Part shown: positions 1 through 64,000 of the stretch, piece after piece
Layout: each line of letters starts with the position of its first letter
Position numbering within the stretch: position 1 is the stretch's first letter
Assembly (NCBI RefSeq): GCF_050920415.1
Contig: NZ_CP169309.1
Length of the DNA stretch: 64,000 bases
Reading direction: 5' to 3' (one strand)
Source: Escherichia coli
GTDB taxonomy: Bacteria; Pseudomonadota; Gammaproteobacteria; Enterobacterales; Enterobacteriaceae
Notes under the pieces: generated by a model
The model's database searches: none
What the model saw: only the letters and a program-made list of their open reading frames with translations
What the model was told of the DNA's origin: nothing
Position numbers and translations under genes: made by a program

Positions 1-1
1 C

Positions 2-820
2 CGTCTGAATATTTCGCAACCACCGCTAAGTCAGCAGATTCAGGCGCTGGAGCAACAAATTGGTGCCCGACTGCTGGCAAGGACCAATCGCAGTGTATTG
101 CTGACGGAAGCAGGAAAACAGTTTCTTGCAGATAGTCGGCAAATCCTGTCTATGGTGGATGACGCTGCCGCTCGCGCTGAAAGGCTGCATCAGGGCGAAG
201 CGGGGGAGTTGCGCATTGGTTTTACTTCGTCCGCTCCTTTTATTCGGGCGGTGTCCGATACGTTATCGCTGTTTCGTCGTGATTATCCCGATGTCCATTT
301 ACAAACCCGCGAAATGAACACTCGCGAGCAAATCGCTCCGCTCATTGAAGGAACGCTGGATATGGGATTGCTGCGTAACACAGCGTTACCGGAGACGCTT
401 GAACACGCAGTCATCGTCCATGAACCGCTTATGGCGATGATCCCGCACGATCATCCCCTGGCAAATAACCCGAGTGTAACGCTGGCTGAACTGGCGAAAG
501 AACCCTTTGTCTTTTTTGATCCGCACGTAGGGACAGGGCTGTATGACGATATTCTCGGGCTGATGAGACGTTACAATTTGACGCCCGTCATCACTCAGGA
601 GGTGGGTGAGGCAATGACCATCATCGGTCTGGTTTCCGCTGGTCTGGGTGTTTCAATTTTGCCTGCGTCATTTAAACGTGTTCAGCTCAACGAAATGCGC
701 TGGGTGCCGATTGCTGAAGAGGATGCGGTTTCTGAAATGTGGTTGGTCTGGCCGAAACACCATGAACAAAGTCCGGCTGCGCGTAACTTTCGTATTCATC
801 TGCTGAATGCTCTCAGGTGA
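2..820 (+). CDS. ynfL: LysR-family transcriptional regulator, 5'-partial (start lies upstream of window)
   Basis: ORF 98..820 continues in frame to the window edge; upstream in-frame translation gives a LysR HTH (LSQQIQALEQQIGARLLARTNRSVLLTEAG); synteny with mlc. Confidence 0.8.
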   Translation, partial: RLNISQPPLSQQIQALEQQIGARLLARTNRSVLLTEAGKQFLADSRQILSMVDDAAARAERLHQGEAGELRIGFTSSAPFIRAVSDTLSLFRRDYPDVHLQTREMNTREQIAPLIEGTLDMGLLRNTALPETLEHAVIVHEPLMAMIPHDHPLANNPSVTLAELAKEPFVFFDPHVGTGLYDDILGLMRRYNLTPVITQEVGEAMTIIGLVSAGLGVSILPASFKRVQLNEMRWVPIAEEDAVSEMWLVWPKHHEQSPAARNFRIHLLNALR

Positions 821-954
821 GGGAAATTTCAGCGAAAAAGCCCGAAAAATGTGCTGTTAATCACATGCCTAAGTAAAAATTTGACGACACGTATTGAAGT
901 GCTTCACCATAGCCTACAGATTATTTCGGAGCGCGAAAATATAGGGAGTATGCG

Positions 955-2175
955 GTGGTTGCTGAAAACCAGCCTGGGCACATTGATCAAATAAAGCAGA
1001 CCAACGCGGGCGCGGTTTATCGCCTGATTGATCAGCTTGGTCCAGTCTCGCGTATCGATCTTTCCCGTCTGGCGCAACTGGCTCCTGCCAGTATCACCAA
1101 AATTGTCCGTGAGATGCTCGAAGCACACCTGGTGCAAGAGCTGGAAATCAAAGAAGCGGGGAACCGTGGCCGTCCGGCGGTGGGGCTGGTGGTTGAAACT
1201 GAAGCCTGGCACTATCTTTCTCTGCGCATTAGTCGCGGGGAGATTTTCCTTGCTTTGCGCGATCTGAGCAGCAAACTAGTGGTGGAGGAGTCGCAGGAAC
1301 TGGCGTTAAAAGATGACTCGCCATTGTTGGATCGTATCATTTCCCATATCGATCAGTTTTTTATCCGCCATCAGAAAAAACTTGAGCGTCTGACTTCTAT
1401 TGCCATTACCTTGCCGGGAATTATTGATACGGAAAATGGTATTGTACATCGCATGCCGTTCTACGAGGATGTAAAAGAGATGCCGCTCGGCGAGGCGCTG
1501 GAGCAGCATACCGGCGTACCGGTTTATATTCAGCATGATATCAGCGCATGGACGATGGCTGAGGCTTTGTTTGGTGCCTCACGCGGGGCGCGCGATGTGA
1601 TTCAGGTGGTTATCGATCACAACGTGGGGGCGGGCGTCATTACCGATGGTCATCTGCTACACGCAGGCAGCAGTAGCCTCGTGGAAATAGGTCACACGCA
1701 GGTCGACCCGTATGGGAAACGCTGTTATTGCGGGAATCACGGCTGCCTCGAAACCATCGCCAGTGTGGACAGTATTCTTGAGCTGGCACAGCTGCGTCTC
1801 AATCAATCCATGAGCTCGATGTTACATGGACAGCCGTTAACCGTTGACTCATTGTGTCAGGCGGCATTGCGCGGCGATCTGCTGGCAAAAGACATCATTA
1901 CCGGGGTGGGCGCGCATGTCGGGCGCATTCTTGCCATCATGGTGAATTTATTTAACCCACAAAAAATACTGATTGGCTCACCGTTAAGTAAAGCGGCAGA
2001 TATCCTCTTCCCGGTCATCTCGGACAGCATCCGTCAGCAGGCCCTTCCTGCGTATAGTCAGCACATTAGCGTTGAGAGTACTCAGTTTTCTAACCAGGGT
2101 ACTATGGCAGGGGCTGCGCTGGTAAAAGACGCGATGTATAACGGTTCTTTGTTGATTCGTCTGTTGCAGGGTTAA
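955..2175 (+). CDS. mlc: Mlc (DgsA) ROK-family global repressor of PTS genes
   Basis: 406-aa ORF with GTG start; N-terminal HTH and ROK sugar-kinase-like fold with Cys-rich zinc motif (CYCGNHGC); recognised as E. coli Mlc. Confidence 0.95.
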   Translation: MVAENQPGHIDQIKQTNAGAVYRLIDQLGPVSRIDLSRLAQLAPASITKIVREMLEAHLVQELEIKEAGNRGRPAVGLVVETEAWHYLSLRISRGEIFLALRDLSSKLVVEESQELALKDDSPLLDRIISHIDQFFIRHQKKLERLTSIAITLPGIIDTENGIVHRMPFYEDVKEMPLGEALEQHTGVPVYIQHDISAWTMAEALFGASRGARDVIQVVIDHNVGAGVITDGHLLHAGSSSLVEIGHTQVDPYGKRCYCGNHGCLETIASVDSILELAQLRLNQSMSSMLHGQPLTVDSLCQAALRGDLLAKDIITGVGAHVGRILAIMVNLFNPQKILIGSPLSKAADILFPVISDSIRQQALPAYSQHISVESTQFSNQGTMAGAALVKDAMYNGSLLIRLLQG

Positions 2176-2299
2176 CATTTTTTAACTGTTCTACCAAAAT
2201 TTGCGCTATCTCAATTTGGGCCAGGAAAGCATAACTTAGACTTTCAAGGTTAATTATTTTCCTGGTTTATATTTGTGAAGCATAACGGTGGAGTTAGTG

Positions 2300-2995
2300 A
2301 TGCTGAAGCGTTTCTTTATTACCGGTACAGACACTTCTGTAGGGAAAACGGTGGTTTCCCGCGCATTGCTACAAGCGTTAGCCTCCCAGGGAAAAACGGT
2401 TGCGGGATATAAACCCGTAGCGAAGGGGAGCAAAGAGACACCCGAAGGGCTGCGTAATAAAGATGCCCTGGTGTTGCAGAGTGTTTCAACCATCGAACTG
2501 CCTTATGAAGCAGTTAATCCTATCGCGTTAAGCGAAGAAGAAAGTAGCGTGGCGCACAGTTGCCCAATCAATTACACCCTCATTTCAAACGGCCTGGCAA
2601 ACCTGACCGATAAAGTCGATCATGTCGTGGTAGAAGGGACTGGCGGCTGGCGCAGTCTGATGAATGATTTACGTCCGCTCTCTGAATGGGTGGTGCAGGA
2701 ACAACTGCCGGTGTTGATGGTTGTCGGTATTCAGGAAGGTTGCATTAACCATGCACTGCTGACAGCTCAGGCGATTGCCAACGACGGGCTGCCGCTCATT
2801 GGCTGGGTGGCTAACCGAATCAACCCAGGACTGGCGCATTATGCGGAAATCATTGATGTGCTGGGTAAAAAACTTCCAGCACCGCTCATTGGTGAACTGC
2901 CTTATTTACCGCGCGCCGAACAGCGTGAACTGGGGCAATACATCCGCTTAGCTATGCTGCGCAGTGTGCTGGCGGTAGATAGAGTCACGGTGTAA
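2300..2995 (+). CDS. ynfK: dethiobiotin synthetase paralog (BioD-like)
   Basis: 231 aa from ATG at residue 5 of ORF 2288..2995; P-loop GTDTSVGKT; GGAG 7 nt upstream. Confidence 0.9.
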
Positions 2996-4204
2996 CGTCC
3001 GCGAAATTACCGACGCAATTACGCAGGCAATCAATAAACCGGGGAGTAGCTGATACTCGCCGGTCATTTCACATATCATCAACGTCGACATAATCGGCGC
3101 GTGCGTGGTTGCCGCCAACAGTGTCGCCATCCCGGTTAATCCGAGTAAGAGTGTAATTTCTTCGCCGTCAGGAAACCATAACCCCAGGCTACGTCCATAC
3201 AACATGCCAATGGCAAGACCGATAAAGAGTGTCGGTGTAAACACACCACCAGGCGCGCCGGAACCGCTACTTGCCAGAACGGCAAACAGTTTGCAAAGGA
3301 AGATCCCGCCAATGATCATAAACAGTGGCGGGGCGGTTAAAAAGGATTGTACGGTGCTATAGCCGTTGCCCCACACGGCGGGGGTGAACAGGGAAAGCAG
3401 ACCCACGATCAACCCGCCGAGTGCCAGTTGCCAGGGGGGCGCAAGTTTGAGAATAACAAATCCTCGATGACTGGCGTTCATTAACGTTAACAACACTGGT
3501 CCGCATAGACCTGCCAGCACACCTGTACTGATAATCAGCGCATAGTCACGAGCCTGAACCGTCACTGAGAGTTGTACGCTGTAGAGTAACGCGTCGCTAT
3601 GATTAATCAGATTGCTAACCAGCAACGCCACGACGGCGGAAATAATCACCGGGCCGAGAGAGGCCAACATCATAGTGCCAAACAGCACTTCGGCTATAAA
3701 TAAACTGTCAGCAAGCGGGGCGCGGTAAGCCGCAGCCATTCCCGCCGCAGCTCCACAGGCAATCCATAATTTCCACTCCTGGCGTGGCGTAAAACGCTGA
3801 GCAAAACAGGAGGCGGCAAGGGCAGCTAAAAGAATCATCGCACCTTCGCGACCAATTGCGCTGCCGCTAGTTACTACCAGCAGAGAGGCAAGCGATTTAA
3901 CCAGGCTTGCTGCGTAATCGAATTTACCATCGGTTTGCAACGCTTCCATGTAATCGGTCGGCGCATGAGGGCGTTGCTGGGTAAATTTCTGCCAGCCCAT
4001 CAACAACAAACCCGCCGCCAGTCCGCCGAGCGCCGGAGTTAGCAGCCGTCGCCACGGAGAAAGATTCGTCGCTGCATTGACCAGACTGCCGGAGTCATTA
4101 TTGAGGAACAGCCATTCCAGTAGCAGCATCGCGTGACGAAACGCGGCAACGGCAAAGGCCGCAAGAATACCGACTATTGTTGCGATAAGCAGACGGCGAA
4201 ACAT
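2948..4204 (-). CDS. clcB: ClC-family voltage-gated chloride channel
   Basis: 418 aa from Met21 of ORF 2948..4264; multi-TM protein with ClC selectivity motifs (GSGIP-like, GREG); 3' end overlaps ynfK convergently. Confidence 0.9.
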
Positions 4205-4397
4205 AGTACGCAGATCCGGATAGCTGTGTAGATGGTGCATGAGCAGAAATGGACAATGAAACACGAGCGACTATTTTGCGGCAAAACAGGTTATCGGCAA
4301 AAGCAGTGCGTGCTTAAAGCGATAAAATACGTGACGTTGTAACGTATTATTGCCGAATGACGCGTGATTGTCGCCATTCGGCAATATTGCGGCAACT

Positions 4398-5012
4398 TTA
4401 TCGAAACAGTGGTTTAACCGCGACAGGAATCAACAGTTGTGATTGCCATTGCGCCAGCGTTAAGCGAGCCAGTTCACCCAGCGCACGGTAGAAAGGGTGT
4501 TCTGCTTTTTCGATAAAAACGTCGAGAAAACGTGTTGACCACGGAAAAAGATGCCATGCCAGCAATTCTTCACATTCTGTTTGGCGACCATTCTCCGCCA
4601 ACCACGCAGCCATCAACAGCAGTGAACCAAAATGATCTTCCGGTTCGTTTTGCTTCATTTCGAACTGAATGCCTTTCTCGCGCATCCATTGACGAAGTGC
4701 CAATGTTGAATCGCCAAACAGCACAGATTCGCGATCCAGCCAGACCGACCCCCACGGCGGAGACGGCAGTGCCCACGGGCCGACAAACAAACGCTGCCAG
4801 GCCTGGGCGCGAGTCTCTTCACTCTGTGCCTGAAAAGCCGTCACCAGCGGCGCTAATGACGCTTCTGGTAGAGGCCACTGAGTTTCCCAGCCGTCACTGG
4901 TGAGTACCGCAACCAGAGGTGCGGCTTCCGCACTCTCTGGAGCGTAATAAAACAGCGCGCCCAACACGCGCGCCGCGACAGAAAAATTATCTTGCTGTGA
5001 AAAATGGGTCAT
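4398..5012 (-). CDS. dmsD: Tat proofreading chaperone DmsD
   Basis: 204 aa from Met4 of ORF 4398..5021; recognised DmsD/TorD-family sequence; sits downstream of ynfEFGH. Confidence 0.9.
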   Translation of the reverse strand: MTHFSQQDNFSVAARVLGALFYYAPESAEAAPLVAVLTSDGWETQWPLPEASLAPLVTAFQAQSEETRAQAWQRLFVGPWALPSPPWGSVWLDRESVLFGDSTLALRQWMREKGIQFEMKQNEPEDHFGSLLLMAAWLAENGRQTECEELLAWHLFPWSTRFLDVFIEKAEHPFYRALGELARLTLAQWQSQLLIPVAVKPLFR

Positions 5013-5054
5013 TCCTAACATCCTGAAATGTGCGGGTTGCCCCGCACCAATTTG

Positions 5055-5909
5055 TTAACCTGCAATAGCCATTCCTACTGTCATGTGCAGGCCATAAAAG
5101 AGCACACGCCCGATCATCTCACCGCCAAGTATGAGGATTAGCCCCAGAATAAGTCCGGCAACGTGAGGTTCGCGGCGACGAATGAGCGGGCAAAGCCAGC
5201 ATCCAAGACCTGCGCATAACAATACCACACGCCAGACCTGTAAGGAGGCGTAATCTGGTACCAGTGCGCTGGCTTGTTGCACGGATGAGTGAATAGACGC
5301 CAGAGACAAACCTTGCAGCACAATCACCCCGGCACAAGCGATCAGCGCCAGAACGCTAATGATGGCAAATGGTGTGGTATTAAATGTAACGCGAGCTGCC
5401 CGCAGAATTGCGGCAGCAAGTATTGGACCGCTCAACAATACCGTCAGGAAGAAAGCTAGCGTAGTGTAACCGTTATGCCAGGTTGGCACGGTGTCGATTT
5501 GATACACGCAGGTCATCATCCAGACGAAAATGACGCCGAGCGCCATGCTGACAAGTAACCAGAGTTTCCCCAACGCTTGCGGCATTTTACCGATGACCGC
5601 CACCAGCCACCATAGTCCGCCAACGGCAAAAAATATGGAACCGGCAGCAATCTCGTTACTCAGACCAGAAGCTCCGATTCGATTCAGCGAGTTAAACGCT
5701 CGCAGTGGCGATCCCAGGTGCATGACAGAGGCAATAAACCCGATGCCCATCAACAGCCAGAGGAAAAACATGCCACGGACAATACGCTGACGGTCTGCGT
5801 CATTTTTGGCGGCGAACCAGCCAATTCCGCTAACAATCAGCGCGCCTACTACGCATTGACCCAATACGGTAAAGATAACCAGTGGCCATTCATGCCATCC
5901 ATTTCCCAT
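5055..5909 (-). CDS. ynfH: DMSO-reductase-type membrane anchor subunit (DmsC paralog)
   Basis: 284 aa starting at internal MGNGWHEWPL of ORF 5055..6524; hydrophobic multi-TM protein. Confidence 0.85.
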   Translation of the reverse strand: MGNGWHEWPLVIFTVLGQCVVGALIVSGIGWFAAKNDADRQRIVRGMFFLWLLMGIGFIASVMHLGSPLRAFNSLNRIGASGLSNEIAAGSIFFAVGGLWWLVAVIGKMPQALGKLWLLVSMALGVIFVWMMTCVYQIDTVPTWHNGYTTLAFFLTVLLSGPILAAAILRAARVTFNTTPFAIISVLALIACAGVIVLQGLSLASIHSSVQQASALVPDYASLQVWRVVLLCAGLGCWLCPLIRRREPHVAGLILGLILILGGEMIGRVLFYGLHMTVGMAIAG

Positions 5910-5910
5910 T

Positions 5911-6524
5911 TTACACTTCCTCCGGATTAGCCAGATAACCAGTGGTATCGCCGGTCGGCTGTTGGCGTTAGGTTTGATAACGATATTGGGTTTTGTGAAA
6001 TGCGCGCGCGGCAGTGGCGCGACGGCAGCCAGAGTGCCGTGCTTCTGGCGCAGCTCTTCAATTGGACCGAACTCAAGTGCACGCAGCGGGCAGGATTCGA
6101 CGCATATGGGTTGTTTCCCCTCGGCGACGCGCGAATAACAACCATCGCACTTCGTCATGTGCCCTTTTTCAGCATTGTACTGTGGTGCGCCGTACGGACA
6201 AGCCATGTGGCAGTAGCGGCAGCCGATACAAACATCTTCATCAACCACCACAAAGCCATCTTCACGCTTATGCATTGCGCCGCTGGGGCAGACTTTTGTA
6301 CATGCGGGGTCATCGCAATGGTTACAGGAGATGGAGAGATAATAAGCGAACACGTTCTGGTGCCAGACGCCATTATCTTCCTGCCAGTCGCCGCCAGCGT
6401 ATTCATAAATACGGCGGAAACTGACTTCCGGGCCAAGATCTTTAAAATCTTTGCACGCCAGTTCGCAGGTTTTACAGCCTGTACAGCGGCTGGAATCGAT
6501 AAAAAATCCATATTGTGTGGTCAT
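5911..6524 (-). CDS. ynfG: 4Fe-4S ferredoxin subunit (DmsB paralog) with apparent C-terminal frameshift that fuses the reading frame to ynfH
   Basis: Four CxxCxxCxxxCP clusters; ORF track reads through into ynfH (489-aa fusion ORF); the alternative frame from about 5950 encodes the expected tail ...DTTGYLANPEEV and stops at a TAA overlapping the ynfH ATG. Confidence 0.7.
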
Positions 6525-6534
6525 GGGCTACTCC

Positions 6535-8961
6535 TTAAACCTTTTCGATCTGGACGAGATTGCTGTGCGACGGGTTTCCCTTTGCCAGCGGTGAAGGGCG
6601 GTGAGAGGTCAGAATATTGATACTGCCGCCGTGATCGACCCGGTCACCAAACATATCCGCTTTAAGCCACGCACCTTGCCCGATGGCGGTAACGCCAGGC
6701 AGAATACGCGGAGTCACTTTTGCGGCAATCAGCATTTCTCCATTATTGTTAAATACCCGCACGGTATCGCCATGACGGATACCGCGTGCCTGAGCATCAA
6801 TGGGGTTGATCCACACCTCTTGTGGGCAGGCCTGCTGTAACACATCAATATTGCCGTAGCTGGAGTGGGTACGCGCTTTGTAGTGGAAGCCCGTTAACTG
6901 CAGTGGATAGGTTTTCCGCAGGGGATCGTCCCAGCCATCAAAACCTGGGGTATACGCAGGAAGGGGATGAATAATTTCATCTTTTTTCAATTCCCAGGTA
7001 TCTGCAATCTTCGCCAGTCGTTCAGAATAAATTTCGATTTTCCCCGAAGGTGTTTTCAATGGGTTTGCCTGTGGATCTTCACGGAATGCGCGGAAAGCGA
7101 CGTAATGTTCTTCCGGGCATTTTTTCTTAAAGATCCCGGTCGTTTTCATCTCCTCGTAGTCCGGCATCTCAGGGTTACGTTCCTTCGTTTTCGCATGGAG
7201 ATATTTGATCCATTCATGCTGACTGCGACCTTCAGTAAAGGTTTGATAAACGTCTGGTCCTAAGCGTTTCGCGACTTCACTCAGCATCCAGTAGATGGGT
7301 TTGCGTTCAAATTTTGCTGAGGTTGCGGGTTGGGCGAGGATCACATAGCCCATATTCCCTGCAGATTCATGAGAGATAAGGTCTTCTTGCTCTGTTGGCA
7401 TCAGGTCGGGCAACAGGATATCGCAATACTTAGCCGAGGCCGTCATGAAGTGGTCAATGCCAACAATCATCTCGCACTTGCTGTCATCCTGAAGCACCTC
7501 ATGGGTGTGATTGATGTCGCCATGTTGATTGATCAATGTGTTACTGGCGTAGCACCATAAAAACTTGATGGGGACATCCAGTTTTTCTTTTCCACGAATA
7601 CCATCACGGGTCGCGGTCATTTCCGTACCGTGGTCGATGGCATCTGTCCATGTAAAGACGGAAATCTGCGTTTTAACAGGATTATCAAGCATCGGGAACC
7701 ATTCGACCCCCAGATCCCAGCTACCTTCGCGTACACCTGAGTTGCCGCCGTTTATGCCGACGTTACCGGTGAGAACGGAAAGCATGGCAATAGCGCGGGA
7801 CGTTTGCTCGCCGTTGGAGTGTCGTTGTGGCCCCCAACCCTGACAAATATAAGCAGGTTTTGCTGAACCGATCTCTCGTGCCAACTGGATAATTTTTTCT
7901 GCCGGGATGCTGGTGATTTTTGCTGCCCATTCCGGCGTTTTAGCTATGCCGTCAGGCCCTTCGCCCAGAATATAGGCTTTATAATGCGCGTTACGTGGTG
8001 CGTTGGCGGGCAGCGTTTTTTCATCGTAACCAACACAATATTTGTCGAGAAATGGCTGATCGACCATGTTTTCCGTAATCAGTACCCAGGCAATCGCACA
8101 GGCCAGTGCGCCATCGGTGCCAGGGCGAATGGGCAGCCATTCATCTTCACGCCCGGCAGCTGTGTCGTTATAACGTGGATCAATGACGATCATGCGTGCG
8201 TTTGAACGTTCGCGGGCTTGCTCGACGTAGTAAGTGACACCACCGCCGCTCATCCGGGTTTCTGCCGGGTTATTTCCGAACATAACGACCAGCTTCGTAT
8301 TGGCGATATCATCCGGGCTGTTGCCATCATTGGCACCGAACATATAACTCATTGCGGCACTGATCTGTGCGGTACTGTAGCTGCCATAGCGACTGAGAAA
8401 ACCACCACAAGAGTTCATCAGACGGTACGGGACGTTTGAGTTGGTGATGTTTCCGCCATCTACGCCTGTTCCATAGAGAACATGTACAGCCTCATTGCCG
8501 TAATCTTTTAGGATCCGCCGAAGATTATCACTGATGGTCTCCAGGGCTTCGTCCCAACTTATCCGTTCAAATTTACCTTCACCGCGCTTGCCGACGCGCT
8601 TCATGGGATATTTCAACCTATCAGGATGATTCATCCGTCGGCGGATAGAGCGCCCGCGTAAACAGGCGCGAACCTGATGATTACCGTAGACGTCGTCACC
8701 TGTCGTATCAGACTCCACCCAGTACACAGTGTCATCTTTCACATGCAAACGTAACAGACAGCGGCTCCCGCAGTTAACGGTGCAGGAACTCCAGACCGCT
8801 TTCTCTTCTACCGGAGCCTCTGCCGCTCGGACCATTTGGGAAAATGGCAGAGTGAAAGCACTGCTTGCCAGCGCGAGACTGCCAAGTGCGGAGGTTTTCA
8901 TCAGACTTCTACGGCTGATTTCAGCCTTCATGAGCGCCTCTGTGGTATGGATTTTCATCAT
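6535..8961 (-). CDS. ynfF: Tat-exported molybdopterin oxidoreductase catalytic subunit (DmsA paralog)
   Basis: 808-aa ORF; twin-arginine signal (SRRSLMKTSALGSLALA); N-terminal Cys cluster; Mo-bisPGD domain. Confidence 0.95.
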   Translation of the reverse strand: MMKIHTTEALMKAEISRRSLMKTSALGSLALASSAFTLPFSQMVRAAEAPVEEKAVWSSCTVNCGSRCLLRLHVKDDTVYWVESDTTGDDVYGNHQVRACLRGRSIRRRMNHPDRLKYPMKRVGKRGEGKFERISWDEALETISDNLRRILKDYGNEAVHVLYGTGVDGGNITNSNVPYRLMNSCGGFLSRYGSYSTAQISAAMSYMFGANDGNSPDDIANTKLVVMFGNNPAETRMSGGGVTYYVEQARERSNARMIVIDPRYNDTAAGREDEWLPIRPGTDGALACAIAWVLITENMVDQPFLDKYCVGYDEKTLPANAPRNAHYKAYILGEGPDGIAKTPEWAAKITSIPAEKIIQLAREIGSAKPAYICQGWGPQRHSNGEQTSRAIAMLSVLTGNVGINGGNSGVREGSWDLGVEWFPMLDNPVKTQISVFTWTDAIDHGTEMTATRDGIRGKEKLDVPIKFLWCYASNTLINQHGDINHTHEVLQDDSKCEMIVGIDHFMTASAKYCDILLPDLMPTEQEDLISHESAGNMGYVILAQPATSAKFERKPIYWMLSEVAKRLGPDVYQTFTEGRSQHEWIKYLHAKTKERNPEMPDYEEMKTTGIFKKKCPEEHYVAFRAFREDPQANPLKTPSGKIEIYSERLAKIADTWELKKDEIIHPLPAYTPGFDGWDDPLRKTYPLQLTGFHYKARTHSSYGNIDVLQQACPQEVWINPIDAQARGIRHGDTVRVFNNNGEMLIAAKVTPRILPGVTAIGQGAWLKADMFGDRVDHGGSINILTSHRPSPLAKGNPSHSNLVQIEKV

Positions 8962-9018
8962 TACTCACTTATTGCTTTTCAAACAAAATGTCATGCCAGA
9001 ATTTATGGTTGTAGTGGG

Positions 9019-11206
9019 TTATATTTTTTCGATCTCGACCAGATTAGTGTGCTGCGGGTTTCCCTTCGCCAGTGGTGAAGGGCGCAGAGTGGTTAGCGTA
9101 TTCACACAGCCGCCGTGGTCGATTTTATCGCCAGACATATTGGCCTCGTGCCAGGCTCCCTGGCCCATAGCGCTAACTCCAGGGAGAATGCGTGGTGTCA
9201 CTTTGGCTGGTAGCCGAACTTCGCCACGATGGTTAAACACCCGCACCATATCGCCGTTGGCAATCCCACGTTTCTGTGCATCTATAGGGTTGATCCACAC
9301 TTCCTGACGGCAGGCTGCCTTCAGGACATCAATGTTGCCGTAGGTCGAGTGAGTACGAGATTTGTAATGGAAACCAAACAGTTGTAGCGGGAAGGTACTA
9401 CGTTCAGGGGCGTCCCAGCCTTCGAAGGTTGAGGCATAAACCGGCAGTGGGCTTATTACTTCATCTTTTTCGAGTTCCCAGGTACGGGCAATTTCCGCCA
9501 GTTTGCTGGAATAAATTTCGATCTTACCGGAAGGCGTTTTAAGTGGATTTGTCTCGGGGTCGTCACGAAATGCTTTGTAGGCGATAAAATGACCATTAGG
9601 ATCCTTACGCTTATAGATACCCATTTTTTTCAGTTCGTCGTAAGACGGTAATGCCGGATCTTTGGCAAGCATTTTGGCGTACAGATGTTGTAACCATTGT
9701 TCCTGAGTGCGGCCTTCAGTGAATTTTTGATAGACGTCAGGGCCAAGACGTTTCGCGACTTCACTTAGGATCCAGTAAATCGGTTTGCGTTCGAATTTTT
9801 CGCTGGTGACTGGCTGGAGGAAAATGAGATATCCCATGTTACCGGCGTAATCGTTAGGAATAATATCTTCCTGCTCAACGGTCATCAGGTCTGGCAGCAG
9901 AATGTCGGCATATTTTGCCGATGAGGTCATAAAGTTTTCGATGACCACAATCATTTCGCATTTCGATTCGTCCTGCAGAATTTCATGCGTTTTGTTAATG
10001 TCAGAATGCTGATTAACCAGGGTATTTCCCGCGTAGTTCCAGATGAACTTAATGGGCACATCCAGTTTATCTTTGCCGCGGACGCCGTCGCGGATTGCCG
10101 TCATTTGCGGGCCATGATCGATAGCATCCGTCCAGCTGAAGCAGGAGATTGATGTTTTGACCGGATTATCCAGCACCGGCAGGCGTTCTATGGTAATGGT
10201 ATAGGTGGATTCACGCGCGCCACTATTTCCGCCGCTGATGCCGACATTGCCCGTCAGAATAGGCAACATCGCAATAGCGCGTGCGGTCAGCTCACCGTTT
10301 GCCTGGCGTTGCGGTCCCCAACCCTGGCAGATATAAGCGGGTTTTGCTGTGCCGATTTCACGCGCCAGTTTGATGATACGGTCCACCGGGATACCGGTAA
10401 TTTGCGAAGCCCACTGCGGCGTTTTCGCTGTGTTATCATCACCTTCACCAAGAATATAGGCTTTATAGTGGCCATTTTTTGGTGCATCTGCGGGTAAGGT
10501 TTTTTCGTCATAACCGACGCAGTATTTATCGAGAAAAGGTTGATCAACGAGATTTTCGTTAATCAATGCCATCATTACTGCCGTAGGTGTAGGGCATGGC
10601 ACAGGAAATTTGCGCGGTGCTGTAGGAGCCATACTGGTTGAGTGAACCGCCGTAGCAGTTCATCAGGCGTTTGACCGCCGAGGCTGATGGCGAAGAGCGG
10701 GTCATATTGCCGCCAACGATCCCCGAAGAGTACTGAATATATACAGCCTCATTGCCATATTGTTCGACGGTTTTTTTCAGACTACTGGCGATAGTATCCA
10801 GGGCTTCATCCCAGCTAATCCGTTCGAATTTGCCTTCGCCGCGTTTGCCCACGCGTTTCATTGGGTAATTCAAGCGATCGGGATGATTAATACGCCGACG
10901 GATGGACCGACCGCGCAAACAGGCGCGTACTTGATGATTGCCATACTCGTCGCTGCCGGTGTTGTCAGTTTCCACCCAGGTGACTTCATTATCTTTAACA
11001 TGTAGACGAAGTGCACAGCGGCTACCACAGTTGACGGAACAGGCACCCCAGACCACTTTTTCGCTGGCCTGTTGTACCGCTGCCGCTGCACTGCGCAGGG
11101 TGAACGGTAAAGAAAAACCGCCTGCAGCCAGCGCCAGAGAACCTATCGCGGTAGATTTAACGAGTGTTCTGCGGCTGATGCCCACCATTTGTTCATTTTT
11201 GGACAT
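9019..11206 (-). pseudogene. ynfE: DmsA paralog ynfE disrupted by an internal deletion of about 240 bp with frameshift
   Basis: Two ORFs (10559..11206, 215 aa with Tat signal; 9019..10632, 537 aa) in different frames; alignment to adjacent paralog ynfF shows about 80 residues missing between ...YTYGSNDG and LINENLVDQPF; junction near 10560-10570. Confidence 0.8.
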
Positions 11207-11404
11207 AACTCACTCCCTGTTCTTTATCGTTATATAAAAGTTTATATATTGAATATTTAGCGCGCTAACAATAGAGGGAGTCTACCCATTTTGGGTTAAG
11301 AATTATTAATCCATATCAATAGAAGGGTATGAGTAATAAGGCGGGATTATGTTGTATGTTCATATCGCCGGACCTGTTGAATCCGGCGTTTAGTCAATAA
11401 TGTG

Positions 11405-11710
11405 TTACTGCGGTTCGGCAGGCGCGCCATCCTGAGTAGACTGCGCGGGGGCAGAGACGTTACCGCTGGTGGTGCGGGTGTAAAGAATTTTATGCGTATC
11501 ATTGGCGCAATGCCCGACGACCTGGGAATCAGGCTGATCAACCTGGTCATTGGGTACAATACTTAACGTGAAGCTGCTTTCGGGTACGCCATTATTGATA
11601 ATACGCTGTGATATATCGCTCTTTATGCGCTCACAGGATCCCGGCGCGGCGAGTACCGCGGGTGAGGTGAGTGCGAGCAGAAGCGCGGCACAGCAAGTTG
11701 AGAGTTTCAT
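11405..11710 (-). CDS. ynfD: small secreted protein (DUF1161 family)
   Basis: 101 aa from Met15 of ORF 11405..11752; signal peptide MKLSTCCAALLLALTSPAVLA. Confidence 0.85.
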   Translation of the reverse strand: MKLSTCCAALLLALTSPAVLAAPGSCERIKSDISQRIINNGVPESSFTLSIVPNDQVDQPDSQVVGHCANDTHKILYTRTTSGNVSAPAQSTQDGAPAEPQ

Positions 11711-11817
11711 CATAAGCTCCTTTCGCGAATATAACTTCTTTAAGCATAGCATTTAACGTGTAAAGTACTGTATTTGCTACTATGATTGAGAATCATCTCT
11801 ACTGTCTGGTGACTGTT

Positions 11818-12528
11818 GTGAAATACAAATTACTACCATGCTTACTCGCGATATTACTCACAGGATGTGACCGCACAGAGGTAACACTTTCATTTACCCC
11901 TGAGATGGCTAGTTTCTCTAATGAATTCGATTTTGATCCGCTGCGTGGTCCGGTAAAAGATTTCACTCAGACATTAATGGATGAGCAAGGGGAAGTAACG
12001 AAGCGTGTTTCGGGGACTTTGTCGGAAGAAGGCTGTTTTGATTCACTCGAATTATTGGATCTGGAAAATAATACCGTGGTTGCCCTGGTATTGGACGCCA
12101 ATTATTACCGTGATGCCCAGACGCTGGAGAAAAGAGTACGTTTACAGGGAAAATGCCAGCTAGCAGAATTACCTTCTGCCGGGGTGAGTTGGGAAACCGA
12201 TGATAATGGCTTCGTGATTAAAGCCAGCAGCCAACAAATGCAGATGGAATATCGCTATGATGATCAGGGTTATCCGCTGGGTAAAACCACGAAAAGTAAC
12301 GACAAAACATTATCTGTTAGCGCTACGCCATCAACGGATCCGATCAAAAAATTAGATTACACAGCGGTTACTTTACTGAATAATCAACGGGTTGGTAATG
12401 TAAAACAGAGCTGTGAATATGACAGTCACGCCAATCCGGTAGACTGTCAGCTAATCATTGTTGATGAAGGAGTAAAACCCGCCGTCGAACGGGTTTATAC
12501 CATCAAAAATACTATCGATTATTATTAA
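11818..12528 (+). CDS. ynfC: UPF0257 lipoprotein
   Basis: 236 aa from GTG within ORF 11782..12528; lipobox LLTGC. Confidence 0.85.
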   Translation: MKYKLLPCLLAILLTGCDRTEVTLSFTPEMASFSNEFDFDPLRGPVKDFTQTLMDEQGEVTKRVSGTLSEEGCFDSLELLDLENNTVVALVLDANYYRDAQTLEKRVRLQGKCQLAELPSAGVSWETDDNGFVIKASSQQMQMEYRYDDQGYPLGKTTKSNDKTLSVSATPSTDPIKKLDYTAVTLLNNQRVGNVKQSCEYDSHANPVDCQLIIVDEGVKPAVERVYTIKNTIDYY

Positions 12529-12530
12529 TG

Positions 12531-13091
12531 CTATTGTGCGGTCGGCTTCAGGAGAGTCTGACCCGGTGTTTTGTGCTCTGCCAGATACTGATGCTGGAAT
12601 ATGCACATGCGAATGGCATTCCGATATTGACCATTAATAAAGAACTCATGCATCAATTCACCTTCAACCGTAAAGCCAAGCTTGCGGTAAATGTGAATCG
12701 CTTTTTCATTCTCTTTATCGACGATCAGATACAGCTTATAGAGATTGAGAACGGTGAAGCCATAGTCCATTGCTAATTTTGCAGCACGCGTTGCCAGACC
12801 TTTCCCCTGATATTCCGGGGAGATAATTATCTGAAATTCTGCGCGGCGATGAACATGGTTAATTTCCACCAGCTCCACCAGACCGGCTTTTTCGCCGTCA
12901 CATTCCACCACAAAGCGCCGTTCGCTCTGATCGTGAATATGCTTATCGTACAGATCAGAGAGTTCAACAAAGGCTTCGTAGGGTTCCTCAAACCAGTAAC
13001 GCATCACACTGGCGTTATTGTCGAGTTGATGTACATAGCGTAAATCTTCACGCTCCAGCGGGCGTAGCTTAACACTGTGGGCGCTTGGCAT
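12531..13091 (-). CDS. speG: spermidine N1-acetyltransferase
   Basis: 186-aa GNAT acetyltransferase; recognised SpeG sequence. Confidence 0.95.
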
Positions 13092-13125
13092 AACGTGTCC
13101 TTACATTCCTTAAATCAATAACAGG

Positions 13126-13467
13126 TTAGGGGGTAATAACGCGGCCAGTTCGACGGTCCAGGCAGCGCAAAGTATTTGGCTCCCAGTAGGCATTGATATT
13201 GGCGCTTTGCTCACATTTATCGCGGTTATCAAAAGCGGCGTCGGCTTTATCCCACTCTTTTTCAGTGCGTTTATTCACTTTCTGGCGCAGATTGCGCGTG
13301 TCATTCCATTGCTCTTTTTCCATAGCGGCGTGCTGGCGGCTTTGTGCACTGTCGCCAGACTCAATCACCAGTTTGTTAGTTTCGGCATGAACAGTTGTGC
13401 TCAATGCCAGTGCGCAAGGCAGCAGAAAAGCGAGCAGGCCAATTCGTTTGCTGAGAGTAATTTTCAT
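13126..13467 (-). CDS. ynfB: UPF0482 secreted protein
   Basis: 113-aa ORF with signal peptide; synteny. Confidence 0.85.
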
Positions 13468-13601
13468 AATTCATTCCCTGTATGAATGATTAAAGGTGAT
13501 TCTACACCATCCACTGCGAACGCAAAACGTACCAGGAGGATGTTTATATTGATGATATTATGTCGTCCTATAACTATACATGATGTCAATAAGTGACAAA
13601 G

Positions 13602-13928
13602 ATGATTAAAACAACGTTACTATTTTTTGCTACTGCGCTGTGTGAAATTATTGGATGCTTTCTGCCCTGGTTGTGGTTGAAACGAAACGCCAGTATCTGG
13701 CTGTTGCTTCCGGCGGGGATTTCTCTGGCACTGTTTGTCTGGTTGTTAACGTTGCATCCTGCGGCGAGTGGGCGTGTTTACGCGGCTTATGGTGGCGTTT
13801 ATGTCTGCACGGCGTTGATTTGGCTGCGCGTTGTGGATGGCGTGAAACTGAGTCTTTATGACTGGACGGGGGCGTTGATTGCGCTTTGCGGCATGTTGAT
13901 CATTGTTGCGGGCTGGGGGCGCGCGTAA
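13602..13928 (+). CDS. ynfA: UPF0060 small membrane protein
   Basis: 108 aa from Met4 of ORF 13593..13928; four hydrophobic segments. Confidence 0.85.
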
Positions 13929-14133
13929 GGACATAAATCCATTTTATCAATAAGATACAAGGAAGTGTCAGCTGACAAAAGGTATTCTATTTCATCTTTT
14001 GTCAACCATTCACGGCGCAAATATACGCCTTTTTTTGTGATCACTCCGGCTTTTTTCGATCTTCATACTTGTATGGTAGTAGCTCAGTTGCGTAGATTTC
14101 ATGCATCACGACAAGCGATGCAAGGAATCGAAC

Positions 14134-15348
14134 ATGAAGATCGTAAAGGCTGAAGTTTTTGTTACCTGTCCGGGGCGTAATTTCGTCACATTAAAAATCA
14201 CCACTGAGGACGGTATTACGGGCCTTGGGGATGCCACCCTCAATGGACGTGAGCTTTCCGTGGCCTCTTATTTGCAGGATCACCTTTGTCCGCAGCTTAT
14301 TGGTCGCGATGCACAGCGTATCGAAGATATCTGGCAGTTTTTCTATAAAGGTGCTTACTGGCGTCGCGGTCCGGTGACGATGTCGGCCATTTCAGCGGTT
14401 GATATGGCGTTGTGGGATATTAAAGCCAAAGCTGCCAACATGCCGCTTTACCAGTTACTCGGCGGCGCGTCTCGTGAAGGGGTGATGGTTTATTGCCATA
14501 CCACCGGTCACAGTATTGATGAAGCTCTGGATGATTATGCCCGTCATCAGGAGCTGGGATTCAAAGCCATCCGCGTGCAGTGCGGAATCCCTGGTATGAA
14601 AACCACCTACGGCATGTCGAAAGGCAAAGGTCTGGCTTATGAACCCGCAACCAAAGGACAGTGGCCGGAAGAGCAGCTGTGGTCGACGGAGAAATACCTC
14701 GATTTCATGCCGAAATTGTTTGACGCGGTACGTAACAAGTTTGGTTTTAATGAACATTTGCTGCATGACATGCACCATCGCTTAACGCCTATTGAAGCGG
14801 CGCGCTTTGGTAAAAGCATTGAAGATTATCGCATGTTCTGGATGGAAGACCCGACGCCTGCGGAAAACCAGGAATGCTTCCGTCTCATTCGCCAACATAC
14901 CGTCACACCCATCGCGGTGGGTGAAGTCTTCAACAGCATCTGGGACTGCAAACAGCTGATTGAAGAACAACTTATCGACTATATCCGCACCACGCTGACT
15001 CACGCGGGGGGGATTACCGGTATGCGCCGGATTGCCGATTTTGCTTCGTTGTATCAGGTACGTACTGGCTCACACGGTCCTTCCGATTTGTCACCAGTCT
15101 GCATGGCTGCGGCGCTGCACTTTGATCTGTGGGTCCCCAATTTCGGTGTCCAGGAATACATGGGCTATTCCGAACAAATGCTCGAAGTCTTCCCGCACAA
15201 CTGGACTTTCGATAACGGCTATATGCATCCGGGAGACAAACCGGGTCTTGGCATCGAATTCGATGAAAAGCTGGCGGCGAAATATCCCTATGAACCTGCT
15301 TATCTGCCAGTCGCACGTCTGGAAGATGGCACGCTGTGGAACTGGTAA
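14134..15348 (+). CDS. rspA: starvation-sensing protein RspA (enolase-superfamily mannonate dehydratase-like)
   Basis: 404 aa from Met12 of ORF 14101..15348; recognised RspA sequence. Confidence 0.95.
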
Positions 15349-15359
15349 GGAGTAAGATA

Positions 15360-16379
15360 ATGAAAAGCATTTTAATTGAAAAACCGAATCAACTGGCAAT
15401 TATCGAACGCGAAATACCCACCCCGTCAGCGGGTGAAGTTCGAGTAAAAGTGAAACTTGCCGGAATTTGTGGTTCAGATAGCCATATTTATCGTGGGCAT
15501 AATCCTTTTGCGAAATATCCGCGCGTCATTGGACATGAATTCTTTGGCGTCATTGATGCAGTGGGTGAAGGCGTGGAAAGCGACAGAGTCGGTGAACGCG
15601 TTGCTGTCGATCCGGTGGTCAGCTGTGGGCATTGCTATCCGTGCTCTATAGGTAAGCCGAACGTTTGTACGACACTGGCTGTATTAGGTGTGCACGCTGA
15701 CGGTGGTTTCAGTGAATATGCCGTGGTGCCGGCAAAAAATGCGTGGAAAATTCCTGAAGCAGTGGCCGATCAATATGCGGTGATGATCGAACCTTTTACC
15801 ATTGCGGCTAACGTTACCGGTCATGGTCAACCGACTGAAAATGATACCGTTCTGGTTTACGGTGCAGGTCCAATCGGCCTGACGATCGTTCAGGTATTAA
15901 AAGGCGTCTATAACGTTAAGAATGTGATTGTTGCCGATCGCATTGATGAACGACTGGAAAAAGCGAAAGAGAGCGGGGCAGACTGGGCGATTAATAACAG
16001 CCAGACACCGCTTGGCGAGATTTTCGCTGAAAAAGGCATAAAGCCGACATTAATTATCGATGCGGCTTGTCATCCTTCAATCCTGAAAGAAGCCGTAACG
16101 CTGGCTTCTCCAGCGGCACGTATTGTATTGATGGGCTTCTCCAGTGAACCGTCTGCAGTGATTCAGCAAGGAATTACCGGAAAAGAACTCTCTATTTTCT
16201 CTTCACGCTTAAATGCAAATAAATTCCCGGTCGTTATCGACTGGTTAAGTAAAGGGTTAATTAAACCAGAAAAACTAATTACCCATACGTTTGATTTCCA
16301 GCATGTTGCTGATGCCATTAGTTTATTTGAACAGGATCAAAAGCATTGCTGCAAAGTCTTACTCACTTTTTCTGAATAA
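15360..16379 (+). CDS. rspB: starvation-sensing protein RspB (zinc-dependent alcohol dehydrogenase family)
   Basis: 339 aa from Met9 of ORF 15336..16379; GHE...CGxC zinc motifs and Rossmann GAGPIG. Confidence 0.95.
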   Translation: MKSILIEKPNQLAIIEREIPTPSAGEVRVKVKLAGICGSDSHIYRGHNPFAKYPRVIGHEFFGVIDAVGEGVESDRVGERVAVDPVVSCGHCYPCSIGKPNVCTTLAVLGVHADGGFSEYAVVPAKNAWKIPEAVADQYAVMIEPFTIAANVTGHGQPTENDTVLVYGAGPIGLTIVQVLKGVYNVKNVIVADRIDERLEKAKESGADWAINNSQTPLGEIFAEKGIKPTLIIDAACHPSILKEAVTLASPAARIVLMGFSSEPSAVIQQGITGKELSIFSSRLNANKFPVVIDWLSKGLIKPEKLITHTFDFQHVADAISLFEQDQKHCCKVLLTFSE

Positions 16380-16436
16380 TACCAATAACGGCGAGTAAGT
16401 AGTACGCATCTTACCTCTTTTTTAGAGATAACCATT

Positions 16437-16544
16437 ATGACAATAGAAAAACACGAAAGAAGCACTAAGGATTTGGTGAAAGCAGCAGTATCGGGATGGC
16501 TGGGCACTGCGCTTGAATTCATGGATTTCAAGAGTCATGAATAG
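16437..16544 (+). pseudogene. ydfJ: 5' fragment of an MHS/MFS-family transporter gene truncated by prophage insertion (attL junction)
   Basis: ATG then MTIEKHERSTKDLVKAAVSGWLGTALEFMDF (MHS signature G-x3-E-F/W-x-D-F), then reads into phage DNA and stops after 4 codons; integrase gene lies immediately beyond. Confidence 0.6.
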
Positions 16545-16566
16545 TAACCATTTGATAATTAATAAA

Positions 16567-17847
16567 TTAATTTTTCACCACCTCGTTTTGGGGCATGGTT
16601 GGGGCAAACTCGCTTAGCTGTGTATTTAACAGGGCTACCTGTGCATTATTGTTTTCAGACATCCATTTCCCGTATACCTGAAACACCATTTGCGCATCTG
16701 CATGTCCCATCTGGTTTGCTATGAATGCCGGGTTGGCACCGGCTGTCAACGACCAGCAGGCATAAGTATGTCTCGACTGATATGATTTGCGGTGGCGGAG
16801 GCCAGCGCGCTTTATCGCTGCGTCCCACATCTGCCTTATTGAGTCAACGGTAAAATGGTCACCATAATTTTTTACTCTCGCTGACACTTCAGGTTGAAAA
16901 ACAAAGGTGCATTTTTGTTTTTCTGTTCTGCCGAACTCTCTGAGGTGAACGTCAATAATATGTTCTTTGCTCAGCCTCGTTAGTGTCATCTGACTCCTGA
17001 GAGCGTCGATTGCAGGCTTGATAAGGTGAATTACCCGATTGGTACCAGCCTGTGTTTTCGGTACCGTAAAACGATCTTTTGCTAAATTTCTCCTGATCAT
17101 CATTGTTCCATTTTTCAGATCTATGTCCTCCCACCCAAGCGCACACAGTTCACCAGGGCGAATGCCTGTATAAACAGAAACACACCATAAATTTTTGGCC
17201 TGCTGATTTCTGCAGGCGTCGATAAGACGGATAAATTCCTCCCGTGAAAGAGGATCAGGAATGGTTCTTGATTCCTTTAATGGCGAGATCCCCTTAAACG
17301 GATTATCTGCCAGGTAACCGTTATCAACACCAAACTGGAACACGGCGTTAAGATTTGTCATGTAATTATTTACAGTTACAGCCGATCTCCCTGGTTGTGT
17401 AACAATATAGTTACTTTTGGGGATCTGGTATCCAGTCAGTAGCTCTTTACGAACCTCCAGTAATTTTTCTTTATTAATCGATGAGGCAAGATTTTTTTCA
17501 CCGATTATGCTCAGGATATTTTTGATGACGGCACGGTATGTGTTGAGTGATGCTTTGGCGACTTCAGTTTCTTTCAGTGCCAGAAATTTTTCAGCCAGTT
17601 CTTTTATGGTTAAATCTTGTCGGGCCTCACCAAATTTTTCCAGATTGCGTGAGGAGGGAAACTGTTTTGCATAGTCGAAAACACCAGTTTTTATTGCGTA
17701 ACAAACAGAGGAGCGTAGTTCACCTGCAACGCGCCTGTTTTTTGCTGTGTCAGGAACCCCCAGATTTTCCCTGACTCTTACGCCTTTATAAACAAACCAG
17801 ATACGTAATTTCCCTCCATGGTTTTCCACGCCTGTCGGATATTTCAT
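16567..17847 (-). CDS. int: phage integrase (tyrosine recombinase)
   Basis: ORF 16567..17862; start taken at second ATG (MKYPTG) preceded by purine-rich RBS; C-terminal catalytic domain with conserved R...H-x-x-R...Y; adjacent to att junction. Confidence 0.9.
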   Translation of the reverse strand: MKYPTGVENHGGKLRIWFVYKGVRVRENLGVPDTAKNRRVAGELRSSVCYAIKTGVFDYAKQFPSSRNLEKFGEARQDLTIKELAEKFLALKETEVAKASLNTYRAVIKNILSIIGEKNLASSINKEKLLEVRKELLTGYQIPKSNYIVTQPGRSAVTVNNYMTNLNAVFQFGVDNGYLADNPFKGISPLKESRTIPDPLSREEFIRLIDACRNQQAKNLWCVSVYTGIRPGELCALGWEDIDLKNGTMMIRRNLAKDRFTVPKTQAGTNRVIHLIKPAIDALRSQMTLTRLSKEHIIDVHLREFGRTEKQKCTFVFQPEVSARVKNYGDHFTVDSIRQMWDAAIKRAGLRHRKSYQSRHTYACWSLTAGANPAFIANQMGHADAQMVFQVYGKWMSENNNAQVALLNTQLSEFAPTMPQNEVVKN

Positions 17848-17881
17848 TTCAACTTCTCTCATTAGTTAGTGTGGCTTTTAG

Positions 17882-18133
17882 TCAAGTAAGATGACGTCTT
17901 GGTCTCGCTGATGCCTGGCGCTCAATCCAGCGATCAATTTCTTCCAGGTTGTAAAAGCATGGACTGTTATCCCATGGCATACCGTCATGAGCGACATGCT
18001 TATATTCCCTTCCTTCCATAAACGATTTTTCCCGGGCCTTTTTTAACGTACCTTTTTTTATTCCTTTCAGCGCAATTAACTGCTCTTCGGATACCCATTT
18101 GCCGGGAGAGACAATCATGATTACTTCGCTCAT
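17882..18133 (-). CDS. xis: excisionase-like small DNA-binding protein
   Basis: 83-aa ORF immediately upstream of int in the same orientation. Confidence 0.55.
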   Translation of the reverse strand: MSEVIMIVSPGKWVSEEQLIALKGIKKGTLKKAREKSFMEGREYKHVAHDGMPWDNSPCFYNLEEIDRWIERQASARPRRHLT

Positions 18134-18205
18134 CGATTTCTTTATCTCTTACATCAGACGAGCGCCGGTTGCAGAATACCAGTCACAACCGGCGACAGTT
18201 GAACA

Positions 18206-20677
18206 TTAAGAATCAGCCTGACTCGGGATCAGTTTTTGCCAGATAACTGAAACGTATTTTGCCTGGTAACGGGCGTCATCAAGTGCATTATGGCGCTCAC
18301 CTTCGAATGGAATAGCCGTTCTGGCATCGAAGTCTATGGCTTTCCCCAGCTCAACGATTGTGCGTACATCGCGATCGTTGTAGTAACGCCACGGGCAGGG
18401 GATCCCCTGCCGTTCGTATGAACGGCGCAAAATCGTGTTGTCGAAGTTGGCTCCATTTCCCCAGACCTGAACAAAAAATTCACCGGAGTTTTCGTCGATA
18501 AATTCCCGCAATTGTAACAGTGCATCATCTAACGGGATTTCATCGGTCATAATGGCAGATTGCGCTTCGCGTGATTGCTTAAGCCACCATTTAATGGTGT
18601 CCCGATCAATGACTCCGCCAGCAGTTTCCAGATCGATAGTCTTACTAAATTCCGGTCCCATATCTCCGGTTTGCGGATCGAAAAATATTGCACCTATTGA
18701 GATAATCGGGGCATCAGGATTTTTTCCCATGGTTTCAAGGTCGATCATTAGATGGTCACACGTCCTGCTGGTGGATGTGATAACGTGATGACCGTTCACC
18801 GCAATTAAGGGATCTGCCGTCTCGCCAGTTTCATTATTGCTGGCGTGGTCCTGAGCGCTGCCAGCATTCTCCTTGTGTGGATGTTCAGCGCCTTCCATTT
18901 CCTCCGGATCATTTTCCTGAACTTCAACCTGATTCTCTTCATCGAATGTTTCTTGGTATGTTGCGTCGCCCATCACCGCACCACAATCAGGGCAGTTGCC
19001 GCCGCCGGTCTGACCGCATGCGGTGCAGACTTTTTCCGCTTCCTGTTGCGCTACTGGCTCAGGTTGTTTCGTTTCTGGCTCGTTTTGTAACGCATTTGGG
19101 CTGTTTTGTTCTGCTTTCTGGTCGTTCTGTTCCGTTTCTTGCTGGTTCTGATTCACTGAATCGCGGGTTTCAATCCCCTTCACCCATTTCGGATCATTCG
19201 GGTCGCTAATCCCTGCAACAAATTCACCACGTGATACAGCAAGCAACTTATCGGCGTCAGGCTGGCTGATATTGGCTGCCTGCATAATTTTGTTTACTTC
19301 GTCAGCGGTAACTTTTACCGGCTCTGGTTGTGCGGTCGTGTCAGATGCACCAGTATTTTGTTGTGAACCTGAGTATGTACCGTTTTTACGGGCAAAATAT
19401 TCTTCTTTCGTGATTTCAGTAGCCCCTGCAGTCAGCGCCTTATTCAGACCAGAAAGTTTGTTTGCGCGACCATATTTTTCGCCATCCTTGTCGGTGAAGA
19501 GGAAGTAGAACGGCCCCTCACGCTCTACAGATGGTTCGACTTCCACTTTGCATTCGGTTTTTTCGTTGTCCGGAATTGCCGTTTCCACTGCATCAGTTTC
19601 TGGTACTGGCGACGAGAGAGTATCAGTTGCGCTCTGATTTCTTCCTTCATCTTCAAACACGCCCTTTGTAGTCAGGTATTCAGTAATGTATTTGTTCAGT
19701 GTCACAGGGTCTTTGTGAATGTCGATCGGACGTTCACGGACAAGGCCAAAAATAGTCTGGCGGTCGTAGCGAAGGGCATCAGGCTGTTTGCGCATTGATG
19801 CCGAGATACGCTTCCAGTCTTCGCGGTCGTTGTCGATAACTTCATTTTTTGCCCAGCGATGGATGCTGCCGTCAATGTTTCCGGCATCCACATCACCAGG
19901 CCAGAGAGCGTAGGCCAGTTCGTCATCCAGTGTTTTCCATGTCTGCTTGTATTCGCGATGAGTGGCAGCAATGACCGGGCTGATTTTTCCTGTTGAATTG
20001 TCAGTGTACTGTTGATTGGCTCTGGCGCGGGCGAGATCAACAACAGACGTGTATTTTCCGGTTTCCTTGCGTTCACCTTCGCGACGTTTTTTCCAGATGC
20101 GCATCTCTGCCTGAATTTCGGGCCATTTAGCACCAGGAATACATTTATGCTTAACCCACCCAATGGCGTGCAACTTAAGCTCCGGATACATGGCGTTAAC
20201 TTCTGGCATTTTCATCAACGCTTCAACGATATGTCCGTCGAATGTTGCCATGTCTTCCTGCAACAATTCCTGTGCGCTAATAACCATATCAACGGTGATG
20301 TTTTCACATGTGTCGAACTTAACCAGGACCGCGTTCTGTACTTCAGGGGACAGCTTGTCAAAATTGACGTTCATCGGATCGGATTCTGGTTCGACCGGGA
20401 CAAAGGAAGCGCCTTCCTCATCCCAGCGGTTTTCCAGCATATATTCGGTATCCCAGGAGTCGATGGCAGGGCGGGGCATGCCGGGTTTATCCTCGCAGAC
20501 AAGAAATTTATAAGCGCAGTCCTGAGCAGCCGGATATTGCTCCAGGAATTGCCAGGTAAATTTGGCTCGGGCGCGACGTTCGTCGCCGGCTTCAATGGCA
20601 GTGGCTACAGCGACTGCACCTTCTTCCTTTATTGCCTGTTCGTCCGGAATGGCGGCGCAAATAAAGACTTTACTCAT
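18206..20677 (-). CDS. large prophage early protein with C-terminal DnaQ-like DEDDh 3'-5' exonuclease domain and CxxC zinc-ribbon
   Basis: 823-aa ORF; C-terminal motifs DLETMG, WGNGANFD, HNALDDA; CTACGQTGGGNCPDCG zinc-ribbon-like segment; acidic linker. Confidence 0.75.
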   Translation of the reverse strand: MSKVFICAAIPDEQAIKEEGAVAVATAIEAGDERRARAKFTWQFLEQYPAAQDCAYKFLVCEDKPGMPRPAIDSWDTEYMLENRWDEEGASFVPVEPESDPMNVNFDKLSPEVQNAVLVKFDTCENITVDMVISAQELLQEDMATFDGHIVEALMKMPEVNAMYPELKLHAIGWVKHKCIPGAKWPEIQAEMRIWKKRREGERKETGKYTSVVDLARARANQQYTDNSTGKISPVIAATHREYKQTWKTLDDELAYALWPGDVDAGNIDGSIHRWAKNEVIDNDREDWKRISASMRKQPDALRYDRQTIFGLVRERPIDIHKDPVTLNKYITEYLTTKGVFEDEGRNQSATDTLSSPVPETDAVETAIPDNEKTECKVEVEPSVEREGPFYFLFTDKDGEKYGRANKLSGLNKALTAGATEITKEEYFARKNGTYSGSQQNTGASDTTAQPEPVKVTADEVNKIMQAANISQPDADKLLAVSRGEFVAGISDPNDPKWVKGIETRDSVNQNQQETEQNDQKAEQNSPNALQNEPETKQPEPVAQQEAEKVCTACGQTGGGNCPDCGAVMGDATYQETFDEENQVEVQENDPEEMEGAEHPHKENAGSAQDHASNNETGETADPLIAVNGHHVITSTSRTCDHLMIDLETMGKNPDAPIISIGAIFFDPQTGDMGPEFSKTIDLETAGGVIDRDTIKWWLKQSREAQSAIMTDEIPLDDALLQLREFIDENSGEFFVQVWGNGANFDNTILRRSYERQGIPCPWRYYNDRDVRTIVELGKAIDFDARTAIPFEGERHNALDDARYQAKYVSVIWQKLIPSQADS

Positions 20678-20757
20678 TTTGTTTTAACCTCATTACAGAT
20701 TTAAGGGTGAACAAATCCCTGCCATTGCTGGCATATAAAAATGAAACCGGATATTAA

Positions 20758-20961
20758 TTACGGTGCTGTTTTAAGTCCTGCCGGGATTTCGTTATTGTCC
20801 ATGCGAATAACTTTCTCAACCGGATAACAGTTGCCGGGAATTTTCTGTTCCGCTGCGGCAGCCATGCATTCTTTCATTGAGTCATGTATACCAATAACAA
20901 GATCAACTGGCTCGCCCGTATTAAGAAAAACCGTCAGAACGAGTGCAAATGCTGTATTCAT
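20758..20961 (-). CDS. ydfD: YdfD-like small protein (lysis-associated protein of Qin-type prophages)
   Basis: 67 aa from MNTAFALVLTVFL within ORF 20758..21015; hydrophobic N-terminus; directly downstream of dicB as in Qin. Confidence 0.55.
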   Translation of the reverse strand: MNTAFALVLTVFLNTGEPVDLVIGIHDSMKECMAAAAEQKIPGNCYPVEKVIRMDNNEIPAGLKTAP

Positions 20962-21146
20962 TGCCAGTATCCTTTTTGCATCAGACGTAAACGGGCCAGC
21001 ATTGATACAATGCATATTTGATTTAATAGCTCCCGTTCGTGTTTTCTCTTATTAATGGCATCTTCAGTAAATACAGGGTTACTGATTCTGACACCAATTT
21101 CAAAACAACCTTCAGACGTATTAACGTTTGGTAATAACGTTTCCAT
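20958..21146 (-). CDS. dicB: cell division inhibitor DicB
   Basis: C-terminal 62 aa of ORF 20958..21242 (METLLPNVNTSEGCFEIGVRISNPVFTEDAINKRKHERELLNQICIVSMLARLRLMQKGYWQ) closely match the recalled K-12 DicB sequence. Confidence 0.85.
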   Translation of the reverse strand: METLLPNVNTSEGCFEIGVRISNPVFTEDAINKRKHERELLNQICIVSMLARLRLMQKGYWQ

Positions 21147-21334
21147 TATCGCGTCCTCAACAATGAATTTTGTGATACGGTGCCTGGTGCCTCCAGGTGA
21201 CGTTAACCAGTTAACAATTAACGCCGGATACAGAGAACCCACCCATAAGAACCAATACGGAAGTCAACTGGCCTTTTTAACTGTTCCGCGTGCGCTTAGC
21301 CGCATTCACCGCATCACAAAATTCACTTTAAAAA

Positions 21335-21387
21335 GGGCGGCAGAGCAGTCACGGAGTAAAACTGATACCGCCAAACGTCACCAGAAA
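21335..21387 (-). ncRNA. dicF: DicF small regulatory RNA (ftsZ-targeting sRNA)
   Basis: Minus-strand sequence TTTCTGGTGACGTTTGGCGGTATCAGTTTTACTCCGTGACTGCTCTGCCGCCC matches the 53-nt DicF followed by a T-run; about 190 bp upstream of dicB as in Qin. Confidence 0.8.
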
Positions 21388-21898
21388 ATTGATAACAGAG
21401 GGCGTTGCAGCGGGGTTGCCACTTAAGCGTATGGTCAACCTGACAACCCGGTGTCCTCAACGGGGAAGGAATAACCCCGCCATACTTACCGCCGCGCCAT
21501 TTCGCGGATTGCCACAACCGGAAGCGCACAGACGAAGATGTCAGTGGTACACAACAAAGGGAGGAATGACTTCGCCGTGCGCTTTCGCGTTATGCCCTGA
21601 CTTTTCAGGGATATATCCTTTCAGTAAACTGTTTGTGCCGGATTCTTATCCGTGTCCGGCGCACGACCACGCGCTGTCACGTGTGGTCTCCATTCTCAAC
21701 CAGTAACCTCAATGGAGGATAAAATTAAAATGGTCAGCAAACTAAATTAGACTCGCTGGAAGATTCATTATTAAACAGCGCGTTTAAATTATATTCTTGA
21801 ATGTTTTGGGGATAACCTTGCTGCTGAGGAAGGCTATCCAAACCATGTCGATGGTTTCGAAGCGATATATCTTTATCTATCCCGTAAACATGGATGGA

Positions 21899-22300
21899 CT
21901 ATTTCACAGTGTCGTTTAATGCCACTGGATGATATTCGCCTTGCTCTTTCGTTAGAGCTATCAGGGTGGCGACTCCCTGATGATGCAAAGATTGACGACC
22001 ATCATTCTCACGATGATATAAGTTGTTAAGTTCCAGTAGTTTGGCTTTTGCAATGGCCTCTACAGATTTCCAGAATTTGTGGGGGTCTGTACTCTCTTCC
22101 TGTTCGTCAGGAATGTTATTGTCCTCAACAGAAACAGAATACAGTCCGGTAAACGCATCGCGCACATTACGAGCCATATTATCAATGTCTTTTTTCGTTT
22201 CAGCTTCTAATGCAACTTCGTTCAGACGTTGACGAAGTGTATGTGCTGCAATTTCTTGGATTTCTTTTGGTAACTCTTTAAATTCCATAGTCAACCTCAT
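21899..22300 (-). CDS. hypothetical prophage early protein (pL operon)
   Basis: 133-aa ORF between the immunity region and dicF; no recognised motif. Confidence 0.45.
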   Translation of the reverse strand: MRLTMEFKELPKEIQEIAAHTLRQRLNEVALEAETKKDIDNMARNVRDAFTGLYSVSVEDNNIPDEQEESTDPHKFWKSVEAIAKAKLLELNNLYHRENDGRQSLHHQGVATLIALTKEQGEYHPVALNDTVK

Positions 22301-22530
22301 CAGTCAGTGTTTCTGGCTAACCAGCGATGCGCGCCAGTTTCGGTTTTAAACGTTTTGCTTTTGGTATATGTCATCGCGGTGAACGTACCGTCCTGGTTGG
22401 GGAACACGCCACATACCAGAGATTCGCTGTTGCCAAGATCGATAGTATCCATGCTGACCTCATTTCCCCTTAACGCCGGGGTGGCGGAACAAAAACCTGC
22501 TGCATAGTTAAAGTTGAACCCTGCCGTCAT
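22300..22530 (-). CDS. hypothetical prophage early protein (first gene of leftward operon)
   Basis: 76-aa ORF directly downstream of the putative pL/OL region. Confidence 0.4.
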   Translation of the reverse strand: MTAGFNFNYAAGFCSATPALRGNEVSMDTIDLGNSESLVCGVFPNQDGTFTAMTYTKSKTFKTETGAHRWLARNTD

Positions 22531-22620
22531 GTTCTTACGCCTCGGGCTGGCTACTTAACCCCTGACCACTGCCTGGTAACTCGAAGTATTGCCCTGCGTT
22601 CTGTGGGGCGGGGTGGTATA

Positions 22621-22650
22621 CTATAAAACTAAATCTATTTAGTTTTATAG
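22621..22650. promoter_or_regulatory. 30-bp near-perfect palindrome, candidate OL operator for the CI-like repressor (approximate coordinates)
   Basis: CTATAAAACTAAAT-CT-ATTTAGTTTTATAG with 14-bp arms; shares the TTTTAG/CTAAAA half-site with inverted repeats in the cI-cro intergenic region; preceded by TATACT. Confidence 0.4.
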
Positions 22651-22673
22651 TCAAGCGCGATCTAGATATATTT

Positions 22674-22697
22674 AAAAAAAGGTCGACAAAGCCGACC
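22674..22697 (-). terminator. rho-independent terminator downstream of the repressor gene (approximate)
   Basis: Minus-strand hairpin GGTCGGCTTTGTCGACC followed by a 7-T run, about 25 nt after the cI stop. Confidence 0.5.
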
Positions 22698-22721
22698 TCT
22701 GATTGAAAAACAAAGTGGAAG

Positions 22722-23366
22722 CTATAGGCTGAACTGCACACCTTTTGCTACAGCAACAATTTTACATTCAGGTGTCAGTAAGGACGATTGATAGCGAGGA
22801 TTGAGGGGGCTTAAATACACGAGTTTTCCGTCGATGACTAATTTTTTTATAGTCATAGATGGTTCGTTTGTAAGCGGATCTGGGACTATTACAGCGACGA
22901 TACTACCATTTTTATATTTTTCTCTAGGCCTCATGATCACTGTGGCACCAACCGGAATGCTTGGCGACCCTGATGGGTTGTGCATAGTGTCATCAGGCAT
23001 TGAAACGGCAAAATCCCCCTCCTTGACGTCAAAGAATGTGGTGATTCTGTCGGCATTTCCCATAGTTTTCTCTCCTTCTAAAATTAGGAAAGAAATTGCT
23101 TCCCCCCATGAAAGATAGGGGATTTGGGTGCCTGAATTGTTCTGCACAAGGGTAGGTTCAGTAGACGATACTCCATATAGGAGATAGGACTCAGTAGTTC
23201 CTAGTGCTTGGGCTAATTTACTAAGAGCTTTGCTACCGGGTTCGTTTAGGTCTTTCTCCCAGTACCCTATAGTTACCCCTGTTACGCCAGAAAGCTTGCC
23301 CAGTTCGACTTGGGTCAGTCCCTTGTCTTTTCTGAGTCTCTTAAGCCTAATGCCAAGGCTTTCCAT
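22722..23366 (-). CDS. cI: CI-like prophage repressor (HTH_XRE plus S24 LexA-like autopeptidase)
   Basis: 214 aa from third ATG (RBS GGGAG); N-terminal HTH (LTQVELGKLSGVTGVTIGYWE); C-terminal S24 fold with Ser in GDFAVSM and Lys in TIKKL; divergent to cro-like gene. Confidence 0.9.
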   Translation of the reverse strand: MESLGIRLKRLRKDKGLTQVELGKLSGVTGVTIGYWEKDLNEPGSKALSKLAQALGTTESYLLYGVSSTEPTLVQNNSGTQIPYLSWGEAISFLILEGEKTMGNADRITTFFDVKEGDFAVSMPDDTMHNPSGSPSIPVGATVIMRPREKYKNGSIVAVIVPDPLTNEPSMTIKKLVIDGKLVYLSPLNPRYQSSLLTPECKIVAVAKGVQFSL

Positions 23367-23372
23367 CATCAT

Positions 23373-23464
23373 CTCCCGTGAATTGAATATAAATTATTTT
23401 AGATTGCATTGACCTAAAAAAAATTATCCTTTAATCTAAAAATACTTAGTTTTAGGAGGGTGAA
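23373..23464. promoter_or_regulatory. divergent pRM/pR promoter-operator region (OR)
   Basis: TTGACC-17 nt-TAATCT promoter reading into cro; inverted repeats TTTTAG...CTAAAA and CTAAAA-N8-TTTTAG; AGGAGGG RBS before cro ATG. Confidence 0.6.
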
Positions 23465-23692
23465 ATGCGAGTTGATGAACTTGTCCAGTTTTTTGGCTCT
23501 GTTCAGAGAGTTGCCGATTTTTATGGGATAACCCGTGAAGCTATATACATGTGGCGCAAACGTCCTGGTGAAATAGTTCCCAAGGGGAGGGCCGCGGAAG
23601 CTGCCGCATACTCCAAGGGAAAATTATCTTTGAACCCAGAACTTTACAAAAAGAAGGATAACACCTTGAACGAAGGAAAGAATGATTCATGA
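23465..23692 (+). CDS. cro: Cro/DicC-like small repressor
   Basis: 75-aa ORF with strong RBS, divergent from cI; HTH-like segment (VADFYGITREAIYMWRK). Confidence 0.8.
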   Translation: MRVDELVQFFGSVQRVADFYGITREAIYMWRKRPGEIVPKGRAAEAAAYSKGKLSLNPELYKKKDNTLNEGKNDS

Positions 23693-24114
23693 AAATCAAG
23701 CATGAACACATCCGCATGGCTATGAATGCCTGGGCGCGTCCGGATGGTGAAAAAGTTCCGGCGGCCAAGATAACCAGGGCTTATTTCGAACTGGGAATGA
23801 CGTCCCCGGAACTGTACGACGACAGCCATCCAGAAGCCCTGGTTCGTAATACTCAGAAAATTTTCCGCTGGGTGGAGAAAGACACCACTGATGCGGTTGA
23901 AAAAATTCAGGCGTTGTTACCAGCAATCGAAAAAGCAATGCCACCTCTGCTGGTGGCCCGGATGCGCAGCCACAGTTCAGCCTATTTTCGGGAGTTGGTG
24001 GAGACGCGGGAACGACTGGTGAGAGACGCTGATGATTTTGTCGCAGTGGCAATCGCCGGTTTCAATCAGATGAATCGTGGTGGCCCGGCAGGAAATGCTG
24101 TGGTGATGCACTAA
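23689..24114 (+). CDS. YdaT-like (CII-position) regulatory protein
   Basis: 141-aa ORF start-overlapping the cro stop; position and size match the Cro(YdaS)/YdaT pairs of Rac-type prophages. Confidence 0.55.
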   Translation: MKIKHEHIRMAMNAWARPDGEKVPAAKITRAYFELGMTSPELYDDSHPEALVRNTQKIFRWVEKDTTDAVEKIQALLPAIEKAMPPLLVARMRSHSSAYFRELVETRERLVRDADDFVAVAIAGFNQMNRGGPAGNAVVMH

Positions 24115-24964
24115 AAGCACGGTGTTCGGGGTTTTTTATGAGCAGCAAGCTTCATGGTCTTGTCTGGGAAGGGTGCGCCTTCACCGGCATGATCTTATCC
24201 AGGGTGGCAGTAATGGCTCGCCTTGCAGACTACAGCAATGACGAAGGTGTGTCATGGCCTGCAGTGGAGACCATTCGTCGTCAGATTGGGGCAAAGAGTG
24301 AATCAACGGTTAAAGCGGCGATAGCGGAACTGGAAAAGAACGGCTGGCTGACGAAGGAGGAGCGTAAGGTCGGTGGGCGTAATGAAAGCAATATCTACCG
24401 CCTTAATGTGGAAAAACTCGAAGCAGCAGCTGAGGCGGCGCGTGAGGCATATAAACCGAAAAGAAAAATTAGCCCGGCAAAAAATGACCCGTTAACAGTT
24501 GACCAGTCAAATATTGCCCCCTCAACGGTTGACCCGTCAAATTTTGATGGATCAACCGTTGGTAAAAAACAGCCGGTTAGGGGGGCGATGGTTGGCCCCG
24601 ATCCGTCAGTATTAAAACCTGATCCGTCAGATAAAAGATCTTTTCGTCCGGAAGCTTCGCAACCGGACCCGCAGACGGCTGAACAGGATTTTTTAACCCG
24701 ACATCCTGATGCGGTTGTGTTTAGTGCAAAAAAACGTCAGTGGGGAACTCAGGAGGATTTGGCATGCGCACAGTGGATCTGGGGGCGAATCGTGAGTCTT
24801 TACGAACAGGCCGCCAGCGATGATGGCGAGATCACCCGACCGAAAGAACCCAACTGGACAGCATGGGCCAATGACGTGCGCATAATGCGGATGCTGGATG
24901 GCAGAACTCACAGACAAATCTGTGAACCGCCCCGGGTTTCCTGGAGAGTGTTTTATCTGTGAAC

Positions 24965-25831
24965 TCAGGCTGCCAGATCATTGTTTCCGATGGAAGCATA
25001 ATAAGCTTTTTCTGCTTCTGCCGGAGGAGTATGGCCCAGCCTTCCCAGCAATCGTCGATTGTTATACCAGTCCACCCACGTGAGTGTGGCCAGTTCCACT
25101 TCTGCACGGTTTTTCCAGCTCTTACGGTGTATTACCTCCGCTTTGTAAAGACCATTGATGCTCTCAGCCATCGCGTTGTCATACGAGTCGCCTGTACTCC
25201 CTGTTGATGCCAGCAGTTTTGCTTCTTTTAGTCGCTCCGTATAGGCCAGTGACACATACTGAGAGCCTTTATCGCTGTGATGGATGGTGCCAGACGGACG
25301 ACGGGCCCACAACGCCTGCTCCAGCGCATCCAGCACGAATGTCGTTTCCATAGACGATGAGACCCGCCACCCCACGATGTATCCGGCAAACACATCAATG
25401 ATGAACGCCACATAGACGAAGCCCTGCCATGTGCTGACGTAAGTAAAATCAGCCACCCACAGCTGGTCAGGACGTTCTGCCACGAACTGACGGTTTACGC
25501 GGTCACCTGTGGCAACGGTTTTCCGGCTGACGGTAGTGCGGACCTTTTTACCCCGGAGAACACCGGCAAGTCCCATAACCGCCATGAGGCGCGCCACTGT
25601 ACATCTGGCCACCCTGATTCCTTCCCGTAACAACTGACGCCAGACTTTACGCACACCGTACACCTGATGATTTTCATCGTATACGCGCTGTATCTCTCTC
25701 TTCAGCCAGTCATCGCGCTGCGCACGGGCACTGCGTTTATCAGGATGATGCCGCTGCTGCTGACAATGGTAATACGTTGACGGGGCAATATGCAGTTCAC
25801 TGCATACCGGTCCGACCCCCGTACTGCTCAC
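24965..25831 (-). CDS. IS3-family transposase OrfB (DDE integrase domain)
   Basis: 288-aa ORF with DDE catalytic region; expressed as OrfAB by -1 frameshift. Confidence 0.85.
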   Translation of the reverse strand: MSSTGVGPVCSELHIAPSTYYHCQQQRHHPDKRSARAQRDDWLKREIQRVYDENHQVYGVRKVWRQLLREGIRVARCTVARLMAVMGLAGVLRGKKVRTTVSRKTVATGDRVNRQFVAERPDQLWVADFTYVSTWQGFVYVAFIIDVFAGYIVGWRVSSSMETTFVLDALEQALWARRPSGTIHHSDKGSQYVSLAYTERLKEAKLLASTGSTGDSYDNAMAESINGLYKAEVIHRKSWKNRAEVELATLTWVDWYNNRRLLGRLGHTPPAEAEKAYYASIGNNDLAA

Positions 25832-25852
25832 GCAGCTTATCCAGCAGTGGCA

Positions 25853-26179
25853 TTATTTTTTCCAGAGGCGGTCGAACTCCGCCTTCGCAAAATAAGCGGA
25901 AGCCTGGCGAAGGATATCGTTACTGCGGCGCAGTTCACGATTTTCACGTTCCAGCTCTTTCAGACGCTGACGTTCAGCGGTGGTGAGCCCACCATCACCG
26001 CTCCCGGTATCCCTCTCATGCTGGCGAACCCAGACACGCAGAGTCTCTGGCGTACAGCCAATCTTTGGAGCAATGGAACAAATTGCCGCCCATTGTGAGT
26101 CATATTCGCCCTGACTTTCCAGAACCATACGAACTGCGCGTTGACGGACTTCGGGGGAAAAACGAGTATTTTTAGTCAT
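25853..26179 (-). CDS. IS3-family transposase OrfA (HTH and leucine zipper)
   Basis: 108 aa, [19 protein letters not shown]...; recognised IS629-type OrfA. Confidence 0.85.
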
Positions 26180-26454
26180 CCTGTTTACCTCTTTCTCAGG
26201 AAGTTTAGTCTCCAGGATTTCCGGGGCGGTTCACTGCGAAATGTTTGGTCGGGTACAGCGGGATCCATTCTGGGTAAAAAACATCATGAGCCCGTCAAAA
26301 CTTCGCGATAAATGGGATGAGCTGGTTATCCGTCTGGGGCGTTCGCCTGTACAGCGTTGTGTGAATCATATTTCTGAACCTGACACCGAAATTCCACCAG
26401 GGTTCAGGGGGTAGGTATTGATTTCAGATCATGAGGTAATTTTCAGGAGGACTT

Positions 26455-26877
26455 GTGGCAAAAGTTTTTACACAAGAAGAGCGGGAAAAAATTAAGGGAC
26501 AGGTTGTTGCACTCGTACGCCAGAGTGGGCGCGAGACGTTACGACAGCTGGAAGCTAAAACAGGTGCGACAAGATATCTGATTAGCGTTCTTGCCTGGGA
26601 GCTGGTTGCCAGTGGCGATGTATACAACTCTGGCTATGGGTTATTCCCGTCAGAACAGGCTCGTAAGGACTGGCAAAACGCCCGCAAAAAACTATCGAGG
26701 GCAAAGGGGAAGAAACCGTCTATGGTTGATCCGGACCTTATCTGGTCATTACCTGACGGAGAAATTCGTCGCTACGATAGTCGCCATAACATGGTTTGTC
26801 GCGAGTGTCTGGAAAGTGAAGTAATGCAGCGAGTGTTGGCATTTTATCAGGGAAATGTTCGCTATTTATTGAAGTGA
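26455..26877 (+). CDS. hypothetical protein, possible DNA-binding regulator
   Basis: 140-aa ORF, GTG start with AGGAGG RBS; sits where a helicase loader would be in lambda. Confidence 0.45.
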   Translation: MAKVFTQEEREKIKGQVVALVRQSGRETLRQLEAKTGATRYLISVLAWELVASGDVYNSGYGLFPSEQARKDWQNARKKLSRAKGKKPSMVDPDLIWSLPDGEIRRYDSRHNMVCRECLESEVMQRVLAFYQGNVRYLLK

Positions 26878-27341
26878 CGAGATTAAAGAGCATTAATACA
26901 TATGTGAATTGACATTTCTGTGGCACAGGGCTAGAACTATTCTCATTGTCAGCGTTGTGCCAGAGTCTGATGTTTGTTGTACATTTGGACGAATAGACGG
27001 CGTTGTTAACTTTAAAAATAACACAGGAACACTTTGAGAAAGTGAACAGGCGTATTTATTTTTTGCTGATGAAGGAGAGTAACTTTAATTTGGGTAATTA
27101 GATTGATAATAGGCCAGACGAAAATAACATTCTGGCACACTTTTGGTCGCTACAGTCATTAGTTAATTTTAAGTGATAAATTTTTATCCATAAGTTAACA
27201 CTAGTGTGTCATCTAGCGAAACCGAATCGCTTTAATCCATAACTTAAAGTTGAATCAGTGGGGTAGCAGTAGGTATGCCGGAACTGATAAACTGTGCAGA
27301 AGGCTAAACATTCATTCACTCGTGAGATAGTAGCATAAATT

Positions 27342-27686
27342 ATGCAAAGAATTATTCCTGATAAAAATTGGTGGGAAAAAGAGCGTATTAATCGTAAAGC
27401 ATCATCAAAATGCCCATATGCTAGTTCATACAGATGTCCTCGGTACTATCAGAGTGTAGTTTTGCTCTCAAGCATCAATATGATAGCTGGTATGGCAACT
27501 AGGAAAGAAAAAGAGTTGGGCGAATTTGGGGAAAGAACTAGTTTCTCATATTTATGTGATGAAGAAGTCCCAACAGTTACTACAAAAGAATATGGCGGCC
27601 TTGCATCAGTTAGTAATTTTTGCCCAGAAATATCATTTAGATATTTACACTATTACGCCGATTATATGTGTAAATATGTTGATTAG
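27342..27686 (+). CDS. hypothetical Cys-containing protein (low-GC cassette A, gene 1)
   Basis: 114-aa ORF in markedly AT-rich DNA after a 460-bp AT-rich non-coding leader; Cys pairs CPY...CPRY. Confidence 0.4.
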   Translation: MQRIIPDKNWWEKERINRKASSKCPYASSYRCPRYYQSVVLLSSINMIAGMATRKEKELGEFGERTSFSYLCDEEVPTVTTKEYGGLASVSNFCPEISFRYLHYYADYMCKYVD

Positions 27687-27755
27687 ATAGATCAGGATAC
27701 TGGCAGGCGTAGTGCGGAAAAAGATAATTTAGAAAATGATTGGAAATATACATGG

Positions 27756-28208
27756 ATGTCAGTCAATCCTAAATTTTATTTAGATTGCGATGTTTTTGAA
27801 AGTGTCAAAAACTTCAATGAAGAATTGGCTAGTGATTACTTAAAGAGATTGCATCCAAATATCATTCAGCAAATAGATAGAATGAATAATTGCTTGGATA
27901 ATAATGACCCTGCGGGTGCACTGCACGCAGCCTCTAATATTCTAGAAACTATGGCGAAGGAAATCACTCAAAACCCGAATGTGGCAAATGAGTCATTGGG
28001 TGGTTTTTTTAAACAGTTCGAAAAAATGTCAAAATTACCTAAGAATCTTATTGATATTGTTAAAGATATTTATGATTTACGCAACAAACTACCTACTGCT
28101 GGACACGGAAGCTTGAACAGGCCTGAATTAACTATGGTAGAAGCTATAACTATTGCGGCAATGACAAAGGCGATTTTAGAAATTGAATATCGAAGCAAAG
28201 CCATCTAA
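27756..28208 (+). CDS. hypothetical protein (low-GC cassette A, gene 2); C-terminal R-N-x5-G-H-G segment possibly HEPN/Abi-like
   Basis: 150-aa ORF; predicted mostly helical; DLRNKLPTAGHGSLNRPE near C-terminus; no confident family assignment. Confidence 0.45.
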   Translation: MSVNPKFYLDCDVFESVKNFNEELASDYLKRLHPNIIQQIDRMNNCLDNNDPAGALHAASNILETMAKEITQNPNVANESLGGFFKQFEKMSKLPKNLIDIVKDIYDLRNKLPTAGHGSLNRPELTMVEAITIAAMTKAILEIEYRSKAI

Positions 28209-28705
28209 CAAACATAAATTATGTGGTTCAAATTCCCGCTATACTTCTGTGTTATTGCCGCCAGCGTCTACTTATCGCTGTGAGTTCAACGGGGCGATGA
28301 TGCGTTAGAGATCTCTGAATCGATTGAAGTCTAAGGTTGTCAGGGCTGTAACAGTAGCCCTGTGTCATGAAAGGATTGCATATTAATTAACGAAGAACAG
28401 ACCAATAGCATTGATAGTTGTTTTCAAAAATAGACCAATAACAAACACGACTGGCCATCTCATCGATTTTCGACAGTATGCAGAAATGGGCGGGATCCAC
28501 ACGCAGTACCAGCTTGCTAAGATAAACGAAAAGGAGACTTTAACCAGTCAGTGGCTGCATGCTGATGGTGATCCGCTATGGGCCGTAGATGTTGTTTGAT
28601 GTACGCAGAAAGAGACGACGAAGGGCACTATGCCGAAAACTAAATCGGTTTTAGAGATTAACCGCGCTGGTGAGCTGGAGTGATTGACTTTTAGAACGCC
28701 AGAAA

Positions 28706-28733
28706 GCAAAAACCTCACAATCGAGTGAGGTTT
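28706..28733. terminator. bidirectional rho-independent terminator between the two accessory cassettes (approximate)
   Basis: Hairpin AACCTCAC-aatcgag-GTGAGGTT flanked by an A-run upstream and T-run downstream; immediately 3' of the minus-strand cassette. Confidence 0.5.
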
Positions 28734-28746
28734 TGTTAAGGGCTTA

Positions 28747-29379
28747 CTATTTTTTGGCAATTAGTGCATGCATCGCCATTTCATGACCTTTTCTGCGAAG
28801 TTTTTTCACACGGGGCTTGAGCCTAGTGAAAGAACTTGGGCTAATTGTCGACTCAGCTTCAACTATATCATTGCGGGGAGCACCCGTTTTAGCATCTTCA
28901 TAGCGGATAAGTATTTTAAACGTGCCCTCATCAACTCCGACACCTTGCAAGTGATGAAGTTTAGATGAAACAGCACCGATTAAATAATCATGAATTCCTT
29001 GCAGGCCCGTTTTACCGATTGGTGAATAGGTATGCAACATATTTGCACCTACAGGAAGGAACTGGCGAAAGTCAGGAACATGCATCTTGTTAACTTCAAC
29101 AGAAGTGTATGCTTTCATGTCAAAAGAAACTCCAGGTTTCCGTGCATTGACTTCTAGCCATTGAGGCAAATCGAGAATATATTTGCTCTCAGCAGTTACT
29201 TCCAGTTTCTTCCTAGACGATAATGTCACGTCCATTACCTGAGCCATATCAGCCATAGAAAGCTCAGCGGCCTTCCGGTTGATGGCTTGTACCCGCTCGC
29301 TCACGTTAGGTCCGAATGCATCGAACAACGAAATTTCAGCAGCTGGTTTAATGGCTTCAGTTTTAACAGACATATACAC
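28747..29379 (-). CDS. hypothetical protein, partner of zeta-like kinase (cassette B, gene 2)
   Basis: 210-aa ORF about 19 nt downstream of the kinase gene on the same strand; no recognisable motif. Confidence 0.5.
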   Translation of the reverse strand: MYMSVKTEAIKPAAEISLFDAFGPNVSERVQAINRKAAELSMADMAQVMDVTLSSRKKLEVTAESKYILDLPQWLEVNARKPGVSFDMKAYTSVEVNKMHVPDFRQFLPVGANMLHTYSPIGKTGLQGIHDYLIGAVSSKLHHLQGVGVDEGTFKILIRYEDAKTGAPRNDIVEAESTISPSSFTRLKPRVKKLRRKGHEMAMHALIAKK

Positions 29380-29398
29380 TCCTTAGATAGGACACTTA

Positions 29399-30097
29399 TT
29401 ATACACCTAAATGCGCTAGATCGCTAACGTCTGAATATGGGCAGCTATGGGAGGTAGTCCAGTTTTCAAGGGTCACGTTAGGAGTATAGTCGACCACGAA
29501 CTGACCATCATTTTCAGGATCTTCCCGTCGATGATAAACATTGAGTGTAAATAGGCCTGCATATTTCGCGAGCATATGTTCAATGGTCTCTCTGCTCTTG
29601 AAAAAGTTCGCTTTAAGAACCTCTAACGGAACCTTACGAGAGCGGGCTTGGGCAAAAACCCACGCGTAAGCCGGATCAAAATAGACGTAATTCAGTGCTA
29701 CCTGATAACCAGCCTTCAGGGCCAGATCAAAGTTTCTCTCCGCAATACCTATACTGGAGAAAGTAGAGTCCATAACAATGGGATAGCCTTCAGATAGCGC
29801 TTTTTTGTAGATAAAATCGACCATTCTGGAGGCAGGTCTCTGATAGTCCACAGAGTTCTCTTCATTGTAGTAGGGGAACCACCAGCGAAAATCATCAGCA
29901 TCAATTCGAACAATGTTTGTGATGCCATGTTGTTCTAAAAGACGATTTAAGAGCTCGGTTTTACCTGCAGCAGGCGAACCAGCCATAAACAGGACGTGCT
30001 TGGCATTGGCATTTTTGTTTGCTGTTACGTAACTATAAACGTAAGGGCGAATTGCCTCACCAAACTCAGGCAGTATGGTTTCAAGTTCTTTTTTCAT
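29399..30097 (-). CDS. zeta-toxin-like P-loop kinase (cassette B, gene 1)
   Basis: 232-aa ORF; Walker A FMAGSPAAGKTEL followed about 20 residues later by RIDADDFR, the arrangement seen in zeta/PezT/AvrRxo1-type kinases; low-GC context. Confidence 0.6.
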   Translation of the reverse strand: MKKELETILPEFGEAIRPYVYSYVTANKNANAKHVLFMAGSPAAGKTELLNRLLEQHGITNIVRIDADDFRWWFPYYNEENSVDYQRPASRMVDFIYKKALSEGYPIVMDSTFSSIGIAERNFDLALKAGYQVALNYVYFDPAYAWVFAQARSRKVPLEVLKANFFKSRETIEHMLAKYAGLFTLNVYHRREDPENDGQFVVDYTPNVTLENWTTSHSCPYSDVSDLAHLGV

Positions 30098-30261
30098 CGG
30101 TAAATCATGCCGTGGTAGTTTTAGTTTTATTTAACAATATCATAAACGTTTAAAGATGGTTACAAATTAGCTAGATTTGTGAGCGCTTTAACCTCTAAAA
30201 CCCTCTGGAACCCAATACCGCTTTTCTGGCTGTCTTTTCAATACGGCATCCAGCGCATCAC

Positions 30262-30600
30262 TTACTCGGTCTGTATGCGGTTCATTGCTGAAGTCGCCAG
30301 TTGCGGGTAAATCTGCATCTCTGCGCCGTTTAAGATTCGCGTATTTACGCGCAAGCGCTCGATGGCTTCATTTTGCTGGTGGCTTTCCTTCCTCGCGGCT
30401 ATTCTAGCTATCTGATTGGCTGCTATGGCCTTTGCCGCTGTCATGGAATGCGCCAGAGTCTTATCCGTCATCATTACACGCTGCGTTTCCAGCATGCTGG
30501 AATGATCTCTTTTTGTTGTTCTTGAAGAAGAACTCTTATTCTTCGGTATATCATTTTGACAGGGGGCAGTGTAAGTATCCCTGCAAAACGAACCATTCAC
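30262..30600 (-). CDS. hypothetical protein (weak call)
   Basis: 112-aa ORF; the C-terminal 70 aa look protein-like, the N-terminal part may be spurious. Confidence 0.3.
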   Translation of the reverse strand: MNGSFCRDTYTAPCQNDIPKNKSSSSRTTKRDHSSMLETQRVMMTDKTLAHSMTAAKAIAANQIARIAARKESHQQNEAIERLRVNTRILNGAEMQIYPQLATSAMNRIQTE

Positions 30601-30610
30601 TTTAACAGAT

Positions 30611-30907
30611 ATGTCAATTTCCGCTCATCGTTCAAAGCGGACTAGAAGGTTAGCTTGCGTCGGACTTGGCGTTTTTAAAGAAGTGCTGGTGGTGACTGGT
30701 TGTTGTGTTCCATTTCTACAGAACAAAATCACAGAAACTATTCCCAATAGTTTTATTGAATCAATGATGAGACAGCCTCATATTTATCAGGACTGGTGTA
30801 CGTCCAATACAGGAGGTTGTCGTGCTGGTTCTCAAATGTGCGCTCGCTATTGCGGCTGTAATGGCAATTTATTGTCTTGCTGTTGTTCTTATGGATCGCC
30901 TTTCTGA
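30611..30907 (+). CDS. hypothetical Cys-rich small protein (weak call)
   Basis: 98-aa ORF; C-terminal 45 aa contain 9 Cys (CRAGSQMCARYCGCNGNLLSCCCSYGSPF); no RBS evaluated. Confidence 0.25.
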   Translation: MSISAHRSKRTRRLACVGLGVFKEVLVVTGCCVPFLQNKITETIPNSFIESMMRQPHIYQDWCTSNTGGCRAGSQMCARYCGCNGNLLSCCCSYGSPF

Positions 30908-31122
30908 TTGATTTTATATTGGCGAGGTGACGGGAGTTAAGTAGGATTGCTGCGGGTGCTTGAGGCTATCTGTCTCAGGCATGAATACCAACGGCAGATA
31001 GAGAAAAGCCCCAGTTAACATTACGCGTCCTGCAAGACGCCTAACATTAATCTGAGGCCATATCTATGACTTGCACACGTAGGTTAGCCTCTTACGTGCC
31101 GAAAGGCAAGGAGAAGCAGGCT

Positions 31123-31353
31123 ATGAAGCAGCATAAGGCGATGTTAATCGCCCTGATTGTCATCTGTTTAACTGTCATTGTGACGGCACTGGTAACGAGG
31201 AAAGATCTCTGTGAGGTACGAATCCGAACCAGCCAAACGGAGGTCGCTGTCTTCACAGCTTACGAACCTGAGGAGTTAGAGACCAGGCGAGGGAGAAATC
31301 CCTCGCCACCTCTGATGAGTCAGGCATCCTCAATGCACCCACACTTAACTTGA
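31123..31353 (+). CDS. hokD: Hok/Gef-family type I toxin (HokD/RelF-like) with C-terminal extension
   Basis: MKQHKAMLIALIVICLTVIVTALVTRKDLCEVRIRTSQTEVAVFTAYEPEE matches the Hok family; the expected stop after EPEE is TTA here and the ORF continues 25 codons; GC-rich hairpin GGCGAGGGAGAAATCCCTCGCC within the extension; in frame with an upstream mok-like ORF from 31066. Confidence 0.8.
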   Translation: MKQHKAMLIALIVICLTVIVTALVTRKDLCEVRIRTSQTEVAVFTAYEPEELETRRGRNPSPPLMSQASSMHPHLT

Positions 31354-31737
31354 TTCGGCGGGTTTATTTTATCTGTAAATATTTTTATAAAAATAATGCC
31401 CACACACAGCATAAAACAAAAAGTATCACAGATAAAAAAGGAGCGTAATGTGCAGATTTGTTGTTTTCCATATTTACTCGCTTTAACATAATCAATATTG
31501 ATATGGTTGTTATTTCGGTGGTTTCAAACGAGATATTATGGTGATCTGGCAAATTTGCATAACATTAAAATTTAATTTATCTAATCGCTTTTAATAATAA
31601 GCGTTGTGTTTTATCCCAGCAATCTGTTGTTTGATTTTTATTTCATTAATGTAGGGGCTTTACACTGGAACCAGTTTATTTATACTTTATACGCCAGCCT
31701 GAACAACTGGCACCTGCTGCGCCAGCAGAGACAACCG

Positions 31738-32016
31738 ATGGCGCACGATACCAAATTACACAATTCTGATGATTCTGCCGTCTTTGCCAGCAGGTGCGGA
31801 CGGCGTTTTCACGCATTCAAATCGGACTGGTTCCAGCATTCTCCATGCACTGAAGAACAGGCTGAATGGTTAATTCATTGCTACCGCAGACGCGGATACG
31901 AGATTAAGAAAGCCCTCAGCCCCGATTATCGTCACTGGATAATCTACGTCAGGCTTCCTTATTCCGAACGCCCACCGCGTCAGTCCCGCACATTCCAGCA
32001 ACGGATCTGGAGGTAA
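31738..32016 (+). CDS. hypothetical protein
   Basis: Internal Met of ORF 31606..32016; between hok and ydfU as in Qin (rem position). Confidence 0.35.
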   Translation: MAHDTKLHNSDDSAVFASRCGRRFHAFKSDWFQHSPCTEEQAEWLIHCYRRRGYEIKKALSPDYRHWIIYVRLPYSERPPRQSRTFQQRIWR

Positions 32017-32017
32017 C

Positions 32018-33067
32018 GTGCGGGTATTACTTCGACCTGTACCGGTACCGGAACTCGGGGTGGTTATCGTTAAGCCAGGCCGTGAATCAATGTCGGTATT
32101 CCATAACGACAGAGTACTGGTGGAGCCGGAACCAAAAAGCATGCGCGGTCTGCCGTCCGGAGTCGTCCCTACCGTTCGCCAGCCGCTGGCGGAGGATAAA
32201 TCATTACTGCCGTTTTTCAGTAACAAACGAGTGATTCGTGCTGCTGGCGGCGCTGGTGCACTGTCTGACTGGTTACTGCGCCATGTCAAATCCTGCCAGT
32301 GGCCTCATGGTGATTACCACCATAGTGAAACCGTTATTCACCGTTACGGTACCGGCGCGATGGTATTGTGCTGGCACTGCGACAACCAGCTGCGCGACCA
32401 GACATCGGAATCACTCGAGCAACTTGCTCAACAAAATCTGACAGCCTGGATGCTTGAGGTTATACGTCACGCAATGAATGGCACGCAGGAGCGGGAATTA
32501 TCGCTGGCTGAATTATCCTGGTGGGCGGTTTGCAATCAGGTGGTGGATGCTCTACCTGAGGCAGTATCACGTCGTTCGTTGGGATTACCGGTGGAAAAAA
32601 TCCTCTCTGTGTATCGCGAGAGCGACATCGTACCGGGAGAACAGACAGCCACCAGCATACTGAAGCAGCGCACAAAAAATATTGCGCTACCGCCTCACGT
32701 CCACCAGCAACAAAACTCACCACAGGAAAAGGCGGTGGTAAGCATCGCCGTTGATCCTGAGTCCCCGGAATCTTTCATGAAGCGACCTAAACGTCGCCGT
32801 TGGGTAAATGAGAAATACACACGCTGGGTAAAGACACAGTCGTGTGCGTGCTGTGGTAAGCCAGCTGACGATCCCCATCACCTGATAGGTCATGGTCAGG
32901 GCGGAATGGGAACAAAGGCCCACGATATTTTCACGTTACCGTTGTGTCGTAAACATCATAACGAGCTTCATGCAGAACCGTTGGCGTTCGAAGAAAAGCA
33001 TGGTTCTCAGGTTGATTTAATTTTTCGTTTTCTTGATCACGCCTTTGCAACCGGCGTGCTCGGATAA
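32018..33067 (+). CDS. ydfU: DUF968-family prophage protein YdfU-like
   Basis: 349-aa ORF; C-terminal Cys/His cluster (CACCGKPADDPHHLIGHGQGGMGTKAHD...CRKHHNELH); same length and position as K-12 Qin YdfU. Confidence 0.85.
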   Translation: MRVLLRPVPVPELGVVIVKPGRESMSVFHNDRVLVEPEPKSMRGLPSGVVPTVRQPLAEDKSLLPFFSNKRVIRAAGGAGALSDWLLRHVKSCQWPHGDYHHSETVIHRYGTGAMVLCWHCDNQLRDQTSESLEQLAQQNLTAWMLEVIRHAMNGTQERELSLAELSWWAVCNQVVDALPEAVSRRSLGLPVEKILSVYRESDIVPGEQTATSILKQRTKNIALPPHVHQQQNSPQEKAVVSIAVDPESPESFMKRPKRRRWVNEKYTRWVKTQSCACCGKPADDPHHLIGHGQGGMGTKAHDIFTLPLCRKHHNELHAEPLAFEEKHGSQVDLIFRFLDHAFATGVLG

Positions 33068-33076
33068 AAGAGGTTA

Positions 33077-33439
33077 TTGATGGGGATAGAATTTGTTTTG
33101 CCTTACCCGCCGACGGTAAATACCTACTGGCGTCGTCGTGGCAGCACATATTTTGTATCAAAAGCAGGGGAGCGTTATCGCCGGGATGTGGCGCTTATTG
33201 TTCGCCAGCAGCGGCTGAAATTAAATCTGTCCGGAAGGCTGGCAATAAAAATTATTGCAGAGCCACCGGATAAGCGCCGTCGTGACCTGGACAATATTCT
33301 GAAAGCACCACTGGATGCACTGACACATGCGGGACTGCTTATCGACGACGAGCAGTTTGATGAAGTTAATATTATGCGCGGTCAGGTTGTTCCCGGTGGT
33401 CGGCTGGGGATAAAAATCACAGAACTGGAGTGCGCATGA
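33077..33439 (+). CDS. rusA: RusA-family Holliday junction resolvase
   Basis: 120-aa ORF; RusA catalytic core with RRRDLDNILKAPLDAL. Confidence 0.9.
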   Translation: MMGIEFVLPYPPTVNTYWRRRGSTYFVSKAGERYRRDVALIVRQQRLKLNLSGRLAIKIIAEPPDKRRRDLDNILKAPLDALTHAGLLIDDEQFDEVNIMRGQVVPGGRLGIKITELECA

Positions 33440-34101
33440 ATAACCAGTATTTACAGTTTGTGCGTGAGCAGCTCACGATCGCCACCGCTGATTTGAGTGG
33501 AGCAACAAAAGGTCAGCTTGAAGCCTGGCAGGAGAATGCCATGTTCAATACAGGGCGTTACAGACGTAAAAAAATCCGGTACCGCGATAAGGTCACTGGA
33601 AAAATAGTAACGCTGGATAATCCACCGATCCCGGGAAAGCAATCGCTGGCGAAAGGTTCATCAATTGCCCTGGTCAGTCCGGTTGAGTTTTCGACATCAT
33701 CATGGCGACGCGCCGTTCTGTCTCTTGAAGAACATCATAAAGCCTGGCTGCTGTGGTGTTACAGCGGTAGCATTTGCTGGGAGCATCAGATCGCGATAAC
33801 GCAGTGGGCGTGGATTGAATTTAATGCTCAATCCGGTACCAGAAAAATTGCAGGAAAAACTCTGGTGCGCCTGAAGACGTTGAGCTGGTTGGCGGCGCAG
33901 GCGGTAAAAGCTGAGCTTTTTGGTGGGGAAGGTTACGAATACCAGGAACTGGCGTTACTGGTGGGAGTAACAACCAAAAACTGGTCCAAGACATTTACTG
34001 GTCACTGGGTTGCAATGAAACACATTTTTCATCGGCTGGATAGTGAAGCTTTATTGTTAGTGGAGAGAACACGTTCAAAACAAAAGGCGGCATTTTCATA
34101 G
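33436..34101 (+). CDS. putative late-gene antiterminator (Q-like, QuuQ-type)
   Basis: 222 aa immediately downstream of rusA and upstream of a promoter plus terminator pair typical of pR'/tR'; assignment by position, not motif. Confidence 0.6.
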   Translation: MNNQYLQFVREQLTIATADLSGATKGQLEAWQENAMFNTGRYRRKKIRYRDKVTGKIVTLDNPPIPGKQSLAKGSSIALVSPVEFSTSSWRRAVLSLEEHHKAWLLWCYSGSICWEHQIAITQWAWIEFNAQSGTRKIAGKTLVRLKTLSWLAAQAVKAELFGGEGYEYQELALLVGVTTKNWSKTFTGHWVAMKHIFHRLDSEALLLVERTRSKQKAAFS

Positions 34102-34108
34102 CAAAGTA

Positions 34109-34137
34109 TTGCAAAAGTAGATTAAAACGCATATATT
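34109..34137 (+). promoter_or_regulatory. candidate late promoter pR' (approximate)
   Basis: TTGCAA-17 nt-TATATT just after the Q-like gene and about 55 nt before the tR'-like terminator. Confidence 0.45.
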
Positions 34138-34190
34138 TCGTGTAAATCTGATATTTTGCCGTTTTTATACGTGATGGCAAAGCTAGTAAA

Positions 34191-34215
34191 ACCCGCGACC
34201 GAGCGGGTTTTTTAT
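34191..34215 (+). terminator. tR'-like rho-independent terminator (approximate)
   Basis: CCCGC-gaccga-GCGGG followed by TTTTTT. Confidence 0.6.
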
Positions 34216-34355
34216 CCCCCCAAAAAATGGCATAGACATTAAACGTGATGACGATTGTGCCAATACTTTCTCCATCAATGACGCCCCTTGACTGCATGGA
34301 ATCCAATTTGTTATGTAATATGTGTTGATATTTTTGAGTTGTTAATGGTGTTACT

Positions 34356-35069
34356 ATGAATGACAGTGCTCTGCTCAGAAACTCTTCACTTTTTGTTGCT
34401 TATATGGGCTGTCTAGGATGGGGAAGCGCTTATTTCTATGGATGGGGTACTTCATTTTACTATGGCTTTCCATGGTGGGTTGTCGGGGCTGGTGTCGATG
34501 ATGTTGCACGAAGTTTGTTTTATGCTGTGACAGTTATCGTTATATTCCTTATTGGATGGGGAGTTGGTATTGTTTTCTTTTTGGGCATAAAACAAAAGCG
34601 CAATATACAAAATTTGAGTTTTATCCGGCTTTTTCTCGCGATATTGCTGCTTTTTATTCCACCTGTTCTGGAGTTTTCGGTAATTCATCAGCATGTTGAG
34701 CCAGATGTACTGATTTTCTGCATTCTTGCTGCCTTTACAATCACGCTTTTTGTCAGGTCTGGAAGAAGACTTGTTTCAGTCAAATGTTTTTCGGAAATGT
34801 CTTTTATTCGCCATCACCGAATTGAGTTCATGATGGCTGGGTTTATGATTTATTTCTGGGCATTCTCTCTTATTGCCGGTTGGTACAAACCACAGTTTAA
34901 GAGGGAATATCAGGCGATCCACTATGAGAATGTATGGTATTACATTATTGCGCGTTATGATGATCGTCTGGTGTTATCGAAATCATACAGGAGTGGGGGT
35001 AAGAAATTCGTTATATTTAATAGCGGAAATATTAATGATTTTGAAATTAATACTATCAGAGTGCGTTAA
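34356..35069 (+). CDS. polytopic membrane protein (moron downstream of Q)
   Basis: 237-aa ORF in AT-rich DNA; about 6 hydrophobic helices; own promoter-like TTGACT-17-TTATGT upstream; T-rich terminator downstream. Confidence 0.55.
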   Translation: MNDSALLRNSSLFVAYMGCLGWGSAYFYGWGTSFYYGFPWWVVGAGVDDVARSLFYAVTVIVIFLIGWGVGIVFFLGIKQKRNIQNLSFIRLFLAILLLFIPPVLEFSVIHQHVEPDVLIFCILAAFTITLFVRSGRRLVSVKCFSEMSFIRHHRIEFMMAGFMIYFWAFSLIAGWYKPQFKREYQAIHYENVWYYIIARYDDRLVLSKSYRSGGKKFVIFNSGNINDFEINTIRVR

Positions 35070-35243
35070 AATTTCTTGAGTAATGAAGATTTTTACTGCC
35101 CGGCATTGAGCGGTTTTTTTATGCCAGAAAAATGGTGTGGTACATAAAATGTGCTGGTGGTTATTAATACCGGTCTTTCAGCTTGCTGGCTTTTTCGACA
35201 AGAGTTATTGGTATGTCACGTTAACCAATAAAGAGAAAAAGAC

Positions 35244-35441
35244 ATGCTAAAACAGCAGGATATGACCGAAACAGCCAGAGTGGTGTTTAATGAATTAAGC
35301 GTCACTGAACCGGCAACAGTTGGGGAAATTGCGCAGAATACTTACCTTTCACGCGAACGCTGCCAGTTAATACTGACCCAGCTTGTGATGGCGGGTCTGG
35401 CAGATTATCAGTTCGGTTGTTACAGACGCCTTCCGCAGTGA
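35244..35441 (+). CDS. small hypothetical protein, possible winged-helix
   Basis: 65-aa ORF upstream of the methyltransferase gene. Confidence 0.4.
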   Translation: MLKQQDMTETARVVFNELSVTEPATVGEIAQNTYLSRERCQLILTQLVMAGLADYQFGCYRRLPQ

Positions 35442-35591
35442 AGGCTTTTTACTTTGTGGTAATGGGCGGCTGGTGGGTGTTAGCGGCACCTGCCAGCCAT
35501 CTGCTCATGTGTTGAGGTCACAAGCAAACCTCAGGCCCATCTGCTTTGCGCAAAAGCGGTATGAGCCTATCAGAGAAGTGCTTATTGATCT

Positions 35592-36677
35592 ATGGCTAAT
35601 ACTGTAAAAATATCCAGTTGTGAGTTAATCAACACTGATTGCCTGGAATTTATCCAGACCTTATCGGAAAACTCTGTCGATCTTATAGTCACAGACCCGC
35701 CATATTTTAAAGTGAAGCCCGAGGGCTGGGATAACCAGTGGAAGGGCGACGATGATTACCTAAAATGGCTGGACCAGTGTCTGGCTCAGTTCTGGCGGGT
35801 ACTGAAGCCTGCCGGAAGTCTTTACCTGTTTTGTGGTCATCGCCTGGCATCTGATATCGAAATCATGATGCGTGAGCGCTTTAATGTGCTGAACCACATT
35901 ATCTGGGCGAAGCCGTCCGGACGCTGGAACGGGTGCAACAAAGAAAGCCTGCGGGCGTATTTCCCGGCAACAGAGCGCATTCTGTTTGCCGAACATTATC
36001 AGGGGCCATATCAGCCAAAAAATGCCGGCTATGCGGCAAAGGAGCGCGAGCTTAAACAACACGTCATGGCCCCGCTGATTTTTTACTTTCGTGATGCGCG
36101 TGAATCACTGGGAATAACGTCCAAACAGATAGCGGAAGCCACCGGAAAGAAAAACATGGTGTCGCACTGGTTTGGTACCAGTCAGTGGCAGTTACCGAAC
36201 GAAGCTGATTACAGAAAACTGCAGGCGCTGTTCGCGCGTGTTGCAGAAGAAAAACACCAGCGTGGGGAGCTGGCAACGCCACACCAACTGCTGGTCAGCA
36301 CATACAGTGAACTGAACCGGCAATATGCCAGTCTGCTTGAGGAATACAAATCTCTGCGGCGTTATTTTTCTGTATCGGCCGCCGTTCCTTATACGGATGT
36401 CTGGACGCATAAGCCCGTACAGTATTATCCGGGTAAGCATCCCTGCGAAAAACCGGCGGATATGTTGCGTCAGATAATTTCTGCCAGCAGTCGTCCGGGG
36501 GATGTGGTTGCGGATTTTTTTATGGGATCGGGGGCAACAATAAAAGCAGCAATGGGATTGGGGCGTCGCACGATTGGGGTTGAACTTGAGTCCGGGCGTT
36601 TTGAACAAACAGTTGGTGAAATATTGGTGCTGAACGATAAATTGCGAAATGCACAATTAGATAAGAACAGGAGCTAA
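35592..36677 (+). CDS. beta-class DNA methyltransferase (N6-adenine or N4-cytosine), orphan
   Basis: 361-aa ORF; motif IV DPPY near N-terminus (LIVTDPPYF) and motif I near C-terminus (DVVADFFMGSGAT); no adjacent restriction gene. Confidence 0.85.
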   Translation: MANTVKISSCELINTDCLEFIQTLSENSVDLIVTDPPYFKVKPEGWDNQWKGDDDYLKWLDQCLAQFWRVLKPAGSLYLFCGHRLASDIEIMMRERFNVLNHIIWAKPSGRWNGCNKESLRAYFPATERILFAEHYQGPYQPKNAGYAAKERELKQHVMAPLIFYFRDARESLGITSKQIAEATGKKNMVSHWFGTSQWQLPNEADYRKLQALFARVAEEKHQRGELATPHQLLVSTYSELNRQYASLLEEYKSLRRYFSVSAAVPYTDVWTHKPVQYYPGKHPCEKPADMLRQIISASSRPGDVVADFFMGSGATIKAAMGLGRRTIGVELESGRFEQTVGEILVLNDKLRNAQLDKNRS

Positions 36678-37197
36678 TCCTCGATTAATATCTAAGCCAA
36701 GCAGGATGCTTGGAAGTTCTGATATATTCTTATCGTTTTTCGGTATTTAAAACTGATTTTCGCTGGTTGCGAAAGCACGTGGTCGGGCACTGCGTTCACA
36801 CATGCAGGAGGGTGTGAAGTCAGCTTTTTTTCTGTGTATTCAGATGGCGTTCTGATTCTATAACGAGTTACGTGGACATCAGGGATGGAGAGAATAGGAA
36901 CGCCATCTTAATACATTTTCCCCGTTTATTTGATATATCTTCCGGATAAGGGATTAGGTCTGGTTTTTTATGTCATTCAATAACGCTCTTCTATACTGTA
37001 TACAATACTTTATCCTGGCAGTGTGTTTAAAACCTGAACTTATCCTTTGTTTCGTTTATAGACAGAAGGGTTAATATCGACTTATCATCAGCAGGATGGC
37101 AACAGATGTGTAAGCAGCTGGTCACCAGTTATACTTCAGTGGTACTTCTGAGTGCTTCTCTCCGTGAAATGATTATCATCCAGATGACAGGAGTAGA

Positions 37198-37476
37198 GTG
37201 AATATTGATGATATTTCCAGGTGCTCCAGCTTGTTGCAGCGTATTGAGGATGTTAATGCTGAACGAGCCAGGGCCTTTAGTCGTTTGACAGTTATATTTT
37301 CTACCCCTGATCGCCTTTCAGGAAAGAACATTGTTTTATTAAACAGTGATGCCATCCATAAGGTTTTTGAAGAGTTCATGGCTGCTAATTCAGAATTGCT
37401 GGCTCTTGTTGAGGAATACAACGAGATAGCCAGCCGTGTCGGTATGGATGAATTCAACGTCATACTTCGTGGATAA
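37198..37476 (+). CDS. hypothetical protein
   Basis: 92-aa ORF followed by a strong terminator. Confidence 0.4.
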   Translation: MNIDDISRCSSLLQRIEDVNAERARAFSRLTVIFSTPDRLSGKNIVLLNSDAIHKVFEEFMAANSELLALVEEYNEIASRVGMDEFNVILRG

Positions 37477-37499
37477 AAACATGCTTCATATTTTCTGTT

Positions 37500-37524
37500 A
37501 GCTCGCTACGGCGAGCTTTTTTTG
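37500..37524 (+). terminator. rho-independent terminator (approximate)
   Basis: AGCTCGC-tacg-GCGAGCT followed by a T-run. Confidence 0.55.
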
Positions 37525-37657
37525 TATCTGAGCCACACCTGGCGCACATCAAAAACACAGAGCCTTTCAGGAGGTGCTTACGGGATTGTCAGTGTGACTT
37601 TCACTGTGGGCTGGTAACCATCTGGCGCAGGCTCGTCTACGCAAAGGAAAAGTCACG

Positions 37658-38083
37658 ATGTTAGGTATTTTCAAAAAGAAAACCCGCAAGGCCATCACAG
37701 AAGTGAAGAAGATGGAGAACCGTGATGCGGTGGAGGCGACCGTCTGGGGCGCATATTCCATTGCATATGCCGACGGCACCTGCGATGCGAAAGAAATCGC
37801 AGTACTGGAGAAAACTATTGCTGCGCTTCCTGCTTTTGCACCGTTCTCTGGTGAGATTGCCCAGATGAGCGCCAATATCCGCGCCCGTTATGAAGCGTCA
37901 CCGCGTAGTGCGAATGCGCATGCATTGCGTGAGCTGGCTGATGTGGCGGGGACAACTGAGGCGGTTGACGTGCTTTGCCTCTGTCTGGATATCGCTGATC
38001 AGGATGGCATTGGTCCGGATGAAGAAGCGCAGCTCAAGAAAATTGCACAGGCGCTTCAGTTACCACTGGAGCAGTATCTGTGA
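37658..38083 (+). CDS. TerB-like (tellurite-resistance TerB family) protein
   Basis: 141-aa ORF; two D-G-x-x-D-x-x-E-like segments (YADGTCDAKEIAVLE, DQDGIGPDEEAQL). Confidence 0.5.
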   Translation: MLGIFKKKTRKAITEVKKMENRDAVEATVWGAYSIAYADGTCDAKEIAVLEKTIAALPAFAPFSGEIAQMSANIRARYEASPRSANAHALRELADVAGTTEAVDVLCLCLDIADQDGIGPDEEAQLKKIAQALQLPLEQYL

Positions 38084-38232
38084 AAAGTGCGGGCCTTGTG
38101 CTGGCTGCCATCCTGTTGTTTCTGGTAGTGGCAGTGGATTTCACTGGATGGCTGATGTCGGTACTGGCTGATGGTGTGCTGGTGGCGATGGTAACGGTCT
38201 TACTCTGGCCTTTACTTCGCAAATCTGAATAA
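38080..38232 (+). CDS. small hydrophobic protein (about 50 aa), possible lysis-associated membrane protein (weak call)
   Basis: GTG overlapping the stop of the TerB-like gene; VKSAGLVLAAILLFLVVAVDFTGWLMSVLADGVLVAMVTVLLWPLLRKSE; below ORF-track size cutoff. Confidence 0.3.
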   Translation: MKSAGLVLAAILLFLVVAVDFTGWLMSVLADGVLVAMVTVLLWPLLRKSE

Positions 38233-38317
38233 ACAGCCTACAAAAGGTATCTGCGGGTACCTTTGATAAAGTTTTTTAGGGCCGCTGATGGTCCTTTTTA
38301 TTTACAGGAGAATAAAT

Positions 38318-38710
38318 ATGTCTGAACCCTTATCCGGTTCCGGCACTGCTGTGGCGCTCGGCGGGGCGACGGTATTCGGGCTGTTTACCGGGACGGATTT
38401 CGGGATTGTATTTGGTGCGTTCGCTGGTGCGTTATTTGTGGCAACAATGCCGCAGACACTTTCAGCCTGGCGTGTGGCTGCACATTTTCTGGTGTCCTTT
38501 ATTGTTGGTGTGCTTGGGGCCCGTGGTGTGGCCGGTTACATGGCGGAACGTATTGGGTTTAACAGTGCTTCCGTTGATGCGTTGTGTGCGGTCCTGGTGT
38601 CGGTGCTCTCAGTAAAAGTCCTGTCATTCATCCACCAGCAGGAGATTACATCACTGGTATCCGGTCTGTTCTCCCGTCAGCGTGGAGGAGGTGGTGGTAA
38701 TGACAAATAA
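38318..38710 (+). CDS. putative holin (multi-TM lysis protein)
   Basis: 130 aa from Met11 of ORF 38288..38710 with GGAGA RBS; Gly/Ala-rich TM helices; directly upstream of endolysin. Confidence 0.6.
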   Translation: MSEPLSGSGTAVALGGATVFGLFTGTDFGIVFGAFAGALFVATMPQTLSAWRVAAHFLVSFIVGVLGARGVAGYMAERIGFNSASVDALCAVLVSVLSVKVLSFIHQQEITSLVSGLFSRQRGGGGGNDK

Positions 38711-38978
38711 TCTTCCAGGATTACTGAATGCGGCGTTATGTACGGTTATCGTACTGACGCTTTTTTTCTACCGCAGAAAAGAGTCCCGACACAAACCGCT
38801 GATATCGTGGTGCGCCTGGTGTCTGATGCTGTTGTATGCGATAACGCCGTTAAGTTATCTCTGTGGTCATCCGTTGCCGGCAGACTGGCTGGTAGTGATG
38901 CTGAACCTGGTGTTTGGTGTCATGGTAGTGCGTGCGCGCGGTAATGTTTCAAAAATTTTTGCTTTCCTGAGTGGCTGA
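38700..38978 (+). CDS. second lysis-cassette membrane protein (holin or antiholin-like)
   Basis: 92 aa from Met7 of ORF 38682..38978; GGAGGAGG RBS; three hydrophobic segments; overlaps the holin stop and endolysin start. Confidence 0.5.
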   Translation: MTNNLPGLLNAALCTVIVLTLFFYRRKESRHKPLISWCAWCLMLLYAITPLSYLCGHPLPADWLVVMLNLVFGVMVVRARGNVSKIFAFLSG

Positions 38979-38979
38979 T

Positions 38980-39525
38980 ATGAAATCGAGAGATGAAATT
39001 TTTGATGAAATCCTCGGAAAAGAGGGGGGGTATGTCAGTCATCCTGACGATACAGGCGGAGCGACGAAGTGGGGAATTACTGAAAAAGTGGCGCGCGCGC
39101 ATGGTTACCGTGGTGATATGCGTGATTTGAGCCGCGGGCAGGCTCTGGAAATCCTTGAGGCAGACTATTGGTATGGACCTCGTTTTGACCAGGTGGCAAA
39201 CCTGTCTCCTGATATTGCTGCAGAACTGTGTGATACCGGGGTAAACATGGGGCCGTCGGTAGCCACAAAAATGCTTCAGCGCTGGCTGAATGTGTTTAAT
39301 CAGAAGGGAATGCTGTATCCGGACATAGTTACAGACGGGGGGATCGGGCCGCGAACCATTAATGCGTTACGTTCTTATCTGAAAAATCGCGGCAGGGATG
39401 GCGAACTGGTACTGGTGAAAGCCCTGAACTGTACGCAGGGTGAGCGTTATCTGGCGCTGGCAGAGAAACGCGAGGCTAACGAGTCGTTTGTCTATGGCTG
39501 GATGAAAGAGCGCGTTGGTTTATAA
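38980..39525 (+). CDS. endolysin, glycoside hydrolase family 108 N-acetylmuramidase with C-terminal peptidoglycan-binding domain
   Basis: 181 aa; GH108 signature EGGYVSHPDDTGGATKWGIT near N-terminus. Confidence 0.8.
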   Translation: MKSRDEIFDEILGKEGGYVSHPDDTGGATKWGITEKVARAHGYRGDMRDLSRGQALEILEADYWYGPRFDQVANLSPDIAAELCDTGVNMGPSVATKMLQRWLNVFNQKGMLYPDIVTDGGIGPRTINALRSYLKNRGRDGELVLVKALNCTQGERYLALAEKREANESFVYGWMKERVGL

Positions 39526-39537
39526 ACTCATCGAAAA

Positions 39538-39562
39538 GGTCACTTCGGTGGCTTTTTTATTG
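39538..39562 (+). terminator. rho-independent terminator after endolysin (approximate)
   Basis: GGTCAC-TTCG-GTGGC with UUCG tetraloop followed by TTTTTT. Confidence 0.45.
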
Positions 39563-39726
39563 TTCAAAAAACGAAAGAACGGAGGTACGTATGTACGCAC
39601 TGAAAAAGATTACGGTAACTGAAGATGGTCGTCAGTAGACTGGCCCCCTGAATCTCCAGACAACCAGTATCACTTAAATAAGTGATAGTCTTAATACTAG
39701 TTTTTAGACTAGTCATTGGAGAACAG

Positions 39727-40092
39727 ATGATTGATGTCTTAGGGCCGGAGAAACGCAGACGGCGTACCACACAGGAAAAGATCGCAATTGTTCAGCAGAG
39801 CTTTGAACCGGGGATGACGGTCTCCCTCGTTGCCCGGCAACATGGTGTAGCAGCCAGCCAGTTATTTCTCTGGCGTAAGCAATACCAGGAAGGAAGTCTT
39901 ACTGCTGTCGCCGCCGGAGAACAGGTTGTTCCTGCCTCTGAACTTGCTGCCGCCATGAAGCAGATTAAAGAACTCCAGCGCCTGCTCGGCAAGAAAACGA
40001 TGGAAAATGAACTCCTCAAAGAAGCCGTTGAATATGGACGGGCAAAAAAGTGGATAGCGCACGCGCCCTTATTGCCCGGGGATGGGGAGTAA
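39727..40092 (+). CDS. insC: IS2 transposase InsC (OrfA)
   Basis: 121 aa from [18 protein letters not shown]...; recognised IS2 InsC. Confidence 0.9.
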
Positions 40093-40955
40093 GCTTAGTC
40101 AGCCGTTGTCTCCGGGTGTCGCGTGCGCAGTTGCACGTCATTCTCAGACGAACCGATGACTGGATGGATGGCCGCCGCAGTCGTCACACTGATGATACGG
40201 ATGTGCTTCTCCGTATACACCATGTTATCGGAGAGCTGCCCACGTATGGTTATCGTCGGGTATGGGCGCTGCTTCGCAGACAGGCAGAACTTGATGGTAT
40301 GCCTGCAATCAATGCCAAACGTGTTTACCGGATCATGCGCCAGAATGCGCTGTTGCTTGAGCGAAAACCTGCTGTACCGCCATCGAAACGGGCACATACA
40401 GGCAGAGTGGCCGTGAAAGAAAGCAATCAGCGATGGTGCTCTGACGGGTTCGAGTTCTGCTGTGATAACGGAGAGAGACTGCGTGTCACGTTCGCGCTGG
40501 ACTGCTGTGATCGTGAGGCACTGCACTGGGCGGTGACTACTGGCGGCTTCAACAGTGAAACAGTACAGGACGTCATGCTGGGAGCGGTGGAACGCCGCTT
40601 CGGCAACGATCTTCCGTCGTCTCCAGTGGAGTGGCTGACGGATAATGGTTCATGCTACCGGGCTAATGAAACACGCCAGTTCGCCCGGATGTTGGGACTT
40701 GAACCGAAGAACACGGCGGTGCGGAGTCCGGAGAGTAACGGAATAGCAGAGAGCTTCGTGAAAACGATAAAGCGTGACTACATCAGTATCATGCCCAAAC
40801 CAGACGGGTTAACGGCAGCAAAGAACCTTGCAGAGGCGTTCGAGCATTATAACGAATGGCATCCGCATAGTGCGCTGGGTTATCGCTCGCCACGGGAATA
40901 TCTGCGGCAGCGGGCTTGTAATGGGTTAAGTGATAACAGATGTCTGGAAATATAG
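40050..40955 (+). CDS. insD: IS2 transposase InsD (OrfB, DDE)
   Basis: 301-aa ORF; recognised IS2 InsD; overlaps insC for -1 frameshift fusion. Confidence 0.9.
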
Positions 40956-41236
40956 GGGCAAATCCAGTCAGGTTGAGGAAGTGCATGTCCTGGGGGGATA
41001 TGTATCGTATGGAGTTTTACCCGCGTAATACCCATCTGGCAGCAAAAATTGAGTATTGCCGGAACGGGAATATTTCATGTTTGCAGGTAGAGAAAACGGA
41101 TGAGGCTTATATCACTACGCTGAACGGCGATACGATGTCAGCGCCAATGATATAAGACAGTAATTCACCATTTGGATTGTCCGCTCCACCCAACATGTTG
41201 TTTCCTTAAGGTTCCTACACCACAAAGGGAACACTC

Positions 41237-43202
<1,966 letters not shown>

Positions 43203-43419
43203 TGACCAATAGCGGACATTAAAAATGGCGAAAAACGGCCAATAATCTTGGCGTTGACAACGATGCGTTGCATCTGTCGCGGCGACAGTAAAGCCCGGAA
43301 TGAAATGGCCAGATGTCGTACTCATACCAGTGAATAACAAGTAAAACCCCGGCGGCTGAAACAACCAAGGGGTTAACAGTGTAAATAAAACTGCCCATAT
43401 TGATGGGCAGCGCATGTAA

Positions 43420-43713
43420 TTATTGTGAGCAATAGACCCGAGCTTCAAGCGGAGTATAAATGCCTAAAGTAATAAAACCGAGCAATCCATTTACGAATGT
43501 TTGCTGGGTTTCAGTTTTAACAACTTTATCTGCGCCACCACAAATTTTGGCTGCATCGACAGTTTTCTTCTGACCAATTCCTGAAACGAAGAAATGATGA
43601 GTGATGGTTTCCTTCGGTGTTACTGTTGTAGGTTTGTTTTCAACTGTAAACGTCTGTTGAGCACATCCAGAGATAAGCAGCGCCAGTGTGAAAGTGAGTA
43701 GCGTTTTTTTCAT
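43420..43713 (-). CDS. bor: Bor lipoprotein (serum-resistance protein of lambdoid phages)
   Basis: 97 aa; lipobox LLISGC; near-identical over most of its length to recalled lambda Bor. Confidence 0.9.
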   Translation of the reverse strand: MKKTLLTFTLALLISGCAQQTFTVENKPTTVTPKETITHHFFVSGIGQKKTVDAAKICGGADKVVKTETQQTFVNGLLGFITLGIYTPLEARVYCSQ

Positions 43714-43937
43714 CGTGTGATTCCCGTTGTGTTTTTAAGTTTGGTGCATCGTATTTGTGGAAATTTAAACAAAACCTAAACAATGAGTTGAAATCTCATA
43801 TTGTTAATGTTTATTAAAGTATGCCAGATGTGCTGTATCTTTACTGTATACCCAGATTAACTATGGCCACAGCACCGACTGGTAACTCCTGTGTGGGAGT
43901 GCCGGCTACTGAGGCGGATCAAACCGGACGTTATGGT

Positions 43938-44348
43938 TTAGCGTGGAAAAATTTGAGTCGTGTTCTGGATGCTTTCGGTAAACAATAATGAGTTGTCAAA
44001 GGTATAGTAATATCTTTTGTGTTCGTGGATATTTGTAACCCATCGGAAAACTCCAGCTTTAGCCAGATTTACCCTGTATTCATGAAATGTGATTTCTCTT
44101 GATTTCAACTTATGAAGGTAAGTTTCTATAAGTCGCGTGTCTCTGCAAAAGCTAACATGAATAACATCATGGAAACCTTTTATTAACACCGTGTTATCGC
44201 TCTCAAATACAATGTGAATATTACCTGTGGCTAAATAGTAAATGTAATGTGAGACATTGTGGCGTTTTAGTTCAGAGTAAAACCGGTCACAGTTTAAATC
44301 TTTCCGCACTTGATCAAATATTTCTTTAAAAATGGCAACCTGAGCCAT
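43938..44348 (-). CDS. DUF1398-family protein (YbcV-like)
   Basis: 136-aa ORF adjacent to bor, same arrangement as borD-ybcV in DLP12. Confidence 0.65.
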
Positions 44349-44908
44349 CAGTATCCCCTTGTATATGATATGAGGGGCGTAGTCTGCATGAGTGCTTTTA
44401 ATACTGCAATCTGGTCAGATGTCTTTATCGTATATTGATGATTATTGTCGGATAGTATGAGGTTTTCTCAACTCATGGAAATACCGGAAGGTGCGAAAAT
44501 TACTAAGTAAGAAGAGTTACATAAGCCCTTCATACAGTGAAGGGCTTATGTAATCTTAGAAATAAAAAACCGGTCATAGGGAGCTACACAGAACCGGTCG
44601 GCGAAGACCGCCAATACCACCCATGCATCGATGCAACATACTAATGACAATAGCTGCTATTGATGTAAATGCAATGTTATGCATCGACGAAAATAAAAAA
44701 CCGGCAGGGGAAATCCATTGAAGACTTGCCGGTGGCAAAAGTTGCCAATGCTTTTATAACCGTAGTCACAGAGTTACGAAGTGCAACACCGACTGCTGCT
44801 GGTATATGGATGAATGGCGTTTCAATGATGTGCATCATTCAAATCACAAATAGTATTGATACTTATTCTCGGTTTTGCGGGTCCTTTCCGGTGATCCGGC
44901 AGGCTACG

Positions 44909-44920
44909 GGGCGGCGACCT
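44909..44920 (+). other. cos site: 12-nt cohesive-end sequence GGGCGGCGACCT (cosN), with cosB-like region extending toward nu1
   Basis: GGGGCGGCGACCTAGCGGGTTTTCGCTATTTA matches the lambda cos region; about 200 bp upstream of the small terminase gene. Confidence 0.75.
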
Positions 44921-45125
44921 AGCGGGTTTTCGCTATTTACGAGTTTTTTTGAGGTGATGGTTGTTGTTTTATCGTTTGATATATCTACTTGATAAGTAAT
45001 AAGAAAGAAAAATAAACACAACAACCTGATGATCTTTCTTATACGAAAAAGCATGTAAAATCAGAGGGTTTTACAAAAAACGTGGTTGTTGTATTGCTTT
45101 TTTGCCGGTGGTTTATGGAGGGGCT

Positions 45126-45603
45126 GTGGCCTTTTTATTGAATAAAAGCGACATGGCCTCCTCCATCGGTATCTCAGTACAGGCATTTGATAAATGGGGT
45201 GTTCCTCCTGTTGAGCGCCGGGGGAGAGAGGTTTTCTATGACGTTAAAACTGTACTGGAGATAGATCGCGAGCGACGTCAACAAAACCAGAAATCTTCAG
45301 GTGGTGAAAATGATCTTGAGGAAAGGCTACTTCAGGCCAGGGTTAACCTGACGGAAGAACAGGCTATTGCTCAGCGGTTAAAAAACCAGGTTGCAGAGCA
45401 TAAGGTGATTGATACAGCTTTCTCTATTTTTGCCCTGTCCCGGTTATCCGGAGAACTGGCATCTGTTTTGGACAGTATTCCGCTTTCGATGCAAAGAAAA
45501 TTCCCTGAATTGACAGGCAGACAATTGGCTTATCTAAAAGAGCTGGTTGCGAAGGGGGCTAATAAATGCGTTGAGTCCGCTGAAAAAATGAAGGAATTTG
45601 CGG

Positions 45604-45632
<29 letters not shown>
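45126..45632 (+). CDS. nu1: terminase small subunit (Nu1-like)
   Basis: ORF 45102..45632; central and C-terminal region aligns with lambda Nu1 (...TAFSIFALSRLSGELASVLDSIPLSMQRKFPEL); start uncertain (GTG 45126, TTG 45138 or ATG 45153). Confidence 0.8.
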
Positions 45633-49310
<3,678 letters not shown>

Positions 49311-49330
<20 letters not shown>

Positions 49331-50630
49331 TCTCCCGCATATTGCCAGCATGGCCTTTAATGAGCCGCTGATGCTTGAACCCGCCTATGCGCGGGTTTTC
49401 TTTTGTGCGCTAGCAGGCCAGCTTGGGATCAGCCGCCTGACAGATGCGGTGTCCGGTGACAGCCTGACTGCCCCGGAGACACCCGCGACGCTGGCGTTAT
49501 CTGGTGATGATGACGGACCACGACAGGCCCGCAGTTATCAGGTCATGAACGGCATCGCCGTGCTGCCGGTTTCCGGCACGCTGGTCAGCCGGACGCGGGC
49601 GCTGCAGCCGTATTCGGGGATGACCGGTTACAACGGCATTATCGCCCGTCTGCAACAGGCTGCCAGCGATCCGATGGTGGACGGCATTCTGCTCGATATG
49701 GACACGCCCGGCGGGATGGTGGCGGGGGCATTTGACTGCGCTGACATCATCGCCCGTGTGCGTGACATAAAACCGGTATGGGCGCTTGCCAACGACATGA
49801 ACTGCAGTGCAGGTCAGTTGCTTGCCAGTGCCGCTTCCCGGCGTCTGGTCACGCAGACCGCCCGGACAGGCTCCATCGGCGTCATGATGGCTCACAGCAA
49901 TTACGGTGCAGCGCTGGAGAAACAGGGCGTGGAAATCACGCTGATTTACAGCGGCAGCCATAAGGTGGATGGCAACCCCTACAGCCATCTTCCGGATGAC
50001 GTCCGGGAAACACTGCAGTCCCGGATGGATGCAACCCGCCAGATGTTTGCGCAGAAAGTGTCGGCATATACCGGCCTGTCCGTGCAGGCTGTGCTGGATA
50101 CCGAGGCTGCAGTGTACAGCGGTCAGGAGGCCATTGATGCCGGACTGGCTGATGAACTTGTTAACAGTACCGATGCGATCACCGTCATGCGTGATGCACT
50201 GGATACACGTAAATCCCGTCTCTCAGGAGGGCGAATGACCAAAGAGACTCAATCAACAACTGTTTCAGCCACTGCTTCGCAGGCTGACGTTACTGGCGTG
50301 GTGCAAGCGACGGAGGGCGAGAACGCCAGCGCTGCGCAGCCGGACGTGAACGCGCAGATCACCGCAGCGGTTGCGGCAGAAAACAGTCGCATTATGGGGA
50401 TCCTCAACTGTGAGGAGGCTCACGGACGCGAAGAACAGGCATGCGTGCTGGCCGAAACCCCCGGTATGACCGTGGAAACGGCCCGCCGTATTCTGGCCGC
50501 AGCACCACAGAGTGCACAGGCGCGCAGTGACACTGCGCTGGATCGTCTGATGCAGGGGGCACCGGCGCCGCTGGCTGCAGGTAACCCGGCATCTGATGCC
50601 GTTAACGATTTGCTGAACACACCAGTGTAA
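49311..50630 (+). CDS. C: head maturation protease / scaffold C
   Basis: 439 aa from GTG (VTAELRNLPHIASMAF...) with GAGGAGG RBS; S49 ClpP-like protease fold. Confidence 0.9.
50025..50630 (+). CDS. nu3: scaffolding protein Nu3 (in-frame C-terminal portion of C)
   Basis: In-frame internal ATG (MDATRQMF...) as in lambda, where nu3 shares the 3' end of C. Confidence 0.55.
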   Translation: MDATRQMFAQKVSAYTGLSVQAVLDTEAAVYSGQEAIDAGLADELVNSTDAITVMRDALDTRKSRLSGGRMTKETQSTTVSATASQADVTGVVQATEGENASAAQPDVNAQITAAVAAENSRIMGILNCEEAHGREEQACVLAETPGMTVETARRILAAAPQSAQARSDTALDRLMQGAPAPLAAGNPASDAVNDLLNTPV

Positions 50631-50639
50631 GGGATGTTT

Positions 50640-50972
50640 ATGACGAGCAAAGAAACCTTTACCCATTACCAGCCGCTGGGCAACAGTGACCCGGCTCATA
50701 CCGCAACCGCGCCCGGCGTATTGAGTGCGAAAGCGCCTGCAATGACCCCGCTGATGCTGGACACCTCCACCCGTAAGCTGGTTGCGTGGGATGGCACCAC
50801 CGACGGTGCTGCCGTTGGCATTCTTGCAGTTGCTGCTGACCAGACCAGCACCACACTGACGTTCTACAAGTCCGGCACGTTCCGTTATGAGGATGTGCTC
50901 TGGCCGGAGGCTGCCAGCGACGAGACGAAAAAACGGACCGCGTTTGCCGGAACGGCAATCAGCATCGTTTAA
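50640..50972 (+). CDS. D: head decoration protein D
   Basis: 110 aa, [26 protein letters not shown]... Confidence 0.9.
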
Positions 50973-51027
50973 CTTTACCCTTCATCACTAAAGGCCGCCT
51001 GTGCGGCTTTTTTTACGGGATTTTTTT

Positions 51028-52053
51028 ATGTCGATGTACACAACCGCCCAACTGCTCGCGGCAAATGAGCAGAAATTTAAGTTTGATCCGCTGTTTCTGC
51101 GTCTCTTTTTCCGTGAGAGCTATCCCTTCACCACGGAGAAAGTCTATCTCTCACAAATTCCGGGACTGGTAAACATGGCGCTGTACGTTTCGCCGATTGT
51201 TTCCGGTGAGGTTATCCGTTCCCGTGGCGGCTCCACCTCTGAATTTACGCCGGGATATGTCAAGCCGAAGCATGAAGTGAATCCGCAGATGACCCTGCGT
51301 CGCCTGCCGGATGAAGATCCGCAGAATCTGGCGGACCCGGCTTACCGCCGCCGTCGCATCATCATGCAGAACATGCGTGACGAAGAGCTGGCCATTGCTC
51401 AGGTCGAAGAGATGCAGGCAGTTTCTGCCGTGCTTAAGGGCAAATACACCATGACCGGTGAAGCCTTCGATCCGGTTGAGGTGGATATGGGCCGCAGTGA
51501 GGAGAATAACATCACGCAGTCCGGCGGCACGGAGTGGAGCAAGCGTGACAAGTCCACGTATGACCCGACCGACGATATCGAAGCCTACGCGCTGAACGCC
51601 AGCGGCGTGGTGAATATCATCGTGTTTGACCCGAAAGGCTGGGCGCTGTTCCGTTCCTTCAAAGCCGTCAAGGAGAAGCTGGATACCCGTCGCGGCTCTC
51701 ATTCCGAGCTGGAGACAGCGGTGAAAGACCTGGGTAAAGCGGTGTCCTATAAGGGGATGTATGGCGATGTGGCCATCGTCGTGTATTCCGGACAGTACGT
51801 GGAAAACGGCGTCAAAAAGAACTTCCTGCCGGACAACACGATGGTGCTGGGGAACACTCAGGCACGCGGTCTGCGCACCTATGGCTGCATTCAGGATGCG
51901 GACGCACAGCGCGAAGGCATTAACGCCTCTGCCCGTTACCCGAAAAACTGGGTGACCACCGGCGATCCGGCGCGTGAGTTCACCATGATTCAGTCAGCAC
52001 CGCTGATGCTGCTGGCTGACCCTGATGAGTTCGTGTCCGTACAACTGGCGTAA
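51028..52053 (+). CDS. E: major capsid protein E
   Basis: 341 aa from MSMYTTAQLLAANEQKFKFDP... Confidence 0.95.
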   Translation: MSMYTTAQLLAANEQKFKFDPLFLRLFFRESYPFTTEKVYLSQIPGLVNMALYVSPIVSGEVIRSRGGSTSEFTPGYVKPKHEVNPQMTLRRLPDEDPQNLADPAYRRRRIIMQNMRDEELAIAQVEEMQAVSAVLKGKYTMTGEAFDPVEVDMGRSEENNITQSGGTEWSKRDKSTYDPTDDIEAYALNASGVVNIIVFDPKGWALFRSFKAVKEKLDTRRGSHSELETAVKDLGKAVSYKGMYGDVAIVVYSGQYVENGVKKNFLPDNTMVLGNTQARGLRTYGCIQDADAQREGINASARYPKNWVTTGDPAREFTMIQSAPLMLLADPDEFVSVQLA

Positions 52054-52094
52054 TCATGGCCCTTCGGGGCCATTGTTTCTCTGTGGAGGAGTCC

Positions 52095-52493
52095 ATGACG
52101 AAAGATGAACTGATTGCCCGTCTCCGCTCGCTGGGTGAACAACTGAACCGTGATGTCAGCCTGACGGGGACGAAAGAAGAACTGGCGCTCCGTGTGGCAG
52201 AGCTGGAAGAGGAGCTTGATGACACGGATGAAACTTCCGGTCAGGACACCCCTCTCAGCCGGGAAAATGTGCTGACCGGACATGAAAATGAGGTGGGATC
52301 AGCGCAGCCGGATACCGTGATTCTGGATACGTCTGAACTGGTCACGGTCGTGGCACTGGTGACGCTGCATACTGATGCACTTCACGCCACGCGGGATGAG
52401 GCTGTGGCATTTGTGCTGCCGGGAACGGCGTTCCGTGTCTCTGCCGGTGTGGCAGCTGAAATGACAGAGCGCGGCCTGGCCAGAATGCAATAA
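52095..52493 (+). CDS. FI: DNA packaging protein FI
   Basis: 132 aa from MTKDELIARLRSLGEQ... Confidence 0.9.
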   Translation: MTKDELIARLRSLGEQLNRDVSLTGTKEELALRVAELEEELDDTDETSGQDTPLSRENVLTGHENEVGSAQPDTVILDTSELVTVVALVTLHTDALHATRDEAVAFVLPGTAFRVSAGVAAEMTERGLARMQ

Positions 52494-52504
52494 CGGGAGG
52501 CGCT

Positions 52505-52879
52505 GTGGCTGATTTCGATAACCTGTTCGATGCTGCCATTGCCTGCGCCGATGAAACGATACGCGGGTACATGGGAACGTCAGCCACCATGACATCCGGT
52601 GAGCAGTCCGGTGCTGTGATACGTGGTGTTTTTGATGACCCTGAAAATATCAGCTATGCCGGACAGGGCGTGCGCGTTGAAGGCTCCAGCCCGTCCCTGT
52701 TTGTCCGGACTGATGATGTGCGGCAGCTGCGGCGCGGCGACACGCTGACCATCGGTGAGGAAAACTTCTGGATAGACCGGATTTCGCCGGATGATGGCGG
52801 AAGCTGTCATCTCTGGCTTGGGCGGGGCGTACCGCCTGCCGTTAACCGTCGCCGCTGGAAGGGGGATGTATGGCCATAA
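52505..52879 (+). CDS. FII: head-tail connector FII
   Basis: GTG start, MADFDNLFDAAIA...; C-terminus slightly longer than lambda FII. Confidence 0.9.
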   Translation: MADFDNLFDAAIACADETIRGYMGTSATMTSGEQSGAVIRGVFDDPENISYAGQGVRVEGSSPSLFVRTDDVRQLRRGDTLTIGEENFWIDRISPDDGGSCHLWLGRGVPPAVNRRRWKGDVWP

Positions 52880-53448
52880 AAGGTCTTGAGCAGGCCGTTG
52901 AAAACCTCAGCCGTATCAGCAGAACGGCGGTGCCCGGTGCCGCCGCAATGGCCATTAACCGCGTTGCTTCATCCGCGATATCGCAGTCGGTGTCACAGGT
53001 TGCCCGTGAGACAAAGGTACGCCGGAAACTGGTAAAGGAAAGGGCCAGGCTGAAAAGGGCCACGGTCAAAAATCCGCAGGCCAGAATCAAGGTTAACCGG
53101 GGGGATTTGCCCGTAATCAGGCTGGGTAATGCGCGGGTTGTCCTTTCGCGCCGCAGGCGTCGTAAAAAGGGGCAGCGTTCAGCCCTGAAAGGTGGCGGCA
53201 GCGTGCTTGTGGTGGGTAACCGTCGTATTCCCGGCGCGTTTATTCAGCAACTGAAAAATGGCCGGTGGCATGTTATGCAGCGTGTGGCCGGGAAAAACCG
53301 TTACCCCATTGATGTGGTGAAAATCCCGATGGCGGTGCCGCTGACCACGGCGTTTAAACAAAATATTGAGCGGATACGGCGTGAACGTCTTCCGAAAGAG
53401 CTGGGCTATGCGCTGCAGCATCAACTGAGGATGGTAATAAAGCGATGA
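52870..53448 (+). CDS. Z: tail completion protein Z
   Basis: 192 aa. Confidence 0.9.
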   Translation: MAIKGLEQAVENLSRISRTAVPGAAAMAINRVASSAISQSVSQVARETKVRRKLVKERARLKRATVKNPQARIKVNRGDLPVIRLGNARVVLSRRRRRKKGQRSALKGGGSVLVVGNRRIPGAFIQQLKNGRWHVMQRVAGKNRYPIDVVKIPMAVPLTTAFKQNIERIRRERLPKELGYALQHQLRMVIKR

Positions 53449-53840
53449 AACATACTGAACTCCGTGCAGCCGTACTGGATGCACTGGAGAAGCATGACAC
53501 CGGGGCGACGTTTTTTGATGGTCGCCCCGCTGTTTTTGATGAGGCGGATTTTCCGGCAGTTGCCGTTTATCTCACCGGCGCTGAATACACGGGCGAAGAG
53601 CTGGACAGCGATACCTGGCAGGCGGAGCTGCATATCGAAGTTTTCCTGCCTGCTCAGGTGCCGGATTCAGAGCTGGATTCGTGGATGGAGTCCCGGATTT
53701 ATCCGGTGATGAGCGATATCCCGGCACTGTCAGATTTGCTCACCAGTATGGTGGCCAGTGGCTATGACTACCGGCGCGACGATGATGCGGGCCTGTGGAG
53801 TTCTGCCGATCTGACTTATGTCATTACCTATGAAATGTGA
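53445..53840 (+). CDS. U: tail terminator protein U
   Basis: 131 aa. Confidence 0.9.
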
Positions 53841-53847
53841 GGACGAT

Positions 53848-54588
53848 ATGCCTGTACCAAATCCAGCAATACCGGTGAAAGGTGCCGGGACCACCCTGTG
53901 GGTTTATAACGGGAGCGGCGACCCTTATGCGAACCCGCTTTCAGACGTTGACTGGTCGCGTCTGGCTAAAGTTAAAGACCTGACGCCCGGCGAACTGACC
54001 GCTGAGTCCTATGACGACAGTTATCTCGATGATGAAGATGCGGACTGGACCGCGACCGGGCAGGGGCAGAAATCCGCCGGAGATACCAGCTTCACGCTGG
54101 CGTGGATGCCCGGAGAGCAGGGGCAGCAGGCGCTGCTGGCGTGGTTTAATGAAGGTGATACCCGTGCCTATAAAATCCGCTTCCCGAACGGCACGGTCGA
54201 TGTGTTCCGTGGCTGGGTCAGCAGTATCGGTAAGGCGGTGACGGCGAAGGAAGTGATCACCCGTACGGTGAAGGTCACCAATGTGGGCCGTCCGTCAATG
54301 GCAGAAGATCGCAGCACGGTAACAGCGGCAACCGGTATGACCGTGACGCCTGCCAGCTCCTCGGTGGTGAAAGGGCAGAGCACCACGCTGACCGTGGCAT
54401 TCCAGCCGGAGGGCGCAACTGACAAGAGCTTCCGTGCGGTGTCAGCGGATAAAACAAAAGCCACCGTGTCGGTCAGTGGTATGACCATCACCGTGAAAGG
54501 CGTTGCTGCAGGTAAGGTCAACATTCCGGTTTTATCCGGTAATGGTGAACTTGCTGCGGTTGCAGAAATCACTGTCACCGACAGTTAA
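53848..54588 (+). CDS. V: major tail tube protein V
   Basis: 246 aa from [20 protein letters not shown]...; C-terminal Ig-like domain. Confidence 0.95.
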
Positions 54589-54603
54589 TCCGGAGAGTCA
54601 GCG

Positions 54604-55028
54604 ATGTTCCTGAAAACCGAATCATTTGAACATAACGGTGTGACCGTCACGCTTTCTGAACTGTCAGCCCTGCAGCGCATTGAGCATCTCGCCCTGATGA
54701 AACGGCAGGCAGAACAGGCGGAGTCAGACAGCAACCGGAAGTTTACTGTGGAAGACGCGCCATCAGAACCGGCGCGTTTCTGGTGGCGATGTCCCTGTGG
54801 CATAACCATCCGCAGAAGACAAAGCTGCCGTCCATGAATGAAGCCGTTAAACAGATTGAGCAGGAAGTGCTTACCACCTGGCCCACGGAGGCAATTTCTC
54901 ATGCTGAAAACGTGGTGTACCGGCTGTCTGGTATGTATGAGTTTGTGGTGAATAATGCCCCTGAACAGACAGAGGACGCCGGGCCCGCAGAGCCTGTTTC
55001 TGCGGGAAAGTGTTCGACGGTGAGCTGA
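54604..55028 (+). CDS. G: tail assembly chaperone G, disrupted by an apparent 2-bp insertion frameshift
   Basis: ORF 54604..54837 matches lambda G to ...FTVEDA then diverges; ORF 54783..55028 in the +2 frame matches the rest (AMSLWHNHPQ...KCSTVS); removing 2 bp near 54756-54760 restores EDAIRTGAFLVAMSLW. Confidence 0.8.
55004..55010 (+). promoter_or_regulatory. programmed -1 ribosomal frameshift slippery site GGGAAAG for the G-T fusion
   Basis: Heptamer GGGAAAG at the end of G, overlapping the start of the T frame, as in lambda. Confidence 0.6.
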
Positions 55029-55444
55029 GTTTTGCCCTGAAACTGGCGCGTGAGATGGGGCGACCTGACTGGCGTGCCATGCTTGCCGGGATGTCATCCA
55101 CGGAGTATGCCGACTGGCACCGCTTTTACAGTACCCATTATTTTCATGATGTTCTGCTGGATATGCACTTTTCCGGGCTGACGTACACCGTGCTCAGCCT
55201 GTTTTTCAGCGATCCGGATATGCATCCGCTGGATTTCAGTCTGCTGAACCGGCGCGAGGCTGACGAAGAGCCTGAAGATGATGTGCTGATGCAGAAAGCG
55301 GCAGGGCTTGCCGGAGGTGTCCGCTTTGGCCCGGACGGGAATGAAGTTATCCCCGCTTCCCCGGATGTGGCGGACATGACGGAGGATGACGTAATGCTGA
55401 TGACAGTATCAGAAGGGATCGCAGGAGGAGTCCGGTATGGCTGA
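55010..55444 (+). CDS. T: tail assembly protein T (made as G-T fusion by -1 frameshift)
   Basis: 144-codon ORF, lambda T-like. Confidence 0.8.
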   Translation: MFDGELSFALKLAREMGRPDWRAMLAGMSSTEYADWHRFYSTHYFHDVLLDMHFSGLTYTVLSLFFSDPDMHPLDFSLLNRREADEEPEDDVLMQKAAGLAGGVRFGPDGNEVIPASPDVADMTEDDVMLMTVSEGIAGGVRYG

Positions 55445-57998
55445 ACCGGTAGGCGATCTGGTCGTTGATTTAAGTCTGGATGCGGCCAGATTTGACGAGC
55501 AGATGGCCAGAGTCAGGCGTCATTTTTCCGGTACGGAAAGTGATGCGAAAAAAACAGCGGCAGTCGTTGAACAGTCGCTGAGCCGACAGGCGCTGGCTGC
55601 ACAGAAAGCGGGGATTTCCGTCGGGCAGTATAAAGCCGCCATGCGTATGCTGCCTGCACAGTTCACCGACGTGGCCACGCAGCTTGCAGGCGGGCAAAGT
55701 CCGTGGCTGATCCTGCTGCAACAGGGGGGGCAGGTGAAGGACTCCTTCGGCGGGATGATCCCCATGTTCAGGGGGCTTGCCGGTGCGATCACCCTGCCGA
55801 TGGTGGGGGCCACCTCGCTGGCGGTGGCGACCGGTGCGCTGGCGTATGCCTGGTATCAGGGCAACTCAACCCTGTCCGATTTCAACAAAACGCTGGTCCT
55901 TTCCGGCAATCAGTCGGGTCTGACGGCAGATCGCATGCTGGTCCTGTCCAGAGCCGGGCAGGCGGCAGGGCTGACGTTTAACCAGACCAGCGAGTCACTC
56001 AGCGCACTGGTTAAGGCGGGGGTAAGCGGTGAGGCTCAGATTGCGTCCATCAGCCAGAGTGTGGCGCGTTTCTCCTCTGCATCCGGCGTGGAGGTGGACA
56101 AGGTCGCTGAAGCCTTCGGGAAGCTGACCACAGACCCGACGTCGGGGCTGACGGCGATGGCACGCCAGTTCCATAACGTGACGGCGGAGCAGATTGCGTA
56201 TGTTGCTCAGTTGCAGCGTTCCGGCGATGAAGCCGGGGCATTGCAGGCGGCGAACGAGGCCGCAACGAAAGGGTTTGATGACCAGACCCGCCGCCTGAAA
56301 GAGAACATGGGCACGCTGGAGACCTGGGCAGACAGGACTGCGCGGGCCTTCAAATCCATGTGGGATGCGGTGCTGGATATTGGTCGTCCTGATACCGCGC
56401 AGGAGATGCTGATTAAGGCAGAGGCTGCGTTTAAGAAAGCAGACGACATCTGGAATCTGCGCAAGGATGATTATTTTGTTAACGATGAAGCGCGGGCGCG
56501 TTACTGGGATGATCGTGAAAAGGCCCGTCTTGCGCTTGAAGCCGCCCGAAAGAAGGCTGAGCAGCAGACTCAACAGGACAAAAATGCGCAGCAGCAGAGC
56601 GATACCGAAGCGTCACGGCTGAAATATACCGAAGAGGCGCAGAAGGCTTACGAACGGCTGCAGACGCCGCTGGAGAAATATACCGCCCGTCAGGAAGAAC
56701 TGAACAAGGCACTGAAAGACGGGAAAATCCTGCAGGCGGATTACAACACGCTGATGGCGGCGGCGAAAAAGGATTATGAAGCGACGCTGAAAAAGCCGAA
56801 ACAGTCCGGCGTGAAGGTGTCTGCGGGCGATCGTCAGGAAGACAGTGCTCATGCTGCCCTGCTGACGCTTCAGGCAGAACTCCGGACGCTGGAGAAGCAT
56901 GCCGGAGCGAATGAGAAAATCAGCCAGCAGCGCCGGGATTTGTGGAAGGCAGAAAGTCAGTTCGCGGTACTGGAGGAGGCGGCACAACGTCGCCAGCTGT
57001 CCGCACAGGAGAAATCCCTGCTGGCGCATAAAGATGAGACGCTGGAGTACAAACGCCAGCTGGCTGCACTTGGCGACAAGGTTACGTATCAGGAGCGCCT
57101 GAACGCGCTGGCGCAGCAGGCGGATAAATTCGCACAGCAGCAACGGGCAAAACGGGCCGCCATTGATGCGAAAAGCCGGGGGCTGACTGACCGGCAGGCA
57201 GAACGGGAAGCCACGGAACAGCGCCTGAAGGAACAGTATGGCGATAATCCGCTGGCGCTGAATAACGTCATGTCAGAGCAGAAAAAGACCTGGGCGGCTG
57301 AAGACCAGCTTCGCGGGAGCTGGATGGCAGGCCTGAAGTCCGGCTGGAGTGAGTGGGAAGAGAGCGCCATGGACAGTATGTCGCAGGTAAAAAGTGCAGC
57401 CACGCAGACCTTTGATGGTATTGCACAGAATATGGCGGCGATGCTGACCGGCAGTGAGCAGAACTGGCGCAGCTTCACCCGTTCCGTGCTGTCCATGATG
57501 ACAGAAATTCTGCTTAAGCAGGCAATGGTGGGGATTGTCGGGAGTATCGGCAGCGCCATTGGCGGGGCTGTTGGTGGCGGCGCATCCGCGTCAGGCGGTA
57601 CAGCCATTCAGGCCGCTGCGGCGAAATTCCATTTTGCAACCGGAGGATTTACGGGAACCGGCGGCAAATATGAGCCAGCGGGGATTGTTCACCGTGGTGA
57701 GTTTGTCTTCACGAAGGAGGCAACCAGCCGGATTGGCGTGGGGAATCTCTACCGGCTGATGCGCGGCTATGCCACCGGTGGTTATGTCGGTACACCGGGC
57801 AGTCTGGCTGACAGCCGGTCGCAGGCGTCCGGGACGTTTGAGCAGAATAACCATGTGGTGATTAACAACGAAGGCACGAACGGGCAGATAGGGCCACAGG
57901 CGCTGAAGGCGGTTTATGACGTAGCCCGTAAGGCGGCAATGGATGTTGTGACCGGGCAGATGCGCGATGGTGGTCTGTTCTCCGGAGGTGGACGATGA
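55437..57998 (+). CDS. H: tail tape measure protein H
   Basis: 853 aa, lambda H-like. Confidence 0.95.
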   Translation: MAEPVGDLVVDLSLDAARFDEQMARVRRHFSGTESDAKKTAAVVEQSLSRQALAAQKAGISVGQYKAAMRMLPAQFTDVATQLAGGQSPWLILLQQGGQVKDSFGGMIPMFRGLAGAITLPMVGATSLAVATGALAYAWYQGNSTLSDFNKTLVLSGNQSGLTADRMLVLSRAGQAAGLTFNQTSESLSALVKAGVSGEAQIASISQSVARFSSASGVEVDKVAEAFGKLTTDPTSGLTAMARQFHNVTAEQIAYVAQLQRSGDEAGALQAANEAATKGFDDQTRRLKENMGTLETWADRTARAFKSMWDAVLDIGRPDTAQEMLIKAEAAFKKADDIWNLRKDDYFVNDEARARYWDDREKARLALEAARKKAEQQTQQDKNAQQQSDTEASRLKYTEEAQKAYERLQTPLEKYTARQEELNKALKDGKILQADYNTLMAAAKKDYEATLKKPKQSGVKVSAGDRQEDSAHAALLTLQAELRTLEKHAGANEKISQQRRDLWKAESQFAVLEEAAQRRQLSAQEKSLLAHKDETLEYKRQLAALGDKVTYQERLNALAQQADKFAQQQRAKRAAIDAKSRGLTDRQAEREATEQRLKEQYGDNPLALNNVMSEQKKTWAAEDQLRGSWMAGLKSGWSEWEESAMDSMSQVKSAATQTFDGIAQNMAAMLTGSEQNWRSFTRSVLSMMTEILLKQAMVGIVGSIGSAIGGAVGGGASASGGTAIQAAAAKFHFATGGFTGTGGKYEPAGIVHRGEFVFTKEATSRIGVGNLYRLMRGYATGGYVGTPGSLADSRSQASGTFEQNNHVVINNEGTNGQIGPQALKAVYDVARKAAMDVVTGQMRDGGLFSGGGR

Positions 57999-58324
57999 AA
58001 ACCTTCCGCTGGAAAGTGAAACCCGGTATGGATGTGGCTTCGGCCCCTTCCGTCAGGAAGGTGCGCTTTGGTGATGGCTATTCCCAGCGTGCGCCTGCCG
58101 GGCTGAATGCCGACCTGAAAACGTACAGTGTGACGCTTTCCGTGACCCGGGAGGAGGCCCGGCATCTGGAGTCGTTTCTGGCAGAGCACGGGGGCTGGAA
58201 GGCCTTTCTGTGGACGCCGCCTTATGGTTACAGGCAGATAAAGGTGACCTGCGCAAAATGGTCGTCGCAGGTCAGTATGTTGCGTGTTGAGTTCAGCGCA
58301 GAGTTTAAACAGGTGGTGAACTGA
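57995..58324 (+). CDS. M: tail tip protein M
   Basis: 109 aa. Confidence 0.9.
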   Translation: MKTFRWKVKPGMDVASAPSVRKVRFGDGYSQRAPAGLNADLKTYSVTLSVTREEARHLESFLAEHGGWKAFLWTPPYGYRQIKVTCAKWSSQVSMLRVEFSAEFKQVVN

Positions 58325-59022
58325 TGCAGGATATCCGGCAGGAAACACTGAATGAATGCACCCGTGCGGAGCAGTCGGCCAGCGTGGTGCTCTGGGAAAT
58401 CGATCTGACAGAGGTCGGTGGAGAACGTTATTTTTTCTGTAATGAGCAGAACGAAAAAGGTGAGCCGGTCACCTGGCAGGGGCGACAGTATCAGCCGTAT
58501 CCCATTCAGGGGACGGGATTTGAACTGAACGGCAAGGGCAGTGCTGCCCGTCCGACACTGACGGTCTCTAACCTGTACGGCATGGTCACCGGGATGGCGG
58601 AAGATCTGCAGAGTCTGGTTGGCGGAACGGTGGTCCGGCGTAAGGTTTACGCCCGTTTTCTGGATGCGGTGAACTTCGTCAACGGAAACAGAGACGCCGA
58701 TCCGGAGCAGGAGGTGATCAGCCGCTGGCGCATCGAGCAGTGCAGCGAACTGAGCGCGGTGAGTGCCTCCTTTGTACTGTCCACGCCGACGGAAACGGAT
58801 GGCGCTGTTTTTCCGGGACGTATCATGCTGGCCAACACCTGCACCTGGACCTATCGCGGTGACGAGTGCGGTTATAGCGGTCCGGCTGTCGCGGATGAAT
58901 ATGACCAGCCAACGTCCGATATCACGAAGGATAAATGCAGCAAATGCCTGAGCGGTTGTAAGTTCCGCAATAACGTCGGCAACTTTGGCGGCTTCCTTTC
59001 CATTAACAAACTTTCGCAGTAA
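58324..59022 (+). CDS. L: tail tip protein L
   Basis: 232 aa; C-terminal Cys cluster. Confidence 0.95.
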   Translation: MQDIRQETLNECTRAEQSASVVLWEIDLTEVGGERYFFCNEQNEKGEPVTWQGRQYQPYPIQGTGFELNGKGSAARPTLTVSNLYGMVTGMAEDLQSLVGGTVVRRKVYARFLDAVNFVNGNRDADPEQEVISRWRIEQCSELSAVSASFVLSTPTETDGAVFPGRIMLANTCTWTYRGDECGYSGPAVADEYDQPTSDITKDKCSKCLSGCKFRNNVGNFGGFLSINKLSQ

Positions 59023-59027
59023 ATCCC

Positions 59028-59771
59028 ATGACACAGACAGAATCAGCGATTCTGGCGCACGCCCGGCGATGTGCGCCAGCGGAGTCGTGCGGCTTCGTGG
59101 TAAGCACGCCGGAGGGGGAAAGATATTTCCCCTGCGTGAATATCTCCGGTGAGCCGGAGGCGTATTTCCGGATGTCGCCGGAAGACTGGCTGCAGGCAGA
59201 AATGCAGGGTGAGATTGTGGCGCTGGTCCACAGCCACCCCGGTGGTCTGCCCTGGCTGAGTGAGGCCGACCGGCGGCTGCAGGTGCAGAGTGATTTGCCG
59301 TGGTGGCTGGTCTGCCTGGGCGTGATTCACAAGTTCCGCTGTGTGCCGTATCTCACCGGGCGGCGCTTTGAGCACGGAGTGACGGACTGTTACACGCTGT
59401 TCCGGGACGCTTACCATCTGGCGGGAATTGAGATGCCGGATTTTCACCGCGAGGATGACTGGTGGCGTCACGGTCAGAATCTCTATCTTGACAATATGGA
59501 GGCAACGGGTTTTTACCGTGTCGCACTGACAGAGGCGCAGCCGGGCGATGTGCTGCTGTGCAGCTTTGGTTCATCGGTGCCGAATCATGCTGCCATTTAC
59601 TGCGGCGACGGCGAGCTGCTGCACCATATTCCTGAACAACTGAGCAAACGAGAGAGGTATACCGACAAATGGCAGCGACGCACACACTCCCTCTGGCGTC
59701 ACCGGGCATGGCACGCATCTGCCTTTACGGGGATTTGCAACGATTTGGCCGCCGCATCGACCTTCGTGTGA
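59028..59771 (+). CDS. K: tail tip assembly protein K (MPN/JAMM plus NlpC/P60 domains)
   Basis: ORF 59028..59771; JAMM motif HSHPGGLPWLSEAD; lambda K is conventionally annotated from the internal ATG (here 59172, 199 aa). Confidence 0.85.
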   Translation: MTQTESAILAHARRCAPAESCGFVVSTPEGERYFPCVNISGEPEAYFRMSPEDWLQAEMQGEIVALVHSHPGGLPWLSEADRRLQVQSDLPWWLVCLGVIHKFRCVPYLTGRRFEHGVTDCYTLFRDAYHLAGIEMPDFHREDDWWRHGQNLYLDNMEATGFYRVALTEAQPGDVLLCSFGSSVPNHAAIYCGDGELLHHIPEQLSKRERYTDKWQRRTHSLWRHRAWHASAFTGICNDLAAASTFV

Positions 59772-60310
59772 AAACGGGGGCTGAAGCCATCCGGGCGCTG
59801 GCCACACAGCTCCCGGCGTTTCGTCAGAAACTGAATGAGGGCTGGTATCAGATACGGATTGCCGGGCGTGATGCAGGTGAAACCGAATTATCAGCCCGTC
59901 TGAATGAGCCGCTGGAAAATGGTGCCGTGATCCACATCGTGCCGCGTCTGGCGGGTGCTAAAAGTGGCGGTATTTTTCAGGCAGTGCTGGGGGCGGCTGT
60001 TATGGCAGTTGCTATATGGATGCCAGGAGTAGGAATTATGGCGAGTAATCTGCTGTTTTCTCTCGGTGCCAGTATGACGCTTGGCGGTGTTGCACAGATG
60101 CTGGCCCCTAAACCCAAAACCCCCCGCACACAGACAACGGATAACGGCAAACAGAACACCTATTTTTCTTCACTGGATAACATGGTTGCCCAGGGCAATG
60201 TCCTGCCCGTTCTGTACGGTGAAATGCGTGTGGGGTCGCGCGTGGTTTCTCAGGAGATCAGCACGGCAGACGAAGGGGACGGTGGTCAGGTTGTGGTGAT
60301 TGGTCGCTGA
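59669..60310 (+). CDS. I: tail tip assembly protein I
   Basis: 213 aa; N-terminus MAATHTLPLASPGMARICLYGDLQRFGRRIDLRV...; overlaps K 3' end. Confidence 0.9.
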   Translation: MAATHTLPLASPGMARICLYGDLQRFGRRIDLRVKTGAEAIRALATQLPAFRQKLNEGWYQIRIAGRDAGETELSARLNEPLENGAVIHIVPRLAGAKSGGIFQAVLGAAVMAVAIWMPGVGIMASNLLFSLGASMTLGGVAQMLAPKPKTPRTQTTDNGKQNTYFSSLDNMVAQGNVLPVLYGEMRVGSRVVSQEISTADEGDGGQVVVIGR

Positions 60311-60370
60311 TGCAAAATGTTTTATGTGAAACCGCCTGCGGGCGGTTTTATCGTTTATGGAGCGTGAGGA

Positions 60371-63300
60371 ATGGGTAAAGGCAGCAGTAAGGGGCATACC
60401 CCGCGCGAAGCGAAGGACAACCTGAAGTCCACGCAGCTGCTGAGTGTGATCGATGCCATCAGCGAAGGGCCGGTTGAAGGTCCGGTGGATGGATTAAAAA
60501 GCGTGCTGCTGAACAGTACACCTGTGCTGGACAGTGAGGGGAATACCAATATCTCCGGCGTCACGGTGGTGTTCCGGCCGGTGAGCAGGAGCAGACACCG
60601 CCGGAGGGGTTTGAATCCTCCGGCTCCGAGACGGTGCTGGGTACGGAAGTGAAATACGACACGCCGATCACCCGCACCATTACGTCTGCAAACATCGACC
60701 GTCTGCGCTTTACCTTCGGTGTACAGGCACTGGTGGAAACCACCTCAAAGGGTGACAGGAATCCGTCGGAAGTCCGCCTGCTGGTTCAGATACAACGTAA
60801 CGGTGGCTGGGTGACGGAAAAGGACATCACCATTAAGGGTAAAACCACTTCACAGTATCTGGCCTCGGTGGTGGTGGATAACCTGCCGCCGCGCCCGTTC
60901 AGTATCCGGATGCGCAGGATGACGCCGGACAGCACCACAGACCAGCTGCAGAACAAAACGCTCTGGTCGTCATACACTGAAATCATCGATGTGAAACAGT
61001 GCTACCCGAACACGGCACTGGTTGGCGTACAGGTGGACTCGGAACAGTTCGGCAGTCAGCAGGTGAGCCGTAATTATCATCTGCGCGGGCGCATTCTGCA
61101 GGTGCCGTCGAACTATAACCCGCAGACGCGGCAATACAGCGGTATCTGGGACGGAACGTTTAAACCGGCATACAGCAACAACATGGCCTGGTGTCTGTGG
61201 GATATGCTGACCCATCCGCGCTACGGCATGGGGAAACGTCTTGGTGCGGCGGATGTGGATAAATGGGCGCTGTATGTCATCGGCCAGTACTGCGACCAGT
61301 CAGTGCCGGACGGCTTTGGTGGCACGGAGCCGCGCATCACCTGTAATGCGTACCTGACCACACAGCGCAAGGCGTGGGATGTGCTCAGTGATTTCTGCTC
61401 GGCGATGCGCTGTATGCCGGTATGGAACGGGCAGACGCTGACGTTCGTGCAGGACCGACCGTCGGATAAGGTGTGGACCTATAACCGCAGTAATGTGGTG
61501 ATGCCGGATGATGGCGCGCCGTTCCGCTACAGCTTCAGCGCCCTGAAGGACCGCCATAATGCCGTTGAGGTGAACTGGATTGACCCGGACAACGGCTGGG
61601 AGACGGCGACAGAGCTTGTTGAAGATACGCAGGCCATTGCCCGTTACGGTCGTAATGTCACGAAGATGGATGCCTTTGGCTGTACCAGCCGGGGGCAGGC
61701 ACACCGCGCCGGGCTGTGGCTGATTAAAACGGAACTGCTGGAGACGCAGACCGTGGATTTCAGCGTGGGTGCTGAAGGGCTTCGCCATGTACCGGGCGAT
61801 GTCATTGAAATCTGCGATGATGACTATGCCGGTATCAGCACCGGTGGTCGCGTGCTGGCGGTGAACAGCCAGACCCGGACGCTGACGCTCGACCGTGAAA
61901 TCACGCTGCCATCCTCCGGTACCACGCTGATAAGCCTGGTTGACGGAAGTGGCAATCCGGTCAGCGTGGAGGTTCAGTCCGTCACCGACGGCGTGAAGGT
62001 AAAAGTGAGCCGTGTTCCTGACGGTGTTGCTGAATACAGCGTATGGGGGCTGAAGCTGCCGACGCTGCGCCAGCGACTGTTCCGCTGCGTGAGTATCCGT
62101 GAGAACGACGACGGCACGTATGCCATCACCGCCGTGCAGCATGTGCCGGAAAAAGAGGCCATCGTGGATAACGGGGCGCACTTTGACGGCGAACAGAGTG
62201 GCACGGTGAATGGTGTCACGCCGCCAGCGGTGCAGCACCTGACCGCAGAAGTCACTGCAGACAGCGGGGAATATCAGGTGCTGGCGCGCTGGGACACGCC
62301 GAAGGTGGTGAAGGGCGTGAGCTTCCTGCTTCGCCTGACCGTGGCAGCGGATGACGGCAGTGAGCGGCTGGTCAGCACGGCCCGGACGACGGAAACAACA
62401 TACCGCTTCAGGCAGCTGGCGCTGGGGCGGTACACGCTGACAGTCCGGGCGGTAAATGCGTGGGGGCAGCAGGGCGATCCGGCATCGGTATCGTTCCGGA
62501 TTGCCGCACCGGCAGCGCCGTCGCGGATTGAGCTGACGCCGGGCTATTTTCAGATAACCGCCACGCCGCATCTTGCGGTTTATGACCCGACGGTACAGTT
62601 TGAGTTCTGGTTCTCGGAAAAGCGGATTACCGATATCAGGCAGGTTGAAACCACAGCCCGCTATCTTGGTACGGCGCTGTACTGGATAGCCGCCAGTATC
62701 AATATCAAACCGGGCCATGATTATTACTTTTATATCCGCAGTGTGAACACCGTTGGCAAATCGGCATTCGTGGAGGCTGTTGGTCAGCCGAGTGATGATG
62801 CTTCCGGCTATCTGGATTTTTTCAAAGGAGTGATAGGGAAAACACACCTGGCTCAGGAGCTGTGGACGCAGATTGATAACGGTCAGCTTGCGCCTGACCT
62901 GGCTGAAATCAGGACGTCCATTACGGATGTCAGCAATGAAATCACACAGACCGTCAATAAGAAACTGGAAGACCAGAGTGCAGCGATCCAGCAGATACAG
63001 AAGGTTCAGGTTGATACAAATAATAACCTGAACAGCATGTGGGCTGTGAAGCTGCAGCAGATGCAGGACGGACGCCTTTATATCGCGGGTATCGGTGCCG
63101 GTATTGAGAACACCCCTGACGGCATGCAGAGTCAGGTGCTGCTGGCGGCGGACAGGATTGCGATGGTTAATCCTGCGAATGGCAACACAAAACCGATGTT
63201 TGTTGGTCAGGGCGATCAGATATTCATGAACGACGTGTTCCTGAAGCGCCTGACGGCCCCCACCATTACCAGCGGCGGCAATCCCCCGGCCTTTTCCCTG

Positions 63301-63849
63301 ACACCAGACGGAAAGCTGACCGCTAAAAATGCGGATATCAGTGGCAGTGTGAATGCGAACGCCGGGACGCTCAATAATGTCACGATTAATGAGAACTGTC
63401 AGATTCTGGGGAAACTGTCAGCTAATCAGATTGAAGGCGATATTGTTAAAACGGTGGGTAAGGCTTTCCCCCGTGACTCCCGGGCACCGGAGCGGTGGCC
63501 GTCAGGGACCATTACCGTCAGGGTTTATGACGATCAGCCTTTTGACCGGCAAATTGTCATTCCGGCGGTGGCATTCAGCGGTGCCAGACATGAGAGAGAG
63601 CATAATGACATTTATTCATCATGCCGTCTGATAGTGCGGAAAAACGGTGCTGAAATTTATAACCGTACCGCGCTGGATAATACGCTGATTTATACCGGTG
63701 TGATTGATATGCCAGCGGGTCGCGGTCACATGACGCTGGAGTTTTCGGTATCAGCGTGGCTGGTGAATGACTGGTATCCCACGGCAAGCATCAGCGATTT
63801 GCTGGTTGTGGTGATGAAGAAATCCACAGCCGGTATCAGTATCAGCTGA
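60371..63849 (+). CDS. J: tail tip/host-specificity protein J, with apparent 1-bp deletion frameshift near codon 70 and a divergent C-terminal receptor-binding region
   Basis: ORF 60371..60652 matches lambda J to ...VTVVFR then goes out of frame; ORF 60634..63849 matches the remainder; restoring one G in the GG run near 60574-60580 gives ...[28 protein letters not shown]; last 200-250 aa differ from lambda J. Confidence 0.85.
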
Positions 63850-63907
63850 ATGTTCAGAAACCAGACCGGGTGCCAGAAATGGCACCTTTTTTATTTGTGG
63901 AACGAAT

Positions 63908-64000
63908 ATGGCAGTAAAGATTTCAGGCGTGCTGAAAGACGGTGCAGGTAAACCGGTACAGAACTGCACCATTCAGCTGAAAGCAAAACGTAACAGTACC
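63908..64000 (+). CDS. stf: side tail fibre protein Stf, 5'-partial (continues beyond window)
   Basis: MAVKISGVLKDGAGKPVQNCTIQLKAKRNST matches the lambda Stf N-terminus; no lom gene between J and stf. Confidence 0.6.
   Translation, partial: MAVKISGVLKDGAGKPVQNCTIQLKAKRNST

What the first reader, a model, noticed from the sequence alone, without database searches (positions are those of the whole stretch)
54604..55028. Tail assembly chaperone gene G carries a 2-bp insertion
Both halves of lambda G are present but in different frames; removing a GC dinucleotide near 54756-54760 restores the full lambda-like sequence. As written, G is truncated at 77 aa and the G-T fusion, which needs the G frame to reach the GGGAAAG slippery site, cannot be made, so tail assembly should fail.
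Basis: seen in the sequence. Interest (0 to 1): 0.5.

Follow-up and report, generated by a model that had tools for sequence, protein, structure and literature searches.

The report
Frameshifted lambda tail chaperone gene G
A lambda-like prophage in an E. coli chromosome has two extra bases in its tail-assembly chaperone gene G that break the reading frame, which is either routine decay of an already dead prophage or a sequencing-consensus error.

Summary
Compared with lambda and with the closest E. coli prophages, gene G carries a tandem CG duplication (GACGCC to GACGCGCC, 54756-54759). The start-codon frame now ends at 54835-54837 after 77 codons. That is 167 nt before the GGGAAAG slip site (55004-55010), which is in phase only with the C-terminal frame. 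No shift-prone motif could restore the frame.

The insertion was found nowhere else: not in 5,426 complete E. coli genomes, the phage records, IMG/VR, the GTDB representatives or the metagenome contigs.

G is not the only lesion. J has a 1-bp deletion. An IS3-family element cuts the O-like replication gene. IS2 and ISEc62 sit just after the endolysin gene.

Whether the 2 bp exist in the cell is open. Against a near-identical sibling strain, outside two recombinant patches, the window shows 6 substitutions and 6 indel events. Four of 7 indels lie in IS copies. One sits at a GATC site beside a substitution, which looks like a long-read error.

I put a true null allele at about 0.5 and a consensus error at about 0.43. 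Either way the finding is ordinary. Sibling prophages could supply G and GT in trans, so tailed particles would not refute the frameshift.

The parts
53848..54588 (+). Major tail protein gene V, immediately upstream of G
   Evidence: tblastn with lambda V: residues 1-246, 96.3% identity, one frame
54604..54837 (+). Truncated G reading frame as recorded: 52 native codons, 25 out-of-frame codons, TGA stop
   Evidence: ORF list; TIGR01674 profile positions 1-52; PF06894 positions 1-52
54756..54759 (+). CGCG, where lambda and all relatives have a single CG. This is the 2-bp tandem duplication; its placement is ambiguous within 54756-54760.
   Evidence: Alignments with lambda, strain 442/2 and MFDS1022581
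54760..55028 (+). Remainder of G (residues 53-140 and the stop), now one base back from the start-codon frame. This frame is open from 54684.
   Evidence: Three-frame translation and stop map; tblastn; TIGR01674 positions 60-137
54834..54837 (+). ATGA overlap: the ATG of G Met77 in the correct frame overlaps the TGA that ends the truncated ORF. It is a possible termination-reinitiation point, by inference only.
   Evidence: Read from the sequence. No Shine-Dalgarno-like sequence upstream.
55004..55010 (+). Slippery heptamer G GGA AAG for the G-to-T -1 frameshift, in phase only with the C-terminal G frame
   Evidence: Heptamer scan; identical to lambda; named as the lambda slip site in PMC3296357 Table 1
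55010..55444 (+). T reading frame, expressed in lambda only as the GT fusion
   Evidence: 100% amino-acid identity to lambda T; TIGR01715, 189 bits
55437..57998 (+). Tape measure gene H, intact
   Evidence: 853 aa, 98.1% identity to lambda H over its full length
60371..63849 (+). Tail tip gene J, split into ORFs 60371-60652 and 60634-63849 by a 1-bp deletion (CCGGGCC to CCGGCC) at about 60576
24923..26233 (-). IS3-family element of 1311 bp with a 3-bp CTG target duplication. It cuts the O-like replication initiator gene and is absent from the sibling strain.
39636..40966 (+). IS2 of 1331 bp with a 5-bp GTCAG target duplication, just after the endolysin gene. Absent from the sibling strain.
41136..43259 (+). 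IS21-family ISEc62, at the same site in the sibling strain. The window copy lacks one G near the 3' end of istA.

Best explanation
Taken as recorded, this is a null allele of the lambda-type tail assembly chaperone gene G. A slipped-strand tandem duplication of CG (GACGCC to GACGCGCC) shifts the frame after codon 52. Translation from the G start codon ends at a TGA after 77 codons (shown). Ribosomes therefore never reach the G GGA AAG slip site in the right phase, so neither full-length gpG nor the frameshift fusion gpGT is made from this copy (follows directly from the sequence). In lambda, gpG and the G part of gpGT coat the tape measure protein gpH, and the T part recruits the major tail protein gpV. 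Without them this prophage could not assemble tails from its own genes (inferred from lambda genetics). The lesion is one of several in a Qin-site (ydfJ) lambdoid prophage. J is frameshifted, an IS3-family element cuts the O-like replication gene, and IS2 and ISEc62 lie just after the endolysin gene. G is thus one more hit in a prophage that the record already shows to be defective. It is not a regulated or novel feature. G and GT could still be supplied in trans by sibling lambdoid prophages.
For: The insertion and its frame consequences are shown. Other lesions in the same prophage: J; the IS3-family element in the O-like gene, phrog_391; IS2 and ISEc62. The IS insertions have target-site duplications and are structural, so they are not consensus errors, and they mean selection on G is relaxed. 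The lineage also carries genuine small lesions shared by two independent assemblies: a 4-bp deletion in ynfG and a 239-bp deletion in ynfE. A clean dinucleotide tandem duplication is a classic replication-slippage product and is not the usual homopolymer-type platform error (my own knowledge). The requirement for gpG and gpGT is stated in PMC5009743 and PMC3296357.
Against: The insertion is unique. It is absent from all G copies in 5,426 complete E. coli genomes, 50,697 phage records, IMG/VR, GTDB representatives, metagenome contigs and the exact-protein index. The sibling strain MFDS1022581 differs from the window by 1 base in 18,240 bp of flanking chromosome and has an intact G. So the mutation would have to be very recent, together with three other window-specific frameshifts: J, istA of ISEc62, and the newly inserted IS3-family copy. 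Six indel events against six substitutions is unlikely for real mutation (P about 4e-5 at an indel:substitution ratio of 1:10, and 0.004 at 1:4). No reads are available.
Confidence: 0.5

Rival explanations
1. The two extra bases are a consensus or polishing error of a long-read assembly in multi-copy prophage DNA. The real gene is intact and works like lambda G/GT: gpG is made by normal decoding, and gpGT by about 3-4% -1 slippage at G GGA AAG.
For: A 64-kb contig that spans three multi-copy IS elements and a paralogous prophage must come from long reads (inference). Against the near-identical sibling assembly, outside two recombinant patches, there are 6 substitutions and 6 indel events. All the indels lie in IS or lambdoid late-gene DNA, and none lie in about 37 kb of other sequence. 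With outgroups, three indels are window-specific and three are sibling-specific. The same inherited ISEc62 copy therefore carries different frameshifts in the two assemblies. The window's ISEc62 deletion sits in a GATC Dam site with an adjacent C-to-T change, which is a typical nanopore signature (my own knowledge). The IS3-family copy that entered only in the window's lineage already has a C4-to-C5 change that breaks its orfA/orfB -1 arrangement. Four of 7 indels lie in the 7-10% of sequence that is IS DNA (P 0.0009-0.003). The insertion is found nowhere else.
Against: A clean 2-bp non-homopolymer insertion is not the common error type. The A-to-C head gene block (5.1 kb) matches two independent genomes at 99.9% with no indel, and the IS2 copy has the canonical length, so repeat DNA in this assembly is not generally poor. 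A paralogous G copy in the sibling genome offers no CG donor at this site, so mis-polishing from a paralog does not explain it. Relaxed selection in a prophage already hit by IS elements also predicts real frameshifts.
Confidence: 0.43
2. The insertion is real but G function is partly kept. Either ribosomes correct the frame by a -1 shift near the indel, or they reinitiate at the ATGA overlap (Met77, 54834) and make N-terminally truncated G and GT that still act.
For: The correct frame is open from 54684, so a -1 shift anywhere before 54835 would give a near full-length protein. The ATG of Met77 overlaps the TGA of the truncated ORF. Corrective frameshifting at indels is a documented class (PMC5009743).
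Against: There is no X XXY YYZ heptamer and no homopolymer run of 4 or more between 54684 and 54835. The indel is not conserved in any relative. There is no Shine-Dalgarno-like sequence before 54783, 54789 or 54834 (read). A fragment lacking residues 1-76 loses more than half of the chaperone domain (profile coordinates).
Confidence: 0.03

Closest known systems
Bacteriophage lambda G / G-T tail assembly chaperone with programmed -1 frameshift (Levin, Hendrix and Casjens 1993; Xu, Hendrix and Duda 2004, 2013, 2014, as cited in PMC5009743)
   Same: The V-G-T-H gene order is the same. The locus is 99.3% identical to lambda over 841 nt. The ribosome-binding region and the GGGAAAG slip site are identical. 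T is 100% identical at protein level. TIGR01674, PF06894 and TIGR01715 all match.
   Different: An extra CG after codon 52 breaks the G frame, so the start-codon frame ends 167 nt before the slip site. As recorded the locus cannot produce gpG or gpGT.
Defective lambdoid prophage pools of E. coli, such as the O157 Sakai Sp prophages (Asadulghani et al. 2009, PMC2669165), and the K-12 cryptic prophage Qin at ydfJ
   Same: It is a lambdoid prophage next to rspB with ydfJ at the far end in the sibling. It carries IS insertions and frameshifts in morphogenesis and replication genes. Paralogous prophages in the same lineage exchange sequence with it (the H/M patch) and could complement it.
   Different: Nothing substantive. 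This copy still has an almost complete lambda-like late operon, with 19 of 21 tested lambda late proteins full length. Whatever decay is real must therefore be recent.
Residual indel errors of long-read assemblies in repeated DNA
   Same: There is an excess of indels over substitutions against a sibling assembly. The indels are concentrated in IS and paralogous prophage DNA, and one lies at a Dam site.
   Different: The G change is a clean 2-bp tandem duplication, not a homopolymer length change.

Membership tests
Lambda-type tail assembly chaperone G/GT | Sequence match to the G family models | tested here: met
   TIGR01674 matches at 81 bits (profile 1-52) and 110 bits (profile 60-137), against a cut-off of 74.45. 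PF06894 matches with E = 2e-22.
Lambda-type tail assembly chaperone G/GT | Location between the major tail protein gene and the tape measure gene | tested here: met
   V ends at 54588, G starts at 54604 and H starts at 55437.
Lambda-type tail assembly chaperone G/GT | A -1 slippery heptamer near the 3' end of G, in phase, with the T frame open in -1 | tested here: met
   G GGA AAG lies at 55004-55010, in phase with the C-terminal G frame. The T frame at 55010-55444 is intact.
Lambda-type tail assembly chaperone G/GT | Uninterrupted reading frame from the G start codon to the slippery site | tested here: not met
   The 2-bp insertion at 54756-54759 shifts the start-codon frame, which stops at 54835-54837.
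Lambda-type tail assembly chaperone G/GT | Production of gpG and gpGT at roughly 30:1 and a requirement for both in tail assembly | not testable with these tools
   This needs protein detection and complementation. The requirement itself is taken from PMC5009743 and PMC3296357.
Corrective (compensatory) ribosomal frameshifting at an indel | A shift-prone motif inside the window where both frames are open | tested here: not met
   No X XXY YYZ heptamer and no run of 4 or more identical bases lies between 54684 and 54835.
Corrective (compensatory) ribosomal frameshifting at an indel | The indel is maintained in related genomes | tested here: not met
   There are zero occurrences in 5,426 E. coli genomes, the phage records, IMG/VR, the GTDB representatives and the metagenome contigs.
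Defective (cryptic) lambdoid prophage | Integrated lambdoid element with an integrase at a chromosomal site | tested here: met
   An integrase and excisionase lie next to rspB at about 16.6-18.1 kb. Split ydfJ lies at the far end in the sibling, to which the window is nearly identical.
Defective (cryptic) lambdoid prophage | Inactivating lesions in genes needed for the lytic cycle | tested here: met
   The O-like initiator is cut by an IS3-family element after about 261 of 320 codons. J and G are frameshifted. IS2 and ISEc62 follow the endolysin gene. The IS insertions are structural; the small indels depend on sequence accuracy.
Defective (cryptic) lambdoid prophage | Failure to yield infectious particles on its own | not testable with these tools
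   This needs induction and plaque or transduction assays in a background without sibling prophages.
Long-read consensus indel error | Indel excess over substitutions against a near-identical independent assembly, concentrated in repeats | tested here: met
   There are 6 indel events against 6 substitutions outside the recombinant patches. Four of 7 indels lie in IS DNA.
Long-read consensus indel error | Lack of read support for the variant | not testable with these tools
   No reads or source accession are available. The source assembly was not found in any collection searched.

The most novel reading that the evidence does not exclude
The insertion is real, and the prophage nevertheless keeps chaperone function in one of two unusual ways. 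Either termination-reinitiation at the ATGA overlap (Met77) yields N-terminally truncated G and GT that still bind the tape measure protein. Or the element persists as a helper-dependent prophage that relies on the G/GT of sibling lambdoid prophages for tail assembly.
Probability: 0.04. Interest if true: 0.3.

Novelty: already known. Interest (0 to 1): 0.07.

Why it matters
It matters little beyond annotation. If real, G should be annotated as a pseudogene and the prophage scored as defective. It would be one more example of recent prophage decay in an IS-rich E. coli lineage, and of a defective prophage that still holds an almost complete lambda late operon available for recombination or complementation. 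If it is an error, the practical point is that unique frameshifts in paralogous prophage and IS DNA of long-read assemblies should not be read as biology without read support. In this window that caution applies to G, J, istA and the IS3-family transposase.

Tried and rejected
1. Compensating programmed -1 frameshift. I scanned for slippery heptamers and homopolymer runs in the interval where both frames are open (54684-54835) and found none. Rejected.

2. The same allele elsewhere, which would show a real, inherited mutation. I ran a 71-nt query across the site against 5,426 complete E. coli genomes; the best hits all lack the 2 bp. The phage records gave the same result. An exact 37-mer found 0 matches in IMG/VR, the GTDB representative genomes and the metagenome contigs. 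An exact look-up of the 77-aa product found nothing on record.

3. Finding the source assembly. Exact look-ups of the window's H protein, the IS-truncated O-like protein and the J C-terminal ORF all returned nothing on record.

4. Mis-polishing from a paralogous G copy. The paralog in the sibling genome reads GAAGACATTGTC at the site and offers no CG donor. This does not explain the insertion.

5. A generally poor assembly. The flanking 18 kb differs from the sibling at only 1 base. The A-to-C block matches two other genomes at 99.9% without indels. The shared ynfG and ynfE lesions are a 4-bp and a 239-bp deletion, so they are real and not homopolymer errors. Any errors are therefore confined to repeats.

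6. One alignment call was wasted on a dummy sequence.

Full report
**1. The observation**

Window 54604-55444 is the lambda G-T locus. It is 99.3% identical to lambda over 841 nt. It is 99.8% identical to the orthologous prophage genes of E. coli strains 442/2, JCKP02 and MFDS1022581, and in each case the record span is 839 nt against 841 nt in the window.

The alignment shows one length difference. The window reads GAAGACGCGCCATC where lambda and strain 442/2 read GAAGACGCCATC. The extra dinucleotide is a tandem copy of CG/GC and can be placed anywhere in 54756-54760.

The frame from the G start codon (54604) continues for 52 native and 25 foreign codons and stops at TGA 54835-54837, giving 77 aa. 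The rest of G, residues 53-140, lies one base back in a frame that is open from 54684 to the normal G stop at 55026-55028. TIGR01674 matches the first ORF at profile positions 1-52 and the second at 60-137. PF06894 matches residues 1-52.

The slip site GGGAAAG at 55004-55010 is in X XXY YYZ phase only with the C-terminal frame.

**2. Consequences as recorded**

According to the literature, gpG and gpGT are made at about 30:1 through -1 slippage at this heptamer. The G parts bind the tape measure protein, the T part binds the major tail protein, and both products are required (PMC5009743; PMC3296357).

Ribosomes starting at the G start codon here terminate 167 nt before the heptamer. This copy therefore cannot make full gpG or gpGT.

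I looked for a rescue. No slippery heptamer and no run of four or more identical bases lies in the interval where a -1 shift would restore the frame.

One coincidence is worth recording. The ATG of Met77 in the correct frame (54834) overlaps the TGA of the truncated ORF as ATGA. Termination-reinitiation could therefore give a fragment of residues 77-140 and a matching truncated GT. There is no Shine-Dalgarno-like sequence, and more than half of the domain would be missing, so I rate this as very unlikely to matter.

**3. Context**

The window runs from ynfL through rspB (1-16.4 kb). It continues into a lambdoid prophage whose sibling copy ends at a split ydfJ, the Qin site.

The closest record is E. 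coli MFDS1022581. It differs by 1 base in the first 18,240 bp and is collinear with the window apart from two insertions in the window.

- **IS3-family element, 24923-26233.** It has a 3-bp CTG target duplication. It cuts the O-like replication initiator (phrog_391) after about 261 of 320 codons.
- **IS2, 39636-40966.** It has a 5-bp GTCAG target duplication and lies just after the endolysin gene.
- **ISEc62, 41136-43259.** Both strains carry this IS21-family element next to the IS2 site.

I compared 21 lambda late proteins with the window. Nineteen align over their full length in one frame. These include A, W, B, C, D, E, FI, FII, Z, U, V, T, H, M, L, K and I, plus a divergent Nu1.

G and J are the exceptions. 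J is split at residue 69 by loss of one G from CCGGGCC.

As recorded, then, the prophage has lesions in replication, next to the lysis genes, and in two tail genes.

**4. Is the insertion found anywhere else?**

It is not.

- None of the G copies in 5,426 complete E. coli genomes carries it. The best matches to a 71-nt probe all span 69 nt.
- None of the matching phage records listed spans more than 839 nt of the 841-nt query.
- An exact 37-mer is absent from IMG/VR, the GTDB representative genomes and the JGI metagenome contigs.
- The 77-aa product is not on record in the exact-protein index.
- The source assembly itself could not be located.

**5. Real mutation or consensus error?**

This is the only open question, and it cannot be settled without reads. 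There are arguments on both sides.

*For a real mutation:*

- The IS insertions are genuine structural events and relax selection on G.
- The lineage has genuine small lesions shared by both assemblies: a 4-bp deletion in ynfG and a 239-bp deletion in ynfE.
- A clean dinucleotide duplication is what replication slippage produces. It is not the usual homopolymer-type platform error (my own knowledge).

*For an error:*

- **Indel excess.** Outside two recombinant patches, the window and its sibling differ by 6 substitutions and 6 indel events. Every indel lies in IS or lambdoid late-gene DNA, and none lies in about 37 kb of other sequence.
- **Different frameshifts in each assembly.** Using outgroups, three indels are window-specific: G +CG, J -G and ISEc62 -G. 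Three are sibling-specific: ISEc62 -G, ISEc62 -A and portal -T. The one ISEc62 copy inherited by both strains therefore carries different frameshifts in each assembly.
- **A Dam-site change.** The window's ISEc62 change is a deletion plus an adjacent C-to-T inside a GATC site. That is a typical nanopore signature (my own knowledge).
- **A fresh IS copy already damaged.** The IS3-family copy that entered only the window's lineage already has C5 instead of C4. This puts orfB in the same frame as orfA.
- **Concentration in IS DNA.** Four of 7 indels lie in the 7-10% of the sequence that is IS DNA (P 0.0009-0.003).
- **Improbable under real mutation.** Six indel events against six substitutions is improbable: P about 4e-5 at an indel:substitution ratio of 1:10 and 0.004 at 1:4. 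The 1:10 ratio is my recollection of E. coli mutation-accumulation data.

*Points that temper the error reading:*

- The A-to-C block matches two independent genomes at 99.9% without indels.
- The IS2 copy has the canonical length.
- A paralogous G copy offers no donor for the CG.

I put a true null allele at about 0.5 and a consensus error at about 0.43. The difference lies within my uncertainty.

**6. Trans effects**

The sibling genome has 6 places matching the G-T query (H33). One is a prophage at 1.21 Mb with an intact paralogous G and T.

The window's H/M junction (57698-58192) carries the paralog's alleles at nearly all differing sites. This shows either gene conversion or chimeric assembly between copies.

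Defective lambdoid prophages of O157 Sakai are packaged and transferred through complementation by their siblings (PMC2669165). Tailed particles carrying this prophage's DNA would therefore not refute the frameshift.

**7. Comparison with what is known, and verdict**

The locus is a member of the lambda G/GT family by sequence, synteny, slip site and T frame. It fails the one feature needed for function, an uninterrupted G frame up to the slip site.

It does not meet the criteria for corrective frameshifting. It fits the well-known picture of a decaying lambdoid prophage, or else of residual indel error in repeat DNA.

Nothing here is new in kind. Interest is low.

Noticed in passing
window 60371-63849 (break at about 60576): Tail tip gene J is also frameshifted. 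One G is missing from CCGGGCC relative to lambda and the sibling strain, which splits J into a 93-aa ORF and a 1071-aa ORF. Apart from that deletion and one substitution, J is identical to the sibling's intact 1159-aa J.
   Followed up: yes
window 24923-26233: An IS3-family element of 1311 bp with a CTG target duplication interrupts the O-like replication initiator gene and is absent from the sibling strain. This copy has CCCCC at 25816 where canonical copies have CCCC, which puts orfB in the same frame as orfA and breaks the usual -1 frameshift arrangement.
   Followed up: yes
window 39636-40966 and 41136-43259: IS2 (5-bp GTCAG duplication, window-specific) and the IS21-family ISEc62 (shared with the sibling) lie just after the endolysin gene, where lambda has Rz/Rz1. 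I did not verify which gene they disrupt. The window's ISEc62 lacks a G inside a GATC site and has an adjacent C-to-T change. The sibling's copy has two different 1-bp deletions.
   Followed up: partly
window 5055-6524 and 9019-11206: The chromosomal genes ynfG (4-bp deletion at 5956, fusing the frame with ynfH) and ynfE (239-bp deletion near 10567) are pseudogenes. Both lesions are shared exactly with strain MFDS1022581, so they are real lineage mutations in the ynfEFGH selenate reductase operon.
   Followed up: partly
window 57698-58192: A tract of about 500 bp at the H/M junction differs from the orthologous sibling sequence at about 25 sites and matches a paralogous prophage of the sibling genome (1.21 Mb) at almost all of them. 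This is either gene conversion between prophages or a chimeric consensus. No complete E. coli genome matches the 701-bp stretch around this tract (57600-58300) at better than 98.9%.
   Followed up: partly
window 45969-50976: About 100 substitutions separate the window from the sibling in the A-to-D head gene block. Here the window matches strains 442/2 and JCKP02 at 99.9%, so the sibling is the recombinant or aberrant one. The sibling's portal gene also has a 1-bp deletion that the window lacks.
   Followed up: partly
window 54834-54837: There is an ATGA overlap: the ATG of G Met77 in the correct frame overlaps the TGA that ends the truncated ORF. This is a chance arrangement that could allow low-level reinitiation.
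   Followed up: partly
window 45102-45632: The small terminase subunit is only about 37% identical to lambda Nu1, while the adjacent large subunit A is 97% identical. This marks a mosaic boundary at the left end of the late operon.
   Followed up: no
L008 (MFDS1022581 1209772-1219465): A second lambdoid prophage in the sibling genome is annotated with a frameshifted tape measure gene and a frameshifted J gene. Frameshifts in tail genes therefore recur in this lineage's assemblies, whether they are real or errors.
   Followed up: no

Follow-up and report, generated by a model that had tools for sequence, protein, structure and literature searches.

Within the 64,000 nucleotides of Escherichia coli DNA that we analysed (the window), positions 60371-63849 (+) carry gene J, the tail-tip (host-recognition or tip attachment) gene of a lambda-like prophage, and its reading frame is interrupted. 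Is this interruption a real mutation, would any J protein still be made across it, and which receptor would the undamaged protein recognize? The prophage is integrated at the Qin site of the E. coli chromosome, between rspB and ydfJ, and gene mapping together with the annotation of the syntenic locus shows J following H-M-L-K-I in the tail operon and preceding the side tail fibre gene.

One nucleotide is missing from gene J

The initial annotation of the window had proposed that J lost 1 bp near codon 70 and that the lambda-like sequence then resumes in another frame, and both points are borne out. The lesion lies just after codon 69, at 60575-60577 (+), where all relatives read GGG and are intact while the window reads GG, a single G having been lost. 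When the window was aligned with the nearest genome and across the whole prophage, the lone gap fell at 60575/60576 (TTCC-GGCC in the window vs TTCCGGGCC).

Frame 0 opens normally, with a Shine-Dalgarno-like TGAGGA (60365-60370, +; read from the sequence) ahead of the J ATG. Upstream of this, between I and J, is a terminator-like G+C-rich hairpin with a T run (60329..60349, +; AAACCGCC TGC GGGCGGTTTT; read from the sequence), which we take to be present in lambda too. The frame ends at a TGA after 93 codons, 69 of them authentic and 24 out of frame; in the open reading frame (ORF) listing, the match of this short ORF to lambda J holds through residue 69 (...GVTVVFR) before the frame is lost. 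The resulting 93-aa 5′ fragment (60371..60652, +; ORF listing) matches positions 1-71 of the NCBIfam lambda_TipJ profile (E = 1.5e-37). Codons 70-1159 resume in the -1 frame downstream of the lesion, and the remainder of the gene, comprising most of codon 70 through codon 1159 and the stop, was traced to 60578..63849 (+) from the ORF listing, tblastn, NCBIfam and Pfam. By tblastn, residues 70-1159 are recovered in the window at 100% identity. Although the -1 frame is open from 60538, its earliest possible start codon is a GTG at 60634, giving a long ORF of 1071 aa (60634..63849) that bears the rest of J and scores 2196 bits over positions 90-1163 of NF049904 lambda_TipJ, above the curated cut-off of 1950 bits.

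The window J resembles lambda gpJ (P03749; PDB 8IYK, 8XCG-8XCK) in its position after M-L-K-I, in its Pfam order and in the lower segment of its central fibre. Its Pfam domains follow one another as FNIII-A_GpJ, Phage-tail_3, Ig_J, Ig_J_second, Phage_Tail_Tip and Ig_GpJ_C (every E < 1e-30), and the lambda-type arrangement of hub, FNIII/Ig, tail-tip fibre and C-terminal Ig-like receptor-binding domain is retained. Unlike lambda gpJ, however, it has the 1-bp deletion, and the uninterrupted reading frame of a lambda-type J is lacking, as frame 0 ends at 60652.

The undamaged allele is common and the deletion is private

Restoring one G to the window J yields a 1159-aa protein identical to WP_086251841.1, and since the repaired DNA matches nine independent assemblies at 3480/3480 nt, the frameshift cannot be attributed to chance. 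The intact form occurs naturally and is common, at least 42 contig blocks carrying it; at the ten places shown, tail fibre genes and ydfI lie downstream, with ydfJ called in five of the ten. Among RefSeq complete genomes the nearest is strain MFDS1022581 (best match at 99.9%). The deleted allele was absent from 5,426 complete E. coli genomes: our search with an 81-nt query spanning the lesion site returned 5,666 homologous places in 3,485 of these genomes, and the best matches were all 82 nt long. Exact look-ups of the 93-aa fragment and of the 1071-aa ORF (with either V or M first) found no record. Truncated products shared with other assemblies would have proven the mutation real; none is on record, and clonal inheritance of the frameshift was thus not demonstrable.

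A change seen in one sequence only may equally arise as a sequencing, assembly or polishing error, in which case the strain really has the intact 1159-aa allele, and we consider this a serious possibility, if somewhat short of an even chance. The loss affects a short homopolymer and is confined to one sequence, J is otherwise base-for-base equal to nine other assemblies, and the truncated products have left no trace in the records. Moreover, the three candidate private indels (in istA, G and J) all lie within a 23-kb late region that is multi-copy in such genomes, where errors in the consensus are the likeliest, each genome having several copies of it (6 J-like places in the nearest genome). 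This prophage in the nearest RefSeq genome also bears frameshifts of its own, flagged by PGAP, so indel differences between assemblies are frequent here, and the source assembly is outside the RefSeq complete genomes, which may mean lower quality. Against an error, GGG is a short run for homopolymer miscalling, and the other 38 kb common to the window and MFDS1022581 contain zero indels. The other private lesion in a tail gene is also of a different kind. Tail assembly chaperone gene G (54604-55028) is frameshifted at codon 52 by a private duplication of CG (54756..54757, +; GACGCC to GACGCGCC), for which no full-length match was found in complete genomes, the best-ranked places each being 2 nt short. 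This 2-bp duplication is not a homopolymer-type error but is typical of replication slippage. Finally, two private IS insertions in the same prophage are undeniably real, so its decay is in progress.

Taken with these insertions, we lean, slightly beyond an even chance, towards J being a real pseudogene of a decayed Qin-site lambda-like prophage, one whose undamaged allele is common and of the OmpC type. The deletion would then be biological rather than an assembly error, and the G would most likely have been lost very recently, via replication slippage, in a prophage no longer needing its tail genes. In either case the locus is an ordinary one, a pseudogene or a sequencing error in an already known OmpC-type J, and only reads discriminate between the two. 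The finding has little import outside annotation, where gene callers will report J as two 'proteins' of 93 aa and 1071 aa or label it a pseudogene.

The prophage is defective independently of J

Three insertion sequences interrupt the prophage. An IS3-family element of 1.31 kb (24927..26233, -), presumably IS629-like, splits a replication O-like gene, and an IS2 (39636..40966, +) lies just downstream of the endolysin gene; neither is in the nearest genome. The third, an IS21 with istA and istB (41237..43202, +), sits between the lysis and packaging genes and is common to the nearest genome, and its istA ORF stops early in the window, at 42283. None of these elements, nor the G frameshift, had been recorded in the initial annotation. 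Given the three IS elements, one of them in a replication gene, and the frameshifted gene G, it is not the J lesion that disables the prophage, which is already dead independently of it and is to be scored as defective.

Expression across the lesion

If the deletion is real, ribosomes starting at the normal ATG would halt after 93 codons, and the remaining 1090 codons would be left without a usable start of their own. No functional J trimer would be expected to form, because it is through its N-terminal hub part that the trimer enters the M/L/K/I tail-tip complex, and we infer that no J is made. Reinitiation at GTG 60634 was considered and rejected: inspection found no Shine-Dalgarno sequence 5-12 nt upstream of it, and the sole strong GGAGG (60603-60607) precedes a TTG in the dead frame.

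A real frameshift might also be bypassed by low-rate -1 slippage in the 60538-60652 overlap, which would yield some nearly full-length J and make this a leaky allele. With the downstream frame open throughout the overlap, a slip into the -1 frame at any point before 60650 would link both parts of J, a heptamer of the X XXY YYZ form (G GGT TTG) lies in phase at 60607-60613, and the virion needs only three copies of J. We nevertheless regard such a bypass as very improbable. An in-phase heptamer within 38 codons has a chance of about 0.15 by our own estimate, the slippery heptamer is not enriched (6 observed vs 10.6 expected), and no stimulatory RNA structure was found downstream of it (fold z = -0.69). 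GGT TTG is not known to slip efficiently in E. coli. J is a single ORF in every relative, so there is no conserved recoding site; the slippage product would contain about 10 wrong residues, and since gene G is broken too, tails could not assemble anyway. A programmed -1 frameshift, as in lambda G/GT, was likewise set aside: the RNA downstream lacks such a structure, and the relatives do not share the two-frame arrangement.

Divergence from lambda J

Residues 1-800 of J are 92-100% identical to lambda J, in agreement with the near-identical central part described initially. The hub and the fibronectin-like domains are of the lambda kind. The divergence that had been placed in the last 200-250 residues is real, but alignment to lambda shows that it spans about 355 residues and forms two blocks. 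The first covers residues of about 805-950 (62782..63219, +; alignment to lambda), which correspond to the alpha-helical shaft plus the upper end of the central straight fibre (domain names from PMC11101478). Here identity to lambda drops to 28-58%, and the window J is a net 27 residues longer. Phage 21 and many other phages align through this block without a break (query 1-3099 in one piece); the helical shaft of the window J is of the longer, phage-21 type.

Between the two blocks lies a conserved segment of the lower central straight fibre (residues 951-1001; 63220..63372, +) that is 98% identical to lambda, and the junction of published chimeric gpJ proteins (lambda residue 964) falls within it (PMC11338833, methods). 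The second block is the receptor-binding domain (residues 1002-1159; 63373..63846, +; Pfam Ig_GpJ_C, E = 1.5e-37). Identity to lambda over residues 1001-1159 is 32-58% in windows of 50 residues and 45% for the whole 158-residue domain, and the last variable segment differs by an indel of one residue.

Lineage and likely receptor of the J domain

Alignment of the C-terminus to other J proteins assigns it to the VT1-Sakai / gpJ-1A2 lineage. Receptor-binding domain identity is 94% to PhiR55_1, 93% to VT1-Sakai J and 93% to gpJ 1A2 (whose sequence was taken from the PMC11338833 supplement, a PDF that contained machine-reading errors), vs 68% to phage 21, 66% to A8 and 45% to lambda. Relative to 1A2, an engineered chimera (Brodel et al., Nature 2024, PMC11338833), the window domain has no indels and 11 substitutions in 158 residues, and both its identity and its equal loop lengths place it in this lineage rather than with the LamB-binding lambda-type domain and its four receptor-contact loops L1-L4. 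Between 1A2 and VT1-Sakai, domain identity is 99%. Roughly one in three complete E. coli genomes carries a J of the VT1-Sakai type, and the window J type ranks with the commonest of E. coli prophages, lambda J being the unusual one.

The best match of solved structure is PDB 9wca ('A8 gpJ', E = 1.8e-111). A8 (PDB 9wca/9wcb) and phage 21 J have the same fold as the window domain and are near-identical to it over its first 30 and last 20 residues, but they differ from it by two loop lengths and reach only 66-68% identity. Similarity at this level does not predict the receptor, because A8 gpJ binds OmpC (PMC11338833) whereas phage 21 natively binds LamB, one mutation enabling it to use OmpC (PMC11336670). 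The A8 and phage 21 receptor-binding domains are 82% identical, and given that two such close domains differ in receptor and that a single mutation switches phage 21, specificity cannot be read from identity alone. As a rule of thumb for gpJ receptor-binding domains, a tested domain informs on the receptor only if it is nearly identical, 82% spanning both LamB and OmpC binders.

In the lineage of the window J, dependence on OmpC was shown for 1A2 itself, which delivers DNA to cells lacking lamB only if they are given a suitable OmpC and is selective for OmpC variants, the EDL933 type working and the K-12 OmpC not being used efficiently (PMC11338833). By homology, the receptor of the window J is probably the porin OmpC and not LamB, with the caveat that 93% identity leaves 11 substitutions; LamB binding would not be expected at 45% identity to lambda. 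The swapped receptor-binding domain and non-LamB receptor suggested at first are thus supported by homology, and receptor or host-range predictions for J proteins of the window type would point to OmpC rather than LamB. Elsewhere in the literature, siphophage phi330 requires OmpC (EHEC phage paper), the sole paper that we found on PhiR55/PhiR47 covers dependence on inner-membrane ManYZ and not an outer-membrane receptor, and a 2026 receptor-prediction preprint leaves out lambda-type J domains.

Two functional temperate phages, PhiR55_1 (PV340571) and vB_EcoS-640R1, match the window J over its full length, shaft and receptor-binding domain included, with 95-96% of nucleotides identical; their J genes are intact and their phage backbones are different. 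Both form plaques, which shows that the window J type works when intact. VT1-Sakai J (Stx1 prophage, Sp15, AP000400) offers a precedent of another kind, as it too is annotated as a 'truncated protein by a mutation'.

As sequenced, gene J is interrupted by a single missing base

The tail-tip gene J of this lambda-like prophage shows a frameshift of one base that is private to this sequence, whether real or an artefact, and the prophage that carries it, at the Qin site, is already defective. Nothing about the gene is new in kind: the J allele is a common one, with a receptor-binding domain that matches an experimentally characterised OmpC-binding type. Open reading frames, the NCBIfam profile lambda_TipJ and Pfam domains agree that 60371-63849, the span proposed in the initial annotation, is exactly gene J. 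The ORF list and raw sequence place the J ATG at 60371 with TGAGGA directly 5′. From there a short ORF encodes 69 J residues ending in GVTVVFR, followed by 24 other residues and a stop at 60650-60652, and the ORF list gives a second, long ORF at 60634-63849 (1071 codons, GTG start, C-terminal end STAGISIS). The short ORF covers lambda_TipJ positions 1-71 and the long ORF positions 90-1163, the latter scoring 2196 bits, above the cut-off of 1950, and the long ORF also contains the full gpJ series of Pfam domains (FNIII-A_GpJ, Phage-tail_3, Ig_J, Ig_J_second, Phage_Tail_Tip and Ig_GpJ_C).

When the 3479-nt J sequence was searched against MFDS1022581 (NZ_CP169399.1), the nearest complete E. coli genome, the match spanned 3480 nt at 99.9% identity. 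Only two differences were found base by base: a gap at 60575/60576 (GTGTTCC-GGCCGG versus GTGTTCCGGGCCGG) and a synonymous A/C difference at 62076. Re-inserting one G yields a 1159-codon ORF whose product is identical to WP_086251841.1, the intact J of MFDS1022581. Both the G thought to be missing from a G run after residue 69 and the resumption of J in another frame are thus borne out. The downstream frame, which opens at 60538, offers its earliest start codon at 60634 (GTG). Because inspection of the raw sequence revealed no suitably spaced Shine-Dalgarno motif for this GTG, J as written would in all likelihood give a 93-residue fragment and nothing else.

Ribosomes slipping by -1 at any point in 60538-60650 would reunite the two J frames, and one X XXY YYZ heptamer lies in phase there (G GGT TTG, 60607-60613). 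We rejected this site as a recoding signal: the downstream RNA folds no better than shuffled sequences (z = -0.69), the window shows no enrichment of the heptamer (6 versus 10.6 expected), and all relatives encode J in a single frame. We also observed a 515-codon antisense ORF inside J (61300-62847, minus strand); long antisense ORFs are frequent opposite G+C-rich coding sequence. The space between I and J holds a terminator-like G+C-rich hairpin with a T run (60329-60349, AAACCGCC-TGC-GGGCGGTTTT), presumably the same element as in lambda.

The prophage carries several other lesions

The window runs from the E. coli chromosome (ynfE/F, clcB, rspA/B) into a lambdoid prophage, whose integrase adjoins rspB, and on through to J; in relatives, the far end of the prophage is a truncated ydfJ, marking the Qin site. 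The window is collinear with MFDS1022581 and near-identical to it except for two additional insertions. The first, a 1.31-kb IS3-family element on the minus strand (24927-26233) that we take to be IS629-like, is missing from the otherwise identical prophage of MFDS1022581 and splits a replication O-like gene into pieces at 24138-24926 and 26217-26411 (residues 1-263 and 253-320). Copies of this element, called 'IS3 family transposase' by PGAP, occur at 99.9% identity in E. coli isolates from crows and cattle, and one copy adjoins katP on a plasmid. The second, an IS2 at 39636-40966, is likewise absent from MFDS1022581; it closely follows the endolysin gene and separates the lysis genes from an IS21 (istA/istB, 41237-43202) that both genomes share between their lysis and packaging modules. 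The two IS21 copies differ by three 1-bp indels (42039, 42257 and 42492); the istA ORF of the window stops early at 42283, and the MFDS1022581 IS21 copies are flagged as frameshifted.

Compared one by one, all prophage genes are identical or full-length apart from J, the split replication gene and G (54604-55028), in which a CG duplicated at 54756-54757 (GACGCC to GACGCGCC) causes a frameshift at codon 52. A search of complete E. coli genomes gave no full-length match to this G allele, the best-ranked places each being 2 nt short. G and its frameshift product GT are tail assembly chaperones, and the duplication would abolish both, so that the tail pathway would be blocked twice, at G and at J. 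Judged from its genes, the prophage is dead, with the J lesion one of several and not the disabling one.

Outside J, all 130 mismatches to MFDS1022581 fall in two patches, 45000-51000 (terminase to protease) and 57000-58400 (end of H through M), the second of which includes a compensating pair of 1-bp indels (58159 and 58165); elsewhere the prophage is identical. The pattern resembles recombination with other lambdoid prophages. In the window the portal gene (47729-49330) is intact, and in MFDS1022581 it is frameshifted.

The deletion is private to this sequence

With an 81-nt query centred on the deletion site, homologous sequence was located at 5,666 places, spread over 3,485 of the 5,426 complete E. 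coli genomes. No place matched the deleted allele exactly; the best were all 82 nt long, at 98.8% identity, and read GGG. Neither truncated J product was found by exact-sequence look-up in an index of 153 billion genes. The repaired 1159-residue J occurs in at least 42 contig blocks and, in the ten matches listed, is followed by tail-fibre genes and ydfI, with a ydfJ call in five of them. With one G restored, the window J is identical at 3480 of 3480 DNA positions to nine of ten fetched assemblies. The allele is thus unaltered but for the deletion, which is either a mutation of very recent origin or an error confined to this sequence.

We lean slightly towards a real mutation. The two IS insertions are indisputably real private lesions of the same prophage, the companion lesion in G is a dinucleotide duplication rather than a homopolymer miscall, and the other 38 kb common to the window and MFDS1022581 contain no indel; a J pseudogene also has a precedent in the Stx1 prophage VT1-Sakai, whose J is annotated as 'truncated protein by a mutation' (AP000400.1). 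An artefact of the sequence is nonetheless a serious possibility, as the loss of one base from a G run was observed a single time, and in a multi-copy, near-identical region (6 J-like places in MFDS1022581, median 3 per genome) of the kind where polishing errors concentrate. The RefSeq assembly of MFDS1022581 has PGAP-flagged frameshifts of its own in the same prophage.

The receptor-binding domain points to OmpC

Scored per 50 residues, J is 92-100% identical to lambda J over residues 1-800, falls to 44%, 28% and 58% over 801-950 (with a net 27 extra residues), returns to 98% over 951-1000 and drops again to 58%, 44%, 32% and 50% over 1001-1159. In the domain terms of a cryo-EM study of the lambda tail with LamB, where the alpha-helical shaft is lambda 809-861 (PMC11101478), the first divergent block comprises this shaft and the uppermost central straight fibre, while the conserved stretch corresponds to the lower fibre and the second block to the Ig-like receptor-binding domain. 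The initial annotation was right that the C-terminus diverges, but its 'last 200-250 residues' underestimated an extent that is also bipartite. Phage 21 and many other phages align without a break across the shaft block (query nt 1-3099 as a single alignment, ~95%); in this block lambda is the rarer type.

A tblastn search with the last 165 J residues returned 56 phage records at 90-95% identity, among them long-tailed Stx1a and Stx2a phages, VT1-Sakai, Stx2a_WGPS2, PPompW prophages, JLK-2012, P-EibA and the plaque-forming phages PhiR55_1, 2G7b and vB_EcoS-640R1; phage 21 matched at 65%. The last 470 nt of J have a match of at least 90% in ~1,860 complete-genome records; this tip is among the commonest in E. 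coli. The best solved-structure match was 9wca, 'A8 gpJ 713' (E = 1.8e-111), with lambda J ranking below. A8 and 1A2 are engineered proteins in which natural C-termini were fused at residue 964 of lambda J; they came from a selection on cells lacking lamB and were assayed on cells lacking ompC that had been complemented with OmpC variants (PMC11338833). A8 uses OmpC of both K-12 and EDL933, whereas 1A2 uses the EDL933 type and many natural variants but not, efficiently, K-12 OmpC (PMC11338833).

Over the 158-residue domain (residues 1002-1159), the window J is 93% identical to 1A2 (11 substitutions), whose DNA in the paper's supplement was machine-read with errors and aligned to the window protein in a frameshift-tolerant manner. 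It is 93% identical to VT1-Sakai, 94% to PhiR55_1, 66% to A8, 68% to phage 21 and 45% to lambda. The machine-read 1A2 is itself 99% identical to VT1-Sakai, whose J is the one annotated as truncated. The alignment to other J proteins called for initially thus assigns the domain to the 1A2/VT1-Sakai lineage, whose tested member uses OmpC, and the proposal of a swapped domain with a receptor other than LamB seems essentially right. On these sequence comparisons, OmpC is probably the receptor of the window J. Some caution comes from A8, an OmpC binder, and phage 21, natively a LamB binder, which are yet 82% identical in this domain; phage 21 gains OmpC use by a single J mutation (PMC11336670). The 11 substitutions relative to 1A2 could confer another range of OmpC variants or, less probably, use of another porin.
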